This document shows, one piece after another, positions 1-64,000 of a DNA stretch of 64,000 bases. The stretch's first letter is position 1; each line of letters begins with the position of its first letter. The notes under the pieces are model-generated. The model had not been told where the DNA came from. It did not search any database and saw only the letters and a list, made by a program, of their open reading frames with translations. Source of the DNA: Spirochaetia bacterium (GTDB lineage Bacteria > Spirochaetota > Spirochaetia > SZUA-6 > Bin103); contig OZ241863.1 of the NCBI GenBank assembly GCA_965203055.1, positions 4,064,001 through 4,128,000 of the forward strand, read 5' to 3'. Position numbers and translations under genes: made by a program.

Positions 1-247
1 CGCCGGCGGGCAGCACTGCGCCGATAGTGGTAGCCGGCGGCGCGTGACCCGCAGCCCCCGGGCGGCGCAGCATTATCGGCCCGGGGAACACGATCTTGCC
101 GGTGAGATCGCGCCCTCCCGCGGCCGCCGCGGCCACAGGGCGCGGCCGCCGCAGGGCGCGCACCGCGCCGCCGTCAATCTCCAGGTCGGCGACGAAGCGT
201 CCATCCGCGTGCACGACAAGGCCCTGGTGCAGGGTAGTCCGGCTCAC
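1..247 (-). CDS. Partial amidohydrolase-like protein (N-terminal beta-domain), runs off the window
   Basis: Manual translation from GTG 247: VSRTTLHQGLVVHADGRFVADLEIDGGAVRAL...RDLTGKIVFPGPIM. This matches the DxxGKxVxPG pattern of dihydroorotase/hydantoinase N-termini, but the usual following D-x-H-x-H is absent. TATAAT at 258-263 (minus strand). Confidence 0.5.
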   Translation of the reverse strand, partial: MSRTTLHQGLVVHADGRFVADLEIDGGAVRALRRPRPVAAAAAGGRDLTGKIVFPGPIMLRRPGAAGHAPPATTIGAVLPAG

Positions 248-336
248 TGCACCGGCGATTATATGCCGGTGCGGCAACGCCTGCCCGCCTGCCCCGCCGG
301 CCTGCCCGCGCCGCGTGTGCTACCATCGGCTCCTGC

Positions 337-1251
337 ATGGCCTCCTCATCGCCGCCCGCCGCCGACGCCGGCCTGGTCGATCTCATCCGCCGTCTGGCGC
401 AGCCGTTGACCCCGCAACCGGTGCCGCCCGCGGCGGGCGGCGCAGCGCGCCTGGGTCCCCTCGCCGGCATCCGCGGCGTCCTGTTCGACATCTACGGTAC
501 GCTGCTCATCTCCGCGGCGGGCGAGATCGGCGGCGGCACGGCCGCTGCCGACCACGCCGCGATGCGCGCCGCGCTGGGCGACGCCGGCTTGACCGGCGCC
601 GCCGCGGCGCCGCAACCGGAGGCGCTGGTGCGCGACCTGCAAACCGCCATTGGCGCCGCGCACCGGGCCGCCAACGCCCGCGGCGTGCGCTGGCCCGAGG
701 TGGACCTGCGGGCCATCTGGCGCCGCCTGCTGCCGGCCGCCGGCGCCGCGGACCGCGCCGCGGTCAGCTACGAGTGCCGCAGCAACCCGGTGTGGCCGAT
801 GCCCGGCGCCGCCGCGGTAGTAGCCGCGCTGCAGGCGCGCGGACCGGTCGGCATCGTCTCCAATGCCCAGTTCTTCACGCCGCCGGTGCTGGCCGCGCTG
901 CTGCCGCAGGTCACCTTCGACCCGCGGCTGGCGGTGTGGTCATTCGTGGAGGGCGAAGCGAAGCCCTCCAAGCGCCTGTTCGACCTCGCGGCCGAGCGTA
1001 TGGCGCGGCATTACCGATTGCGCCCCGATCAGCTCCTGATGGTCGGCAACGACATGCGCAACGACATCCTGGGCGCTCGCCGGGCGGGGGTGCGCGGCGC
1101 CCTGTTCGCCGGCGACGCGCGCTCGCTGCGGCGGCGGCAGGACGATCCGGCCTGCGCCGCGCTGCGCCCGGAGCTGATCCTCACCGAGCTGACCCAACTG
1201 CCGGCGGCGCTGGGTGCCGGCGGCGACCCGCCCCGCCGCGGCGCGAAGTAG
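337..1251 (+). CDS. HAD-superfamily hydrolase
   Basis: Motif I LFDIYGTL, VSNAQ, KP and MVGNDMRNDI. Confidence 0.85.
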   Translation: MASSSPPAADAGLVDLIRRLAQPLTPQPVPPAAGGAARLGPLAGIRGVLFDIYGTLLISAAGEIGGGTAAADHAAMRAALGDAGLTGAAAAPQPEALVRDLQTAIGAAHRAANARGVRWPEVDLRAIWRRLLPAAGAADRAAVSYECRSNPVWPMPGAAAVVAALQARGPVGIVSNAQFFTPPVLAALLPQVTFDPRLAVWSFVEGEAKPSKRLFDLAAERMARHYRLRPDQLLMVGNDMRNDILGARRAGVRGALFAGDARSLRRRQDDPACAALRPELILTELTQLPAALGAGGDPPRRGAK

Positions 1252-1259
1252 GGCGCGGC

Positions 1260-2402
1260 GTGCGGGCGACCCGCGCCACCATCGATCTGGCGCAACTGTG
1301 CGCCAACCTGCGCGCCGTGCAGCGCTGCCTGACCGCGCCGGCGGCAGGCGCCGCGCGCGTCCCTGGCGCCCGGCGCCCCGTGCGCGTCTGTCTGGCGGTC
1401 AAGGCCGCGGCCTACGGTCACGGCGCGGTCCCGGTGGCGCGCGCCGCCCTCACGGCCGGCGTGAGCGCCTTCGGCGTGGCCACCGTGGCGGAGGGGGTGG
1501 AGCTGCGCGCCGCCGGCATCACCGCTCCGATCCTGCTGTTCAGCCTGCCGCTGCCGGAGGAAGCGGGCGCCATCGCCCGCGCGGGGCTGACCGCCCTGTG
1601 CGCGGACGCTGCCCTGGGGCGCGACCTGGCGCGCGCCGCGGCCGCGGCGCGGCGCACCGTGACGGTGCATCTGAAGATCGACACCGGCATGGGGCGCATC
1701 GGGTGTACCCCGGAGGCGGCGCCGGAACTGGCGCAGGAGTTGCGCCGCCTCCCCGCGCTGCGCCTGGCCGGCGTCTGCACCCACTTCGCGCACGCCGATC
1801 AGGCCGACCAGGAACGTACCCGGGCGCAACTCGGCGCCTTCGAGCGCGCCGTCGCGGCGATCCCGGACCACCATCTGCTGGTGCGCCACGCCGCCAACTC
1901 GGGGGCCGTCGGCGGCCTCCCGGCGGCGCGCCTCGACCTGGTGCGGCCCGGGATCATCGCCTACGGCTACCGCCCCGGCGAGCACTGGCCGCGCACCGCT
2001 GCCGTGCGCCCGGTAATGGAGCTTGCCACCCGCGTCGTGTACCTCAAACGCGTGCCCGCCGGCACCGGCCTGTCATACGGTTGGACCTACCGCACGCCCG
2101 CCGCCACGGTGATCGGCACCCTGCCGGTGGGCTACGCCGACGGCTATCCGCGGGCCCTCTCCGGCCGCGCCGAGGTGTTGATCCGCGGGCGCCGCTACCC
2201 GGTCGTGGGGCGGATCTGCATGGACCAGTGCCTGGTCGATCTGGGACCGCGCCCGGCGGTCGCGCGCTACGACGAGGCGGTGCTGTTCGGCCCTGACCGC
2301 GCCGGCCCCGACGCCGGCGAGCTGGCGGCGCTGGCGGACACGATACCCTACGAGATCACCAGCCGAGTGGCGGCCCGCGTCCCGCGCGTCTACCGCTTCT
2401 AA
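1260..2402 (+). CDS. alr: Alanine racemase
   Basis: AVKAAAYGHG PLP-lysine motif, HLKIDTGMGRIG, GYADGY, GRICMD, TIPYEI; GTG start at 1260 chosen just after the HAD stop. Confidence 0.95.
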   Translation: MRATRATIDLAQLCANLRAVQRCLTAPAAGAARVPGARRPVRVCLAVKAAAYGHGAVPVARAALTAGVSAFGVATVAEGVELRAAGITAPILLFSLPLPEEAGAIARAGLTALCADAALGRDLARAAAAARRTVTVHLKIDTGMGRIGCTPEAAPELAQELRRLPALRLAGVCTHFAHADQADQERTRAQLGAFERAVAAIPDHHLLVRHAANSGAVGGLPAARLDLVRPGIIAYGYRPGEHWPRTAAVRPVMELATRVVYLKRVPAGTGLSYGWTYRTPAATVIGTLPVGYADGYPRALSGRAEVLIRGRRYPVVGRICMDQCLVDLGPRPAVARYDEAVLFGPDRAGPDAGELAALADTIPYEITSRVAARVPRVYRF

Positions 2403-2416
2403 AGCCGGGGGGTGAA

Positions 2417-3433
2417 TCAGTTCCTGGTCTTGTCGACCAGCCGCTCCTTGGCGATCCAAGGCATCATGGCGCGCAGCCTGGCGCCGACATCCTCGAGCTG
2501 ATGGCCGGCGTGCTTGGCCCGCATCTTGAGGAATCCGCCGCGCCCGCCGCGATTTTCGTCCATCCAGCGGCGCGCGAAGCTGCCCTCCTGGATCTCGGCC
2601 AGGATCTTCTTCATCTCGCGCTTGATCCGTTCGTCGATGAGGCGGGCGCCGGACACGTAGTCGCCGAACTCGGCGGTGTCCGAAACGGAGTAGCGCATCA
2701 GCGACATGCCGCCCTCGTAGATCAGGTCGACGATCAGCTTCACCTCGTGGATGGTCTCGAAGTAGGCCATCTCCGGCGCATAGCCGGCCTCCACCAGCGT
2801 CTCGTAACCGGCCTGCATCAGGTGGGTCAGGCCGCCGCACAGCACCGCCTGCTCACCGAACAGATCGGTCTCGGTCTCCTCGCGGAAGTTGGTCTCGATG
2901 ACCCCGGCGCGCGCTCCGCCGATGGCCGCGGCGTAGGCGAGGGCGAGGTTCTTGCCCTGGCCGGACGCGTCGTTGGCGACCGCCACCAGACATGGCACGC
3001 CGTATCCCAGTTCGTACTGGCGGCGCACGGTGTGGCCGGGACCCTTGGGAGCGACCATGGTGACGTCGACGCCGGCCTCCGGCTCGATCAATCCGAAGTG
3101 GATGTTGAAGCCGTGGGCGAACATCAGGCTGTTGCCGGGCGCCAGCCCCGGCTTGAGGTCGCGCTGGTAGATCTCGGCCTGGAGATGGTCCGGCACCAGC
3201 ACCATGACCGCGTCGGCCCAGGCCGCCGCGGCGGCGGTCTCCAGCACCGGAATCCCGGTTTCCCGCACCTTGGCGGCGCTGGCGCTGTCGGGGCGCAGCC
3301 CGACGGCAACCTCCACGCCCGAGTCACGCAGATTGTTGGCGTGCGCGAACCCCTGGCTGCCGTAACCAATCACCGCAACCTTCTTGCCGGCGATCCATTG
3401 GCGGTCGATGTCATCTTCGTAGTGGACTTTCAT
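2417..3433 (-). CDS. ilvC: Ketol-acid reductoisomerase
   Basis: [41 protein letters not shown]. Confidence 0.97.
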
Positions 3434-3504
3434 GCTGCCTCCCGCGGTCAAGGCCCAAGCATACCGGTAACCTCCGCAGCGTGCTATACTCCGGCCCGCG
3501 AGCT

Positions 3505-4023
3505 ATGTTGAAAGCCACTGAAATACCGTCTGAGGACATCGGCGCCGCCCTGGAGCGCATGGTGCGCACGGTACGCGAGGATGAGGACCCCGTCGAACTG
3601 AAGGAGTATCGCGCACTGTTCAAGAAACACGTGCCGTTCAACCTGCGCGGCTACCTGGTCGCGCACATGATCAAGACCCTCGTCGGCGCCGCGAACGTCG
3701 AGCCTCCGCCGCGGCAAGCTCAGGAACGCCGCGCCGAACCCGCGCGCCGGCGCCGGCGGGAAGTCGAACCGGCGGCCGGCGGATTGCGCCGCCTGTTCGT
3801 GAGCGTGGGCCGAAACCGCCGCGTACGGCCTGATGACCTGACCTCCCTGATCAGTTCTTCGGTGCCGGTCGAGCGTTCGCAGTTCGGCGCCATCAAGATC
3901 CTCGACAGCTACTCGTTCATCGAGGTACCGGAGGCGGTGGCCGAGGAGGCGATCGCCGCACTCTCGGGAACCAGCTTCAAGGGCCGCCGGATCACCGTGG
4001 ACTTCGCCCGCAGCAGGAGCTGA
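3505..4023 (+). CDS. DbpA RNA-binding-domain protein (no helicase domain)
   Basis: C-terminal RLFVSVGRNRRVRPDDL...GAIKILDSYSFIEVP...FKGRRITVDFA. Confidence 0.8.
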   Translation: MLKATEIPSEDIGAALERMVRTVREDEDPVELKEYRALFKKHVPFNLRGYLVAHMIKTLVGAANVEPPPRQAQERRAEPARRRRREVEPAAGGLRRLFVSVGRNRRVRPDDLTSLISSSVPVERSQFGAIKILDSYSFIEVPEAVAEEAIAALSGTSFKGRRITVDFARSRS

Positions 4024-4040
4024 CTCACCGGTCAGCACCC

Positions 4041-4712
4041 TTGGCTGGCGCGCCGGAGGCGATTCTAAAGATGACCTGCCGCGACTCCGGTACCGGGCGC
4101 AGCGCCGCGGCCTGGAGGCCGGGCCGCGCCGCCGCCGCGCAGGTGTGGTCCGGCGCCGATCTGCCGCGCCTGCTGCCCCTGCTGGCGCTGGCGCCGCGGG
4201 TGGAGTTGGAAGTGGGCAGCGGCGGCGGCACCTTCCTGGCCGCCTACGGCGCCGCGCACCGCGACACCCTGGTCATCGGCACCGAGATCAAGCTGGAGCG
4301 CTGCCGCAAGGCGGCGCGCAAACTCGACCGGGCGGGCGCCGACAACGGCGTCATCGTCCGGGCGCGCGCCGAGGAAGTGCTCGCCCGGCTGGCGCCGGGG
4401 TCGCTCGCCGCGGTGCACGTCTACTTCCCCGACCCCTGGCCGAAGCGGCGCCATCGGCGGCGGCGGTTGCTGCGCAAAGGCGTGGTTGACGATCTGGCGC
4501 GGCTGTTGCGGCCGGGCGGCTGTCTCTACCTGGTGACCGACTTCTTCGACTACTATCTGCAGGCCGTGGTACTGATCCTGTTGCAACCCGAGCTGGAGCT
4601 GGACCGCGATCCGGCGCGGATACCGGCCCATGCGGAGCTGTCGCGCTACGGTCCCCGCCTTGCCGCCCTCGGCAAGAGCATCCACTACGCCGCGGCCCGC
4701 CGCCGCGAGTAG
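4041..4712 (+). CDS. trmB: tRNA (guanine-N7)-methyltransferase
   Basis: LEVGSGGG SAM motif, YFPDPWPKRRHRRRRL, VTD; start uncertain (4041 or 4071). Confidence 0.85.
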   Translation: MAGAPEAILKMTCRDSGTGRSAAAWRPGRAAAAQVWSGADLPRLLPLLALAPRVELEVGSGGGTFLAAYGAAHRDTLVIGTEIKLERCRKAARKLDRAGADNGVIVRARAEEVLARLAPGSLAAVHVYFPDPWPKRRHRRRRLLRKGVVDDLARLLRPGGCLYLVTDFFDYYLQAVVLILLQPELELDRDPARIPAHAELSRYGPRLAALGKSIHYAAARRRE

Positions 4713-4737
4713 CCTGCCGCCGCGCGACTGCCGCGAT

Positions 4738-5094
4738 CTAACGGTTGCGGCGCTCCTCCGACGACTGGCAGCCAATGCACAACAGCGCATAGGGAATCGC
4801 CTCGAGCCGTTCGTTGGGAATGCGCGCGCCGCACTTCATGCACACCCCATAGTGACCGTTGGGGATCCGTGCCAGCGCCGACTCGATCAGGTTCAGCCGC
4901 CGCATCTCCTGAGCGCCCAGCGCTTCGAGGGTCTTGCGGTCGACATCCTCGGCAGCCACGTCCACCAGATCCTTGGGATCCATATCTTCCCACAGCTCGC
5001 GGAACTCCGCGTCTTCCTGCGCGAGGTGGGCGAGGATCTCCCGTTTCAGGGTGACCAATCGCTGCTGCATCAACTCGGTCAACTGCTTATTCAC
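4738..5094 (-). CDS. dksA: TraR/DksA-family zinc-finger regulator
   Basis: DLVDVA coiled-coil tip, YGVCMKCG...ERLEAIPYALLCIGCQ; GTG start with GGAG upstream. Confidence 0.85.
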   Translation of the reverse strand: MNKQLTELMQQRLVTLKREILAHLAQEDAEFRELWEDMDPKDLVDVAAEDVDRKTLEALGAQEMRRLNLIESALARIPNGHYGVCMKCGARIPNERLEAIPYALLCIGCQSSEERRNR

Positions 5095-5339
5095 GCTGCA
5101 TCGACTCCAGACGACCAATCCGCCCCGCGCGCGCCTTGAAATCAGCGCGCCCGCGGGATGCGCCTGTATGGGTGAAATGCCGCTTCTTGTCAAGCTCTCA
5201 CCGGCGAACGGGCGAGCCGGCGGCGCCGGGGCCGGCCAGCCCGGAAACGCGCCGCTCGGCGCCGGAGCGGAGGTTCGGTTGACAAAAGCGCCGCGCCGGT
5301 GCATGTACTAGGCACTATCTCCCACTGCAAGGATTGTTC

Positions 5340-5558
5340 TTGGCGAAAGAAGAGGCGATCGAGATCGAAGGGACGGTTCGAGAATCGTTACCAAACACCA
5401 TGTTCCGCGTCGAGTTGCTCAACGGTCACCGGGTGTTGGCCCACCTGTCGGGGAAGATGCGGCGGCATTACATTCGCATCGTTCCCGGCGACCGCGTGCG
5501 GGTTGCCCTGTCACCGTACGATTTGAATCGTGGCCGTATCATCTACCGCGAACGCTAG
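5340..5558 (+). CDS. infA: Translation initiation factor IF-1
   Basis: [25 protein letters not shown]...[14 protein letters not shown]; 72 aa from TTG. Confidence 0.97.
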
Positions 5559-5638
5559 GCGCTGAACCCGCCCCGGCGCCCGCCGGCAGCCGCGCGGCTA
5601 ACGGTGCGGGGTCGCGCCGGAGCGAGCCGACTGAGCGG

Positions 5639-6961
5639 TCAACTCCGGTAGTCGGCGTTCTCGCGCACGTATTCGTAGCCCAGATCCGCAGCCAGCGCGC
5701 GTACGGTATGTGGCTCCTGCGCCGGATACCCGCCGCCGTCGATCCCGATCCCGATCCGCACCACCCGGTCATGCGGCGGAAACCCGCCGCCTGAATCGCA
5801 CTGGCAAGCCTGCAGGTACGCGCTCAGATCACGCTCCAACACCGGGTCGATGGTGAATGCGCCGGCAGCGAACACCTGCCGGTCGCCCAGGGTGATGGTG
5901 AGGTTGCGCGCCGCGAGATGGCGCAGGTCCGGGCGGCTGCCGAGGTAGTCGCCGGCCGCGCTGGCGATGCGCCCGACGTTGGGGTCGTTGCCGTATACCG
6001 CGGTCTTCACCAGCGGTGAGTTGCCCACCGCCTTGGCCAGCGCCGCCGCGTCCCGCGGCGGCAGGCGGGAGGTTACCGCCACCTCGATCACGTGGCGAGT
6101 ACCCTCTCCGTTGCGGACGACGTCGCCGGCCAGCTCGGTGCACACCTGCTGCAGTGCGGCGCGCAGCCCGGGCGCCGCACTGCCGTCCGGCGGCCGCTCG
6201 CGGCAACTGAGCAGCACTACCATGTCGCTGGTGCTCTGGTCGCCGTCCACGGTAATGCGGTTGAAGGAGCGGCGCGCCGCTCGCTGCAGCTCCTGCTGCA
6301 GCTCATCGGCGGAGGCCGGAGCATCGGTGAGGATGAACGCCAGCATGGTGGCGAGATTGGGTTCGATCATCCCGGCGCCCTTGGCGATGCCGAGCACGCG
6401 GTACCCGGACGAGGTCCGGGCGCTGCGCAGCTTGGGGTAGGCGTCGGTGGTCATGATTGCCTGCGCCACCGCCAGGGGAGTTGCCGCGCCGAGGCTGGCT
6501 GCCAATGCGGGCGTGGCAGCTCCCAGAGCGGCCACCGGGAGCTGCCAGCCGATTACGCCGGTAGAAGCCGGCAGGAGCTCCGCGCCCGGTATCCCGAGGC
6601 CGGCGCCGGCCCGGTCGAGCAGGGCGCGCGCCGCGGTCTCCCCCTCGGGGGCGCAGACGTTGGCCACCTTGTTGTTGATCAGAATGCCGCGCACCGGGCG
6701 CCCGCGATGCCGGCGTACGATCTCCACCGGCGCGCCGGTAACGCGGTTGCGGGTCAGCGCCGCGGCCCAGGCGCGGCTCGCGGCAGGAGCAACGATCGCC
6801 GCCAGATTGATCGGCAGCGGGCGGGCGTCCGCGCCCAGCTCCACCGGGGTGAACTGCGCCGCGGCGACCGCGAAGCGAAACCCCTGCGGAACCAGGGCGC
6901 GCTCCTCCAGCGCCGCTCGATATGCCTCCGCCGTACCGTAGACCTCGCCCGCTGCCGCCAC
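5639..6961 (-). CDS. argJ: Ornithine acetyltransferase / N-acetylglutamate synthase
   Basis: IMTTD, AKGAGMIEPNLATML, TVDGDQSTSD, SPLVKTAVYGNDPNVGR, YVRENADYRS. Confidence 0.93.
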   Translation of the reverse strand: MAAAGEVYGTAEAYRAALEERALVPQGFRFAVAAAQFTPVELGADARPLPINLAAIVAPAASRAWAAALTRNRVTGAPVEIVRRHRGRPVRGILINNKVANVCAPEGETAARALLDRAGAGLGIPGAELLPASTGVIGWQLPVAALGAATPALAASLGAATPLAVAQAIMTTDAYPKLRSARTSSGYRVLGIAKGAGMIEPNLATMLAFILTDAPASADELQQELQRAARRSFNRITVDGDQSTSDMVVLLSCRERPPDGSAAPGLRAALQQVCTELAGDVVRNGEGTRHVIEVAVTSRLPPRDAAALAKAVGNSPLVKTAVYGNDPNVGRIASAAGDYLGSRPDLRHLAARNLTITLGDRQVFAAGAFTIDPVLERDLSAYLQACQCDSGGGFPPHDRVVRIGIGIDGGGYPAQEPHTVRALAADLGYEYVRENADYRS

Positions 6962-7087
6962 CGGTCACCTTATAGTACGGGACGCCCGCCAAAGACAACT
7001 CCGCGGCTCCTGCCCACCCACCCGCGTCCGCCGCTTGACACCGCACGGCGGATGCCGAGACAATCGAACCAGCCTCGCAGACGACTC

Positions 7088-8188
7088 ATGCTCACGAGAT
7101 TCTACGCGGACAACTTTCGGTGTCTGATCAATTTCGATCTCAAGCTCGAGGAAACGAACGTGCTTCTCGGCAGCAACGGTACCGGCAAGACGTCGGTACT
7201 GGAGGTGCTGCGGAAGATACAGGAATTGGTCGCTCGCGGCCGGAGAATCGACGAGATATTTTCGGCGCGAGATCTTACTTGGGGCGAGAACCGCAATGAA
7301 CAACGTTTCGAGATCGATGCCGATGTGGATCAACACACCTACCGTTATGGCTTGACGGTGGAGCACGATCCGGACAGGCGCCGAGTGCGGATCAGCAAAG
7401 AGACTCTCGATCATGACGGCAGACCGATCTTCGAGTTCGATGACGGCCATGCGCAACTCTACCGCGACGACTATACCGAGAGGCCTGGTTTTCCGTTTGA
7501 TTGGACGTTATCCGGCATCGGCATGCTGCACGATCGGCCCGGCAACCGGAAGCTCACGCAATTCAAGAAGGAATTGGTAAACTACATCATCGTCGGTATC
7601 TGTCCCCCGTTGTTCCAATCGGAAACCAGGACGGAAGATGAATTCCTCGACCTCATGATGGAGAATTTCGTCGGCTGGTATCGTCACTACTCTCAAGAGA
7701 ACATGGGGTCGGTCGGAAAACTGTTCGATGAACTCCGCGCAGCGCTTCCTGGTTTCGACTCGATCAGGCTCAAAGAGTCCGGCGAGAGTTCACGCGCTCT
7801 CAAGGCTGTCTTTCGCAGAGCGTCCAACAAGACGGTCGATTACGGATTAGACCAGCTTTCCGACGGCCAGAGCGCGTTGATCGCATTGTACAGCCTGCTC
7901 GTGCTTACCGATGACCGCCGCGTATCGCTGTTCGTCGACGAACCCGACAACTACCTCGCGTTGCGCGAGATTCAGCCGTGGCTGGCGGAGGCGGCCGCCC
8001 GCTGCGGCGAGTCGCTGGAGCAGGTCACCGTCGTCTCCCATCATCCGGTCACCATAGACTACCTGGCAGGAGCCCACGGACGCTGGTTCTTTCGGAACGG
8101 CGACGGACCGGTGCGGATAGGCGAAGAACCGGAGGCGACCGACGGATTAAGGCTTTCCGATACGGTCGTTCGTGGATGGGAGGGATGA
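7088..8188 (+). CDS. ABC-type (AAA_21/OLD-like) ATPase, putative defence component
   Basis: Walker A GSNGTGKT, signature LSDGQ, Walker B LFVDEPD, H-loop VSHHP; lower GC than the flanks; TTGACA at 7035-7040. Confidence 0.85.
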   Translation: MLTRFYADNFRCLINFDLKLEETNVLLGSNGTGKTSVLEVLRKIQELVARGRRIDEIFSARDLTWGENRNEQRFEIDADVDQHTYRYGLTVEHDPDRRRVRISKETLDHDGRPIFEFDDGHAQLYRDDYTERPGFPFDWTLSGIGMLHDRPGNRKLTQFKKELVNYIIVGICPPLFQSETRTEDEFLDLMMENFVGWYRHYSQENMGSVGKLFDELRAALPGFDSIRLKESGESSRALKAVFRRASNKTVDYGLDQLSDGQSALIALYSLLVLTDDRRVSLFVDEPDNYLALREIQPWLAEAAARCGESLEQVTVVSHHPVTIDYLAGAHGRWFFRNGDGPVRIGEEPEATDGLRLSDTVVRGWEG

Positions 8189-8725
8189 GCGCGAGCATCA
8201 TACTGCTCTGCGAAGATCTGCAGACCGAGAGTTTCGTCAGCCGCTTCCTCCTCCATCGCAATTTTCGTGGCCGCGACGTTCTCACCGTGCCAATCCCGGG
8301 TGGCAAGCAGTCCGGCGAGCAGTGGGTTCGCACGAGTTACCCTGATCAACTGAGAGCGATTCGCCGCAGACAGAAGACGGTCCTGCTCGTGGTCATTGAT
8401 GCGGATACCAATACGACGTCCCTCAGGGAGAAGGCAATTGAATCAGGAATGCCGCCGTCGCCAAGTTACGCCGATATCAACAGACCCGGTGATCATCGTC
8501 ATACCGAAACGAAATATCGAGACTTGGTTTCACTTCCTCAAACACCAGACACCGGTCGATGAGACAGTAACGTATCGGAAGCTCAATCGGGCGAGTGACT
8601 GCCATCCTCTCGCCGACGAGTTGCATCGGATCTGTCACGAACGGCAACGTCTTCCCGACTTCGCGCCGCAATCCTTGAAGGAGGCGTGTCTGGAGTATCC
8701 GAAGCTCACTCGATTCCTGCGCTGA
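8185..8725 (+). pseudogene. Frameshifted TOPRIM-like partner of the ATPase
   Basis: ATGA overlap with the ATPase stop. N-part MSASIILLCEDLQTE...LLVVIDADT (E and DxD motifs) continues in the +1 frame as RRQLNQEC...IPKRNIETW...LTRFLR; shift near 8420-8430. Confidence 0.7.
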
Positions 8726-8792
8726 GCAGCGCTTGAAGCGCAGTCGCCGCTACAGCTTTCCCGCCGCGGCGCCGAACCTGATAGCAGGATCG

Positions 8793-9644
8793 ATGATAAG
8801 CCCGGAGCTTGCCGCCGGCGCGGCTGCCGGCGTGGTCGTTACCCTGATAATCGCGGCGGCGTTGCGCGGCGGGGGAAGGGCGGGCGGCGGGGCGGCGCGA
8901 CGGCGGATGGAGCAGTTGGACGAGCTGTCGCGGCGTCTGATGCGTTTCGAACAGGCGCTGACGGTGCCAAGCCAGCGCGGCGCGTACGGTGAACGGCTGC
9001 TCGAGGAGCTGCTGGCCACCTGGTTGCCGCGGGCCAGCTTCGCCACTCAGGTCACCCTGCCGGGCGGCGCGCGGGTCGATGCCATGGTCAAACTGGGCCA
9101 GCGTACCGTGGCGGTCGACGCCAAGTTTCCGTTCGAGGCGGTGGAGAAGCTGGCGCCCGAGGCGCCGCTGACGAAGAGCGCCGAGCGCGCCATCCTCCGC
9201 CACGCCGCGGCCGTGGGGGACAAGTACGTCCTGCCGGACGCCGGCACCTACAACTTCGCGCTGCTCTACGTTCCGAGCGACGCCCTCTACCTGCGCTGCT
9301 TTGGCGGTCCCGACGATCTGCTCGGAGCAGCGCTGCAACGGCGCGTCGTGCCGGTCGGCCCCTCCGCCCTGTACCTGTACCTGCACACCGTCGGCCACGC
9401 CCTGCGCGGGGTGCGCCTGGCCGCGGCCGGTCTGGAGTTGGCCGACACCCTGCAGCGGGCGCGCGACGAAGTCACGGCGCTGCTGGACGCCGGCCAACGG
9501 GTGGAGGGCCAGCTCCTGCAGCTTGGCCGCGGCCACGCCGCCGCCCGCACCGGACTGCGCAACCTGGCCGTCGCCCTGGAACGACTGGCCGGCGGGGCTC
9601 ACTCGGTTGCGGCGAGATCCAACTCCAGCCGCAACGGCAGGTGA
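8793..9644 (+). CDS. rmuC: RmuC-family protein (short, membrane-anchored)
   Basis: N-terminal TM segment, RGAYGERLLEELL, VDAMV...VDAKFP, KYVLP..GTYNFALLYVPSD. Confidence 0.8.
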   Translation: MISPELAAGAAAGVVVTLIIAAALRGGGRAGGGAARRRMEQLDELSRRLMRFEQALTVPSQRGAYGERLLEELLATWLPRASFATQVTLPGGARVDAMVKLGQRTVAVDAKFPFEAVEKLAPEAPLTKSAERAILRHAAAVGDKYVLPDAGTYNFALLYVPSDALYLRCFGGPDDLLGAALQRRVVPVGPSALYLYLHTVGHALRGVRLAAAGLELADTLQRARDEVTALLDAGQRVEGQLLQLGRGHAAARTGLRNLAVALERLAGGAHSVAARSNSSRNGR

Positions 9645-10747
9645 TCGGAGTAACCGCCGGGCGGGGGACCGCGGTAGAAGCGCCGCGGGCTGCCTGCCGC
9701 GTCAAGCAGGTGGTCGCCGATCACCGCGAACCGGTCGCCGCCGGCAAAGCTCACGCCGGCGGCGTCGAACAGCCCGGCGCCCAACAGCAGGTGGTCGATG
9801 GTCTCCCAGCTATCCTGATAGAGATAGCTGCCCGCCGGCGCCCGGCCGGCGTCGCGCCAGGCGAACCACGGGCTGAACAGCACCGGAGAGGCGTCCGCGG
9901 CCGGGACGGCGTCGGTTACCGGCAGCGCGCCGGCGCCGCCGGCCTCCCCAACCGGCATCAATGCCGTCACGTAGCGCCGCTGCCGGCGCTCGAATTCATC
10001 CACCGACACGTTCAGGTCGCCGGCCACGATCACGTCGGCGGCCGGGTCGGCGGCGTAGATTTCGCGCAGGCGGGCGGCCAGCACCTCCGCCGCCTGCCGC
10101 CGGTAGCGCTCGGTCTCGGCGCTGCCGCCGCGCTTCGACTTCCAATGGTTGTTGAACAGGAACACCGACGGCGCGTCGGCCGCCTCGCCGAGGGCCACTT
10201 CCACCTCCAGGATGGGCCGCAGCGGCAGTTCGGGCGTGCCCTCGCCCCACAGCGCGCCCACTCGCCGCACCGGCAGCTTGGACAGCACCACCGGGCCGTT
10301 GGCGGCCTGCGGATCCGGCAGCCATACGATGTGCCGGTACCCCAGGTGGGCCAGCTCCAGCGACACCAGCCGGCGCGCCGCGCCGTAGTGCTCCACCTCC
10401 TGCAGCGCCACCAGATCGGCCCCGCCCGGCGCCGCGGCGCGCAATGCGCTCGCGATGGCGCGCAGCTTGGCGGTGTACAGCGCCTCGTTCCAGCCGCTGG
10501 CAGTGGTATAGTCGCGGTACTCGCCGCCGTCGTCGGTGGCATCGAACAGGTTCTGGACGTTGTAGCTGACCACGGTGACGACGCGCCCCGAGTTGCCGCA
10601 GGCGGCGAGCAGGAGCGCCATGCCCAGCACCGCGGCCGCACGGCGCGCGCCCGCCGCCGCCGGCGGTTGCCCCGGACGCCGGCGGCCCGCAGCGCCGAAC
10701 CCCGGCCCGCGGACCAGCGCGGGCGCCGGCTGCGCGTTACAGGTCAT
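9599..10747 (-). CDS. Endonuclease/exonuclease/phosphatase-family lipoprotein
   Basis: LLLAACG lipobox, SYNVQNLFD, LQEVE, NNHWKSK, GDLN, YSDHLP; start uncertain. Confidence 0.85.
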   Translation of the reverse strand: MTCNAQPAPALVRGPGFGAAGRRRPGQPPAAAGARRAAAVLGMALLLAACGNSGRVVTVVSYNVQNLFDATDDGGEYRDYTTASGWNEALYTAKLRAIASALRAAAPGGADLVALQEVEHYGAARRLVSLELAHLGYRHIVWLPDPQAANGPVVLSKLPVRRVGALWGEGTPELPLRPILEVEVALGEAADAPSVFLFNNHWKSKRGGSAETERYRRQAAEVLAARLREIYAADPAADVIVAGDLNVSVDEFERRQRRYVTALMPVGEAGGAGALPVTDAVPAADASPVLFSPWFAWRDAGRAPAGSYLYQDSWETIDHLLLGAGLFDAAGVSFAGGDRFAVIGDHLLDAAGSPRRFYRGPPPGGYSDHLPLRLELDLAATE

Positions 10748-11360
10748 CTTGCGAGTGGATGATGGTGCCCACCAGCCCGTACGCCAGGGCCTCTTCGGCG
10801 CCCATCCAGTAGTCGCGGTCGGTGTCCTGTTCCACCTCGCCAATCGGCTTGCCGGTCTCCTGCGAGATCAGATCGTTCATCTTGCGGCGCATCAGATCGA
10901 TCTCGCGCGCGTGAATCTCGATCTCGGTGCCGACGCCGCGGAAGCCGGCCATCGGCTGGTGAATGAGATAGCGGGAATTGGGCAGGGCAAAGCGGCGCTC
11001 CCGGGGCGCCGCCAGCAGCACGATGGCGCCCGCGCTCGCCACCAGGCCCATGCCGATCATGTTGATGGGCGGCCGCACGAAGCGCATCATGTCGAGGATC
11101 GCGAACCCGGCATCGGCATCCCCTCCGGGGCTGTCGATGAACACCTTGATCGGCTGGTCGCTCTCCTGCTCCAACAGCAGCACCTGGCGCACCACCCGCT
11201 CGGCCAGGTTCTTGTTGATCTCACCGGTCAGAAGGACCGTTCGTGTCTTGAGGAACTGGCGCAACAGGGGGGATTCGTCCCCTCGTTCCCGGGCGTCGTC
11301 CCGTTCCCGGCCCTCGTCCTGTTCCTCTTCCTGCTCGTCGGCGTCCCAGTCTGGTCGCAT
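10737..11360 (-). CDS. clpP: ATP-dependent Clp protease proteolytic subunit
   Basis: IDSPGG, GLVASAG, IHQP, DRDYW; GGAGG RBS. Confidence 0.93.
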   Translation of the reverse strand: MRPDWDADEQEEEQDEGRERDDARERGDESPLLRQFLKTRTVLLTGEINKNLAERVVRQVLLLEQESDQPIKVFIDSPGGDADAGFAILDMMRFVRPPINMIGMGLVASAGAIVLLAAPRERRFALPNSRYLIHQPMAGFRGVGTEIEIHAREIDLMRRKMNDLISQETGKPIGEVEQDTDRDYWMGAEEALAYGLVGTIIHSQDDL

Positions 11361-11468
11361 TTCGCCTCCAAATGTCGTGGCGCCACGGCTGCGAGCGCCG
11401 CTCACCGTCGCGCCGGAATATACTCGCCGTGTCCCGGCTCTGCCAATTGAGCCGCGCCGGCGGGGCCT

Positions 11469-12515
11469 TCAGTTGACGTTGATCCGGCCCTGCAACGCCG
11501 GGAAGGCATTACTCGTCAGGGCCGCCAGCTCCTCACCGGCGCCGTACACCACCACCCCCTCGACGCCGGGGTAGCTCGCCAACAGCTCCCCGCCGGCGCT
11601 TCCCATGATGAATAACGCGGTCGCGAGCGCGTCTGCTTCAATCGCGCTGCCGGCAACCACCGTCACCGACACGGCGTCGCTGTCGGGGCGGCCCGTGGCC
11701 GGGTTGAGGAGGTGATGGTAGCGCACGCCGGCGCGTTCGAAGTACCGCTCGTAGTCGCCGGAAGTGGCGAGCGCGACCCGCCCGCCGGCGGCGCCGATGA
11801 GGGCGATGGCGAGCGGCAGGTCGGGGTGCCGCGGGTGCCGCACCCAGATGCGCCACGGCGCGCCGCCGGGCTTGAGCCCCGCCGCCAGCACGTCGCCGCC
11901 CGCCTCCAGCAGAAACCGTTCATAGCCGCGCTCGGCCAGCCAGTCGGCCAGGTGATCCACCACCGCCCCCTTGCCGATGGCGCCGAGGTCCAGTTCCGCG
12001 TCCTGCAGCGTGGCGCGGCCCGCGGCGTCCACCTGCAGCCGGCGGTAATCGACGCGCTCCAGGGCGGCGGCGAGGGCGGCCGGGGCGGGCACCGCGCCGC
12101 CGTGATCGAAGTCCCACAATCGGGTGACCGGCAGCAGCGTCGGATCGAAGGCGCCGCCGGTGGCCTCGGCCAGGCGCAGCGCGGCGCGCAGGGTGTTCGC
12201 CGCCAGCGGATCGAGCTGCGCCGCGCCGGTGCGGTTGAGCCGGGCTACCGGACTCGCCGGGTCGCGGTGATCGTAGCGCGCGGCGAAGTCGCGCGCGGCG
12301 CGCTCCACGGCGCTCCAATCCGGGTTGCGGCGGTGGTACACGGTAGCGCGCACGATGGTGGACATGGCCGCGAATTCGTGCTGCCGAGCGCGCTCCCCGC
12401 AGCCGGTCACGGCGGTCGCCGCGGCGCCGGCCATCCCGGCGGCGAACCACGCCGCCAGCAGGCGGCGGAAGGCGGCCCGGCTCCGGCGCCGGCCGCCGCC
12501 TCGAGTGCCGGCCAC
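11469..12515 (-). CDS. apbE: FAD:protein FMN transferase (ApbE/Ftp), lipoprotein
   Basis: GAFDPT, DLGAIGKG, EAGGD, ATSGDYERYF, YHHLLNPATG, ADALATA; AVTGC lipobox; start approximate. Confidence 0.9.
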   Translation of the reverse strand: MAGTRGGGRRRSRAAFRRLLAAWFAAGMAGAAATAVTGCGERARQHEFAAMSTIVRATVYHRRNPDWSAVERAARDFAARYDHRDPASPVARLNRTGAAQLDPLAANTLRAALRLAEATGGAFDPTLLPVTRLWDFDHGGAVPAPAALAAALERVDYRRLQVDAAGRATLQDAELDLGAIGKGAVVDHLADWLAERGYERFLLEAGGDVLAAGLKPGGAPWRIWVRHPRHPDLPLAIALIGAAGGRVALATSGDYERYFERAGVRYHHLLNPATGRPDSDAVSVTVVAGSAIEADALATALFIMGSAGGELLASYPGVEGVVVYGAGEELAALTSNAFPALQGRINVN

Positions 12516-12520
12516 CCGGA

Positions 12521-13762
12521 TCAGGCCGTGGCGAGATGCTCGAGGCTGGCGAGGTCGAGCGCGAGGCGCTCGCGGATCTCGGCGAACGCGGTGAGGGTAA
12601 TCGCAACGTCCTCGTCGCTGTGCAGCGCCGTGGGGATCATGCGGAACAGGTTGATCCCGCGCGGCACCACGGGATAGGTGACGCCGGACAGAAACACGCC
12701 GTATTCCTCGCGCAGCATGACCATGATGGCGCGCGCGGTTTCCTGCCCCGACGGAATGTACACCGGCGTGATCGGTGACCGGGTGTCGCCGATGCTGTAC
12801 CCGAGATCCACCAGGCCGCGCTGCAGCGCGCGCGCGTTGCGCCACATCCGTTCGCGGTACTCCGGGTGAGCGAGAATCTCGTTCAGGGTAGCGTCCAGCA
12901 CGTCGACGTAGACCATCGGCAGGGCTTTGGCGAACACGTGGGTGCGGGCGTTGAAGCGGAGGTATTCGATCACCTCGGGCATGCCGGCGGTGACGCCGCC
13001 GATCGCCGCGAACGCCTTGGCGAACGTACCGAAGTAGAGGTCGATCTCCTCCTGCACCCCGAAGTGTTCGGCGGTGCCGCGCCCGGTGGCGCCCATGACC
13101 CCGAACCCGTGGGCGTCGTCGATGAAGATGCGCGCTTCGTACTCGCGCGCGAGGGCGGTGATTGCCGGCAGATTGGCCAGATCGCCGCGCATCCCGTAGA
13201 CCCCTTCGGCCACGATCAGAATGCCGCCGCGGCTGCGTTTGCGCGCCGCCCGGAGCTGCTGCTCGAGGCTGTCCATGTCGTTGTGGCGGAAGGGGCGGAA
13301 GCGGCGCCCGGCCATTGCCAGGATGGCGCCGTCGAGCATCGATGCGTGGGACAGCTTGTCGATGATCACCTCGTCCGCGGGACCGATCAGGGCGGAGATC
13401 GTCCCCATCACGCCGAGGTATCCGTAGTTGAACAGCACCGCGGCCGGCTTGCCGCAGTAGTCCGCCAGGCGCCGCTCCAACGCCTCGTGCCGGGAGGTGT
13501 TGCCGGTAAGGAGGCGGGAACCCATGGGCGCCGAGGTGGAGTTGCGCTGCACCGAAGCCAACGCCGCGGCCTTGATCCGCCGGTTGCCGGTCAGGCCGAG
13601 GTAGCTGTTGATTCCCCACATGATCACGCGCCGGCCACCCGACTCCATGTGCGGCCCCGGCAGGGAATCCAGAATCGGCTGCACCACGTACTTGTCGCCG
13701 GCGGCGCGGTAGCGGCCGAAGTAGCCGCCGTCGCCCTGACATTTCTCGAACAGGTCCGTCAT
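12521..13762 (-). CDS. Alpha-oxoamine synthase family PLP enzyme, resembling cysteate acyltransferase (SulA/CapB type)
   Basis: DDAHGFG, GTFAK PLP-lysine (K249), PMGSR, NYGY, EGVYGMRG, HVFAKALPM, RMIPTALH. Confidence 0.8.
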   Translation of the reverse strand: MTDLFEKCQGDGGYFGRYRAAGDKYVVQPILDSLPGPHMESGGRRVIMWGINSYLGLTGNRRIKAAALASVQRNSTSAPMGSRLLTGNTSRHEALERRLADYCGKPAAVLFNYGYLGVMGTISALIGPADEVIIDKLSHASMLDGAILAMAGRRFRPFRHNDMDSLEQQLRAARKRSRGGILIVAEGVYGMRGDLANLPAITALAREYEARIFIDDAHGFGVMGATGRGTAEHFGVQEEIDLYFGTFAKAFAAIGGVTAGMPEVIEYLRFNARTHVFAKALPMVYVDVLDATLNEILAHPEYRERMWRNARALQRGLVDLGYSIGDTRSPITPVYIPSGQETARAIMVMLREEYGVFLSGVTYPVVPRGINLFRMIPTALHSDEDVAITLTAFAEIRERLALDLASLEHLATA

Positions 13763-13963
13763 GCGATCTCCCCCCAGCCTGCAACCCGTCACGGGAGCCC
13801 GACCGGCCCCGCGGCTGCGGCGCGGCATTCGGTAACGGCGCGCAGTGTACGCCTGCCGCGGCGAAAGGTGTTCCGTGCGACCGCGAAAGATGGTACCGTG
13901 TCCCAAGCAAACCGGCTACGGGTTGCAGAATCGTCAGGCCGCTTCTTTCCGGTAGATGAATAT

Positions 13964-13980
13964 ATGAATCAGCTATTCAT
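13964..13980. promoter_or_regulatory. Palindromic putative TetR operator
   Basis: ATGAAT-CAGCT-ATTCAT: AT-rich inverted repeat on the TetR start, between divergent genes. Confidence 0.55.
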
Positions 13981-14647
13981 TCGTTCGAGCAGCGAGCAGT
14001 CCTCGGCGCGGGCGCGCCGCCGGGCAGCGCTGCTCGCCACCGGCGAGCGGCTGTTCGCGGAGCACGGCTACCGCGAAGTCAGCGTGGAACAGATCGCCCA
14101 CGCCACCGGGCTCGCTACCGGGAGCTTCTACAACTACTTCCCGAGCAAGGAGGCGTTCTACTCCCACATTCTCGAACTGATCGAGCGGCGCGCCGTCAGC
14201 GAGGCGCGGCGCGTCGTCAGCCGCTTCGAGTCGCCCATGAACCAGCTCAAGGCGCTGTATCGGTTCATTACCCTCGGCCTCCGGCGCAGCCCCATCCTGC
14301 GCGGCATGCTGACCGGCGACCGGCGCTTCGCATGCCCCGGCGTGGGACCGGTGCAGCGCAGCGAATGGGTGCTCGGGCACGTCGGCGACATGATCGACGA
14401 CATCCTCCGCGCCGGCGTCCGGCGGCGGGCGTTCCGCATCGCCCGCTTCCGCAACGCGCGCCGCATGCTGATCGCGCTCTACACCTCGTTGCTGGTGGAC
14501 TTCGACCGCGAAGCCAACAACGACCTGATCGAGGACACGTTGACCCTCGTGGAACGCGGCTTGCGCCGCCGGCTCACGCTGCGCAACCGCGCCGAACGGG
14601 TCGACCGGCGCCGGGCGCGGGACCGCAGGCAGCGGACCGATGAGTGA
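13964..14647 (+). CDS. TetR/AcrR-family regulator
   Basis: LFAEHGYREVSVEQIAHATGLATGSFYNYFPSKE helix-turn-helix. Confidence 0.92.
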   Translation: MNQLFIRSSSEQSSARARRRAALLATGERLFAEHGYREVSVEQIAHATGLATGSFYNYFPSKEAFYSHILELIERRAVSEARRVVSRFESPMNQLKALYRFITLGLRRSPILRGMLTGDRRFACPGVGPVQRSEWVLGHVGDMIDDILRAGVRRRAFRIARFRNARRMLIALYTSLLVDFDREANNDLIEDTLTLVERGLRRRLTLRNRAERVDRRRARDRRQRTDE

Positions 14648-15560
14648 CCGGCGCCCGGCGGCGCTGCTCCAGGTCGGCAGCATCGGCGTCATCGGGCGCC
14701 CGTCGACCGGCAAGTCGTCCCTCATCAACCGCATCTGCGGGCACAAGGTATCGATCGTCTCGCCGGTGCCGCAGACCACCCGCAGCCGCGTGCGCGGCAT
14801 CGTCACCCGGGAGCAGGGCCAGCTCATCTTCCTGGACACGCCGGGGCTGCACCTCAGCGACCGCAAGCTGAACCGCGTGCTGCGCGAGGTGGCGCTGTCG
14901 GTTGCCGGCGAGGTGGACGTGCTGCTGCTGGTGTTCGACGCCGGCCGCCGGTTCGGCCCCGAGGATCAGGCCGTGCTGGCTGCGGCGCGCGGCTTCTCGG
15001 GTCCGCGCGTGGCGGTACGCAACAAGGTGGATCTGGATGCCCCCGGCGCCGGGGGCGGCGGCGGCGACGCCGGCGCCTTGGCGCGAACCATCCGCCAGGC
15101 CGGTATCGACGCGCCGCTTCCGGTGTCGGCGCTGACCGGAGCGGGTGTCGAGGCGCTGGTGGCGCGCTTGCTGGCCCTGAGCCCGCGCGGCGAGCTGCAC
15201 TACCCGGCGGACACCTATACCGATCAGAGCCCCGACTTCCGGGTCGCCGAAGTGGTGCGCGAACAGGTCTTCGCGCGCACCTTCGCCGAGGTCCCGCACG
15301 CGCTGTTCGTCGAGGTGCTGGACCTGGAACCGCGCCCCGCCGGCCTGTGGGTGCGCGCCGCCATCTGCGTGGAGCGCCCCAGCCAGGTGGGCATCGTGGT
15401 AGGCCGCGGCGGCGCCGGCATCGCCGCGATTCGGCGCGGCGCCGAGACCGAGCTGGGCGCCATCTTCGGCCGCCGGGTGGCGGTCAACCTGCGGGTCAAG
15501 GTGCGCAAGAAGTGGCGCCGCGACGACGACCTGCTGCACGGCCTGCGCGGCCGCGGCTGA
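14640..15560 (+). CDS. era: GTPase Era
   Basis: GRPSTGKSSL, PQTTR, DTPG, NKVD, EVPH, KH-domain GIVVGRGG. Confidence 0.95.
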   Translation: MSDRRPAALLQVGSIGVIGRPSTGKSSLINRICGHKVSIVSPVPQTTRSRVRGIVTREQGQLIFLDTPGLHLSDRKLNRVLREVALSVAGEVDVLLLVFDAGRRFGPEDQAVLAAARGFSGPRVAVRNKVDLDAPGAGGGGGDAGALARTIRQAGIDAPLPVSALTGAGVEALVARLLALSPRGELHYPADTYTDQSPDFRVAEVVREQVFARTFAEVPHALFVEVLDLEPRPAGLWVRAAICVERPSQVGIVVGRGGAGIAAIRRGAETELGAIFGRRVAVNLRVKVRKKWRRDDDLLHGLRGRG

Positions 15561-15565
15561 CCGCC

Positions 15566-17032
15566 CTACCGGGTGGCCGGCCCGCCCGGCAGCGGTGGGC
15601 GCGCGCCGGTTGCCGTTGCCGGCAGCGGCGCAGCGCGCCCGAACGCGGCGCGCGCCGCCGCCTCGGTGCGCGGCCCGCGGCACCACAGCAGCAGCTTGCG
15701 CGGCAAGGCGGTACCGTAGAGCCGGCGAAACGCCCGCACCGTTGAGGGAGCGGTAAACAGCACCGCGTCGCAGGCGCTCAGGTCCACCTGCAGCGGGGCT
15801 TCCACCGCCGCAGTGCGGTAGGCGGTGACCGCGGTCACCGCGGCGCCGGCGGCGCGCAGGCCCTCCGGCAGCGCGGCGTCGGCAAGCTGCGAACGCGGCA
15901 GCAGGACGCGCTCGCCCGCCAGCGGCCCGCCCGCGCGTAGCGCGGCCAGCAGGCCGGCGCCGGTTTCCGGCCGCGCGACCACGTCGGCCGCCAGCCCGCG
16001 CGCGCGCAACGCGGCCGCGGTGGCCGCGCCCACCACCGCCAGCCGGGCGTGCGCCAGACGCCGCGCGTCGCCGCCGCTTGCCAGCAGCCCCTCCACCAGC
16101 GCCGTCACCGCATAGCGACTGGTCAGAGCGATGATCGAGTGGTCCGCGAGCCGCTCCAGAGCCGCGTCCAGCGGCGCCCGATCGGCCGGCTCCGCGATCC
16201 GTATCAGGGGCGTATGCACCAGTTCTCCGAGGCCGCGGTAGGGCTCCGCGTCGGTACCGGTGACCAACACCTTGCGCGCGCGGCTGAACCAGGAATCGGC
16301 CGCGCGCGCAGGAGGTGGCGCGTCCGCCGCGGCCGGCGGTTCGCCGGCGGGAGAAATGGGGGCGCCGCCCGGCCCGATCACTGCCACCAGCGGCGGCGCC
16401 AGCGGAGAGCCGCGCGCCGCGCCGCCCAGGCTCATGCTGATCGCGGCCTGCTCCGGCCGGCTGGCGTTGCGCACCAGGGTGACCGGCGCCGCCGGGCTCC
16501 ACCCGAGCCGCAGCAGCCGCTGCGCCACCGCGGCCAGCCGCGCCGCGGCCATGTAATACACCAGGGTGTCGGCGCCGGGCACGACCGGCTGCTCGCTATG
16601 GCCGGTGCAGAACGCCACCGACGACGCCCGCCGGCGCCGCGTCAGCGGCAGCTCGGCGTAGGCGGCGGCGGCCAGCGCCGCGGTAATCCCGGGAACCACT
16701 TCGTAGGGAATGCCGGCGGCGCGCAGGAACCGGATTTCCTCGACCGCGCGCGCGAACAGCAGCGGATCGCCGCCCTTGAGGTGCGCTACCCGGCGCCCGG
16801 CGGCCGCCTGTTCCGCCAGCAGCCGGTGGAGGCGCTGCCGGCGCTCGGCGGCCGGCGCCCGGCGGTCGCCGAGCCCGTACACCGGCCGGTCGGAGAAGGG
16901 AATCAGCAGGCGCCGATCCACCAGATCGTCGTGGATGATCACCTCGGCCGCGGCCAGGGCGCGCTGCCCGCGCACGGTAATCAGTTCGGGGTCGCCCGGA
17001 CCGGCCCCGATGAGACTCACGAATGCCGCCAT
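15566..17032 (-). CDS. cobA: Uroporphyrinogen-III C-methyltransferase / uroporphyrinogen-III synthase fusion (CobA-HemD)
   Basis: LIGAGPGDPELIT, LKGGDP, VPGIT; C-terminal HemD motifs LTSRYAV, AVVGAATA, AYRT, FTAPSTV. Confidence 0.9.
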   Translation of the reverse strand: MAAFVSLIGAGPGDPELITVRGQRALAAAEVIIHDDLVDRRLLIPFSDRPVYGLGDRRAPAAERRQRLHRLLAEQAAAGRRVAHLKGGDPLLFARAVEEIRFLRAAGIPYEVVPGITAALAAAAYAELPLTRRRRASSVAFCTGHSEQPVVPGADTLVYYMAAARLAAVAQRLLRLGWSPAAPVTLVRNASRPEQAAISMSLGGAARGSPLAPPLVAVIGPGGAPISPAGEPPAAADAPPPARAADSWFSRARKVLVTGTDAEPYRGLGELVHTPLIRIAEPADRAPLDAALERLADHSIIALTSRYAVTALVEGLLASGGDARRLAHARLAVVGAATAAALRARGLAADVVARPETGAGLLAALRAGGPLAGERVLLPRSQLADAALPEGLRAAGAAVTAVTAYRTAAVEAPLQVDLSACDAVLFTAPSTVRAFRRLYGTALPRKLLLWCRGPRTEAAARAAFGRAAPLPATATGARPPLPGGPATR

Positions 17033-17060
17033 CAGCCGCCCCGCGCCGGCGCCGCGGCCA

Positions 17061-18949
17061 TCACAGGTAGTACTCGAGCAGCACCTCACGCTCGCGCAGC
17101 AGGCGGCGCACCGCGGCCACCGCCTGCGCCGCCGGGGTGGCGGGGGGGAGCGCGAGGTCGGCGTTCACGCCGTGGCGGTCGGCGCCGACGCGAATCACCA
17201 GCAGGTCATGCGGCCGGCCCAGGATGCGCAGGGTCTCCGCTTCGTAGGAATCGAGATCGACCACCGTGGTGATCACGATCTGGCCGGCGTCGCACAGAAT
17301 GTGGGCCACCTCGCCGAGGCGCCTCACCTGCTCCCCGCGATCCTCGCCCGCTACCGCAGCCGCGCCCTCCGGCGCCGCGTTCATGTCCGCATCCAGGCCG
17401 CGCGCGAGATTGGACAATCCCAGGTAGTAGGCGCTGCGGCCGGCGTGGAACAGATCCCCCTCCAGGCCGCGCGCCACTTCCTGCAGCGGCCGCTGCTGCG
17501 GGCCGGTGAGCACCACCAGCCGGGGGCGCTGGCCGTAGCGCTCGATCCGTTCCTGCTGGGTAATGGAGCCGCGCACCCACGCGTAGTCGCGCTGCTTGAC
17601 GTGCTCGCTCAGGGCGTCCCTGAGGCCGGACAGATACTCGGTGATGATGCCGCCGCCGGCGATCTCGTACTCATCCACCAATACGAAACGGCCGGTGACT
17701 GCCAGATCGGCGCCCAGGCCCAGGTCGAAGGCGATCGGCTTGTGAGTCTCCAACACGCATTCGGCGACGTCGTGGCGGCCGACGTGCGCGGGCCGTTCGC
17801 GCTCGCTGCCGCGGCTCTCCAGGCTGGCGGCGTCCAGCACCCGCACGATCTCCTTGACGTGCGCCGTCACGCGCGTCGTGGCCAGCTTCAGACGGTAGCG
17901 CCTGCCGCGCACCAACGGGTTGCGGCCGAGCCAGAAGAGGTTGCCGCGGAACGTGGTTCCCACCCGCGGCGCGGGTTCGCCGACGCGGTACATCACCTCG
18001 CCGGGACGGACGTAGAGTTCCTCGCTGAGGGTGATGCCGGTGGCGCTGCCGGCGCTCGCCGCGCGCGGCGGCGCCATGTTGAACCCTTCGATGCTGCGCA
18101 CGCGGGAACGTTTGCGGGAGGGCAGAAACTCCACCGCGTCGCCCACGCGCACGCTGCCGCTGGCCACGGTGCCGGCGATGATCCGGGCGTCGTTGCCGCG
18201 CACCGGGAACTTGTATACGTCCTGCACCGGCAGCCGCAGCGCCTGCGCGGTCGAGGCGCCGGCGCTGGCGAAGGCGTCCATCTGTCGCACCAGCGGCGCG
18301 CCGGCGAACCACGGCGTGCGCGCCGACGGCGCCGCCAGATTGTCGCCGCGGCGCCCGCTCACCGGAATGAAGGCGCGCGGTTGCACCTCGATCTCATTCA
18401 GGAACGCCGCGTATTCCTCATGGATCGCCGCGAACACGGCCTGGTCGTAATCCACCAGGTCCATCTTGTTGACCGCCACCACGAGCTGGCGGATGCCGAG
18501 CATGGCCGCCAGGTAACCGTGCCGCCGGGAGTTCTCGCGCACTCCCTCGTGCGCGTCGATCACCAGGATCGCCGCTTCGGCGCGGGCGGCGCCGGAGATC
18601 ATGTTCTTGAGGAACTCGATGTGTCCCGGCGCGTCGATGATGATGTAGCGCCGCTTGGCGGAGCGGAAGAAGACGCGCGCGGCGTCGATGGTGATGCCCT
18701 GCGCCTGCTCGTCCCGGAGGGCGTCGATCAGGAACGCGTACTCGAACGGCTTGCCGCTACGTTCGCAGTTGCGGCGCACCTGATCGATCTTGCCGCGCGG
18801 CAGCACGCCGGTATCGTGCAGCAGGCGTCCCACCACCGTGCTCTTGCCGTGGTCGACGTGGCCGATCACCACCACGTTCATCACCGCCGGCTCCGGCTGC
18901 GCCGCGGCGGCTGCCGGCGTTGCCGCGGCGGCGGCGGTTGCCGCGGCCA

Positions 18950-18950
<1 letters not shown>
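17061..18950 (-). CDS. cysN: Sulfate adenylyltransferase subunit 1 with degenerate C-terminal APS-kinase-like domain
   Basis: [24 protein letters not shown]; the CysC-like tail lacks a P-loop ([11 protein letters not shown]). Confidence 0.92.
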
Positions 18951-19827
<877 letters not shown>

Positions 19828-19831
<4 letters not shown>

Positions 19832-20595
19832 CGTTCGTCCGCTCCGCCGGCGGAGCGCTCCCTGACGGGATGCAGCCCGCACTCCTTGGCCAAGCCCTGT
19901 TCCCACCACCAGCGGCCGGCGCGCGCCGGTTCGCCGGGCGCCACCGCGCGGGTGCACGGCGCGCAACCGATGCTGATGAAGCCGCGGTCGTGCAGCACGT
20001 TGTAGGGCACCTCATGGGCGCGCAGGTAGTCCCAAACCTGCGCCTCGCTCCACTCCGCCAGCGGGTTGGCCTTTACCGCCCGGTGGGCGGCGTCCCATTC
20101 GAGCGGGGGCGTGGCCGCGCGCTCCGGGCTCTGCGCGCGGCGCAGACCGGTGACCCAGGCCGCGGCGTCGGCGAGCGCCCGGCCCAGCGGCTCCACCTTG
20201 CGCACCGCGCAGCAGCGCTTGCGCCCCTCGACACTGGCGTAGAACAGATTGGGCCCCGCGCCGCTGACCATTTCCTGCAGCGCGCCCGCGGCCGGCGCCA
20301 GCACCTCGTAGCGCATGCCGTAGCGGCTCATGGTGCGCGCCATCACGTCGTAGGTCTCCTGATGCAGACGGCCGGTGTCGAGCACGAAGATGCGCGCCTG
20401 CGGGTCGATCCGCAGCAGCATGTGGGTGAGCGCCTGATCCTCGGCGCCCAGCGACGAGGCCAGCTTCAACGCCCGGCCGTAACGCTCCACCAGGGCGCGC
20501 AGCAACGCCTCGGGACCGCGCGCGGCGTGCGCCGCGAGCTCCTGCAGCGCGGCCGACGGCGCATTCCGGTCTGCGCGAACGTTCATCGCGGGCAC
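19828..20595 (-). CDS. cysH: APS reductase (4Fe-4S type CysH)
   Basis: [37 protein letters not shown] plus CxxC cluster ligands. Confidence 0.92.
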
Positions 20596-20596
20596 C

Positions 20597-21019
20597 TCAT
20601 ATCTGATAGGTGAGCTGAGGCCGGGAGCGGTGCTTGTCCCACACCAGATCGGCCAGCGAAACCTGCAGCGCGCGGCTGGCGCCCTCGGCGGCGCGCTGCA
20701 ACGGCGCCGCCAGCACCTCGTCGCTCCACGGTCCGGCGCTCAGCTCCACCGGACCGTCGAGGCAGGTGAGAACCTCCAGCACCGAGATCTGCGCCGGATC
20801 GCGGGCCAGCGCGTAGCCGCCGCGGCTGCCGCGGTAGCTGCGCACCAGCAGCGCGCGTTTGAGCTGCGCCAGCACCTGCTCCAGGAACTGCTGGGGAATG
20901 CCCTGACCGGCCGCCACCTCGCGGATCTGGCGCGGTCCGCGGCCGGCGTGGAGCGCCAAGTCATAAGCGGCCTGCAGGCCGTAGCGTGCTTTCGCGGAGA
21001 GCGCCCACACGTGCAACAA
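20597..21019 (-). CDS. Rrf2-family regulator (CymR-like, lacking the Fe-S cysteine triad)
   Basis: ARYGLQA, IPQQFLEQVLAQLKRALLVRSYRGSRGGYALA. Confidence 0.9.
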   Translation of the reverse strand: MLHVWALSAKARYGLQAAYDLALHAGRGPRQIREVAAGQGIPQQFLEQVLAQLKRALLVRSYRGSRGGYALARDPAQISVLEVLTCLDGPVELSAGPWSDEVLAAPLQRAAEGASRALQVSLADLVWDKHRSRPQLTYQI

Positions 21020-21031
21020 TGCCCCCTTTGT

Positions 21032-21065
21032 CAGGTAACCTGATCTGTTTGGTCAAGATTACCTG
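21032..21065. promoter_or_regulatory. Imperfect inverted repeat, putative Rrf2 operator of the cys operon
   Basis: CAGGTAACCTGATC-TGTTT-GGTCAAGATTACCTG immediately upstream of the Rrf2 gene. Confidence 0.55.
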
Positions 21066-21156
21066 GGGCCTAATCTACGCCCCTCAGAGCCGCTCCGTCA
21101 ACCGGTACAGCAGCCGCCGCACCGTCTGGTTCGGAATCGCGAGCCGCGGCAGGTCA

Positions 21157-22293
21157 TCACGCACCGCGCGAATGCTGCAGCATTACTCCGGCGCCGTAGC
21201 ACAGCGCCCCGTCCGCGCCGCCGTACAGGACGGCGAATTGACCGCCGGCGATGCCGGCCGGCGGCTGATCGAACGTCAGTTGCAGCGCGGCGCCATTGCC
21301 GTTCGCCGCGGACAGGACCGCGAGCCGGCACGGCCGCGGCTGGTCGCCGTGGCGCACCCGCGCCAGCAGGGGCTGCGCCGGCAGCGCGTCCGGCGCCGGC
21401 GGCTCCAGCCAGTTGCAGTCGGCAAGCAGTACCGAACGCGGCGCCGCGGCGGCGGGATCGCGCGCCACGTATACCGTATTGGAGGAAACCTCCTTGGCCG
21501 CCACGTACCACGGGCCGTCGGCCAGCCCCAGCCCCTGGCGTTGGCCGATGGTGTGGAACCAGTGGCCGCGGTGCGAGCCGAGCAGCGCGCCGCCGGTCAG
21601 TTCGCGGATCGGCCCGGGCGCCTCGCCCAGGTGAGCGCGCACGAAGGCGGGATAGCTCAGCTTGCCGAGGAAGCAGATGCCCTGACTGTCCCGGCGGTCG
21701 CTCGGCGCCAGACCCCGCTCCCGCGCCAGCGCGCGCACCTGCTGCTTGCGCAGCCCGCCGAGCGGGAAGCGCAGCCGGCGGAGCTGGCCGCGCCGAAGAT
21801 AGGCCAGGAAGTAGCTCTGGTCCTTGACCGGGTCCACCCCGCGCAGCAGTCGGCAATGCCCGTCCGGCGCCGGCGCGAGGCGCGCGTAGTGCCCGCTGGC
21901 CACGGCGTCGTAGTCGGCGCCGATGCGGTCCACGAACGCGCCGAACTTGATCGTCCGGTTGCACAGCACGTCGGGACTCGGCGTGCGTCCGGCGCGCAAG
22001 GCGCGCAACACGTACTCCACCACCGCCTGCTGGTATTCGGTCTGCAAGGGAACCACCTGCAGCGGCACCCGCAACTCGCGGCACACCGCGCGGGCGTAGC
22101 GCAGGTCCTCCTCCCACGGGCAGTCGCCGAGGAACGCCAGCTCCTCCTCCAGCCAGATCTTCAGGTAGAACGCGGTGAGCCGATGGCCGGACTCGCGCAG
22201 CAGGGCCAGCGCCAGCGCGCTGTCGACCCCGCCCGAGAGCAGCACCGCGATGCGCTCGCGCCGCGGGCGCGCCGCCGCGGGCGCCGCCGTCAC
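21157..22293 (-). CDS. mnmA: tRNA 2-thiouridylase
   Basis: LSGGVDS, TPSPDVLCN, ASGHY, KDQSYFL, DSQGICF, TIGQRQGL. Confidence 0.95.
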   Translation of the reverse strand: MTAAPAAARPRRERIAVLLSGGVDSALALALLRESGHRLTAFYLKIWLEEELAFLGDCPWEEDLRYARAVCRELRVPLQVVPLQTEYQQAVVEYVLRALRAGRTPSPDVLCNRTIKFGAFVDRIGADYDAVASGHYARLAPAPDGHCRLLRGVDPVKDQSYFLAYLRRGQLRRLRFPLGGLRKQQVRALARERGLAPSDRRDSQGICFLGKLSYPAFVRAHLGEAPGPIRELTGGALLGSHRGHWFHTIGQRQGLGLADGPWYVAAKEVSSNTVYVARDPAAAAPRSVLLADCNWLEPPAPDALPAQPLLARVRHGDQPRPCRLAVLSAANGNGAALQLTFDQPPAGIAGGQFAVLYGGADGALCYGAGVMLQHSRGA

Positions 22294-23006
22294 GGGCCGC
22301 GCCGCCGGTGACGAACACCGCCGGCGGCGCCCACCAGTAGGTCGGTGACGCAGCCGGTAAAGAGGCCGTTCTCCACCACCCCGGGGATGGCCGCGAGCTC
22401 CGCTTCGCCGCGCGCGGCGTCGAAGGGAGCCGGCGGCCAGGCATCGACCAGCAGGTTGCCGTGATCGGTGATCACCGGTCCCTGCTTGCGCACCGCGATC
22501 CGCACCGCGCTGCGGAAGCCGCGCTGCCGCAGCGTAGCGCGCACCGGCGCGAGCGCCGCCGGCACCACTTCCACCGGCACCGGGCAGCGGCTGGCGAGGC
22601 GCGGCACCAGCTTCGATTCATCCACCACGATCACGTAGCGGCGGCTGGCCGCGGCCGCCACCTTCTCGCTGAGCAGGGCGCCGCCGCCGCCCTTGATCAG
22701 GTCCCAGGCCGGGTCTACCTCATCGGCGCCGTCGATGGTCAGATCGAGGGCGCCGGCTACCACCGGGTCGTTGAGGGTCACCAGGTTCAACCCCAGCTCC
22801 CAGCACTCGGTCTGGGTCTGCGTACTGGTGGGCACCAGGGCGAGGTCGCGCAACGTCCCATTGCGCACCCGCTCGGCGATGGCGCGCACCGCGTGCACCG
22901 CGGTGGAGCCGGTACCGAGCCCGATCCTCATCCCCGACTCCACCAGCGCCGCGGCGGCGCGGCCCGCCGCGGCCTTGGCCTGCGCCGCGCCCGGCGGGCC
23001 GCTCAC
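22290..23006 (-). CDS. rpiA: Ribose-5-phosphate isomerase A
   Basis: GLGTGST, IDGADEVD, IKGGGGAL, PGVVENGLF; GTGA overlap with the lysS stop. Confidence 0.95.
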   Translation of the reverse strand: MSGPPGAAQAKAAAGRAAAALVESGMRIGLGTGSTAVHAVRAIAERVRNGTLRDLALVPTSTQTQTECWELGLNLVTLNDPVVAGALDLTIDGADEVDPAWDLIKGGGGALLSEKVAAAASRRYVIVVDESKLVPRLASRCPVPVEVVPAALAPVRATLRQRGFRSAVRIAVRKQGPVITDHGNLLVDAWPPAPFDAARGEAELAAIPGVVENGLFTGCVTDLLVGAAGGVRHRRRGP

Positions 23007-24652
23007 GGCGCTGCCGCGGCGTACGGCGCCAGCAGCGGCGCGAGCCGGTCGCGTCCGCTGAGCAGGATGAAGTCGGCCAGGCGAGGCCCCCGATCGGCGC
23101 CGAGCAGCGCCCGATAGGCCGCCTTGAACAGCTCCTGGGGCGGCACCTCTTCCTCCTTGGCGATCGCATAGATGCGGTCGGCGAGGGAAGCGCCGTCGTG
23201 GCACTCCAGCCGGTCGAGCTCATGGTACAGCCGGCCAAGCGCCGCGGCCGCCGCCGGCGGCAGGGACGGAGGCGGATCGCCGGGACGCCGCAGGCGAAAG
23301 CGCATGGCCGGCGGGGCGTAGCCGGCCAGCCAGGCGGCGGCGGCCTCGGCCCGCGCCTCGAGGCGGCGGCGCGCGTCCGCGGCGGCGGGCGCCGCCAGCC
23401 CCAGCTCCCGCACCAGCGCGGCCGCCGCGGCGGCGTCGTCGCCGTCGCGGAGCTGGATCAGGTTGCACAGGTGGCGGAACGGCACCTGCGGCGCCATCCG
23501 GTCCGGCACGTCCTCGATCTGCGCCAGCTCGTAGGCGCGGCGCACGCGGTCGCGGCGTTTGGCTCCCATCCGCTCGGCGCCGAAGTACACCCGTTCGGCG
23601 CGGTCGTAGTCTTCGTAGATCTTCAGGACGTCGAGATCGAAGGAGACCACGAACTCCGCCTGGGGACGGGTAGCGGCGTAGAGAAACCGCACCACCTCCG
23701 GCTGATAGACGGTGAGCACCTGCTCGATGGTGACGGCGTTGCCGGCGGAGGAAGCGATCCGTCCGGCGCCCCCCTTGATGCCCACGTCGCCGTACAGGAA
23801 AGTGACCGGCGGTTCGCAGCCGTACACCTCACGGGCGATCGGGGCGCCGGTGTCGAAGGAACCGCCGGCGGTGAGGTGATCCTTGCCGGCCGGCTCGAAG
23901 TCCACCCCTTCGTGCGCCCAGCGCATCGGCCAGTCGACGCGCCACAGCAGCTTGACGGCGCCGGAGCGCGTCAGCTCCACTTGCTTCTCGCTTCCATCCA
24001 CGTCGCGGTAGGTCACGGTGTCGGCGCCGTCCCAATCCAGCACCGTGGTGTCGTCGGTACCGTCCAGCTCCGAATAGATCGTGATCGGCCAGTAGTCCTC
24101 CGGCAGCGGCGAGTCGCGGTGCCGGTCGAGGATGGCGCGGATCGCGCCGCGGCGCGCCAGGGCGGTGCGGATGCCGGCGGCGTAGCGCGCCGCCCGGTAG
24201 CGCTGGGCCTGGTACCGGTACTCGGGCCGAATCCCCAGCCGCGGCAGCACCTGCTCCAGGCTCCGCTCGAACCCGGCCGCGTAGTTGGGGGCGGCGCCGT
24301 AGGGATCCGGCACCGCCACTACCGGCTTGCGCAGGTGGCCGGCAAGCTCCTCCTGCCGCGGCAGGTTGGCGGGCACCTTGCGGAACACGTCGTAGTCGTC
24401 CCACGAGTAGATGAACCGCACCCGCCGGCCGCGGTCGCGCAGCGCGCGCGCCACCAACTCGGCGGACATCACCTCGCGCAAATGGCCGAAGTGAACCGTT
24501 CCGGAGGGCGCCACTCCGGACGCCACCACGTAACACTCGCGGTCGCCGCGCTGGCGGATGATGCGCTCGGCGGCGGCGTCAGCCCAGTGACCGGCGTGCA
24601 TGGCGGGCGCGCCCGAAGGTGGCGGCGCTGCGGCGGCTGCGGCCTGCGTCAT
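23003..24652 (-). CDS. lysS: Class I lysyl-tRNA synthetase
   Basis: HWAD, SGVAPSGTVHFGHLRE, WDDYDVFRKVP, WRVDWPMRW, FEPAGKDH, GPRL. Confidence 0.95.
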   Translation of the reverse strand: MTQAAAAAAPPPSGAPAMHAGHWADAAAERIIRQRGDRECYVVASGVAPSGTVHFGHLREVMSAELVARALRDRGRRVRFIYSWDDYDVFRKVPANLPRQEELAGHLRKPVVAVPDPYGAAPNYAAGFERSLEQVLPRLGIRPEYRYQAQRYRAARYAAGIRTALARRGAIRAILDRHRDSPLPEDYWPITIYSELDGTDDTTVLDWDGADTVTYRDVDGSEKQVELTRSGAVKLLWRVDWPMRWAHEGVDFEPAGKDHLTAGGSFDTGAPIAREVYGCEPPVTFLYGDVGIKGGAGRIASSAGNAVTIEQVLTVYQPEVVRFLYAATRPQAEFVVSFDLDVLKIYEDYDRAERVYFGAERMGAKRRDRVRRAYELAQIEDVPDRMAPQVPFRHLCNLIQLRDGDDAAAAAALVRELGLAAPAAADARRRLEARAEAAAAWLAGYAPPAMRFRLRRPGDPPPSLPPAAAAALGRLYHELDRLECHDGASLADRIYAIAKEEEVPPQELFKAAYRALLGADRGPRLADFILLSGRDRLAPLLAPYAAAAP

Positions 24653-24759
24653 CTCGCCGCCGAGTATAGAACCGCGCCGCAGCGCCGGCAATCGCGCCGC
24701 GCCATCCGCGCCATCCTCAGCGGTACCCTCATTGGGCATAGGACGGCTATCATAGGGAC

Positions 24760-25425
24760 GTGCCCTTGGGAAAGACGCTGCTAAAAACGTTGGTACTGGC
24801 CGTCGTGATCTGTGCCGGAGCGGTGGGCTGCGCCACGCGGGTGGCGATTTCGCCGGCCGACCAGGCGGCGGCCGCCGAGGCCGTCGCCGCCGGCCGGTGG
24901 CAGCCGCAAGTCGGAACCGCCTCCTGGTACGGGTCCGACTTTCACGGCCGCACCACCTCCAACGGCGAAACCTACGACATGTACGCGCATACCGCGGCGC
25001 ACAAGACGCTGCCGTTCAACACGGTGGTCCGGGTCACCCACCTTGCCACCGGCGCAGCCACCGAGGTGCGCATCAACGACCGCGGCCCGTTCGTGGGGGA
25101 GCGCATCATCGATCTGTCGCTGGCTGCCGCCCGCGATCTGGACATTGTGCGCACCGGCACGGCGCAAGTACGCATCGAGGTGATCCGTCCCGGCGACCCG
25201 CCGGCGGTCTACCTGATCCAGGTGGCCTCGTTCCGCGAGCACGACAATGCCCGCGCCCTGCTGGACCGGTTGCGGCGCGCCGGTTTCGCCGCGGAACTCC
25301 GCCAAGGCGGAGACTTTACCCGGGTAGTGATTCCGGGTCTCGACGCCAACGCCGCACTGCAGGTGCAACAACGCCTGCGGGAGCGGGGCTTTCCGGAGGG
25401 GCTGCGCCGCCCTGACAGCCGTTGA
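24760..25425 (+). CDS. rlpA: RlpA lytic transglycosylase lipoprotein with SPOR domain
   Basis: GTASWYG, TAAHKTLPF, RINDRGPF, RIIDLS; C-terminal YLIQVASF..HDNA SPOR domain. Confidence 0.92.
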   Translation: MPLGKTLLKTLVLAVVICAGAVGCATRVAISPADQAAAAEAVAAGRWQPQVGTASWYGSDFHGRTTSNGETYDMYAHTAAHKTLPFNTVVRVTHLATGAATEVRINDRGPFVGERIIDLSLAAARDLDIVRTGTAQVRIEVIRPGDPPAVYLIQVASFREHDNARALLDRLRRAGFAAELRQGGDFTRVVIPGLDANAALQVQQRLRERGFPEGLRRPDSR

Positions 25426-25700
25426 CCGGAACCGCAACGCCGCGGTTGGGCAGACTGGCAGCCGCTTCCGCGGTTCGTGACGGTGTGTCTATTCGAGCTG
25501 ATGCCAGAACACGGCTCCGGCATCGATGCTGTCGCCGATGCGGTCATCTCGCCGCAGGCCTGACACGACGGCGTAGGCGTTTCGGCCCGTGAATCGGGTC
25601 AGGAAATCCGCGTTCCGGAGCGCGCGCTTCGTATCTCGGCCGTTGGCGGTGAAGGCAGGCCGGGACGCCGTGTCAGCCTTGCCCGTTACGGAAAGCGCGC

Positions 25701-27671
25701 CTAATCCGCTGTCTGCGCCCGAATCTGCACCAGAAGCCGCTTGCCCTCCAGCGTTTGGCGCGCCCAATACAGGTTCTGGTACTGATCGTAGCCGCCCTCG
25801 CCCTCGCTCCCTGCCAGCCTTGCCGTGGCGGTCGCGGTGGTGCCGCCGCCCGGCGCCGCACCAAAGGTCACGGTTGGGGTAGTGGTGTAACCGCTCCCGC
25901 GGTCCGTGACCGTCACCGACGCTACGCGTAGCGCCGCGGTGCCGGCGGCCGTGGTACCGGCCCCCGGCGCTGCTCCAAAGGTGACGGTTGGGGCAGTGGT
26001 GTAACCGCTCCCACGGTCCGTGACCGTCACCGACGCTACGCGCAACGCCGCGGTGCCGGCGGCCGTGGTGCCGGCCCCCGGCGCTGCCGAAAGGGTCACG
26101 GTTGGGGCAGTGGTGTAGCCGCTCCCACGGTCCGTGACAATCACCGACGTTACGCAACGCCGCGGTGCCGGCGGCCGTGGTGCCGGCCCCCGGCGCTGCC
26201 GAAAAGGTCACGGTTGGGGCAGACGTGTAGCCGCTCCCACGGTTGGTGAACGTCACCGACGTTACGCCGGTTTGTATCGTTGTGCTCCCGGTGGCCGTGC
26301 CGCCGGTCGGCGGCGCGCTGAACGTCACGGTTGGGGCAGTGGTGTAGCCGGCCCCCGCGTTCGTGAGCGTCACTCCCTCTACTCTGGTGGTCCGCAACGT
26401 CGCGGTGGCGGTCGCGCCGGAGCCCCCTCCTCCCGAAAACGACACGGTTGGGGCAGTGGTGTAGCCGCTTCCCCGGTTCGTTATGCCCAGGGAAGTCACA
26501 GTATTTCCGCTTATCCCCGCCGTTGCGGTCGCCCGGGTGCCACCGGCCGGCGGCGCGCTGAACGTCACACTTGGAGCAGACGAGTAGAAGCTCCCCCCGG
26601 CCGTGAGAGTCAACGTCCCTACTTCTGATCGCAGCGTTGCGGTGCCGGTCGCCGTGGTGCCGCCGGTCGGCGCTGCTGCGAACGTCACGGTTGGAGCGGA
26701 CGTGTAGCCGCCCCCCCGGTTCGCCATCACCACTGCCGTGACGCGGCCGGGCCCCACCGCGGTGCCGGTCGCCGTGGTGCCGCCGGTCGGCGGCGCGCTG
26801 AACGTCACGGTGGGAACGGACGTATAGCCGCTTCCTCCGGTCCCGACCGTCACGGCATCGACGGCGCCCGCCGCGGTGCCGGTCGCCGTGGTCCCGCCGG
26901 TCGGCGGCGCGCTGAACGTCACGGTCGGAGCCGACGCATAGCCGCTTCCTGCGGTCCCGACCGTCACGGCATCGACGGCGCCCGCCGCGGTGCCGGTTGC
27001 CGTGGTCCCGCCGGTCGGCGCCGCGCTGAACGTCACGCTGGGAACCGACGCGTAGCCGCTTCCTGCGGTCCCGACCGTCACGGCGTCGACGGAGGCCACC
27101 GCGGTGCCGGTGGCTGTAGTGCCGCCGGACGGCGCCGCCTGGAACGTCACGCTGGGAACGGACGCATAGCCGCTCCCCGGGTTCCCTATCGTGACCGCCT
27201 CGACCGTGCCGACGGCGTCCGGCGCAACTGTGTCGGAGCCCGACTGATCCGGGGCGGTGAGCACCAGTACCACTGCGCCTGCCTGGACCTCATAGTCAAC
27301 CGTCCACTCCGCGCCGGTGAGGTCGGACGCGAAGACCGGCTTGGCGCTCGTGGTCGTGAACGGCGCCGGGTGCCCGCCGATCGACACCTCCACCTTCTCG
27401 CCCTCGCCGCCGGTGATCCGTTCCCAGGCATACGGCGCGGAACGGTTGGACGTTGCGCTCAGCAGGTCCGCGCCGTCACCAAAGTGAGCCGCGCTGATCG
27501 TCCAGCTCTTCTCGGCCGGCTGGGCCGGCTGCGGGGTTGGTGTCGGCTCGCTTGGCCCCCCCCTTGCGCCGGGTTGGCGGGCGCGGCGGGCGGGCGCGCC
27601 GCCTGCGTGCAAGCCATCAGCGCGCCGATACCGGCGGCCATCAACAGCGATAACAGCGACACTCTACCCAA
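25701..27671 (-). pseudogene. Repeat-rich surface lipoprotein (12 x ~38-aa GSGY repeats), interrupted by two frameshifts; possibly phase-variable
   Basis: GGAGGG RBS, TTG start at 27671 and an ALMAC lipobox. It is one base short at the G8 tract (27556-27563) and two bases short at ~26150. The repaired product is ~657 aa and aligns at both ends with 58243..59340. Confidence 0.8.
25810..27215 (-). repeat. Tandem ~114-bp coding repeats in two homogenised blocks
   Basis: 114-bp period seen directly (GTGTAACCGCTCCC at 25885 and 25999; GCCGCTTCCT at 26827 and 26941). Confidence 0.9.
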
Positions 27672-27821
27672 GATTCCCTCCTGCCGGCGGTTGGGCCCCG
27701 CGCCGGGTCGCGGCAACGATAGCACACGCTCCCCCAAGCTGACCATCCCATCCACCACACCAACCACACCACAGGGCGCCTTGAGCAGCGGCCCCAATCC
27801 TGCTATGCAGTGCGGTAACGG

Positions 27822-27895
27822 GCCCCAGTAGCTCAGTCGGATAGAGCATCGGTTTCCTAAACCGCAGGTCGGACGTTCGAGTCGTCTCTGGGGCA
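27822..27895 (+). tRNA. tRNA-Arg(CCT)
   Basis: GCCCCAG/CTGGGGC acceptor stem, anticodon loop TTCCTAA, GTTCGAG T-loop; CCA not encoded. Confidence 0.95.
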
Positions 27896-27897
27896 AA

Positions 27898-29541
27898 GTG
27901 CGCATCGCCCTCGCCCAGATCAATCCCACCGTCGGCGACTTCGCCGGCAACAGCGCCCTGATCCTGGCGCGGCTGGCGGAGGCGCGCGCGCAGCGCGCCG
28001 AGCTGGTGGTGTTCCCGGAGCTGTGCCTGTGCGGCTACCCGCCGATGGACCTGCTCGACCACGGTTCCTTCGTGGCGGAGAACCTCAAGGCCCTGCGCCG
28101 CATCCAGCGCGCCATGCCGGCCGAACTGGGGGCGGTAATCGGCTACGTCGACCGCAACCCCCGCGGCACCGGCAAGCGCCTGCTCAACGCCGCCGGCCTG
28201 CTCGCCGGCGGGCGCCTGCTGCACACCCAGGCCAAGACCCTGCTGCCCACCTACGACGTGTTCGACGAAGCGCGCTACTTCGAGCCCGCGGCGGAGCGGC
28301 GCACGGTGGAATTCGGGGGCGAACGCCTCGGTCTTGCCATTTGCGAAGATCTCTGGTGGGAGACCGAGCCCGACCCCGGCGCGCGCTACGCGGTCGATCC
28401 GGTGCGCGACTGCCTCGACGCCGGCGCCACCCTGCTGCTGGCGCCCTCCGCCTCGCCCTACCACCGCGGCAAGCCGGCCGTGCGCCGCCGGCTGCTGCAG
28501 CGCATCGGCGCCGCCGCCGGGGTGCCGGTGGTGTACGTCAACATGGTCGGCGGCAACGACGGCCTGCTGTTCGACGGGCAGTCGTTCGTCACCGGCGCCG
28601 GCGGCGACCTGGTGCTGCAGTGCGCCGGCTACCGGGAGCAACTGGCGGTGTGGGACAGCGCCGCGCCGGGCGGGCCGGCGGCGCCTCCCGCCGATGGCTG
28701 GGCCGAGCTGGAGCGCGCGCTGGGGATGGGGATTGCCGACTACCTGCGCAAGACCCGTCACCAGCGCGTGCACGTGGCGGTGTCGGGCGGCATCGATTCG
28801 GCGCTGGTCGCCGCGCTCGCGGCGCGCGCCCTCGGCCCCGAGCGGGTCGCCGCGTTTTCGCTGCCGTCGCGGTACTCGTCGCCGGGCAGCAAGTCGGACG
28901 CGGCGCTGCTCTGCGACCGGCTCGGAGTGGCGCTGCGCACCATCGCCATCGAGGAACTGTTCGCCGGCTACGAGCGCGCGCTGGCCCCGGTGTTCGCCGG
29001 CGCCCCGCCCGACCTCACCGAAGAGAACCTGCAGGCGCGCATCCGCGGCATGCTGATGATGGCGTTCTCCAACAAGACCGGCTCCATTCTGCTCGCCACC
29101 GGCAACAAGTCGGAACTGGCCACCGGCTACTCCACCCTGTACGGCGATCTGTGCGGCGGCCTGGCGCCGGTCGGCGACCTGCTCAAGACCGAGGTGTACG
29201 CCCTCTCCCGCGCCATCAACCACGCCGGCGAGATCATCCCCGCGGCCACGCTGAACAAACCGCCCTCCGCGGAACTGCGCCCCGGCCAGACTGACCAGGA
29301 CTCGCTGCCCGACTACGCGGTGCTCGACCGGATCTTGCAGCTCTACGTAATCGACAACCTCACCCGCAGCGAAATCGTCGCGCGCGGCTTCGACGACGCC
29401 ACCGTAGTCGACGTGCTGCGCCGCGTGGGACAGGCCGAGTACAAACGCCGCCAGGCGCCCACCATACTCAAGGTCTCCCCGCGCGCCTTCGGCACCGGCC
29501 GCCGGTTCCCCATCGCCCGCGAAATCCACGAAGTCGCATGA
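27898..29541 (+). CDS. nadE: Glutamine-dependent NAD+ synthetase
   Basis: MRIALAQINPTVGD, FPEL..CGYPP, ICEDLW, SGGIDS, ENLQARIRG, TGNKSE, KRRQAP. Confidence 0.96.
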   Translation: MRIALAQINPTVGDFAGNSALILARLAEARAQRAELVVFPELCLCGYPPMDLLDHGSFVAENLKALRRIQRAMPAELGAVIGYVDRNPRGTGKRLLNAAGLLAGGRLLHTQAKTLLPTYDVFDEARYFEPAAERRTVEFGGERLGLAICEDLWWETEPDPGARYAVDPVRDCLDAGATLLLAPSASPYHRGKPAVRRRLLQRIGAAAGVPVVYVNMVGGNDGLLFDGQSFVTGAGGDLVLQCAGYREQLAVWDSAAPGGPAAPPADGWAELERALGMGIADYLRKTRHQRVHVAVSGGIDSALVAALAARALGPERVAAFSLPSRYSSPGSKSDAALLCDRLGVALRTIAIEELFAGYERALAPVFAGAPPDLTEENLQARIRGMLMMAFSNKTGSILLATGNKSELATGYSTLYGDLCGGLAPVGDLLKTEVYALSRAINHAGEIIPAATLNKPPSAELRPGQTDQDSLPDYAVLDRILQLYVIDNLTRSEIVARGFDDATVVDVLRRVGQAEYKRRQAPTILKVSPRAFGTGRRFPIAREIHEVA

Positions 29542-29895
29542 CGCCGGAAAGTCGCGATCTGTTGGCTGATCTTCCCACAGTAGCGTTTCTCAGGCTTCGA
29601 CAGCGGTTCTTCGACTCCGGTGGACGTCCCATACCCTTCCAGTTACGCGACAAGCGGAACACGCAGGACGATCCCCTCGATGAGTTCCTGGCGGTCAATG
29701 TCCTCGCCCACCTCGAGGGCGTTACGTGTATCCGAGCGCCCGGTATCCGAAGGTGCCTCTCACACGTATTACTGTTACCGTCATCGCCGGGACGGCAACG
29801 ATCCAATGCGCGAATTGGTAGACCCGTTCCCAACCCCGCTGCGTGATACGCGAACCCGGCCGCGCGGCCGCTTCACGCTTCCGTTTACGCTGTAG
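29538..29895 (+). pseudogene. Probable internally deleted restriction-endonuclease remnant
   Basis: ATGA overlap with nadE. A protein-like N-part (…RDKRNTQDDPLDEFL…CIRAPG) is joined out of frame to a C-part (…TYYCYR…DPFPTP…RPRGRFTLPFTL). Convergent with the methyltransferase; lower GC. Confidence 0.45.
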
Positions 29896-32077
29896 ACGAC
29901 GTTTCGAACAGCGAAAGCTGCGTGACCGGCGGGACGATATGACTTGGCGGCGCTTGGATCCGCTGGAAGCGCCATATCTCGTCGGTGAGCCCATCGGTCT
30001 CCGGGAGCAGCAGATCGAGGCTGCGCCCTACCTCGCCGGCTTCTCTCCCCGCGCTCAACTCAACCAGAAGTTGGCTCCGAAAGATGACCCGCACGTCGTT
30101 CAACGACAACTCGCGCCCCCCGGCTCTGAATCTCTCAACTCTATGGCTGCAAACTTCCTGCGCCGCCTCAAGCGCGTCCACGCCGGCGCGGCGCTTGCGC
30201 CGATCGGCGGCGCGCTTGCGGCAGATGATCAGCATGTCCAGGTCGATAGGGTGCTTAGCCTGACGCTTTGGGCTGGCACCTGACATCTCAGACTTCACGG
30301 GTTGTGACTGAACCATTGAGAAGCCCGCGCCCAAGACTGCCTCGGCGACCGCCTTCCAACCGCTGTTCCGGGAATGGTGGTAGCTGAAGACGAGGAGCCC
30401 CTGATCACGCAGTACTCGGTTGCATTCCTGAAAGACTGCTCTCAATTTCTGCGAAAACCGGCAGGCGTCGGTGTCCTGCACCTCCTCAGGGCGTCTCGTC
30501 GTGCCACCCGAATCGCACCGGGCAGAAAAATAGAGTTCTTGCCATGCATGGAAGAAGTCAGCCAATTCGGAGTAGTGGACGTTATCGAAGAACGGCGGAT
30601 CGGTGATTACGAGATGCACGCTCTTGTCAGGCAAATCGGTGCTCGCAGAGTCCCCGCAAGAGAGATACGTCGTTCCGGGCGCCAGCCCATCCCTCGGGTA
30701 GCCGGCCAGCGTCGGCGCCCCCATGGGCGGGCTCACGCCGAATACCTTGCGCCCCGAATTGCCGGCACGATGGCGCTCGACGGAGATCTCGAATGGAGCG
30801 TCCCGGTAGTCCAACGCCCTCAGGAGTCGACTCTTGTAGAGCGTAGAAAACGCGCCGGAACTCTTTGGCGTGCCCCACAGGTTAGCTTCAATTGGCGTGC
30901 GCTCCGGCTTCAGTATATGGTGAGAGAACATGTGACGCACGGCGCCGGTGCCTTCCCCCTTGTAGGACGCGAACATATTGTTGAACTCAAGAGCTCCGGA
31001 AAAGAGCAGAAACAGCGCATCGCGCGCTTCCCCGGCAGGCAAGGCTCGAAGCTCAGTGGCAAGCATGGTGAGCGCCAGAAGTTGGCGCTCGTTGAACAAC
31101 TGATGCCAGAATCGGTACCCGTAGTTGAGGATCTGCCTAGTGTTGTACCCGGTCTCTATCGGCATGCAGGGAATCGGGCGATTCATAGTCCGAAGACGTT
31201 GCCGGGCGTTGTCATAGGTGCGTAGATCATCGCCGGTGATGGCAAGATATTCTTTGGAACCGTCGGCTCGAAGAACCAGCTTTGCATACATACGATGACC
31301 GGGAGGTCGGCCGCGCGAGACAGCAGTCTTGGCGATCGGGAACTCGTGCGCGCAGGTCTGACAGACGGCTGTGGTTCGGCGGGCGGGTCCGGTCCGGGGA
31401 TCGAATCTTCGGCCACATGGGCACGAAACGGTTCCGGCGTCGTAGCGACATGACGATATTCGCCCGCAATGAGGACAGACGGCTTTCGACACCGGATGAC
31501 GAATCCGGTCCGCGTGGGAAGCGAAGATATACTTGGGGAAGAGGTCGACGCGGCTTTCGCAGGCGGGACACGAGAGGAACTTCACCCAAAAGTAGTAGAG
31601 GACCTGGCACGGCTGCCCGTCGCTGTCAGTGGACTGATACAGGTGTTGAATCTCGCGTCCCACACTTGCCGCCAGGCGCCCGAAAAGAGTATGGACCTCG
31701 GCTCGGTCGAGCGGACCTAGTGCAACCCTGACTGCTCGGTAAGCGACCGGATTGATGTCGCGGCCGATGGCGGTGCAGCCGAGCTTCTGCGCCTCCCCGA
31801 TGGTAGTGCCGCTCCCCATGAATGGATCGAATACTACGATTCCCGGCAGGCGCAACGGCTCGTAGAACAGCTCCATGACCGAGCTGCCTCGGGGCGCGGA
31901 AGCGGCGATTATCGCTGCGCGAAACACGGACCCCAGGCGCTGCGCCCACCACTTGTGGACGTGGTAGATGGGCCGATATATCTCCTTCCTCCAGCTCTCG
32001 ACTTCCGCGATCTCGCTTATTCGTTCGAACGGAAAATTCTCCTCTATCGCACGCGGGCCGTGCTCAGCCGTCTTCAT
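29885..32077 (-). CDS. Large amino-DNA methyltransferase (DUF1156-like), with Zn-ribbon insert
   Basis: HKWWAQRLGSVFRA, motif I FDPFMGSGTT, motif IV TDPPFFDNVHYSELADFF, four CxxC-like pairs. Confidence 0.88.
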   Translation of the reverse strand: MKTAEHGPRAIEENFPFERISEIAEVESWRKEIYRPIYHVHKWWAQRLGSVFRAAIIAASAPRGSSVMELFYEPLRLPGIVVFDPFMGSGTTIGEAQKLGCTAIGRDINPVAYRAVRVALGPLDRAEVHTLFGRLAASVGREIQHLYQSTDSDGQPCQVLYYFWVKFLSCPACESRVDLFPKYIFASHADRIRHPVSKAVCPHCGRISSCRYDAGTVSCPCGRRFDPRTGPARRTTAVCQTCAHEFPIAKTAVSRGRPPGHRMYAKLVLRADGSKEYLAITGDDLRTYDNARQRLRTMNRPIPCMPIETGYNTRQILNYGYRFWHQLFNERQLLALTMLATELRALPAGEARDALFLLFSGALEFNNMFASYKGEGTGAVRHMFSHHILKPERTPIEANLWGTPKSSGAFSTLYKSRLLRALDYRDAPFEISVERHRAGNSGRKVFGVSPPMGAPTLAGYPRDGLAPGTTYLSCGDSASTDLPDKSVHLVITDPPFFDNVHYSELADFFHAWQELYFSARCDSGGTTRRPEEVQDTDACRFSQKLRAVFQECNRVLRDQGLLVFSYHHSRNSGWKAVAEAVLGAGFSMVQSQPVKSEMSGASPKRQAKHPIDLDMLIICRKRAADRRKRRAGVDALEAAQEVCSHRVERFRAGGRELSLNDVRVIFRSQLLVELSAGREAGEVGRSLDLLLPETDGLTDEIWRFQRIQAPPSHIVPPVTQLSLFETSSTA

Positions 32078-32982
32078 TGGCGGGCGCGGCGGCGGGCGGC
32101 CTCCTGCTGCAGGCGCCGGCGGGCGCCTTCCCAGGAGGGATAATCGCCGAGGGTCCGCGGGCGCCGGCTGCGCACCACCAGCGGCGGCCTGGCGCTGCGG
32201 TCCAGCGCCGCCTGCAGAGCGTCGTAGCCGGCGCGCTCCCGCGCGTTCAGCTCGCGGTAGCCCGGCGTCTCCTGGAAGCGGACGTCCACGCTCCAGCGCA
32301 CGCCGTCGCTGCGGTTCACCCTGCTGCCGTGGAAGGTGAGGTTGTGGAAGGCCAGGAAGTCGCCGCACCGCATCGGCTCGGGGACCGGCGCGCCGCGGCG
32401 CTCGACGTCATCGAAGCTCACCATGTTCTGGTCGGCGCGCCGCGCCCCCGGCAGCAGGCCCCATTTGTGGCTGCCGGGAATGAGCCACAGGCAGCCATTG
32501 CGCTCATCCACGTCGACCAGCGGAATCCATACCGAGATTACCAGGATATGGCCGGTCGCCGGGCCGTAGTACTGGCTGTCCTGGTGCAGCGGGAACGCGG
32601 TGTAGGTGCTGCCGGGCAACTTGGGCCGCAGGTGGTAGTCACCGTTGAACGAGATTTCCTCGCCCAGCAGCGGCTGCAGCGTGTCCAGAATCGCCTCGTG
32701 GCGCACCAGCGCGTACAGCTCGGGGGAGAACAGGAACGTGTTCCAGGAACGCATGCGCGACTCGGTGTCGCGGTAGAGCAGTGCCAGCCGCCGCCCGAAG
32801 GGAGCGTCGGCGTGCACCGATTCGATGGCGCCGGAACGCTGCAGCCCGCGCGCGTGGGCGTCCACGTTGCGGGTGATGAGATCACGGATCGGCTCAAGCA
32901 GGGAGTCCGGCAGCGCGCCGCGCGCCACCAAGTAGCCGTCCTCGGCGAACCGCTCGCTCGGGGTCCGGGTGTCGTTCCGCAT
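32074..32982 (-). CDS. Phytanoyl-CoA dioxygenase (PhyH) family 2OG/Fe(II) oxygenase
   Basis: FAEDGYLV, HQDSQY, WIPL..VDERNGCL..IPGSH, HNLTFHGS..NRS..VRWS. Confidence 0.9.
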   Translation of the reverse strand: MRNDTRTPSERFAEDGYLVARGALPDSLLEPIRDLITRNVDAHARGLQRSGAIESVHADAPFGRRLALLYRDTESRMRSWNTFLFSPELYALVRHEAILDTLQPLLGEEISFNGDYHLRPKLPGSTYTAFPLHQDSQYYGPATGHILVISVWIPLVDVDERNGCLWLIPGSHKWGLLPGARRADQNMVSFDDVERRGAPVPEPMRCGDFLAFHNLTFHGSRVNRSDGVRWSVDVRFQETPGYRELNARERAGYDALQAALDRSARPPLVVRSRRPRTLGDYPSWEGARRRLQQEAARRRARQ

Positions 32983-33059
32983 CTCTCTCGCTCCTCCGCC
33001 GTTTACTTCGCGGCCGGCGCGACGATGAAGACGGGCGCGCCGGTGCCAAAGTATACTCG

Positions 33060-33983
33060 GTGCGCGTGGAACGGTCACCGCTGACACAGGGCGTGTTGTG
33101 GCCGCGGGAACGGCCGCGGCCGGAGGATCGGCCGCTGCTCGCCTGCAGCGACAACCTGGACTTCATGCGCGGGCTGCCCGGCGCGCGCTTCAAGCTGATC
33201 GTCACCTCGCCGCCGTACAACCTGGGCAAGGAATACGAGTCCAGGACCCCGCTCGACGCCTGGCTCGAAACTCAGGAACGGGTGATCGACGAGTGCGCGC
33301 GGCTTCTCCATCCGCAGGGGTCGATCTGCTGGCAGGTGGGCAACTACGTGCACGACGGCGAGATCGTTCCGCTCGACGCCGTCCTCTACCCGCTGTTCCG
33401 GCGCCGCGGCCTGCGCCTGCGCAACCGCATCATCTGGCACTTCGGCCATGGTCTGCACTGCAGCCGGCGGCTGTCCGGTCGCTACGAAACGATCAACTGG
33501 TGGACCGGAAGCGACGATTACACCTGGAATCTCGATTCCATCCGCGTCCCTTCCAAGTACCCCGGCAAGCGCTACTTCAAGGGACCCAACGCCGGCAAGC
33601 TGTCCGGCAATCCGAAGGGCAAGAATCCCAGCGACGTGTGGGAGTTCCCGAACGTGAAGAGCAATCACCCGGAGAAGACGATCCACCCGTGCCAGTTTCC
33701 CGTAGAGCTGGTGGAGCGGCTGGTGCTGTCCATGACGAACGAGGGAGACGCCGTACTCGACCCGTACATGGGGGTGGGGTCGTCGATCATCGCCGCCCTG
33801 ATGCACGGCCGCGCCGCCTGCGGCTGCGACGTCGTACCGGAATACGTGGAGATCGCCCGACGCCGCGTGCGGGAATGGTACGCGGGAACCCTCCGCACCA
33901 GACCGATGGGCAAGCCGATCTACGACCCCACCGTTCCCAACGGCGGCCACCGATTCGGATCGACGCCCGCTACTCTCACCTGA
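33060..33983 (+). CDS. Beta-class N4-C/N6-A DNA methyltransferase (M.BglII-like)
   Basis: VTSPPYNLGKEYE, NRIIW, GKNPSDVW, HPCQFP, VLDPYMGVGSS. Confidence 0.9.
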   Translation: MRVERSPLTQGVLWPRERPRPEDRPLLACSDNLDFMRGLPGARFKLIVTSPPYNLGKEYESRTPLDAWLETQERVIDECARLLHPQGSICWQVGNYVHDGEIVPLDAVLYPLFRRRGLRLRNRIIWHFGHGLHCSRRLSGRYETINWWTGSDDYTWNLDSIRVPSKYPGKRYFKGPNAGKLSGNPKGKNPSDVWEFPNVKSNHPEKTIHPCQFPVELVERLVLSMTNEGDAVLDPYMGVGSSIIAALMHGRAACGCDVVPEYVEIARRRVREWYAGTLRTRPMGKPIYDPTVPNGGHRFGSTPATLT

Positions 33984-34006
33984 ACGGCGAAGAATACCTG
34001 CTCGTT
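33953..34006 (+). pseudogene. 5' remnant of a BglII/BstYI-family restriction endonuclease
   Basis: (I)RIDARYSHLNGEEYLLV overlapping the MTase 3' end; YSHLNG.E.LLV is recalled as the N-terminus of this REase group. Confidence 0.6.
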
Positions 34007-34040
34007 TCATCGCAAGCAGCCATGGTTCCTGTCAGGTACG

Positions 34041-34745
34041 TCAGGTGCGGGCGAACAGATATGCGCGTTGGTTCCGTCCGACGACCTCAAGCGCGCCCAT
34101 GCGCCTCAGCGTGTAGGTCATCATGCCGGCCAGCGGAGCCGGCATGGCGCCGGCCGCGGCCAGAGAGCGATTGGTGAACGGTTCTTCCAGGTGCGAGGGC
34201 AACAGCCGCGCGCAGTCAGTCGGCGTGCGGAAGCGGCGCCGGTCGCACACCGCCTGCAGCCGGGTGTCGAGGATGCTCACGCCGCGGCGTCTCCAACTGC
34301 CGCGCCCGTCGGCGCAACGCAGTTCCTCCACCTCGACCAGCAGCACCTCCAGGGTGAAGTTGGGATCGCGGATCAGGTGCGGAATCCGTATCAATTCCGC
34401 GAACAGATCGTGGTACCCGCCGCGCTTCGGCGACGCCCGGCGGCGCAGCACGCGGCCCTCCGGGTTGGCGGTAACGATCCACTTGCGCCGCGCGATGGGA
34501 AACACCAGGCGCACCGGGTGATCACTCAGCAGCCGGGTCAACTTGCGCCGCAGCTTGGCGAAGCCGCCGGTCTGAATCTCGATCAGCGTACCGCGCCGCA
34601 CCAGGTCGATGACGTATCCTCCGAGCGCCACTTCGGCACGGTCCTGCGGACGCGCGTACCAGCGCTTGAGCGCGGCGTGCAGCGAGCGTTCCCGCAGCTC
34701 GCCGATCGTGCGTCCGGGCCGCGCCGCGACGACGAGGTCAGGCAC
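34041..34745 (-). CDS. Conserved hypothetical PD-(D/E)xK-like nuclease-fold protein
   Basis: ERSLHAALK..Y, GYVIDLV…LIEIQT; directly downstream of pheT. Confidence 0.7.
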   Translation of the reverse strand: MPDLVVAARPGRTIGELRERSLHAALKRWYARPQDRAEVALGGYVIDLVRRGTLIEIQTGGFAKLRRKLTRLLSDHPVRLVFPIARRKWIVTANPEGRVLRRRASPKRGGYHDLFAELIRIPHLIRDPNFTLEVLLVEVEELRCADGRGSWRRRGVSILDTRLQAVCDRRRFRTPTDCARLLPSHLEEPFTNRSLAAAGAMPAPLAGMMTYTLRRMGALEVVGRNQRAYLFART

Positions 34746-34757
34746 GGATACCGGTCA

Positions 34758-36494
34758 TCAACGCGGCAGCGCTGTTCGCAAGTCGTCCAGATGGAGCTCG
34801 GCGGCAGCGCAGGGCATGCCGATCGACCACTGTTCCAGTACCGCGGGGTGCAGCTCGCCGACTACGCCGATCGGGAGCCAGGTGCGCGCTCCACCCGCTG
34901 CCGCCGGCGCGGCCGCCTCGACCCGGGCGGCGCGGCCGGGGATGAAGCGCGGGTCGTCCAGCTCCGCCAGCCGGTGCTCGGCGCCGAGGTAGAACAGCAG
35001 CGCGGCGAGGTGGGCGCCGGCGTCGTTGAAGCCGGCGGCGCGGTCCGCCACCAGCAGCGCGCAGGCGTCGACGGTGCGCGAGCCGGTCGGCTCATCGGCG
35101 GCGCGCAGCGCCACCTTGCCCACCTCGAACATCCGATGGGGATAGGCGGCGTTCTGGGAACTCATCTCGGCGGCCAGCAGGTTGGGGATGATCGAGTCGC
35201 GCACCACGGCGTAACTTTCGGTCATCGGATTGGCCACCTCCACCAGCGGCCGCTCCGGCGCGTTCATGCGCTCGGTGTAGTCGCGCCGCGCGCCCAGATA
35301 GTTGAAGATCATCTCCTGATAGCCGAGCCCCACCAACAGTTCGCGCACCGCGCGCGCGAATTGGGTTTCCGGCGTCAGCCGGCCGGCGGTGAACTCCTCC
35401 GGCAACTCCGGTTCGAAGGTGTCGAGGCCGCGCCCGATGGCGATCTCCTCGACCACGTCCACCGCGTGCAGGAAGTCGTTGCGGTAGGGCGGCGGCGTTA
35501 CCACCAGGGCGGCGCCGTCGATGCGCGCGCGGCTGCCCATCCGCTCCACCAGGCGCTGCCCCTCGGCAGGAGTGACGGTCTCGCCCAGCAGGCGCTCGGC
35601 GGCGGCCAACTCCAGCCGCGTATCGCGCTGGAAGTAGCACGGCGTCACCAGGTCGCGGCCGTGACTGGTGGGGTAGGGGTAGCGGATGCGCACCGGCTGG
35701 ATGGCGTAGCCGGCGTCGGCCAAGTCGCAGGCGGCGATGGCGCAGGCCAGCAGCAGGGTTTCGAGATGGTGGCCGGTGAGTTCCACCATGAACCGGCGGT
35801 CGCCCACGGCCACGTTGCCGAGGTCGGCGCTGTTGATGATCGGCGGGAACGACAAGGCGCGGCCGGCGGCGTCCTCCAGGTAGGGAAACGCCGGCAGGCC
35901 GCGCACGAGGTGGCCGTACTCGCGGCCCTTGGGATGCTGGTCGAGGATCTCGGCCAGCGACAGCTCGCGGTCGCTGCCAAGGGGCACGAACCGGGTGTCC
36001 GGCGGCGCCGCGCGGTAGCGCACCGGCCAGGCGAGGTCGGCGCCGCGGTAGATGCCCATGGCGATGGCGCGGCGGCGCTGGCCGTAGCTGTCGCACAGCT
36101 TCTCCTGCGACTGGACCAGCTCCAGCAGCAACGGCTCGCTCAGCGGCGGGCCGGCGGCGCCGAACGCGGCGATGGCCGGCCGGATCCGTTCGAGGGCCGG
36201 GTCGACCTGCACCTCGCGTTCGCCGGTGTCGGGCGGCGCCGCGGCGCGCGCCATGAAGGGGTAGTCGGGCAGCGCCGCGCCGCGATAGCAGCGCAGGTGG
36301 CGCGCCAGTCCGGGCGTCGACCACAGGTCGGGCCGGCTGGTGTCCTTCAGTTCGACCCGGCGCACGCCGGTAGCGGCATCGTAACCCTCCACCTCCGCCT
36401 TGGCGGTGGAGAGCAGGCGCTCCAGCTCGTCGGGCGGCGGAATCTCCCCCAGCAGGCCGGCGAGCAGCTCATCACGGACGTCGATGGTAGGCAT
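34758..36494 (-). CDS. pheT: Phenylalanyl-tRNA synthetase beta subunit (archaeal/spirochaete type)
   Basis: MPTIDV, DTSRPDLWS..GLAR, SFPPIINS, YRNDFLHAVDVVEEIAI, NPMTESY, YPHRMFEVG. Confidence 0.93.
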   Translation of the reverse strand: MPTIDVRDELLAGLLGEIPPPDELERLLSTAKAEVEGYDAATGVRRVELKDTSRPDLWSTPGLARHLRCYRGAALPDYPFMARAAAPPDTGEREVQVDPALERIRPAIAAFGAAGPPLSEPLLLELVQSQEKLCDSYGQRRRAIAMGIYRGADLAWPVRYRAAPPDTRFVPLGSDRELSLAEILDQHPKGREYGHLVRGLPAFPYLEDAAGRALSFPPIINSADLGNVAVGDRRFMVELTGHHLETLLLACAIAACDLADAGYAIQPVRIRYPYPTSHGRDLVTPCYFQRDTRLELAAAERLLGETVTPAEGQRLVERMGSRARIDGAALVVTPPPYRNDFLHAVDVVEEIAIGRGLDTFEPELPEEFTAGRLTPETQFARAVRELLVGLGYQEMIFNYLGARRDYTERMNAPERPLVEVANPMTESYAVVRDSIIPNLLAAEMSSQNAAYPHRMFEVGKVALRAADEPTGSRTVDACALLVADRAAGFNDAGAHLAALLFYLGAEHRLAELDDPRFIPGRAARVEAAAPAAAGGARTWLPIGVVGELHPAVLEQWSIGMPCAAAELHLDDLRTALPR

Positions 36495-36514
36495 CTTCTT
36501 CTTTCAGGTGCGCT

Positions 36515-38215
36515 TCAATGCGCCACGCGGCGCCGGATCTGATCCAGGTCGGGCGAGAACAGATCGCGGATGTCGTCGATCCCCAACGAAATCATCGCCA
36601 TGCGGTCGATGCCCAGGCCCCAGGCCAGCACCGGCACGTCGATCCCCAGCGGGCGGGTCACTTCGGGCCGGAAGATGCCGGAGCCGCCCAGCTCGGTCCA
36701 GCCCACCGTGGGATGGCGCACGAACACCTCCACTGACGGTTCGGTGAACGGAAAGTAGGCCGGCTCGTAGCGCACGTCCGCGCTGGCCACGCCCGCCACC
36801 TCCTCGGCGAACAGCTTGAGCAGCCCCAGCAGCGTCTTCAGGTTGACCTGTTCGCCGAGGACGATGCCCTCGGTCTGATAGAAGTCGGCCAGGTGCGAGG
36901 CGTCGACTTCGTCGGGCCGGAAGCAGCGCATGATGCCGAAGTACTTGCCGGGAACGCGGGCGCGGGTAAGCGTCCGGGCGGAGACTACGGTGCCATGACT
37001 GCGCAGAATGGTGCGGCGGGCGAAGTCGCGGTCGAACTGGTAGCCCCAGCCGCGGCTGCCGGTATGCCAGCCGTCGGCATGGGCGGCGGCCACGCGCTCC
37101 AGGTAGGGCTCCGGCAGCTGGCTGGCGTACTGCGGCTGCTTGATGAAGTAGACGTCGTGTTCGTCGCGGGCGGCGTGGAACTGCGGCATGAACAGCGCGT
37201 CGCAGCACCAGAAGTTGGTCTCCACCAGCGGCCCGTCGAACTCCTCGAAGCCGAGCCCGGTGAGTTGATCGCGCACCCGGTCCAGGTAGGCGGCGTAGGG
37301 GTTGCGGCGTCCCACCAGCACCCGCCCCGGGGGCGAGTTTACGTTGTAGCGGCGAAAGCTCACCTGCCGCCACGAACCGTCGGCCAGCATCGCGCTGGTC
37401 AGTTGATTTGCCTGGACGTCGGCCGCCATCGCGCCGGTCAGCTTGAGGTCCCCAAGGTCGAATATCTGATCTTCCTGGAGCCCCAGCGAACCGTCGGCCA
37501 GCATCGCGCTGGCCCGGCGATCGATCTCCTCGCCGCTCAGGCCGGCGGCCCCCGCGGCCTGCCTGAGCCCGGCCGGGGTCAGCCGGTAGCTGACGGTCTC
37601 CGTCTCGAGGGCGCGCACCAGCCCCTTGGCGGTGCCGCGCTTGCGGCTGACGGCCGCCGCCTGCTCCCGCTGCGCGGCGCTCAGCTCCGCCGCCGCAACC
37701 GGGCGGCCGCCGGACAGCCGGTCCAGCAGCCCGCGCAGCGCCGCTACCCGCGAGTCGTTGGCGTTGCCGCCCGCGACGCTGACGTGGCGCGCGGCATCCA
37801 TCGCCAACACCCCGGCGCGCGCCAGCGCGCCGTAGGCGGAGCCCACCTCGCGCGGCTCCAGCCCCAACCGGACCGCGAGCTGCGGCATTGGCAGCGGCCC
37901 CTCGGCCCGTACCAGGGCGATGATCCGCTCTTCCGGCAGCCCTTCGCGCCGGTACCGGTCGCCGAGAGCGGTCAACTCATAGCGCAGCTCCTGCGCGCGC
38001 GACTGCTCCGCGATCAGGCCCTTGTCCAGCAACCAACTGAACGCCTGATTGCACTGGCCCAGGTTCAACCCGGCAACCTTTGCATCTCCTTCCTTAAGGA
38101 GCTTTGCATCTGCGGCCATCAGGTCGGCCGCGGTAAACGGCGCGACGGCTGACAGCGCGACGGCGGCGCGCAGGACGCGCACTTCAAGCGGGTGGAGCTG
38201 TTCGACTGAGGTCAT
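36515..38215 (-). CDS. pheS: Phenylalanyl-tRNA synthetase alpha subunit (archaeal/spirochaete type)
   Basis: DALFMPQFHAARD, CFRPDEVDASHL..FYQTEG, YFPFTEPS, ELGGSGIFRPEV, AWGLGIDR. Confidence 0.95.
   Translation of the reverse strand: MTSVEQLHPLEVRVLRAAVALSAVAPFTAADLMAADAKLLKEGDAKVAGLNLGQCNQAFSWLLDKGLIAEQSRAQELRYELTALGDRYRREGLPEERIIALVRAEGPLPMPQLAVRLGLEPREVGSAYGALARAGVLAMDAARHVSVAGGNANDSRVAALRGLLDRLSGGRPVAAAELSAAQREQAAAVSRKRGTAKGLVRALETETVSYRLTPAGLRQAAGAAGLSGEEIDRRASAMLADGSLGLQEDQIFDLGDLKLTGAMAADVQANQLTSAMLADGSWRQVSFRRYNVNSPPGRVLVGRRNPYAAYLDRVRDQLTGLGFEEFDGPLVETNFWCCDALFMPQFHAARDEHDVYFIKQPQYASQLPEPYLERVAAAHADGWHTGSRGWGYQFDRDFARRTILRSHGTVVSARTLTRARVPGKYFGIMRCFRPDEVDASHLADFYQTEGIVLGEQVNLKTLLGLLKLFAEEVAGVASADVRYEPAYFPFTEPSVEVFVRHPTVGWTELGGSGIFRPEVTRPLGIDVPVLAWGLGIDRMAMISLGIDDIRDLFSPDLDQIRRRVAH
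37373..37512. repeat. 26-bp direct repeat 114 bp apart inside pheS
   Basis: CGAACCGTCGGCCAGCATCGCGCTGG at 37373-37398 and 37487-37512 (SAMLADGS twice). Confidence 0.9.
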
Positions 38216-38362
38216 GATGGGAGGCGCTTCTCGCCGGCGGCATGGTACGTCACCGCCCGGCGGCTGTCGAGCCGCGCGCAACCAACCAAAGGGCGCATTG
38301 GGCGCACTTCCAAAGTGTGTTGGTGACTGCCGGCCGGGACCCCAGCCGGCGGGCGCCGGCGG

Positions 38363-38914
38363 CTATCTGCTTGGCGTGTCGTTCTCACCCCGCTCGCGGA
38401 GCATCGCCTCAAGCGCGGCGATGCGCGCTTCCGCCTGGCGGCGGGCGGCCGCTTCGTCATGGAGCCGGGCTTCCGCCTGGCGGCGGGCGGCTTCCGTCTG
38501 GCGGTGGGCGGCGGCTTCGTCATGGAGCCGGGCTTCCGCCTGGCGGCGGGCGGCGGCTTCCATCTGCCACCGCTGCTCCGCCCGCTGCCGCCCCTGTTGT
38601 TCTTCGTCCGACGACAGCAGATAGCTCCGCGTCACCGGATCGTACAGCGGCCGATTCTCCGCCCCGAGCACCACGAACACGTCCGGCGCCACCGAATCCA
38701 TGGTTCCCTCGTTGTAGTAGATCAGCATGTCGGCCACCACGAACACGTCGTCGCGGTGGGCGTAGCGGCGCCGCAGCGCGTCGAAGGCATAGACCAGGGG
38801 AATGAGTTGAAAATAGCTTTCCGCCAAAGGCTCACCGTCCGAACTGGGGTACTCGATCTCGACCGGAGCAACCGGAGCGAGAGCCGTGCCTGCCGCGCCT
38901 GCCGCGTAAGCCAT
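38363..38914 (-). pseudogene. Uma2/DUF820-family endonuclease with in-frame loss of the catalytic core; heptad-repeat tail
   Basis: EYPSSDGEPLAES, DMLIYY, VAPDVFVV join directly to LYDPVT; the expected EVxS and K..Y..LGV.EYW segments are missing; tail (EAAARRQAEARL)n. Confidence 0.7.
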
Positions 38915-39195
38915 CCGTGATCCTCCGCCGCCCACCATACTCCGAACGCGCCGGGTACGCTACCGGAACGACGCGGCCCAGGCGCACCAAAAAGTACCTG
39001 AGCAGACTCCGTTCTGCCCGTAACAGGTCGTGAGGACCGCTACCTGCAAGCGGAAAATGCGCCCGCAACCAAGCCAACCAGCCACCGTTGCCGCGGCGGC
39101 CGGCCGCCTTCAGCCGTAGAGGCAGCGCTTCGCCCATTCTTGGCCTTCGGGCCGACCGGGTTGCCGTCCCGCGCCGCGGCGGCAATGCTGTGCCC

Positions 39196-40575
39196 ATGAG
39201 CGAACTGAAGCGCCCGCATATCGTAGTGATCGCCGCGGACACGCTGCGCCCGGCCTACCTCGGCTGCTACGGCAACTCCGCCATGCACACCCCGAATCTC
39301 GACCGGCTGGCGGCGCAGTCGATCCGCTTTACCCGCGCCTACCCGGAGGCGCTGCCGACCATTCCGACGCGGCGCACCGTGCACGGAGGGCGGCGCGTGT
39401 ACCCGTTCGCCGACTACCGGCCGGTGCCCTGGGACAACGTCTACCTGCCCGGCTGGCAGCCCCTGGCGGCCGCGGAGCCGACCGTCGCCGAGGCCCTCGC
39501 CGCGGCCGGCTATCACACCGGCTTCGTCTCCGACGTCCCGCACTACTTCGTGCCGGGGATGAACTTCACCCGCGGCTTCCACCAGTGGCAGTTCGTACGC
39601 GGCCAGGCCGAAGATCGGTTCGGCGCCGAGGCCGCGGCCGACCCCGCGCTGCTGCCGCGCTACCGGGCGCGGACCGCGCGCCGCCACCTCGTCAACGTGC
39701 GCCCGCAGGCGCCGGAGGAGCAGTGGCCCACCGCGCGCACGTTCCGCTGGGCGCAGCAATTCCTGGAGCAGAACGCAGGCGGCGGCCAACCGCTCTACCT
39801 GTACGTCGACAGCTTCACCCCGCACGAAACATGGGAGGCGCCGCTGCACTACTACGACCGGTACGGCAGCCGCGCCGAACGCGAGCCGGTCTGGCTCTCC
39901 CTGCCCTACGGGCCGCTGGCGCAGGTACCGGAACTGGAGCCCCAACTGCCGAGCGTGCGCGCCAACTACGCCGGCCTCGTCACCATGGTGGATCATTGGT
40001 GCGGCCTGCTGCTGGACACCATCGAGCGGCTGGGAATGAGCGACCGGACGCTGGTGCTGTTCTTCAGCGACCACGGCACCAACTTCGCCGACAACCCGGA
40101 ACGGATCGTCGGCAAGCCCGCCGGCTGGATGTATCCCGGCACCATGCACGTCCCGCTGCTGCTGCGCCTGCCCGCCGGACGCGGCGCCGGCACCGAGTGC
40201 GGGCGGCTGGCCTCCACGATCGACATTCCCGCGACGGTAGCCGACGCGGCCGGACTGGAAGGATTGCCGCTGGACGGGACCAGTCTCAGCGCTGCCGCGG
40301 GCGCCGCCTACCCGGGTTACGACTACCTGACCTGCCGCTACGGCAACTTCGTCTGGTACCGCGACCGGCGCACCTGGTTCTTCAGCAGCCTGGAGTTCAC
40401 CGCGCCGCGGCTGTTCGATCTCGAAGCGGACCCGGAGTGCCAGGTCAACGTCGCCGCCAAGTTGCCCGACCGCGTGCGCGAGGCCCGCGCGCGCATCCTG
40501 GACGACGCCGGCGGCCGGTTGCTCCGCCACGACCCGCCGGCCGCCACCGATGCCATCGGCCGCCGGACCGGCTGA
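39196..40575 (+). CDS. Sulfatase-like hydrolase (alkaline phosphatase superfamily) with Thr at the nucleophile position
   Basis: AADTLR, TPNLDRLA, PTIPTRR, DSFTPHE, FSDHG, RLFDLEADP. Confidence 0.85.
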   Translation: MSELKRPHIVVIAADTLRPAYLGCYGNSAMHTPNLDRLAAQSIRFTRAYPEALPTIPTRRTVHGGRRVYPFADYRPVPWDNVYLPGWQPLAAAEPTVAEALAAAGYHTGFVSDVPHYFVPGMNFTRGFHQWQFVRGQAEDRFGAEAAADPALLPRYRARTARRHLVNVRPQAPEEQWPTARTFRWAQQFLEQNAGGGQPLYLYVDSFTPHETWEAPLHYYDRYGSRAEREPVWLSLPYGPLAQVPELEPQLPSVRANYAGLVTMVDHWCGLLLDTIERLGMSDRTLVLFFSDHGTNFADNPERIVGKPAGWMYPGTMHVPLLLRLPAGRGAGTECGRLASTIDIPATVADAAGLEGLPLDGTSLSAAAGAAYPGYDYLTCRYGNFVWYRDRRTWFFSSLEFTAPRLFDLEADPECQVNVAAKLPDRVREARARILDDAGGRLLRHDPPAATDAIGRRTG

Positions 40576-40724
40576 CGCTCCCGCACCGAACGCTAGCCGT
40601 ACCGCGGCAGCTTGCTAAGCTAAGGTGTGCGGCAGGCAGGTTTGGGATTGGAGATGATCGGAGATGATCCTGTCCTATACGAGGGGATACTGTAAGCTGT
40701 ACGCTCATGTGTTAGGGGGCAGCC

Positions 40725-41246
40725 ATGAAGTCTGCGGGATGGAATAGGTGGGATGGGCCGGTAGGCAAGTTTGCCAAGGTACTCTTGATGGTAACCGGAT
40801 CATTCTTCATGTTGATTATCGTGATTTTCGTTTTGCCAATGATGAGGCAGACCCAGACGAATTCGGATGATTCAGCAACAGAGGAAACACAAGTTGTAGA
40901 GGATGATGAATACTGCCAAGTGATTATCGCCAAGGACACGGACAGCATGGTAGCAGCTCAGGCGTTCTGCTTGATGCTGGTGCCTGCTATAGAGGCCGGA
41001 TTCATGATTGAGGGACTGGGCGCCGGCGGTCCGTTGCTGGACATCCGTGTCGGAAAGGACGTTGCCGACGGATTTCTGGCCGACAAACTCATGGGGAAAC
41101 AGATAGTACTGGACTGGATGAAGGCCTGGAAGAGCTTGGGGGAGTGGAGTTCGGTAGTCGTTACAATATACTGGAAAGATGTGAAGATCGTGGAGGGTGA
41201 TACGACCGTTCTGAACGGCGACGTAGTGACATACTTTGACAATTAA
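40725..41246 (+). CDS. Hypothetical single-pass membrane protein (low-GC insert)
   Basis: 173-aa ORF with N-terminal TM (LLMVTGSFFMLIIVIFVLP), GGGGG RBS-like upstream, AT-richer codons. Confidence 0.7.
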   Translation: MKSAGWNRWDGPVGKFAKVLLMVTGSFFMLIIVIFVLPMMRQTQTNSDDSATEETQVVEDDEYCQVIIAKDTDSMVAAQAFCLMLVPAIEAGFMIEGLGAGGPLLDIRVGKDVADGFLADKLMGKQIVLDWMKAWKSLGEWSSVVVTIYWKDVKIVEGDTTVLNGDVVTYFDN

Positions 41247-41315
41247 GAAGGTTGCGAGTGCCAGGTTAGGCGGGTATCGCCGCCGAACCAGCTGACGATC
41301 TCCCGCCACCGAACG

Positions 41316-42212
41316 CTATTGATCAATCACGTCCTGGGCCATTTGTATAAAGGCGATGCCTTTATGGTTCTCGATCAGTTTGAATGCTGGGGTAGAGCCA
41401 AGTGTATGAATGCAGGAATGGTGAAGAGAAAGCACTGCTTGCTGCAGCTTGGGGTCATCTTCTAGCATATCTACTTTTAACCCTATCTTTCTGCAATACT
41501 CGGCAGATAAATGACGAGAATGTGTTTTCGTAACCGAATGATCTGCAAGTTCTTCGACTATCTTGCAGACTGTTGAGCACTCATCCTTTGCGCCGTTGAA
41601 CATGCCCCTCAAGAGCCAATCCCGTGTCATCTCTTTGCACCACGCAATGGCCTTCTCGCATTCACCGATCAACGTAGGGTTGTACTTGGCAATAATCAGT
41701 TGCCACAATGGCGTGGTGGAGTGATCCTTCTGTATTTCCTTCTTGGCTCGACAAAACTCTTCAAGAATACCATGCGCGGGTATGCCATAGATCTGAGGAT
41801 CTATCGGGCCCAAACTTGAGTGCTTGCCCATGATGATCTTTCTGCAGGCACATGCGACCATCGTGCCGGCTGACATTGCAAGCTGAGGGACGATGGCACG
41901 GATATCGGTGAACATCGAATGAAGATAGTCGACCAATGACTCCGTCGCCGCCGTATCGCCACCCGGGGTGTGGAGCACTAGATCCAGACCTTTACGTCGG
42001 TCAAGCTGGTAGATTACCGACATGAACCCGTTCTTGTCGGCGTCGTTGATCCCCACCCCGGGCAAGTTCGGCTTTTGCAGCCATCCGGAATAGTAAACGA
42101 TTGCGTTGCGCCCAGTACGTCTGTGTAGGGCACTCAAGTAACGCCGGCGGACGACGTCGTGGGCGTTATCGGTAGCTTTGATCTCGTTGAGGATCTCGTT
42201 CCAGTTTGGCAT
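41316..42212 (-). CDS. SDH-type Clp-fold (S49-like) serine protease
   Basis: LDLVLHTPGG, VPQLAMSAGT (Ser), SSLGPIDPQ (Asp), KTHSRH (His). Confidence 0.88.
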   Translation of the reverse strand: MPNWNEILNEIKATDNAHDVVRRRYLSALHRRTGRNAIVYYSGWLQKPNLPGVGINDADKNGFMSVIYQLDRRKGLDLVLHTPGGDTAATESLVDYLHSMFTDIRAIVPQLAMSAGTMVACACRKIIMGKHSSLGPIDPQIYGIPAHGILEEFCRAKKEIQKDHSTTPLWQLIIAKYNPTLIGECEKAIAWCKEMTRDWLLRGMFNGAKDECSTVCKIVEELADHSVTKTHSRHLSAEYCRKIGLKVDMLEDDPKLQQAVLSLHHSCIHTLGSTPAFKLIENHKGIAFIQMAQDVIDQ

Positions 42213-42375
42213 GGCCCCCGCCGTTCGCCTTTGAGGTGGACTCTGCAGAGAAGAAAACAATCCGGCGACGGTCTGTGGCCGGGGCATCAACCGGTATCAT
42301 GTTCGGTGCTACCGGTCCCGGAGCAACGGGGAGCTTGAGTAACTCGAATACCCGCTCGATTTCTCGCTGGCTCAT
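42166..42375 (-). CDS. Small 69-aa protein overlapping the protease start
   Basis: GGAGG RBS before the ATG at 42375; MSQREIERVFELLKLP…. Confidence 0.5.
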   Translation of the reverse strand: MSQREIERVFELLKLPVAPGPVAPNMIPVDAPATDRRRIVFFSAESTSKANGGGHAKLERDPQRDQSYR

Positions 42376-42429
42376 GGCGTCCTCCAAACTACGATGATGA
42401 ATCAAGATACCCCAGGCTGGTTCTCGTGT

Positions 42430-43335
42430 CTACCAATTGGGGCCGTCGGGCGTGGGGAGTCCGAGGGCGCGCGCTGCCCATGGCAGGGCGGTGCGAAGCT
42501 GTTGGGCTTGCACTTTGCGCACCCGCGGCGCGGTGGGGATTGGGGGCTTGCCGGCGTGTTCGGCGAAGTAACCGCTGATTACGGCCGCCAACGGCCCGCC
42601 GTGCGGCAGGATCTCCTCCGGCGCCGGGCCGCCTTCGGCGTGCAGGCTCGGCAACCAGCAGGCGATATCGACGTCGGGTGCGGCGAGCACGGCGTGGTTC
42701 CAGTCCACCAGCAGCGCCTGCCCGCCGCGGAAGCAGAGGTTGTCGCTGCGTACGTCCATGTGGGTGGGATACGGCCCGTCGAGCTGCGCGCCCTCCGCGG
42801 CGGCAATGAGCGCGCCGGCGCTGCCGCGCAGCCAGCGCTTCGAAGCCAAGCCCAGGGCCAGAAACTCCGCCGGCGCCGCCGCCGCCCTCCGCCAGCTTCC
42901 GGCCAGTTCGGGATTTGTGGCGCTCAGCGGCGGCAGCGCCCCACCCGGGTCGGCGGCGCGGAGCCGGGCCAGCGCCGCGAGCACCTGATCGATGCCGGCG
43001 GCGTCCCAGGGCGGCGGCCAGCGGCAATCACTCAAGTCCTCCAGCAGCAACAGCGGTCGGGCGCCATCGTCCCAGCCGCGCGCGGCCGGCATGAAGTCAC
43101 GCCGCCCCAGGGCGGCGTATACCTTCCGTTCCGTCCGCAGCCAGCCGGCGGTCAACGGGTCGCCGCCGATCTTGGCGAACACCCGGCGCCCGTCCGCCAG
43201 CGTCACGCTCCAGCGCTCCGCCGGGGAGTATCCGCCAACCGCGCGCCGGAATCGGACCGCCGGCGCGCCCGCCAAGGCGTTGATGCGCGCAACGTCGGCG
43301 GCGGCAGGCTGATCCGAGGAGCCAATGCCACGCAT
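42430..43335 (-). CDS. Aminoglycoside-phosphotransferase/choline-kinase-like protein
   Basis: VFAK, LLLLEDL, HMDVRSDN, LLVDWN. Confidence 0.85.
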   Translation of the reverse strand: MRGIGSSDQPAAADVARINALAGAPAVRFRRAVGGYSPAERWSVTLADGRRVFAKIGGDPLTAGWLRTERKVYAALGRRDFMPAARGWDDGARPLLLLEDLSDCRWPPPWDAAGIDQVLAALARLRAADPGGALPPLSATNPELAGSWRRAAAAPAEFLALGLASKRWLRGSAGALIAAAEGAQLDGPYPTHMDVRSDNLCFRGGQALLVDWNHAVLAAPDVDIACWLPSLHAEGGPAPEEILPHGGPLAAVISGYFAEHAGKPPIPTAPRVRKVQAQQLRTALPWAARALGLPTPDGPNW

Positions 43336-43478
43336 GGCGCAGGGTTATACCGGGGCCGGATGGACGGAAGCAACATGCAAAAGCACGGCGGACGAGACGC
43401 CGTTGGTAACGAACAAATGCATGACTCCGTTTCCACCCGGCCCGCGCCGCGGGCCCGGCGCGCGCGGGCGGCGGTTCG

Positions 43479-44219
43479 ATGAGCGAGACCGCGGCGCCGC
43501 CGGGAACGCCGCCGCCCTGCACGACCACCATCCGCGACCTGCCGAACGCGGAACGGCCGCGGGAGCGTCTGCTGGCCCTCGGCGCCGGCGCGCTCACCAA
43601 TTCCGAGCTGATCGCGATTCTGCTGCGCACCGGAATGCGCGGCGAGAACGTGCTCACCCTCGCGTCCCGGCTGCTGGCCGCCAGCTCCGGGCTGCACGGC
43701 CTGCTGCAGGCGTCGGCGGCCGAGCTGTGCGCCCTCAAGGGGATCAGCAAGGCAAAGGCCGCGCAGCTTCTCGCCGCGCTGGAACTGGGGCGGCGGGCGG
43801 TCAGCCTGGTGCCCGAGGAACGCGCGGTGATCCGTTCGCCCGATGACATCTACCACCTGATCGGCGCGGAACTGGCGCACCTGCCGCAGGAGAAGCTGTG
43901 CGTCGTGCTGCTCTCCACCAAGCAGGAGGTACTGCGGGTCTGCGACGTGTACCTGGGAACGGTGAACACCGCCTCGGTACGGGTGGCGGAAGTGCTGCGG
44001 CCGGCGATCAAGGAAAACTGCCCCAACTTCATCATGGCGCACAACCATCCGTCGGGAGACCCCACTCCCAGCCCGGAAGACATCCGCATTACGCGCCGAC
44101 TGGTGGCGAGCGCCGCCGCCATGGACATCGAGCTGCAGGATCACCTGGTGGTCGGCGCGCGCGGCTACGTCAGCATGAAGCAGCGCTGCCTGGGCTTCGA
44201 CGACTCGCCCGGCGGCTGA
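43479..44219 (+). CDS. radC: RadC (JAB/MPN domain) protein
   Basis: ERPRERL, ELIAILLRTG, AHNHPSGDPTPSPED, DHLVV. Confidence 0.95.
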   Translation: MSETAAPPGTPPPCTTTIRDLPNAERPRERLLALGAGALTNSELIAILLRTGMRGENVLTLASRLLAASSGLHGLLQASAAELCALKGISKAKAAQLLAALELGRRAVSLVPEERAVIRSPDDIYHLIGAELAHLPQEKLCVVLLSTKQEVLRVCDVYLGTVNTASVRVAEVLRPAIKENCPNFIMAHNHPSGDPTPSPEDIRITRRLVASAAAMDIELQDHLVVGARGYVSMKQRCLGFDDSPGG

Positions 44220-44250
44220 GCCGAGCGCCGCCGGCGGCGGCCATCACCCG

Positions 44251-44799
44251 TCACAGGTCGAGCTCGGCCGCCAGTTGCGCCGCGGCCTCGCGCATGAACA
44301 CGATCTTCGGTTCGGCCATGGCGCGGGCGCGGGCGAAGTGGAAGGTGTCGGCGTAGCTGAGCCGCTCCCGGATCAGCTCCAGCACCTCCTGCATGGTCTT
44401 GTAGTGATGCCAGAAGAAGGCGCCGATCGCGAGCCGCGCGAACCCGATCGCCCCCATGGTGTCGAGCAGGTTGGCGTCGTACAGCAGTTGGCCTTCCACC
44501 GTAGCGGGCCGGCTGCCCGGGCGGTGCTGGCGAATCGCCTGGATCACTAACTGGGTACGCTCCGGCGGGAAGCCGGTTTCCGCCAGGATCAGCTCCGCCT
44601 TTTCCGCCGCCTCGGCCAGCCGCCGCGCCGGGATCTCGATGTTATGCAGAAAGCAGGCGGCATGCAGGACGTCGTCGTCGTACTGCTCATCCGCGCCGAT
44701 CTCCCGCGCCAGGTGGTAGACCCGGTAGGCATGCTCGAACCCGGACGCCAGCCGGCCCGCGGTCAGGTCCTTTACGTACTGGACAATCAACTTGCGCAC
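44251..44799 (-). CDS. HD-domain-like protein with substituted metal ligands
   Basis: EHAYRV, ACFLHNI (HD->HN), LYDANLLDTMGAIG. Confidence 0.75.
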   Translation of the reverse strand: MRKLIVQYVKDLTAGRLASGFEHAYRVYHLAREIGADEQYDDDVLHAACFLHNIEIPARRLAEAAEKAELILAETGFPPERTQLVIQAIRQHRPGSRPATVEGQLLYDANLLDTMGAIGFARLAIGAFFWHHYKTMQEVLELIRERLSYADTFHFARARAMAEPKIVFMREAAAQLAAELDL

Positions 44800-44827
44800 C
44801 GGTGCAGTGTAACGTCCGGCGGGCATC

Positions 44828-44857
44828 TTGACACGCTAAATCCGCAATCCCTAGGGT
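44828..44857 (+). promoter_or_regulatory. Putative sigma70 promoter for aroF-pheA, probably leaderless
   Basis: TTGACA-18 nt-TAGGGT, ATG 5 nt downstream, no Shine-Dalgarno. Confidence 0.5.
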
Positions 44858-44862
44858 CAGCC

Positions 44863-46761
44863 ATGGTTGTCGTCCTCGACCGCGGCGTCACCGAAAGCCA
44901 GAAGCGCTCGGTGCGCGAACATCTCGCGGCGCATCGCTACCAGATCCGCGAGTTGCGCCAGGACGGCGAGACGCTCCTCGGAGCGGTGGGCGGCGACCCG
45001 CTCGATCAGCGCGAGGTGGAGCTGCTGCCCGGAGTTTCCCAGGTCGTTCCTCTCAGCCAGCCCTACAAGCTCGCCTCGCGTGAGTTCAAGCGCGAGGAGA
45101 CCGTGATCCCGGTCGGACCGGTCAAGGTGGGAAGTGGCCGCCTGGCGGTAATCGCCGGCCCCTGCGCGGTGGAATCGCGCGACCAGATATTCGAAGTGGC
45201 GGCCATGCTCAAGGAGTCGGGGGCGGTGGGGCTGCGCGGCGGGGCCTTCAAGCCGCGCACGTCTCCCTACTCGTTTCAGGGTCTGGGCCAGCCGGGGATC
45301 GAGCTGCTGAAGCAGGCCGGCGAGCGTTACGGGTTGCCGGTCGTTTCGGAGGTGGTAGCGACCGAGCATCTGGCGGCCGCGGCCGAGTGCCTGGACGTGC
45401 TCCAGGTGGGCGCGCGCAACATGCAGAACTTCGAGCTCCTCAAGCGGGTCGGAGAGATCGGCAAGCCGGTGCTGCTCAAGCGCGGTCTGGCGGCCACCAT
45501 CGAAGACCTCCTGATGTCCGCCGAATACCTGCTGGCGCACGGCACCGACGCGGTGATTCTGTGCGAGCGCGGCATTCGCACCTTCGAGACCTATACCCGC
45601 AACACTCTCGATCTGTCCGCCATCCCGGTGGTCAAGAAGCTCTGTCACCTGCCGATCTTCGTCGATCCCAGCCACGGTACCGGCATGCGCGACAAGGTCG
45701 GGCCGATGGCCCTCGCCGCGGTGGCGGCCGGCGCCGACGGGATTCTGGTGGAAGTGCACCCCGATCCCGAAGCGGCGCTTTCGGACGGCCCCCAGTCGCT
45801 GTATCCCGCCCAGTTCGAGAAGCTGATGCGCGACGTGGAGCGGCTGGCGCCGGTGCTGCGCAAGGAAGTGCTGCGGCTGCCGCGCGCCGCACGCCGGCGC
45901 CGGGCGGCGGCGGCGGACCATGCCGCGGCGGTGACGGTGGCATTTCAGGGCGAACGCGGCGCCCACAGCGAGAACGCCATCTACCGCTACTTCTCCCACC
46001 CGCAGCCGGTGCCGGGCCGGGAGTTCAGGGACGTGTTCCGCAAGGTACTGGACGGTTCGGTGGATTACGGGCTGCTGCCGATCGAGAACTCGCTCACCGG
46101 TTCGATCCACCAGAACTACGACCTGTTGCTGCAGTTTCCCGACATCCGCATCGTAGGCGAGATTACGACCCGCATCGTGTGGTGCCTGATTGGCGTGCCG
46201 GGCGCCGCCACCGCCCGCATCCGCCGGGTGTACTCGCACCCGCAGGGGCTCGCCCAGTGCGCTCAGTTCCTGGCCGGCTTTCCCGAGTGGGAGGAGGTGG
46301 CGTTCTACGACACCGCCGGCGCCGTGGCCGAGGTGGCGCGCGCCGGCGACGCGGCCCAGGCCGCGCTGGCCGGGGCGTCGGCCGCGCGCGAGCACGGCAT
46401 GACGATACTGGCGGAAGGAATCGAAACCAACAGCCGGAACTACACCCGCTTCGTGATCCTGGCGCGCGACGACCACGCCGCGGCGCCCGATCCTACGCGC
46501 GCCTCGATCGTGTTCTCCACCCGCGACGAGCCGGGCAGCCTGTTCCGGGTGCTGCAGGTGCTGGCCGACCACCATCTGAACATGAAGAAGCTGGAGTCGC
46601 GGCCGATTCCCGGCCGCCCCTGGGAGTACATGTTCTACGTCGATCTGGATCTGCCCGCCGAGCGCGGCCAGTTCGAGCGCGCCATGGAGCAGGTGCGCGC
46701 CGCCGCGGCCAGCTACCGCCTGCTCGGCAGATACCGCTCCGGGCCGCACCGCGCCGCCTGA
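44863..46761 (+). CDS. aroF: DAHP synthase (type I-beta) fused to prephenate dehydratase + ACT
   Basis: [36 protein letters not shown]; then [40 protein letters not shown]. Confidence 0.93.
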
Positions 46762-46903
46762 TCTACCGCTTCCGCAACCGCCCGCACCCCTCCCCAGCCC
46801 CCTCCCCCTGGTGGCGGACGCACGGCGCCCGCACTGCCGGGAACGGACACGCCGGCGTCTCACTCGAAAAAGCGCCGCCGACAAACGGGTCGTTGTTGGC
46901 AGT

Positions 46904-47734
46904 ATGATGCGCAATCTACGAGTTCGGCCCGCCGCGCGGGCCATGGTTACGGCCCTGCTGGCCGGCGGCGCCGCGGCGCTGGCCGGGTGCAATCCCTGGC
47001 AGGAGCAACGGCTGGTGCAGCTCCCGCAGGTACCGCCGGCGTGGCGCCACTTCGAGGTGGCGCTGCAGCTCACGGTGGTGGATGGCCGCGATGGCCGCGA
47101 GCAGCGGCTGCCCGCCGCGGCGCGGCCCGGCGCCCGGGTGGCGCTGCCGGCAGGGCGTTACGCGGCAACGGCAATCATTGCCCAACCGCTGATCGTCGGA
47201 CCGGCGCCGGGCGCCGGCTCCGCCGGGCCGGCCGCGGACCCGGCGGCGGCCAGATTGCTGCGCCCGGCGGGGGCCGTGGTGGCGGTCGGCGACGCGCACT
47301 CGGAAGCGATCGAGGTCACCTGGGAGCGCGGCCTGCTGGCCAGCCTGGTGCGCGACCTGTGGCGCGGCGGCACCAATCCGTGGCTGCTCAACCTGGAGCG
47401 CCTGGATCGGGAGATTGCCGCGCGCGCGGCGGGCGACCCGTGGTCGCTGGACCGGGGCGCCATCCTTGCGGCGCTGGAAGCGGACGCGATGAGCCTCGCG
47501 GCGCTACGCCCGCTGCCGATGCGCAGCATCGGCCTCGAGCTTCCGGCCGGGCGCTGGGTATGGTGGAACCCCTTTGCGCCGCCCCTGCTGAGCGACGGAA
47601 GCACCCCGCTGGCCGCGCTCGCGCCCGACGGCTACCACCTGCTGCTCGGCGACGACGGCCAGGCGCTGGCGCTGCAGGTGGATGGCAACGGCGCCGTGCT
47701 GACCACGCCGGCGGCCCCCGGCTTCGCCCCGTGA
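46904..47734 (+). CDS. Hypothetical lipoprotein
   Basis: ALLAGGAAALAGC lipobox; protein-like composition; start uncertain. Confidence 0.7.
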   Translation: MMRNLRVRPAARAMVTALLAGGAAALAGCNPWQEQRLVQLPQVPPAWRHFEVALQLTVVDGRDGREQRLPAAARPGARVALPAGRYAATAIIAQPLIVGPAPGAGSAGPAADPAAARLLRPAGAVVAVGDAHSEAIEVTWERGLLASLVRDLWRGGTNPWLLNLERLDREIAARAAGDPWSLDRGAILAALEADAMSLAALRPLPMRSIGLELPAGRWVWWNPFAPPLLSDGSTPLAALAPDGYHLLLGDDGQALALQVDGNGAVLTTPAAPGFAP

Positions 47735-47769
47735 CGCGGGGCCGGCCCGGCGCATAAGATGGCTACCTC

Positions 47770-48459
47770 TTGCGCGCGCTCCGCTCGCCGCCGGCAGCGG
47801 CGGTGATCTTCGATCTGGACGGTACGCTGGTCGATTCACTGCCCGACTTGGCCGCGGCCATGAACGACACCCTGAGAGAGCTGGGCCATGCCGCCCATCC
47901 GGTGGCCTTCTACCGCCCGCTCGTCGGCGGCGGCATCGAGGAGATGATCGCCGGCGCCCTGCCGCCCGGTGGCCGCGGCCCGCGCCGGGTAGCGGCCGCG
48001 CACGCCCTGATGCGCGTCCACTACTGCGCGCACGCGCTGCGCACCACCCGCCCCTACCCGGGCATCCGCTGGCTGCTGGCGGAGCTGATGCGGCGCCGCG
48101 TGCCGCTGGCGGTGCTCTCCAACAAGCTGCACGAGGATACCCGGCGCGTGGTAGGCGGCGTCTTTCCGGGGGTGCCGTTCCGGGCGGTGCTGGGCCTGCA
48201 GCCGCCGCGCGCGGCGAAGCCCGACCCGGCCGGCGTGTTGGCCGCGGCGCGCCTGCTGCGCCTGCCCCCGCGGCAACTGCTGCTGGTGGGCGACGGCGAA
48301 ACCGACATGCTGGCCGCGCGCCGCAGCGGCGCGCGGCCGCTCGGCGTGACCTGGGGCTACCGCAGCGCCCGCGCGCTGCTCGCCGCCGGCGCCGCCCGCC
48401 TGCTGCCGCACCCGCGCGCGGTGCGCGACTACCTGGCGCAGTGCCGGCGCGCGCCGTAG
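47770..48459 (+). CDS. HAD phosphatase (phosphoglycolate-phosphatase-like)
   Basis: IFDLDGTLVDS, LSNK, KPDP, VGDGETD, GVTWGY. Confidence 0.88.
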   Translation: MRALRSPPAAAVIFDLDGTLVDSLPDLAAAMNDTLRELGHAAHPVAFYRPLVGGGIEEMIAGALPPGGRGPRRVAAAHALMRVHYCAHALRTTRPYPGIRWLLAELMRRRVPLAVLSNKLHEDTRRVVGGVFPGVPFRAVLGLQPPRAAKPDPAGVLAAARLLRLPPRQLLLVGDGETDMLAARRSGARPLGVTWGYRSARALLAAGAARLLPHPRAVRDYLAQCRRAP

Positions 48460-48490
48460 GCGCCGCGCAGCAGGCCGAGACGAGCCGCGG

Positions 48491-49822
48491 TCAGGGCCGG
48501 ACGCGCTTGCGGTCGCGCGGGAACAGGGTGGCCTGCTTGACGCTGGCCAGACCGAGAATGGTCTGGGTGAGGCGCTCCAGGCCGATGGCGAAGCCGCCGT
48601 GCGGGGGGCAGCCGTAGCGGAATACCGACAGGTAGTCGGACATCGCGGCCGGGTCCAGGCCGAAGCGGCGCAGGTTCTCGACCAGCGCGGCGTAATCGTT
48701 GATGCGGCGCCCGCCGGAAGTGATCTCCTGGCCGCGGAACAGCAGGTCGAACGACATGGTCCGGTTACCCGCGCTGGGGTAGGTATAGAAGGGCCGCTTG
48801 CGCCGCGGGTAGCCGTACACGAACACCGCCTCGACGCCGTGTTCCGCCGCCGCCCAGTCGCACAGCGCCCGCTCCCCTTCCGGGCTGATCTCGCGCAGCC
48901 GGCGGCCGCCGGCTGCGCCCGCTACCTCGCACGCGTGATCGTGGCTGAGACGCGGAATCGCGGCCACCGCGGCGGCGTCCGGCACCTGCGCGGCCCAGCG
49001 CGCCAGAATCTCGGCCGAGGAGCGCCGCAGGCCGCCGAAGATGGCGCCGAGCAGCCGCTGCTCCAGGTCCATCAGATCATGTTCGCTGTCGATGAACGCC
49101 AGTTCCACGTCCAGCGAGACGTACTCGTTGACGTGGCGCGGAGTGTCGTGCTTCTCGGCGCGGTACGCCATGCCGATCTCGAATACCCGTTCCAGCCCCG
49201 CCGCCACCAGCGCCTGCTTGTAGAGCTGCGGCGACTGCGCCAGGTACACGGTACGGTCGAAGTATTCCACCGCGAACAGGCCGGTGCCGCCCTCGGTGCC
49301 GCTGCCGATCAGCTTGGACGACTTTATCTCGGTGAACTCCTCGGCGCGCAGATGGTCGGCGAACAGCCGCACGATCTCGGCCTGCAGGCGGAAGATCGAC
49401 AGCGTCTTCGGGTTGCGCAGGCTCACCATGCGGTGCTCCAACAGGGCGTCCAGGCTGAGTTGGCCCGGGTCCCGGTTCACCGCCAGCGGCAGTTCCGCGG
49501 CCGCGGCGGAGATCACCGCCAGCGCTTCGGCCTGCACTTCGTAGCCGCCCGGCGCCTTGTCGTTGGCGGCCACCACGCCGCGCACCTCGACCACCGACTC
49601 CAGGGTGATCGGATTGCCGGCCGCATCGGTGGGCGCCCGGCGGAACACCGCCTGACACAGCCCCGAACGGTCGCGCAGCAGCAGGAAGCACACCCCGCCG
49701 AGGTCGCGCCGGCGGTGCACCCAGCCGCGCAGCAGCACGCCGGCGCCGGCGTGGCGCGCCAACGCCGCGGCCAGGACGCGGCCGCCGCCCGCCGCGGCGG
49801 GTGCGCCGGCGCCGGCGCTCAT
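48491..49822 (-). CDS. aspS: Non-discriminating aspartyl-tRNA synthetase (short, archaeal type)
   Basis: GTEGGT, LAQSPQLYKQ, YRAEKHDT.RH, FRYGCPPHGG..IGLERL, LFPRD; in an operon with gatCAB. Confidence 0.92.
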   Translation of the reverse strand: MSAGAGAPAAAGGGRVLAAALARHAGAGVLLRGWVHRRRDLGGVCFLLLRDRSGLCQAVFRRAPTDAAGNPITLESVVEVRGVVAANDKAPGGYEVQAEALAVISAAAAELPLAVNRDPGQLSLDALLEHRMVSLRNPKTLSIFRLQAEIVRLFADHLRAEEFTEIKSSKLIGSGTEGGTGLFAVEYFDRTVYLAQSPQLYKQALVAAGLERVFEIGMAYRAEKHDTPRHVNEYVSLDVELAFIDSEHDLMDLEQRLLGAIFGGLRRSSAEILARWAAQVPDAAAVAAIPRLSHDHACEVAGAAGGRRLREISPEGERALCDWAAAEHGVEAVFVYGYPRRKRPFYTYPSAGNRTMSFDLLFRGQEITSGGRRINDYAALVENLRRFGLDPAAMSDYLSVFRYGCPPHGGFAIGLERLTQTILGLASVKQATLFPRDRKRVRP

Positions 49823-51273
49823 CCTTCCGCCTCCGGCGCCGCCGGGCGCGCGTACAACGCGTCGATCAGGGCATGCAGCCGCTCGGGATCGGCGCGGCCG
49901 GCGGTGTGGCGCATCACCTGACCCACCAGGAACCCGACCGGCTTGCGGTCTCCCGCCTCGATCTGCCCGCCGACGCGCGGGTGCTCGGCCAGCACCCGGT
50001 CCAGAATCGACTGCAGCTCGGCGGCCGCGGTGATCCGGTGCAGGCCCTCCTCGGCCACGATCGCCTGCGGGTCGCGGTTCTGCTCGATCACCGCCGCCAG
50101 CACCTGCTTGGCGATCTTGCCGCTCACCGCGCCGGACGCCAACAGCTCCAGCAGCGCCGCCAGCCGCGCCGGGGTCAGGTGACTGGCGGCCAGGGTCTCG
50201 CGCCGGCGGTTGAGATGCTTGCGGATGTCGGCGCCCAGCCAGCGCGCGGCCAGCGCCGGAGCGCCGCCCGCGGCCACCGTCTGTTCGAAGAACCGGGCCG
50301 TGTCCGGCTCCGCGGTGAGGAACGCGGCCTGCTGCGGCGGCAGTTCATGCTGGCGTTGCAGGCGGTCGCGGCGCGCCAGCGGAAGCTCCACCAGACGTTT
50401 CTCCACCGCCGCCAGGAAGGCTTCGTCAGGACGGAACGGAGGCAGATCCGGCTCCGGGAAGTAGCGGTAATCGTCCTCGCTCTCCTTGACCCGCATCGGC
50501 TCGGTGCAGTCGCGGTTCTCGTTCCACAGCCGCGTCTCCACCGCCACCCGGTCGCCGCGCGCCAGCGCCGCGCTCTGGCGCTTGAGCTCGAACGCCAGGG
50601 CGTTGCGCACGAACTTGAAAGAGTTGAGATTCTTGATCTCCACCTTGTTGCCCAGTCCGGCGCCGGGGCGATTCACCGACACGTTGGCGTCGCAGCGGAG
50701 CGAGCCTTGCTCCATGTTGCCGTCGCATACCCCGAGGTAGCGCACCAAGCGGCGAAACTGCTCCAGAAACTGCTCGGCGGCGGCCGCGGCCGAAAGATCG
50801 GGCTGCGTGACCACCTCCACCAGCGGGGTGCCGGTGCGGTTGTAGTCGAGCAGCGACACGTCGCCGGCGTGGATCATCTTGCCGGCGTCCTCTTCCAGAT
50901 GCACCTCGCGGATCCCTACCGTCCGGCAGCGGCCATCGATCTCGGCCGCAAATCCGCCCGCCCGGCCCACCGGCGCCCCGTACTGGGAGATCTGGTAGTT
51001 CTTCGGCAGATCGGGATAGAAGTAGTTCTTGCGCTCGAACACGGTGCGCGGGCTCAGCTCGCAGCCCAGGGCGCGCGCCAGCAGGTAGGCTCCGAGCACC
51101 GCCTCGCGGTTCAGCGCCGGCATGGTGCCGGGGTAGCCGAGGCACACCGGACACACGTTCTCGTTGGGCCGGTCGCCGAACGCGTTGCGGCACTGGCAGA
51201 ACACCTTCGAGGCGGTGATCAGTTGGACGTGGATTTCGAGCCCGATGTGGGCCTGGAAGGCGCCGCCGGTCAT
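49819..51273 (-). CDS. gatB: Asp/Glu-tRNA amidotransferase subunit B
   Basis: IGLEIHVQL, RKNYFYPDLPKNYQISQ, HLEEDAGK, DYRYFPEPDL. Confidence 0.97.
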   Translation of the reverse strand: MTGGAFQAHIGLEIHVQLITASKVFCQCRNAFGDRPNENVCPVCLGYPGTMPALNREAVLGAYLLARALGCELSPRTVFERKNYFYPDLPKNYQISQYGAPVGRAGGFAAEIDGRCRTVGIREVHLEEDAGKMIHAGDVSLLDYNRTGTPLVEVVTQPDLSAAAAAEQFLEQFRRLVRYLGVCDGNMEQGSLRCDANVSVNRPGAGLGNKVEIKNLNSFKFVRNALAFELKRQSAALARGDRVAVETRLWNENRDCTEPMRVKESEDDYRYFPEPDLPPFRPDEAFLAAVEKRLVELPLARRDRLQRQHELPPQQAAFLTAEPDTARFFEQTVAAGGAPALAARWLGADIRKHLNRRRETLAASHLTPARLAALLELLASGAVSGKIAKQVLAAVIEQNRDPQAIVAEEGLHRITAAAELQSILDRVLAEHPRVGGQIEAGDRKPVGFLVGQVMRHTAGRADPERLHALIDALYARPAAPEAEG

Positions 51274-52790
51274 CCTGCGGCCTCGGCCAGGGCGGCGGGG
51301 TCGAGCCAGCCGGGCGGGCGCGGCGCCGGAAACTGCTCCGCCAGCGGCGCGGCAACCCGGAACAGCAGGTCCTCGCGGAAGTGGGGGGCCATGAACTGCG
51401 CCCCGACCGGCAGGCCGGCGTGCACGGCGCTCGGCAGCGCCAGGGCCGGCAGGCCGGTCAGGTTGGCGATGCAGGTAAACAGATCCCCCTGTTTCTGCTG
51501 AAACGCGTCCAGTCCAAAGGCGATACGGACACCATCGCGGCCGCCGGTAACCACGAGTTCGCCGATGGCAAACGGAGGTACCGGGAAGGTGGGCAACAGC
51601 AGCAGATCGACCTCCCCGAAGGCGGCCGCGCAGGCGCGCCGGATCAGCGTCCGCACCCGTTGGGCGCGCTGGTAGTATTGCTCCTGGAACCCGGAGCGCA
51701 GCACGTAGGTCCCCAGCAGGATGCGCAGCTTGACCTCCGCGCCGAAGCCGGCGCTGCGCGCGGCCACGGTGAGCTCCTCGGCATCCGGCGCCTCCTCGCC
51801 GGCGGCGCGGGCGCCGTAGCGCACGCCGTCGTAGCGCGCCAGATTGGCGCTCGCCTCCGCGGTGGCGATCACGTAGTAGGCGGGCACCACGTGCTCCAGG
51901 TGCTCCAGGGCTACCGGCCGGCAGCGGATGCCGACTCCCTCCAGGCGCTCGCGGGTGGCGCGCACGGCAGCCCGCACCGCCGGATCCACCCCCTCCAGTA
52001 CGCCCTCCGGAATGCCCACCGCCAGCGCCTCCGGCGCCGGCGTCCGCGGCGGCTCGGGGTACTCCACCGAGGACTGATCGAGCGGATCGACGCCGCGCAT
52101 GATCTCGAATGCGGCGCGCGCGGTGGCGGCGTCGCCGGCGGCGATGCCGATCACGTCCAGCGAGGAAGCATACGCTACCAGCCCGAAGCGGGACACCGCG
52201 CCGTAGGTGGGCTTCAGGCCGTAGACGCCGCAGAACGAGGCCGGCTGGCGCACCGAGCCGCCGGTGTCGGAGCCGAGGGCGAACGGCACCATCCCGGCGG
52301 CCACCGCGGCCGCGGAGCCGCCGCTGGAGCCGCCGGCGACCAGCGCCTCGTTCCAGGGGTTGCGGACCGCGCCGAAGCAGGAGTTCTCGCTGGACGAACC
52401 CATTCCGAATTCGTCCAGGTTGGTCTTGCCGACCACGCGCGCCCCGGCCGCCTGCAGGCGGGCCACCGCGGTGGCGGTGTAGGGCGCGGCCAGCGGGCGC
52501 AGCAACGCCGAGCCGCAGGAGAGGGCAAAGCCGCGCACCGCGATGTTGTCCTTCACCGCAAACGGCACCCCGGCCAATGGACCCGCTTCCGGCGCGCCCG
52601 GCGCGCCCGCGCCGCTTCCGCCGCGCCCGGCATCCACTTCGGTGAAGGCGTTCAACCTGGCGTTCGCCCTGGTCACCGCGTCCCGCCAGCGCCGGGCGCC
52701 GGCCGCGGTGGCCAGCAGCTTGCGCCACGCCGCGACCGGCGGCGCGGCGGAATCCCGCGGCGCAGCGCAGGCATCTCGATCAGCAGGCAC
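51270..52790 (-). CDS. gatA: Asp/Glu-tRNA amidotransferase subunit A
   Basis: GKTNLDEFGMGSS, GGSSGGS, GSDTGGSVRQPA, NLARYDGVRYG; start approximate. Confidence 0.96.
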   Translation of the reverse strand: MPADRDACAAPRDSAAPPVAAWRKLLATAAGARRWRDAVTRANARLNAFTEVDAGRGGSGAGAPGAPEAGPLAGVPFAVKDNIAVRGFALSCGSALLRPLAAPYTATAVARLQAAGARVVGKTNLDEFGMGSSSENSCFGAVRNPWNEALVAGGSSGGSAAAVAAGMVPFALGSDTGGSVRQPASFCGVYGLKPTYGAVSRFGLVAYASSLDVIGIAAGDAATARAAFEIMRGVDPLDQSSVEYPEPPRTPAPEALAVGIPEGVLEGVDPAVRAAVRATRERLEGVGIRCRPVALEHLEHVVPAYYVIATAEASANLARYDGVRYGARAAGEEAPDAEELTVAARSAGFGAEVKLRILLGTYVLRSGFQEQYYQRAQRVRTLIRRACAAAFGEVDLLLLPTFPVPPFAIGELVVTGGRDGVRIAFGLDAFQQKQGDLFTCIANLTGLPALALPSAVHAGLPVGAQFMAPHFREDLLFRVAAPLAEQFPAPRPPGWLDPAALAEAAG

Positions 52791-52791
52791 G

Positions 52792-53130
52792 TTACAGTAC
52801 GTTGGGCACGCTGAAGTGGTCGTCCTCGCACTCCGGCGCCGCGGCGAGCAGGCTCTCCGGCGTCGCGCCGGGCCAGCGCCGGTCCGCCGCGACCACCTGA
52901 TCCGGGCGCAGCCGGTTGCGCGGTTGCAACGCATGCGTGGTCGGTTCGACGCCGTCGAGGTCGAGCGCCGCCATGACGTCGAAGTAGGAGAGGATCCGCT
53001 GCACCTCGCTGCGGAGGCGCTCGCGTTCCGCGTCGCTCAGCCGCAGCCGCGCCATGGCGGCGGTGGCGTCGAGCTCCGCTTCGCTGAGAGTAGACCCGCC
53101 GGTCCCGGCGGGCGTGGCCGGTCGTTGCAT
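52792..53130 (-). CDS. gatC: Asp/Glu-tRNA amidotransferase subunit C
   Basis: ARLRL, ILSYF, DGVEPTTH, LRPD, FSVPNVL; upstream of gatA. Confidence 0.9.
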   Translation of the reverse strand: MQRPATPAGTGGSTLSEAELDATAAMARLRLSDAERERLRSEVQRILSYFDVMAALDLDGVEPTTHALQPRNRLRPDQVVAADRRWPGATPESLLAAAPECEDDHFSVPNVL

Positions 53131-53270
53131 CGGAACCGCAACAGCATGGGTATTCGGGCGGCGCCCTGTCAAGCTCCCGCCGATTTGACCCAGGCGGAGC
53201 GGCACTCGTATAGTCTGGCAGGATCGCACCGGCCAGCGGCTGCCAGCAGCCTCGTCACGGTGCCCGCAGC

Positions 53271-54719
53271 ATGGGTGACGCGATACGGCAACGGGCCGGC
53301 AAGTCCGACTTCCCGGAGATCAACTTCTACGACCAGGACCTGGTAGACCTGTACCAGCGCTCCTGGTCCTGGATTCGCGACCAGTGGCACAAGGGGACCG
53401 ACGCCAACGGGTTCACCGCGCGCTACTTCCGCCACCCCGCGGCCGACCGCATCAACCAGTTCGAATCCTGCTTCTCGACCTTCTTCCTGGTCTACAGCAA
53501 CCGCGTCTATCCGGTAACGGCGCAACTGGACACCTTCTACCGGAAGCAGGAGGAAGATGGCGCCATCCGCGGCGAGTATCTGGTCGAAGACGGCACGCCG
53601 GTGCTGCCCCGCTCCAACCCCACCGGCGCGGCGCCGCCGCTGTTCGCCTGGGCCGAGTTCAACCTGTACCACAAGCTCGGCAACAAGAAGCGGCTGCGCG
53701 AGATCCTGCCGGTGCTGGAGCGCCACTACGAGTGGCTGGAAGCCACCCATCGCAAGGAGAACGGGCTCTACTCGGTACCGGCGGCCGCCACCATGATGGG
53801 CAACAGTCCGCGTGACGGCTGCTACTACCCGGTGGACTTCAATGCCCAGCAGGCGCTGAACGCCCTCTACCTTTCGAGGATCGGCGACGTGCTCAACGAC
53901 AAGGACACCGGCTTCAAGTACAAGCGCGCGTACTTCGGCCTGAAGACCCGCATCAGCCAGATGATGTGGGACGACGGGACCAATTTCTACTACGATCTGG
54001 ATCGTCACGGGCGGCGTCTCGCGGTGCGCACCATCGGCGCGTTCTGGACCCTGCTGGCGCGGATTCCGAACGAAGACAAGAGCGAGCGCCTGATCGCCTA
54101 CCTGAGCGACGACGACGAATTTGGCGTCGAGCACCCGTTCCCGACCCTGTCCGCCGCCCACGAGGCATACTCCCGGGATGGCGGGGGCTACAAGGGATCG
54201 GTCGTGCCGCCCTTCACCTACATGGTGATCAAGGGGCTGGAACAGTATGAAAAGTGGGACGCGGCGCGCGAGTTCGCCCTGCGCCACCTCTACTGCGTGC
54301 TCGATGGCCTGCACACCGAGGAGCGGACCCCCGGCTCCCTGTACGAGGCCTACGCGCCGCAGCAGGAGGGCGCCGCCAGGTGGCACGGCAAGCGCGGCTT
54401 TCCGCGCCAGCTCCTCATGGCCTACAACGCGCTCAGCACGGTGACCTTGATGATCGAGAACGTGGTGGGGCTGTTCATCTCGCTGCCGCGCAAGACGGTG
54501 GACTGGCGCATCCCGGCGATGGAGATCATGGGCATCGAGAACCTGCTGCTCAAACGCAACCTGATCTCGATTCTCAGCGCCAAGACCTCGCGCGGCTGGG
54601 AAGTGCGGCTGGAGTCGGAGAAGCTCTACTACCTGACCATCAAACTGCTACGCGAAGAGCGCCGCAAGACGCTGCCGATCCCGTCCGGCAAGTGTTCCAT
54701 CCTGATCGACAAGATCTAG
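53271..54719 (+). CDS. (alpha/alpha)6 glycoside hydrolase (GH63/MGH1/trehalase-like)
   Basis: APPLFAWAE, MGNSPR, VDFNAQQAL, MWDD..NFYYD, PFPTLS, KGLEQY, LYEAYAP. Confidence 0.75.
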   Translation: MGDAIRQRAGKSDFPEINFYDQDLVDLYQRSWSWIRDQWHKGTDANGFTARYFRHPAADRINQFESCFSTFFLVYSNRVYPVTAQLDTFYRKQEEDGAIRGEYLVEDGTPVLPRSNPTGAAPPLFAWAEFNLYHKLGNKKRLREILPVLERHYEWLEATHRKENGLYSVPAAATMMGNSPRDGCYYPVDFNAQQALNALYLSRIGDVLNDKDTGFKYKRAYFGLKTRISQMMWDDGTNFYYDLDRHGRRLAVRTIGAFWTLLARIPNEDKSERLIAYLSDDDEFGVEHPFPTLSAAHEAYSRDGGGYKGSVVPPFTYMVIKGLEQYEKWDAAREFALRHLYCVLDGLHTEERTPGSLYEAYAPQQEGAARWHGKRGFPRQLLMAYNALSTVTLMIENVVGLFISLPRKTVDWRIPAMEIMGIENLLLKRNLISILSAKTSRGWEVRLESEKLYYLTIKLLREERRKTLPIPSGKCSILIDKI

Positions 54720-54776
54720 CCTGACTCCCGGGCCGCAGAGTCACCTTTGCGGCGCGCCGCGGGGCCTTCGGTCCCT

Positions 54777-55367
54777 TCAGTCGAGGCGCACCCGCCCGCG
54801 CAGCGCGCGGCTTACCGTCAGCCGATCGGAATACTCCAGATCGCTGCCCACCGGCAGGCCGTGGGCGAGCTGCGACGTCACCACGCCGAGCGACCGCAGT
54901 TGCTTGGCCAGCAGCAGCGCGGTGGCCTCCCCCTCCACGGTCGGATTGGTCGCCACGATCACCTCGCGCACGCCCTCCTCCCGCACCCGCTGCAGGAGTC
55001 GATCGATGCGCAGGTCTTCCGGTCCGATCCCGTCGAGCGGCGACAGCACCCCCATCAACACGTGATAGCGGCCGCGAAACTCGCCGGTGGCTTCGATCGT
55101 CTCGACGTCCTGCGGCTGCTCCACCACGCACACGTTGCCCGGCTCACGCGTCGGATCGGTGCAAATGCGGCAGTGGTCGGCTTCGGTGTAGGCGCCGCAG
55201 ATGCGGCACGGCCGGATCCGTTCCCGCAGCGCGACCAGATCGGCCGCCAGCGCGCGCACGAAGGAAGGGTCGGCGCGCAGCAGGTGATAGGCCAGCCGGG
55301 CGGCGCTCTTGCGCCCCAGTCCCGGCAGCTTGGCCAAGGCGGAGATGAGTCGCTCGAGACTGTTCAC
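54777..55367 (-). CDS. recR: Recombination mediator RecR
   Basis: KLPGLGRKSA.RL, C4 zinc finger, YHVL.G.LSPLDGIGP, ATNPTVEGEATA. Confidence 0.97.
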   Translation of the reverse strand: MNSLERLISALAKLPGLGRKSAARLAYHLLRADPSFVRALAADLVALRERIRPCRICGAYTEADHCRICTDPTREPGNVCVVEQPQDVETIEATGEFRGRYHVLMGVLSPLDGIGPEDLRIDRLLQRVREEGVREVIVATNPTVEGEATALLLAKQLRSLGVVTSQLAHGLPVGSDLEYSDRLTVSRALRGRVRLD

Positions 55368-55383
55368 GCCGGCCGCGCGCGGC

Positions 55384-55710
55384 TTACGAGGGCCCCCCGA
55401 ACAGCCCCGGCGGCAACGGCATGCCCATGGCGGAACTGAACTCCCCGCGCAGGTGCTCCTTGACCTTGGCGGTGGCGTCGGTGAACGCGGCCCGAATCAG
55501 ATCTTCGAGCACCTCCCGTTCCGCCGGGTCGACGGCGTCGGGCGCCAGCTTCACCTGCAGCACCTCCAGTTGCCCGTTCAGCACCACTTCGACCATGTCG
55601 CCGCCGGCGCTGCCGGCCACCCGCACGGCGCGCAGCTTCTCTTCCATGTTGCCCATGTTGCGCTGCAGGCCCTGAATGACCTTGAGGAACTCCAGCGGGT
55701 TATGTGCCAT
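55384..55710 (-). CDS. ybaB: YbaB/EbfC nucleoid-associated protein
   Basis: GSAGGDMVEV..NG, LEDLIRAAF; between dnaX and recR. Confidence 0.93.
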   Translation of the reverse strand: MAHNPLEFLKVIQGLQRNMGNMEEKLRAVRVAGSAGGDMVEVVLNGQLEVLQVKLAPDAVDPAEREVLEDLIRAAFTDATAKVKEHLRGEFSSAMGMPLPPGLFGGPS

Positions 55711-57403
55711 ATGACTGCTCCTTGATTACCTCGCCGCGGAAGATCTTGACCACGCGCGCCACGTCGCTGCCCGCGGCCGCGGCGGCGCCGGCCTGCGGCT
55801 GCTCCTCCCGGGCGTCGCGATAAGCCACGTTGACGTTGACCTCGCGGCCTACCGCGGCGCTGGCCGCGGCCGCCACCGCGCGCGCCTCGCCGCTGACGCG
55901 CGCGCCGGAGTAGCGTTCACCTGCGGCGAAGGTAACCGTCACCTGATCGCCGGCCACCGCGGCCTCCCGGGCGCGTTCCAGCGAGGCCGCGAGCGCCAGC
56001 AGGTTCTGCTCGCGGATGCGGGCCCCGATCTCGGCCAGCAGGCCGGTTGCGGCCGGCGGCGCGGCGGACTGGCCGTCCGGTTCCGGCGCCGCGCGCCCGG
56101 CGGGCGCCTGCTCCGCCGCCGCGGCGCGCGGCCCCCGCGCCGGCCGGCGCGGGGCTCTGGGAGCCGCCTCCTCCGCCGCGGCGGCGGGCGCGGCGGCCGC
56201 GGGCGCCTCCGGCCGAGCGCTCGCTACGGCCGCGGGCGCCTCCGCCGCGCCCGGCTCGGCCTCGAACTGGCCCTTGATGGCGCTGACCTCGGCCAGCAGC
56301 TCGGCGGGCGTCACCAGACCTTGCGCCCGAGCCAGCCGGCTCAGCAGCAACTCCAGCTCGAAGCGCGGGTTGACCGACAGCTTCAGGTTGCGGTGCAACT
56401 CCAACAGCATCTCGCCGGCCAGCTCCAGCTCGCTCACCTGCAGGCGGGCGCGCGCCTGCGCGCTGAAGCTGTCCGGCGCGTAACCGAGAATGCCGGGCCG
56501 CTCGACCCCGTGCAGCAGCAGCAGCAGCGAGCGCAGATAGTCGGCCAACGCGATGACGAACCGCTCCACCGAGACGCCGCGTTCCAGGATGGTATCGGCC
56601 AGGGCGAGCATGGCGCCGCCGGCATCGCTGCCGATCAACTCCCCCACCTGATTGAGCTCGTCCAGACTCAGCGCGCCGACGGTGTCGCGGATGGCGTCGA
56701 GGCTGATGCGGCCGTCGCCGGTGAACGAGGCGATCTGATCGAAGGTGGTGTAGGCGTCGCGCAGCGACCCTTCCGCCTCCTTGGCGATCCAGATCAGCGC
56801 CTCCTCGTCGCTTTCGACCCCCTGTTCCGCCGCCACTTCGGCGAGCCGGGCGCGAATCTCGTCGGTCGAGAACAGGCGAAACGTAAACTGCTGGCAGCGG
56901 GAGCGAATGGTGGCCGGCACCTTGTGAATCTCGGTGGTGGCGAAGATGAAGACGACGTAGGGGGGCGGCTCCTCGATGGTCTTCAACAGGGCATTGAACG
57001 CGCTGTTGGAGAGCATGTGCACCTCGTCGATGATGTACACCTTGTAGCGCGCCGCGGCCGGCGGGAACAGCACTTCGTCCTTGATCGCCCGCACGTCGTC
57101 GACGCTGGTATTGGAGGCGCCGTCGATCTCGATGACGTCGAGCGAAGACCCGGCTGCTATCTCTTTACATTGATTGCAATTGTCACACGGTTCGGGAGTC
57201 GGTCCGGTGGCGCAGTCAAGGGCTCGGGCCAGGACTCTGGCGGCGGACGTCTTGCCGACGCCGCGCGGTCCCGAGAACAGGAAGGCATGGGCGATCCGGC
57301 CGCGCTCGATGGCACCGCGCAGCGTCGCCACGACGAACTCCTGGCCCACGATCTGATCGAAGGTGCGCGGCCGCTTGCGCGTCGCAGTCACTTCGTAGGC
57401 CAC
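55700..57403 (-). CDS. dnaX: DNA polymerase III gamma/tau
   Basis: RPRTF..IVGQE, GPRGVGKTS, EIDGASN, IDEVHML, SRCQ. Confidence 0.97.
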   Translation of the reverse strand: MAYEVTATRKRPRTFDQIVGQEFVVATLRGAIERGRIAHAFLFSGPRGVGKTSAARVLARALDCATGPTPEPCDNCNQCKEIAAGSSLDVIEIDGASNTSVDDVRAIKDEVLFPPAAARYKVYIIDEVHMLSNSAFNALLKTIEEPPPYVVFIFATTEIHKVPATIRSRCQQFTFRLFSTDEIRARLAEVAAEQGVESDEEALIWIAKEAEGSLRDAYTTFDQIASFTGDGRISLDAIRDTVGALSLDELNQVGELIGSDAGGAMLALADTILERGVSVERFVIALADYLRSLLLLLHGVERPGILGYAPDSFSAQARARLQVSELELAGEMLLELHRNLKLSVNPRFELELLLSRLARAQGLVTPAELLAEVSAIKGQFEAEPGAAEAPAAVASARPEAPAAAAPAAAAEEAAPRAPRRPARGPRAAAAEQAPAGRAAPEPDGQSAAPPAATGLLAEIGARIREQNLLALAASLERAREAAVAGDQVTVTFAAGERYSGARVSGEARAVAAAASAAVGREVNVNVAYRDAREEQPQAGAAAAAGSDVARVVKIFRGEVIKEQSYGT

Positions 57404-57427
57404 CTCGCCTCCTCCTCTTTGAAAACG

Positions 57428-57549
57428 GCCCGTCCGGCCATCTCCGACGGACTACGGCTCCTACCCGTGTCGCTTACCGCTGCTACCTTCCGGTCCTGAC
57501 GGGGTTAGGCGGCGGGCATAGCGCAGGATCGGAGACGAACCGGACGGGC
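57428..57549 (-). ncRNA. ffs: Signal recognition particle RNA (small, 4.5S type)
   Basis: Domain IV CAGGACCGGAAGGTAGCAGC; terminal GCCCGTCCGG/CCGGACGGGC pairing; conserved position before dnaX. Confidence 0.9.
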
Positions 57550-57552
57550 TTG

Positions 57553-57640
57553 CGGAGAGAGTGGGATTCGAACCCACGGTACCCGGTATGAGCACACACG
57601 CTTTCCAAGCGTGCACCTTCGGCCGCTCGGTCATCTCTCC
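57553..57640 (-). tRNA. tRNA-Ser(GGA)
   Basis: GGAGAGA stem, anticodon loop TTGGAAA, long variable arm, GTTCGAATC. Confidence 0.95.
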
Positions 57641-57694
57641 CGAGCACACAGAGGGTAGCACGCCTGCGGTTTTGCCGCGCTGCCACCCTGAAGG

Positions 57695-57784
57695 CGGAGA
57701 GAGTGGGATTCGAACCCACGGAGCCAGCATACGCGGCTCAACGGATTTCGAGTCCGCCCGATTCGACCGCTCTCGCATCTCTCC
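57695..57784 (-). tRNA. tRNA-Ser(CGA)
   Basis: Anticodon loop CTCGAAA, long variable arm. Confidence 0.95.
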
Positions 57785-57849
57785 GCGCGCCGGCGCACCG
57801 GCGCGGGCCGCTTACGCGCCCGCTCCGGCAAACGACGCTTGTGTGTCTG

Positions 57850-57924
57850 CGTGCCCAAGAGGACTCGAACCTCTGACCTCTAGATCCGCAATCTAACGCT
57901 CTATCCGGACTGAGCTATGGGCAC
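57850..57924 (-). tRNA. tRNA-Arg(GCG)
   Basis: GTGCCCA/TGGGCAC stem, anticodon loop TTGCGGA. Confidence 0.95.
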
Positions 57925-57954
57925 GAATCGGCGCGGCGCCGCCCGCCGCGCCTT

Positions 57955-58041
<87 letters not shown>

Positions 58042-58081
58042 CGGCCATGCGCGCCGCAGCCGCGGCGGCGTGCTCTCGACG

Positions 58082-58166
58082 CGGAGAGGGAGGGATTCGA
58101 ACCCCCGGAGCCGAACGACTCAACGGTTTTCAAGACCGCCTCCTTCGACCACTCGGACACCTCTCC
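58082..58166 (-). tRNA. tRNA-Ser(TGA)
   Basis: Anticodon loop CTTGAAA, long variable arm. Confidence 0.95.
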
Positions 58167-58212
58167 GAGGCGTGCACTGTGCACCGTGCGCACCGTGCAC
58201 TGCCAGAGCTAC

Positions 58213-58242
58213 AGAATATGACGGCCGCGGCCCGGTTGTCAA
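58213..58242 (-). promoter_or_regulatory. Putative sigma70 promoter of the tRNA-ffs-dnaX cluster
   Basis: TTGACA (58242-58237), 18 nt, TATTCT (58218-58213). Confidence 0.6.
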
Positions 58243-59340
58243 TCATTCATCGGCGGCCGGCGGATCGGCGGCGGCCGCCTCACCCGCCAGCCGAACCTGA
58301 AGCTGCTTGTCGTACAGGGTCTGGCGCGCCCAATACAGGTTTTCGGTCCGGGAGTTGCCGAGCTGCGGTTCGAGCACCGCCTCGCCGACCGCGCCGCTGC
58401 CGCTGCCGCCCGTGAACGACACGGTGGGGGGAGACTCGTAGCCGCTCCCCCGATTCGTGATCGTCACTGACCTGACGCCGGTTTCCAGCGCCGAGGAAGT
58501 GATCGCCTGGGCGTGGCCGGCGCCGCTCGGCGGCGTCGAAATGGTAACCTGCAGAGCAGAGGTGTAGCCGGTCCCCGGTTCCGTGATCTCCACGTGACTG
58601 ATCCGGTCGCCGCTGCTGTCCTTGTGCACTACTCCGGCTGCCCGGGTGCCGCCGGCGGTCTGCGGTGGCTGAAACGTAGCGGTCGGGGTCTCGGTTTCGT
58701 AGCCCGCTCCCGCGGAGGTGATGGTCACAACCCTGTATCCGCCCGGCCCCACCGCGGTGCCGGTCGCCGTGGTGCCGCCGGAGCCGGCCGGCGGCGGCGA
58801 AAACGTGACCGTCGGAATGGAGTTGTGCGCCCAGCCGCTCCCCAGGCTGGTCATCGTGACGGAAGCGACGCCCCTCGGGATGAGCTGATCCTCGGCCGTG
58901 ATCACCAGCACCACCGCTCCGGCGCGGACTTCCGCTTTCAACTCCCACTCCGCGCCGCTGAGGTCGGATTCGAAGACCGGCTGATGGGCCGTGTTGGTGA
59001 GCGGCAGAGCGTGTCCGCCAATCGAAACGCGCACCTGGTCCAGGTTGTCGGCCGTGATCCCGTCCCACGCGAACGGTTCGGAACGGTTGGTCGTTTCGAG
59101 CCAGATGGTCACGCCGTCGTCGCCAAAGTGAGCCGCGCTCAGCGTCCAGCTCTTCCTGGTCTCCCGGGGCTGCGGCGTTGGCGCCGGCGCGCTCGGCTCC
59201 TCTCCCCCGGAGGAGGGAGCGGACGGCGCCGGCGTCGTTGCGGGCGGCCGCGTGAGCGGCTCGCACGCCAGCATGGTGACGCCGGCGGCCGCCGCCAGCG
59301 CCAGAACCTTCAACTCCTTCAACAACAACCTGCTACCCAT
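58243..59340 (-). CDS. Surface lipoprotein with 4 GSGY-type repeats, paralog of 25701..27671
   Basis: MLAC lipobox, Pro-rich tether, shared KSWT.SAAHFGD…AGAVVLV.TA.DQ domain and shared C-terminal NLYWARQTL. Confidence 0.9.
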   Translation of the reverse strand: MGSRLLLKELKVLALAAAAGVTMLACEPLTRPPATTPAPSAPSSGGEEPSAPAPTPQPRETRKSWTLSAAHFGDDGVTIWLETTNRSEPFAWDGITADNLDQVRVSIGGHALPLTNTAHQPVFESDLSGAEWELKAEVRAGAVVLVITAEDQLIPRGVASVTMTSLGSGWAHNSIPTVTFSPPPAGSGGTTATGTAVGPGGYRVVTITSAGAGYETETPTATFQPPQTAGGTRAAGVVHKDSSGDRISHVEITEPGTGYTSALQVTISTPPSGAGHAQAITSSALETGVRSVTITNRGSGYESPPTVSFTGGSGSGAVGEAVLEPQLGNSRTENLYWARQTLYDKQLQVRLAGEAAAADPPAADE

Positions 59341-59446
59341 GACCATTCCCCTCCCGGCATGTACTATTATTCGCGCTCGATCCGCTCGATCCGCACTAGG
59401 TCTTGCAACAGCGGAGCAACTGCAGTACCAAAAGGTATCACGCTAT

Positions 59447-59459
59447 GGGGGGGGGGGGG
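59447..59459. repeat. Poly-G tract (G13) in a divergent intergenic region
   Basis: CGCTAT-G13-AGCC read directly. Confidence 0.9.
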
Positions 59460-59507
59460 AGCCCCGGAAGAGCCCCTCGACCGACCGATTCGACGCAACG
59501 CATCGAG

Positions 59508-60503
59508 ATGCTGGACTACGTAATTCGCCGTTTCCTCTACCTGCTGCTGATGATCGCGGTCATGTCGCTGGTGGCGTTCATCATCATCCAACTGCCGCCG
59601 GGCGATTATCTGACCATGTACGTCAGGCAGCTCGAGGCGAGCGGCCAGCCGCTCGACGAATCGGAGATCGAGTCGCTGCGCCGCCAGTACGGCCTCGACC
59701 AGCCGCAGCACGTCCGCTACCTGAAGTGGGTCGGGGGCATGTTCCGGGGCGACTTCGGGCGTTCGGTGCAGTGGCACAAGTCGGTGATCAGCCTGGTGGG
59801 CGAGCGCCTCATGCTCACCATCGTGATCAGCTTCTGCGCCACCCTGTTCACCTACGTAGTGGCCGTCGCGGTGGGGATCTACTCGGCCACCCACCAGTAC
59901 TCGCTGTTCGACTACTCGGCGACGGTGGTGGGCTTCGTGGGGCTCGCCACCCCCAACTTCCTGCTCGCCCTGGTGCTGATGATCGTGTTCAACAACGTCT
60001 TCGGCATCACCATCGGCGGGCTGTTCTCGCCGCAATACTCCACCGCCCCCTGGTCGCTGGGCAAGGTGTGGGACCTGATCAAGCATCTGCCGGTGCCGGT
60101 GATCGTGCTCGGCACCGCCGGCACCGCGGGCGTGATCCGGGTGATGCGCGGCATGCTGCTGGACGAGCTGCGCAAGCAGTACGTGATTACGGCGCGCACC
60201 AAGGGATTGTCGGAACGGCGGCTGCTGTTCCGCTATCCGGTGCGGCTGGCCCTCAACCCGATCGTCAGCACGGTGGGATGGGTGCTGCCGGCGATCGTCT
60301 CCGGCAGCACCATCACCGCCCTGGTGCTGAGCCTGCCCACCGTGGGGCCGCTGCTGTTCCGCGCCCTGATGACCGAGGACATGTACCTGGCCGGCACCAT
60401 CGTGATGTTCCTCTGCTTCCTCACCATCGTCGGCATGTTCATCTCCGACATGCTGCTCGCCGCCCTCGACCCGCGCATCCGCTTCGAACAGACCAAGCCC
60501 TGA
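59508..60503 (+). CDS. ABC transporter permease (DppB/OppB family)
   Basis: IIQLPPGD, YGLDQP, GDFGRS, YVITARTKGL EAA loop, LDPRIR. Confidence 0.93.
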   Translation: MLDYVIRRFLYLLLMIAVMSLVAFIIIQLPPGDYLTMYVRQLEASGQPLDESEIESLRRQYGLDQPQHVRYLKWVGGMFRGDFGRSVQWHKSVISLVGERLMLTIVISFCATLFTYVVAVAVGIYSATHQYSLFDYSATVVGFVGLATPNFLLALVLMIVFNNVFGITIGGLFSPQYSTAPWSLGKVWDLIKHLPVPVIVLGTAGTAGVIRVMRGMLLDELRKQYVITARTKGLSERRLLFRYPVRLALNPIVSTVGWVLPAIVSGSTITALVLSLPTVGPLLFRALMTEDMYLAGTIVMFLCFLTIVGMFISDMLLAALDPRIRFEQTKP

Positions 60504-60566
60504 GCGCCCGGCGCAGTTGCCGCCCGCCCCGGGGCGGGGTAAGATCGCGCGCGGAGGAACCCACCC

Positions 60567-62597
60567 ATGACGAGATTTCTGCTCTTGGCGGCGGCGTGCG
60601 CGCTGCTGGCGCCGGCGTTGGCGGCCGCCGGCGGCAACGGAGAGACGGCCGCACCGGAAGCCGGCGCCGCGGCCGCCGCCGCGCCAACCACCGGGGCGGA
60701 GGGGCTGGCGCCGGGCCAATACAACCTGGACGAGTACCTGCGGCGAACCGGCGCCGACATCACCTTCTCCGACTCGCCCTACCTGGCCGGCCGGGGGCTG
60801 CCTCCGGTGGAGGAGCGGCTGCCGGCGAATCCTCTGGTCATGGAGACCTGGATGGAGCATGGCCGCTACGGCGGCACCCTGACCTGGACCGAGTACACCA
60901 TCGACCACGACACCTATCTGCGCCATCTGAACGCGGTGAAGCTGCTGGAGATCGCGCCCTCGGCGTCCAACCACCGCTACGATTACCTCGGCGCGACGAT
61001 CCAGCCCTCCATCATCGAGACCTGGGAGCAGAACGCCGCCGCCACGCAGTTCACGTTTCGGATTCGGGAGGGGCTGCGGTGGTCGGACGGCGCGCCGGTG
61101 ACCACCGCCGACGTGCGCTACGCGTTCGACGACGTGTACTTCAACGAGGAGATCACGCCGCAACTGCCGCGCTGGGCCAACTGGGGCGGGACCCCGGTCG
61201 AGGTGGAGATCATCGACGACTATTCCTTCTCGCTCACCTTCGCCAAGCCCTACGGCCTGTTCCTCGGCCAGGTGACCCAGCAGCCCGCCGGCTGGTTCAT
61301 GCGCCCCGGGCACTACATGAGGCAGTTCCACAAGGACTACACCGCCATGGCCGACCTCCTTCCCGTGATGAAGGAGCAGGGCTATGACACCGCGGAATGG
61401 GGCAAGTTCTACACCTCGGTGGCGGTGGCCGGCAGCGACGCGGCGAACCACATTCCCACGCGCTATCCGAACGCGATCGAGGCGCCGTCGCTGCACCCGT
61501 GGCACGTGATCGAGGAGCCCAATCCCGGCGAGTTCATCCTGGAGCGCAACCCCTACTTCTTCAAGATCGACCCGCTCGGCCAGCAGCTCCCCTACATCGA
61601 CCGCGCCCACCGCGTGTTCGTGAACAATCTGGAGGTGATGAACGCCAAGGTGGTAGCGGGCGAGACCGACGTCCAGTTTCAGTTCGTGCGTCTCGGCGAC
61701 ATGCCGTTGTTCAAGGCCAACGAGGAACGGGCCGGCTACCGCACCATGCTGCTGCCGGCGTGGCAGCAACAGGTGCTGGTGTACTTCCCCAATCTCACCC
61801 CGGCGGACCCGGTGTATGCCGCGGTGACGCAGGACAAGCGGTTCCGCCAGGCGATTTCGCTGGCGCTCGACCGGAACGAGATCCGCAAGTCGATCTTTCT
61901 CGACTTCGGGCGCATTGCGCAGGTCGCGCCGCCGCGCGGCGTCGACTTCTGGCAGCCGCACATGGATACCGCCTACGTCGAATACGACGTCGACGCCGCC
62001 AACGCGCTGCTGGACGAGATGGGGCTGGAGTGGGACGCCAGGCGCGAATACCGCACCCTGCCCGACGGCCGGCGGCTGAGCATTCCGTTCATGTACTACG
62101 AGGTCACGCCGACGGCCACGCCGGGCGCCGAGCTGTTCGCCGAGTTCATGGGACCGCTCGGCATCGACACCCAGGTCAAGCAGGTGGACGGCAGACTGTG
62201 GTGGGCGTCGGACAGCGAAGCGCGCTTCTCCAACTGGTGGAACCCGACCATGAACTTCACCTTCGGACCGATGAAGTTCAACGTGGCGGGGCGGGAGTGG
62301 CACAAGTGGTACGCTTCCGGCGGCGAGTCGGGGATGGAGCCGCCGGCGGAGGCGATGCGGTTGTACGAGCTGCGCGACCGGCTCTACTCCACCGGCGACG
62401 CCGACGAGCGCCGGGAAGTGCTCACCGAAATGTGGGAGAACCAGGCGGAGAACCTGTGGGTGATCGGCGTGGTGGCCGAGGCCCCCGGCCCGTTCATCTA
62501 CGACGTCAACCTGGGCAACGTCGGCGTCGCCGAGGAACGCGGCTATTACTCGGTGGTGGTGGGCGACGCCGCCGAACAGTGGTTCTGGAAGAACTGA
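60567..62597 (+). CDS. ABC transporter substrate-binding protein (family 5)
   Basis: Signal peptide, LPPVEERLPANP, GRYGGTL, GLRWSDGAPVT..D, ERNPYFFKID..GQQLPYID. Confidence 0.93.
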   Translation: MTRFLLLAAACALLAPALAAAGGNGETAAPEAGAAAAAAPTTGAEGLAPGQYNLDEYLRRTGADITFSDSPYLAGRGLPPVEERLPANPLVMETWMEHGRYGGTLTWTEYTIDHDTYLRHLNAVKLLEIAPSASNHRYDYLGATIQPSIIETWEQNAAATQFTFRIREGLRWSDGAPVTTADVRYAFDDVYFNEEITPQLPRWANWGGTPVEVEIIDDYSFSLTFAKPYGLFLGQVTQQPAGWFMRPGHYMRQFHKDYTAMADLLPVMKEQGYDTAEWGKFYTSVAVAGSDAANHIPTRYPNAIEAPSLHPWHVIEEPNPGEFILERNPYFFKIDPLGQQLPYIDRAHRVFVNNLEVMNAKVVAGETDVQFQFVRLGDMPLFKANEERAGYRTMLLPAWQQQVLVYFPNLTPADPVYAAVTQDKRFRQAISLALDRNEIRKSIFLDFGRIAQVAPPRGVDFWQPHMDTAYVEYDVDAANALLDEMGLEWDARREYRTLPDGRRLSIPFMYYEVTPTATPGAELFAEFMGPLGIDTQVKQVDGRLWWASDSEARFSNWWNPTMNFTFGPMKFNVAGREWHKWYASGGESGMEPPAEAMRLYELRDRLYSTGDADERREVLTEMWENQAENLWVIGVVAEAPGPFIYDVNLGNVGVAEERGYYSVVVGDAAEQWFWKN

Positions 62598-62652
62598 CCT
62601 GCCGCCGCGCCGGCGGCGGGCGCCGGTTGCGGCCGGCGCCCGCCCGGCTCCC

Positions 62653-63771
62653 ATGACGCGGCGCCGGGCCGCCGCCAGGTACGAGCGGGAGTCCTACTAC
62701 CTCGCGTCGCAATGGCGGCTGATGTGGCGCAAGTTCAAGTCGCACCGGCTGGCCCTGGCGGGAACCGCGATCGTCGGCTTCTTCATCGTGACCGGCACCC
62801 TGTTCTGCGAGTTCTTCGCCACCCACGACATCTACTCCCGCGACTCCGACTACATCCTCTGTCCGCCGCAGCGGATCCACTTCGTCGACGCCGCGGGCCG
62901 CTTCCATCTGCGCCCGTTCGTGTACCGCCTGACCACCGAGCGCAACCCGCAGACCTTCGCGCTGGAGTGCCGCGAAGACCGCGCGGCGCGCTATCCGATC
63001 CGCCTCCTGGTGACCGGCGACGAGTACCGCCTGTGGGGCCTCTTCCCCGGCCGGCTGCATCTGTTCGGCATCGAGGAGGAGGGCGCGTTCTACCTGTTCG
63101 GCACCGACCGGCTGGGCCGCGATCTGTTCTCCCGGGTGTTCTACGCGGCGCGCATCTCGCTCTCCATCGGCTTCGTCGGGGTAGTGATCAGCTTCGTACT
63201 GGGCTGCATTCTGGGCGGCATCTCCGGCTACTTCGGCGGCACCGCCGACATGCTGATCCAGCGCATGATCGAGTTTCTGAGCTCGATTCCGCAGATCCCG
63301 CTGTGGATGGGGCTGGCCGCCGCGATCCCGCAGAGCTGGCCGGCGCTGCGGGTCTACTTCATGATCATCGTGATCCTGTCGATCATCGGCTGGACCGGCC
63401 TGGCGCGGGTGGTGCGCGGCTACATCATCGCGCTGCGCGAGTCGGACATGGTCATCGCGGCCACGGTGGCGGGCGCCAAGAGCGGACAGATCCTCATACG
63501 CCACCTGCTGCCGGCGTTCCTGAGCTACCTGATCGTGCACCTGACCCTGGCCGTGCCGAGCATGATCCTGGCCGAAACCTCGCTGTCGTTCCTCGGTCTC
63601 GGTCTGCGCCCCCCGGTGGTGAGCTGGGGCGTGCTGCTGAGCGCCGCGCAGAACGTCAAGACGGTGTATCTGAACCTGTGGCTGATGATTCCGGCGCTGT
63701 TCGTGATCGTCACGGTACTGGCGTTCAACTTCATCGGCGACGGCATGCGCGACGCGGCCGATCCCTACTGA
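62653..63771 (+). CDS. ABC transporter permease (DppC/OppC family)
   Basis: FGTDRLGRDLFSR, GGISGYFGG, ETSLSFLGLG, GDGMRDAADPY. Confidence 0.93.
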   Translation: MTRRRAAARYERESYYLASQWRLMWRKFKSHRLALAGTAIVGFFIVTGTLFCEFFATHDIYSRDSDYILCPPQRIHFVDAAGRFHLRPFVYRLTTERNPQTFALECREDRAARYPIRLLVTGDEYRLWGLFPGRLHLFGIEEEGAFYLFGTDRLGRDLFSRVFYAARISLSIGFVGVVISFVLGCILGGISGYFGGTADMLIQRMIEFLSSIPQIPLWMGLAAAIPQSWPALRVYFMIIVILSIIGWTGLARVVRGYIIALRESDMVIAATVAGAKSGQILIRHLLPAFLSYLIVHLTLAVPSMILAETSLSFLGLGLRPPVVSWGVLLSAAQNVKTVYLNLWLMIPALFVIVTVLAFNFIGDGMRDAADPY

Positions 63772-63810
63772 GGACCGGCTTCGCGCTGAACCGCCGCCGC
63801 GCTCCGCGCT

Positions 63811-64000
63811 TCAGTAGTCGTCGAACACCGCCGGATCGACGCCGGGGAGGGTATCGGCCTTCCAGATATCCACCGCCGCGTCATTGCTCCGCTCCGGTCC
63901 GGGGGTGCTTCGCCCGGCGGCCACCAGCCGCTTCAGCCGCGCCACCAGCTCCTTGACCACGGCCGGATGCTCGGCCTGCAGGTTGCGGCGCTCCGCCGGG
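63811..64000 (-). CDS. Partial arylsulfatase-family protein (C-terminus)
   Basis: Manual translation PAERRNLQAEHPAVVKELVARLKRLVAAGRSTPG…DDY*, a typical sulfatase tail. Confidence 0.65.
   Translation of the reverse strand, partial: PAERRNLQAEHPAVVKELVARLKRLVAAGRSTPGPERSNDAAVDIWKADTLPGVDPAVFDDY

Follow-up and report, generated by a model that had tools for sequence, protein, structure and literature searches.

The Vlp lipoproteins of Mycoplasma hyorhinis and the Vsa lipoproteins of M. pulmonis are products of multigene families that combine a conserved N-terminal part with tandem repeats that vary in number. The Vlp genes are switched by a homopolymer tract in the promoter. In both systems, as passages of PMC6080569 describe, the proteins vary in length as well as being switched on and off, and the longer forms shield the cell. 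Among spirochaetes, Treponema pallidum has homopolymer tracts at the starts of its tpr genes and of other genes for outer-membrane proteins. Transcription of the tpr genes is controlled by upstream poly-G tracts, and tracts in this species lie either a short way upstream of the transcription start or within the reading frame, their length setting expression (described in parts of PMC7864442). A repeat insert that runs out and back has an architectural precedent in Si3 of the cyanobacterial RNA polymerase, which is built on the sandwich-barrel hybrid motif (SBHM). Sections of PMC10895346 describe Si3 as an array of β-modules in a loop of a host domain, in which the chain folds over itself, several modules are assembled from distant parts of the sequence, and the whole forms a 150-angstrom projection. 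Lastly, a repeat of ~39 aa can be traced by profile in phage virion proteins, including the families PHROG 460 (Hc2), 205 (sheath), 5342 (tail fibre) and 701 (virion structural protein), often as four copies within the structural protein. Our searches of the PDB and the literature found no description of the fold or role of these phage inserts.

The gene studied here lies on the minus strand at 25701..27671 of the window, the 64,000-nt stretch of DNA that was analysed, and encodes a lipoprotein with 12 repeats of this ~39-aa type, as read from its open reading frames and a motif-anchored parse. Its family is like Vlp and Vsa in being a multigene set of lipoproteins in which the N-terminal part is conserved and the number of tandem repeats varies, but there is no sequence relation. 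The mycoplasma repeats are short, of low complexity and C-terminal, whereas those described here are 39-aa β units placed inside a folded domain and subject to an even-number rule, in an uncultured diderm spirochaete. The T. pallidum proteins are likewise unrelated, and their tracts are far shorter than those found here, which reach C30 and G22. The modules of Si3 are larger, fixed in number and cytoplasmic, with neither length polymorphism nor an even-number rule. A relation to Si3 was not detectable: in a Foldseek comparison, the model of a 12-repeat protein matched the Si3 structure 8emb_D with E = 2.6 and a TM-score of 0.09–0.10, and the matches to Thermus β' had E-values of 0.3 or more. 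The phage virion proteins share the repeat only; their host domains differ and they have no lipobox. The initial annotation knew of no named family with this architecture. The family is indeed unnamed, but an out-and-back repeat insert had already been solved in Si3, as parts of PMC10895346 report.

The disrupted 12-repeat gene and its intact paralog

The features of the gene and of its paralog are as follows (window coordinates):

27618..27671, minus strand: signal peptide and lipobox (L-M-A-C), read from GTG at 27671, in a frame that differs from the rest of the gene
27556..27563, minus strand: G8 run just past the lipobox, the first frame break
27505..27555, minus strand: Gly/Pro-rich tether
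27226..27504, minus strand: N-terminal part of the base (anchor) domain, ~93 aa, first residues E-K-S-W-T (profile match)
26764..27225, minus strand: R1–R4, similar "outbound" block, with a GPG linker at its end
26284..26763, minus strand: R5–R8, divergent centre, with GGTRA in R6
~26520, minus strand: R6/R7 junction, the predicted hairpin tip
25833..26283, minus strand: R9–R12, similar "inbound" block, starting past a QTG linker
~26150..26153, minus strand: 2-bp deletion at the R9/R10 junction, the second frame break, as judged from the R10/R11 and R11/R12 junctions
25701..25775, minus strand: conserved C-terminal segment (N-L-Y-W-A-R-Q-T-L ...) and stop codon
58243..59346, minus strand: intact 4-repeat paralog, 367 aa (P0001 starts from its second Met)
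59447..59459, minus strand: C13 tract, 100 nt upstream of the ATG of the paralog

The parse divides the array into 12 units of 36–42 aa, in the order four similar, four divergent and four similar repeats, flanked by the ~95-aa domain and the conserved C-terminal segment. The mutual identity is 70–87% in protein and 77–92% in DNA for R1–R4, 66–87% and 75–87%, respectively, for R9–R12, and 43–60% for R5–R8. Tandem Repeats Finder reported two separate 114-bp arrays. The landmarks are GPG after R4, GGTRA within R6 and QTG ahead of R9. In the paralog, a hydrophobic stretch and then T-M-L-A-C (the lipobox) precede a Pro-rich tether, and the four repeats, which pass through GPG, GGTRA and ETG, are accompanied by the same domain and C-terminal segment as in the 12-repeat gene. 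The block structure (4 + 4 + 4 here, four repeats in the paralog), the landmarks and the parts shared by the two genes had all been proposed from the sequence beforehand, and the parse, the identities and Tandem Repeats Finder bear them out.

The 12-repeat gene is broken twice. One additional G in the G8 run would reunite the lipobox frame with the main frame, and relatives of the gene have G12–G22 at this position; the second break is the 2-bp deletion between R9 and R10. The initial annotation referred to a "repaired" protein, and the gene does need repair, although neither lesion had been stated. As read from its sequence, the gene is a disrupted copy of the family that is off in this assembly. 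For structure prediction with AlphaFold, an intact 657-aa relative with 12 repeats, L037b, stood in for it, and the 4-repeat paralog was folded as well.

A lipoprotein family with a split base domain

The architecture of the 12-repeat gene was found again in 59 distinct complete genes of related genomes, and because it recurs in this way, the pattern is not due to chance. The family comprises 56 protein clusters, none of them named. In a census with one genome per species, the 55 loci all fell within four high-GC Spirochaetia MAG records, with 6–17 loci per genome in this clade of uncultured high-GC Spirochaetia. A simple search pattern recognized an in-frame lipobox-like sequence in 42 of 53 family genes. 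On their sequences, the members appear to be bacterial lipoproteins, with a signal peptide and a lipobox with its invariant Cys.

Scans of the 12-repeat gene and its paralog against Pfam, NCBIfam and PADLOC assigned no family; the best Pfam match, and the only one for either gene, was PF25456, whose 15.8 bits fell short of the gathering cut-off (31.5). P0001 had no match in the PDB by sequence, and the best profile match to the PDB had an E-value of 0.07. Foldseek found nothing in the PDB at E ≤ 0.001 for either AlphaFold model (TM-scores ≤ 0.15), the ESM Atlas yielded no usable match, and a literature search for the repeat or for such lipoproteins returned no description. The lipoprotein family with a repeat-split base domain is large and unnamed, and the ~39-aa repeat is without a Pfam model or a solved structure.

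In each protein, a lipobox and a Gly/Pro-rich tether are followed by a base domain of ~95 aa, into which an array of ~39-aa β-repeats is spliced immediately ahead of the domain's last helix and strand. In P0045, the domain runs straight into the C-terminal segment with no repeat at all. When short versions of the domain on its own were sought, mostly frameshifted fragments and no other zero-repeat form were returned, but forms with one repeat (L047+, L052 and P0202) and with two repeats (P0079 and P0201) also occur, and all of these natural 0-, 1- and 2-repeat forms keep both parts of the domain. A repeat-free protein and forms with one and two repeats show that the array interrupts a single domain. 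The AlphaFold model of the 4-repeat paralog is consistent with this: the C-terminal helix (residues 331–342) and strand (346–351) had a pLDDT of 91–96, and the product of 25701..25775 is correspondingly predicted to complete the base domain as its last helix and strand. The earlier suggestion of an array inserted in a split anchor domain is therefore supported both by the short forms and by a C-terminal helix and strand with pLDDT > 90. Insertions of this repeat also interrupt a phage sheath, a neck protein and the domain of a cyclophilin.

Repeat number, mirror positions and the fold of the array

Among the 59 complete genes, two had a single repeat, 23 had four, 10 had six, 12 had eight, one had nine, three had 10, six had 12 and two had 14. 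The number was thus even, from 4 to 14, in 56 of 59 genes (binomial p = 6e-14, relatedness ignored), and the only odd counts among the loci were the three genes with n = 1, 1 and 9. Among metagenome proteins, odd counts were found in P0017 and P0034 (five repeats each), P0041 (three) and P0020 (seven). Even numbers also prevailed in unrelated giant proteins, in 66 of 87 arrays with n ≥ 8. In these 87 arrays, neither identity as a function of lag (0.41, 0.40, 0.41, 0.40) nor unit length (39.43 vs 39.42) showed a period-2 signal.

Blocks of similar repeats occupy mirrored positions in the 12-repeat gene (R1–4 and R9–12), in L018 (R2–5 and R8–11) and in L029 (R2–4 and R7–10), the last of which has recent near-identical duplicates on each arm. 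The initial annotation had gone further and proposed that the outbound and inbound blocks expand by equal numbers. This did not hold up: equal growth of both arms is a tendency, not a rule, because L034, the nearest relative (its domain, at 89%, is the most similar to that of the 12-repeat gene), has nine repeats in a 4 + 4 + 1 order. The arms are unequal in L034 (6 + 3), L025 (4 + 6), L040 (6 + 8) and L038b/L043 (5 + 3), with a difference of two in all of these except L034. Counting outbound and inbound repeats in relatives by means of the GT[RQK]A landmark gave a divided answer: the landmark unit stood at n/2 in 12 of 22 genes (n = 4, 6, 8, 10 and 12; 3.6 expected by chance), but off-centre in the other 10.

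Comparison of the 12-repeat gene with its 6- and 4-repeat paralogs gave a clear placement for four of six units, the rest being ambiguous. Units 1–4 of the 6-repeat gene matched R4–R7 best, and units 5 and 6 could not be placed clearly. From these alignments, the 12-repeat gene appears to have a core of six repeats, flanked on each side by three additional units. Shared rare residues were not enriched in mirror register (0.048, compared to 0.11–0.19 in shifted registers). A generally divergent centre was not found in the giant-protein arrays (64 arrays, p = 0.61), though a few of these proteins do have one (P0062, P0065, P0070, P0083 and P0087). The mean unit length at the centre of the giant-protein arrays was only a little higher (40.4, compared to 38.9–39.9), the medians being equal.

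Cysteines gave a more specific signal. Where two repeats carry one Cys each, which is the case in five subfamilies, these repeats are always mirror partners. In L006+, the pair is (1,4) of four, and the mature protein has no other Cys; the other pairs are (2,3) of four, (3,4) of six, (4,5) of eight and (6,7) of 12. The chance of obtaining only mirror pairs is 3e-4 if pairs are random, and that of all adjacent pairs falling on the central junction is 9e-4. (Most of the pairs are also neighbours in sequence, and the non-adjacent pair comes from one gene only.)

In the model of L037b (pTM 0.41), the strands continue over 17–21 residues through every repeat junction except R6/R7, where there is a 2-residue strand break at GG. 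The only disordered repeats were R4 and R9, which are mirror partners; the alignment at R6–R7 was as thin as at R4/R9, yet the pLDDT there was ~90.

On balance, we favour the reading that the gene is a disrupted copy from an unnamed lipoprotein family in which the array forms an out-and-back stalk, as part of a putative surface coat or adhesin that is variable in phase and size. The array would run out and back in two antiparallel arms joined by a central hairpin turn, and we infer that repeat i lies on repeat n+1−i. Indirect support for the hairpin comes from the insertion of the array into a split domain, the even counts without a period-2 signal, the Cys pairs in mirror partners, and junction strands broken only at the centre in the model of L037b. 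The number of rungs would set the reach of the tip, each rung measuring very roughly 2–3 nm as judged from the predicted 17–21-residue strands.

The main alternative, which we regard as unlikely though deserving of attention, is that neighbouring repeats (1-2, 3-4 and so on) fold into serial beads or fingers whose ends adjoin, so that even numbers would fit a loop without nested pairing or lengthening of a stalk. Two-repeat units do stand alone in P0122, which has repeat pairs in series, spaced by ~20-aa linkers, and a lone pair in another loop of the cyclophilin domain; the linkers of P0014 alternate (ISSS, AYYY, ISG.., AYYY, ISSS). Turn-prone residues (GPG, SG, NG, TG) are found at nearly all junctions, the strands in the model of the 4-repeat paralog are broken at all three junctions, and L025 and L040 differ from close paralogs by two repeats, more or fewer, confined to one arm. 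However, no period of two was seen in identity or unit length in the 87 giant-protein arrays; the unit of duplication is the single 114-bp repeat; and the apparent addition of three units per side to a 6-repeat core in the 12-repeat gene would shift the phase of the beads. The Cys pairs (2,3) of four, (4,5) of eight and (6,7) of 12 cross bead borders, and the pair (1,4) of four ties the first repeat to the last. The unbroken junction strands of the 12-repeat model, save at its centre, also favour the hairpin over beads.

The repeat outside the family and the homopolymer tracts

The ~39-aa repeat was found in 2521 cluster representatives, including giant proteins and cellular enzymes (cyclophilin, GH64 and multicopper oxidase). 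Of 38 repeat-bearing giant and phage proteins, 29 had no Pfam match, and the other nine matched different domains rather than the repeat. Spliced arrays have as their hosts the lipoprotein base, the phage sheath, the neck protein, cyclophilin and a glucanase.

A likeness to insertions in phage virion and sheath proteins had been suggested at the outset, and it is real: 13 PHROG families were matched by the repeats of the paralog and 14 by the repeats of the 12-repeat gene, among them head closure Hc2, tail fibre, baseplate wedge and virion structural protein; four-repeat inserts occur in sheath (P0052 and P0055) and neck (P0051) proteins; and 36 models in BFVD matched at E ≤ 0.001. One could suppose that the repeat came from phage and that the host has retained it, so that the lipoproteins present a virion decoration as, for example, a decoy or adhesin. 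We consider this improbable. The PHROG matches of the paralog are confined to residues 156–325, that is, to the repeat region, and none reached the non-repeat core of a PHROG family profile. Searching for the repeat and the anchor separately, as had been recommended, showed a repeat that is widespread, in phages too, but a base domain without a phage relative. With the repeat also present in giant proteins and cellular enzymes, the label "domesticated phage module" is not borne out; in addition, the family members in the window are surrounded by housekeeping genes and tRNAs, and the present data give no direction of transfer. That the array has no structural meaning, the two ends of an ordinary flexible repeat region having expanded in tandem independently and reached four copies each by coincidence, is already disfavoured and in our estimate very improbable: tandem arrays grow easily, L034, the nearest by domain, has four and one copies, and the 12-repeat gene is broken, but free slippage of single units cannot yield even counts in 56 of 59 genes, and the divergent centre with uniform flanks, the mirror-partner Cys pairs and the confident model of the paralog also speak against it.

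Runs of C or G of at least 8 nt were present at the 5' end of 34 of 53 family genes: C9–C30 upstream in 26 and a run within the reading frame in nine, one gene belonging to both groups. In many family genes the tract ends 11–30 nt ahead of the start codon. Tracts at so many gene starts suggest phase variation, for which the poly-G tracts of the T. pallidum tpr genes offer a parallel in another spirochaete. Slippage of the poly-C ahead of the start codon, or of the poly-G past the lipobox, would turn single genes on or off, and gain or loss of 114-bp units would change the length of the stalk. Together with the hairpin stalk, these two processes could produce a surface coat or adhesin that varies in both phase and size.

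More tentatively, and with somewhat less than even confidence, we propose a general role for the ~39-aa GSGY / P-x-V-T-F unit as an "extensible hairpin" block. Its arrays would always run out and back, any even number would fit any host loop, and slippage of single units on both arms would tune a rigid projection; combined with homopolymer switches, this could give these spirochaetes a coat of adjustable thickness. If so, a widespread β repeat would gain a structural logic and an even-number rule usable in annotation, and the out-and-back insert, solved so far in Si3, would be a recurrent and evolvable route to projections of adjustable length, with a bearing on phage decoration proteins and protein design. 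An uncultured high-GC spirochaete lineage would then devote 6–17 loci per genome to switchable, size-variable lipoproteins, which are known mainly from host-associated mycoplasmas and treponemes, and one may ask whether phages, grazers or hosts are the driver here.

Tract length differs between related genes: L020 and L021, which are 93.6% identical, have tracts of C20 and C30, respectively, as called in consensus MAG assemblies, where miscalls are possible. The C13 tract of the intact paralog in the window lies in the intergenic region that this gene shares with a divergent ABC permease gene.

The 12-repeat gene, its paralog and their family

The 12-repeat gene (25701..27671, minus strand) is broken twice as assembled. 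The lipobox frame and the main frame, which encodes a Gly/Pro-rich tether ahead of an ≈93-aa domain, would be joined by one extra G at a G8 run. Two bp are absent at the junction of the ninth and tenth repeats (R9/R10), which places the last three repeats, together with the C-terminal segment, in a third frame. The features of this gene and its 4-repeat paralog are as follows:

from GTG at 27671, minus strand: signal peptide and lipobox (L-M-A-C), in a frame of their own that differs from the main frame
27556..27563, minus strand: G8 run, first frame break, with the remainder of the gene in another frame
27504..27226, minus strand: ≈93-aa domain starting E-K-S-W-T, main frame, followed by the repeats
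about 26150..26153, minus strand: 2-bp deletion at R9/R10, by comparison with R10/R11 and R11/R12
25701..26144, minus strand: ORF for R10–R12 and the C-terminal segment
59447..59459, minus strand: C13 tract, 100 nt upstream of the ATG of the paralog

For local counting, the gene was translated with an X at the second break. It contains twelve units of 36–42 aa, with a GPG linker after R4, GGTRA within R6 and QTG ahead of R9. The paralog (58243..59346, minus strand) has an intact reading frame, four repeats and the same landmarks. Thus, the unit parse and Tandem Repeats Finder, which reported two separate 114-bp arrays in the 12-repeat gene, confirmed the repeat layout, landmarks and paralog described in the initial annotation; the 657-aa length given there requires mending of both the G8 break and the 2-bp deletion. 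R1–R4 are 70–87% identical in protein and 77–92% in DNA, R9–R12 66–87% and 75–87%, and the mutual identity of R5–R8 is 43–60%. Within each block, identity drops with distance, which fits duplication one 114-bp unit at a time.

In the window, the genes nearby have housekeeping roles (class I lysyl-tRNA synthetase, an RlpA-like protein, NAD synthetase, an ABC permease and tRNA genes). Both family genes adjoin tRNA genes: tRNA-Arg(CCT) (27822..27895, plus strand) lies directly upstream of the 12-repeat gene, and five tRNA genes (Ser, Ser, Arg, Ser, Ser; 57552..58166, minus strand) lie directly downstream of the paralog.

With the paralog as query, 56 protein clusters were matched, none of them named, and about 48 have the entire architecture. 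Scans of both genes against Pfam, NCBIfam and PADLOC gave no family, and no description of the repeat or the family was found in the open-access full text covered. A scan of one genome per species with three peptide patterns from the domain, which misses relatives lacking those patterns, gave 55 loci (L numbers below; P numbers are cluster representatives), all in four Spirochaetia bacterium MAG records (16, 17, 16 and 6 loci). Some loci contain two or three tandem genes, and the contig of the window carries at least three members (the 12-repeat gene, the paralog and P0019). In L034:3923-5515 (OZ241907.1), the lipobox loses the frame at a G12 run; genes of this kind are thus damaged in two genomes, each in its own way. 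In L023, L046 and L051 (OZ251573.1), the domain and the C-terminal segment are separated by gaps of about 500 aa or more, perhaps owing to an inserted element or a gene fusion, and L046 and L051 also switch reading frame part-way; all three are excluded from the repeat counts below.

Path of the array and the even-number rule

The array is an insert between two parts of one domain, as the initial annotation had supposed. In P0045, the domain is fused straight to the C-terminal segment with no repeats, and forms with one repeat (L047+, L052, P0202) and two repeats (P0079, P0201) occur. AlphaFold modelled the paralog at pLDDT 83.7 and pTM 0.60 (30 sequences), with pLDDT 91–96 for the C-terminal helix 331–342 and strand 346–351. 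The start and the end of the array must therefore be close to each other, and short, rigid linkers then impose some out-and-back path.

Repeats per array in distinct complete genes from the loci and the window
Repeats, genes
1, 2
4, 23
6, 10
8, 12
9, 1
10, 3
12, 6
14, 2

The number of repeats (n) was even in 56 of these 59 genes and odd in three (binomial p = 6e-14, ignoring relatedness). Where the spacing equaled two units, a missed unit was added to the count; three genes with insertions of >100 aa and two without a C-terminal match were omitted. Among 38 complete metagenome proteins, 35 were even and three odd (P0017, P0034, P0020); P0041, with three repeats, was not caught by the counting pattern. 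Even numbers also prevailed in unrelated giant proteins carrying the repeat (66 of 87 arrays with n ≥ 8). In these giant-protein arrays, no two-repeat periodicity was seen in identity (0.41, 0.40, 0.41 and 0.40 by lag) or in unit length (39.43 at odd positions, 39.42 at even). Slippage by single units would yield odd and even counts equally; parity without periodicity therefore points to selection for pairs of equivalent repeats.

Cysteines, other than that of the lipobox, are rare in the family. Where two different repeats have one each, their positions always satisfy i + j = n + 1: (1,4) of 4 in L006+, (2,3) of 4 in L016, L051 and P0022, (3,4) of 6 in P0023 and, by eye, P0024, (4,5) of 8 in ten members of one subfamily, and (6,7) of 12 in L006- and L036. 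With one case per subfamily, the chance of this mirror pattern is 3e-4 for random pairs, and that of all four adjacent pairs falling on the central junction is 9e-4. A weakness of this pattern is its single non-adjacent pair, that of L006+; the mature L006+ protein has no other cysteine, and R1 and R4 both have an unusual P-R-V ahead of the B strand. Genes with two cysteines in one repeat, or with three or four in R2 and R3, are uninformative for pairing. In a 6-repeat subfamily (L031:4106 type, P0008–P0013, P0019, P0030), the only cysteines of the array are an adjacent C-C in the second repeat, before the middle strand.

The equal expansion of outbound and inbound arms claimed in the initial annotation held only in part. 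Similar blocks occupy mirrored places in the 12-repeat gene (R1–4, R9–12), L018 (R2–5, R8–11) and L029 (R2–4, R7–10). In L029, R3 and R4 are identical (100%) and R8 and R9 98% identical, one recent duplication per arm; compared by eye, L011 and the 12-repeat type are a single unit apart on either arm. The landmark GT[RQK]A lies in unit n/2 in 12 of 22 genes with an interior landmark (n = 4, 6, 8, 10, 12; 3.6 expected by chance, in related genes), but off-centre in the other 10. L034, whose domain is closest to that of the 12-repeat gene (89%), has nine repeats (4+4+1), the last apparently a fusion of R9 and R12 through a three-unit deletion; L025 is two units short on its outbound arm, and in L040 the central unit is present in two extra copies. 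Rare residues were not in excess between mirror partners, the mirror register being the lowest (0.048 vs. 0.11–0.19 in shifted registers), and giant-protein arrays had no general divergent centre (p = 0.61), although a few related ones show one. Equal growth of the arms is a tendency; parity of the total is the firm rule.

The main rival to two long antiparallel arms, less probable but still viable, is a row of two-repeat fingers. The protein folded here was L037:5735-7705, a relative of 657 aa that is intact, shares the 12-repeat layout and has a domain 77% identical to that of the 12-repeat gene (mean pLDDT 75.6, pTM 0.41). At all modelled junctions but R6|R7, the strand that closes one repeat continues through the linker into the strand that opens the following one, giving a single strand of 17–21 residues. 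Long strands need long partners, and the middle strand within a repeat is short, spanning just four residues; the natural partner, judged from this predicted secondary structure, would be the opposite arm. At R6|R7, two strands (384–390 and 393–401) are separated by two residues (GG), which looks like the tip of a hairpin. The only disordered repeats are the mirror partners R4 (residues 260–300) and R9 (461–496), where alignment coverage is 0.12–0.37; coverage of R6–R7 is equally thin (0.13–0.25 for most of the stretch), yet pLDDT is about 90. In the paralog model, breaks of 4–6 residues at all three junctions are compatible with a kinked two-rung hairpin and with two fingers alike.

Homopolymer tracts and proposed working

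A homopolymer of C or G, 8 nt or longer, is present at the 5' end of 34 of the 53 genes with both domain parts. In 26 it is an upstream C9–C30, many of these ending 11–30 nt before the start codon, and in nine it is inside the reading frame; one gene has both. In the subfamily of the 12-repeat gene, G12–G22 immediately follows the lipobox. Of seven genes with such a poly-G (L033 and the 12-repeat gene included), six have the lipobox out of frame; in L029 it is in frame. These lengths are MAG consensus values and may be wrong. The position of the tracts at gene starts looks like a family-wide device for phase variation. In Treponema pallidum tpr genes, a poly-G just upstream of the transcription start varies in vivo and sets promoter activity (PMC7864442).

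Beyond the observed architecture, parity, cysteine pattern, tracts and broken 12-repeat gene, we propose that the base domain sits on a lipid-anchored tether and that the array extends from it and folds back to it as two antiparallel arms, with one rung per pair of mirror partners. Gain or loss of a unit on both arms, or of two at the tip (as in L040), would change the length while the base stays closed. Tract slippage would switch single genes, so that the population might bear a coat of variable make-up and thickness, resembling the Vlp and Vsa shields of mycoplasmas (PMC6080569). Lipoproteins with variable repeats belong to a known kind, as do homopolymer switches; new are the lipoprotein family as such, the rule of even numbers for a repeat that is widespread, unannotated and of unsolved fold, and the combination of this repeat family with switches in an uncultured spirochaete lineage.

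To our knowledge, RNA polymerase Si3 is the sole solved out-and-back repeat insert. Several of its modules are assembled from distant parts of the chain (PMC10895346). Si3 is a precedent for such an insert, but Foldseek gave no real similarity to the family array. The best PDB matches of the 12-repeat model, among them the Thermus RNA polymerase β' insert and cyanobacterial Si3, were weak (E 0.3–2.6, TM 0.05–0.10) and are no evidence of a relation.

The repeat in other proteins

In a full scan of 1.8 billion cluster representatives, the repeat was found in 2521 proteins at E ≤ 0.001; the best 150 are mostly proteins of 1000–4500 aa with 6–21 matched stretches. No solved structure matched the repeat proteins by sequence or profile, and a fold search against solved structures gave nothing at E ≤ 0.001 (TM at most 0.15). 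The repeat region alone matched 13 PHROG families for the paralog and 14 for the 12-repeat gene, including head closure Hc2, tail fibre, baseplate wedge and virion structural proteins, and 36 predicted viral structures matched at E ≤ 0.001. The likeness to phage virion and sheath inserts noted in the initial annotation is therefore borne out, but a phage origin does not follow. Four-repeat inserts occur in phage sheath (P0052, P0055) and neck (P0051) proteins, and cellular enzymes such as a GH64 glucanase (P0110) contain the repeat as well. P0122 (819 aa, metagenome cluster) has a cyclophilin-type prolyl isomerase domain that is split by three repeat pairs, with one more pair in a second loop, which shows that a two-repeat unit can be inserted into loops of unrelated enzymes.
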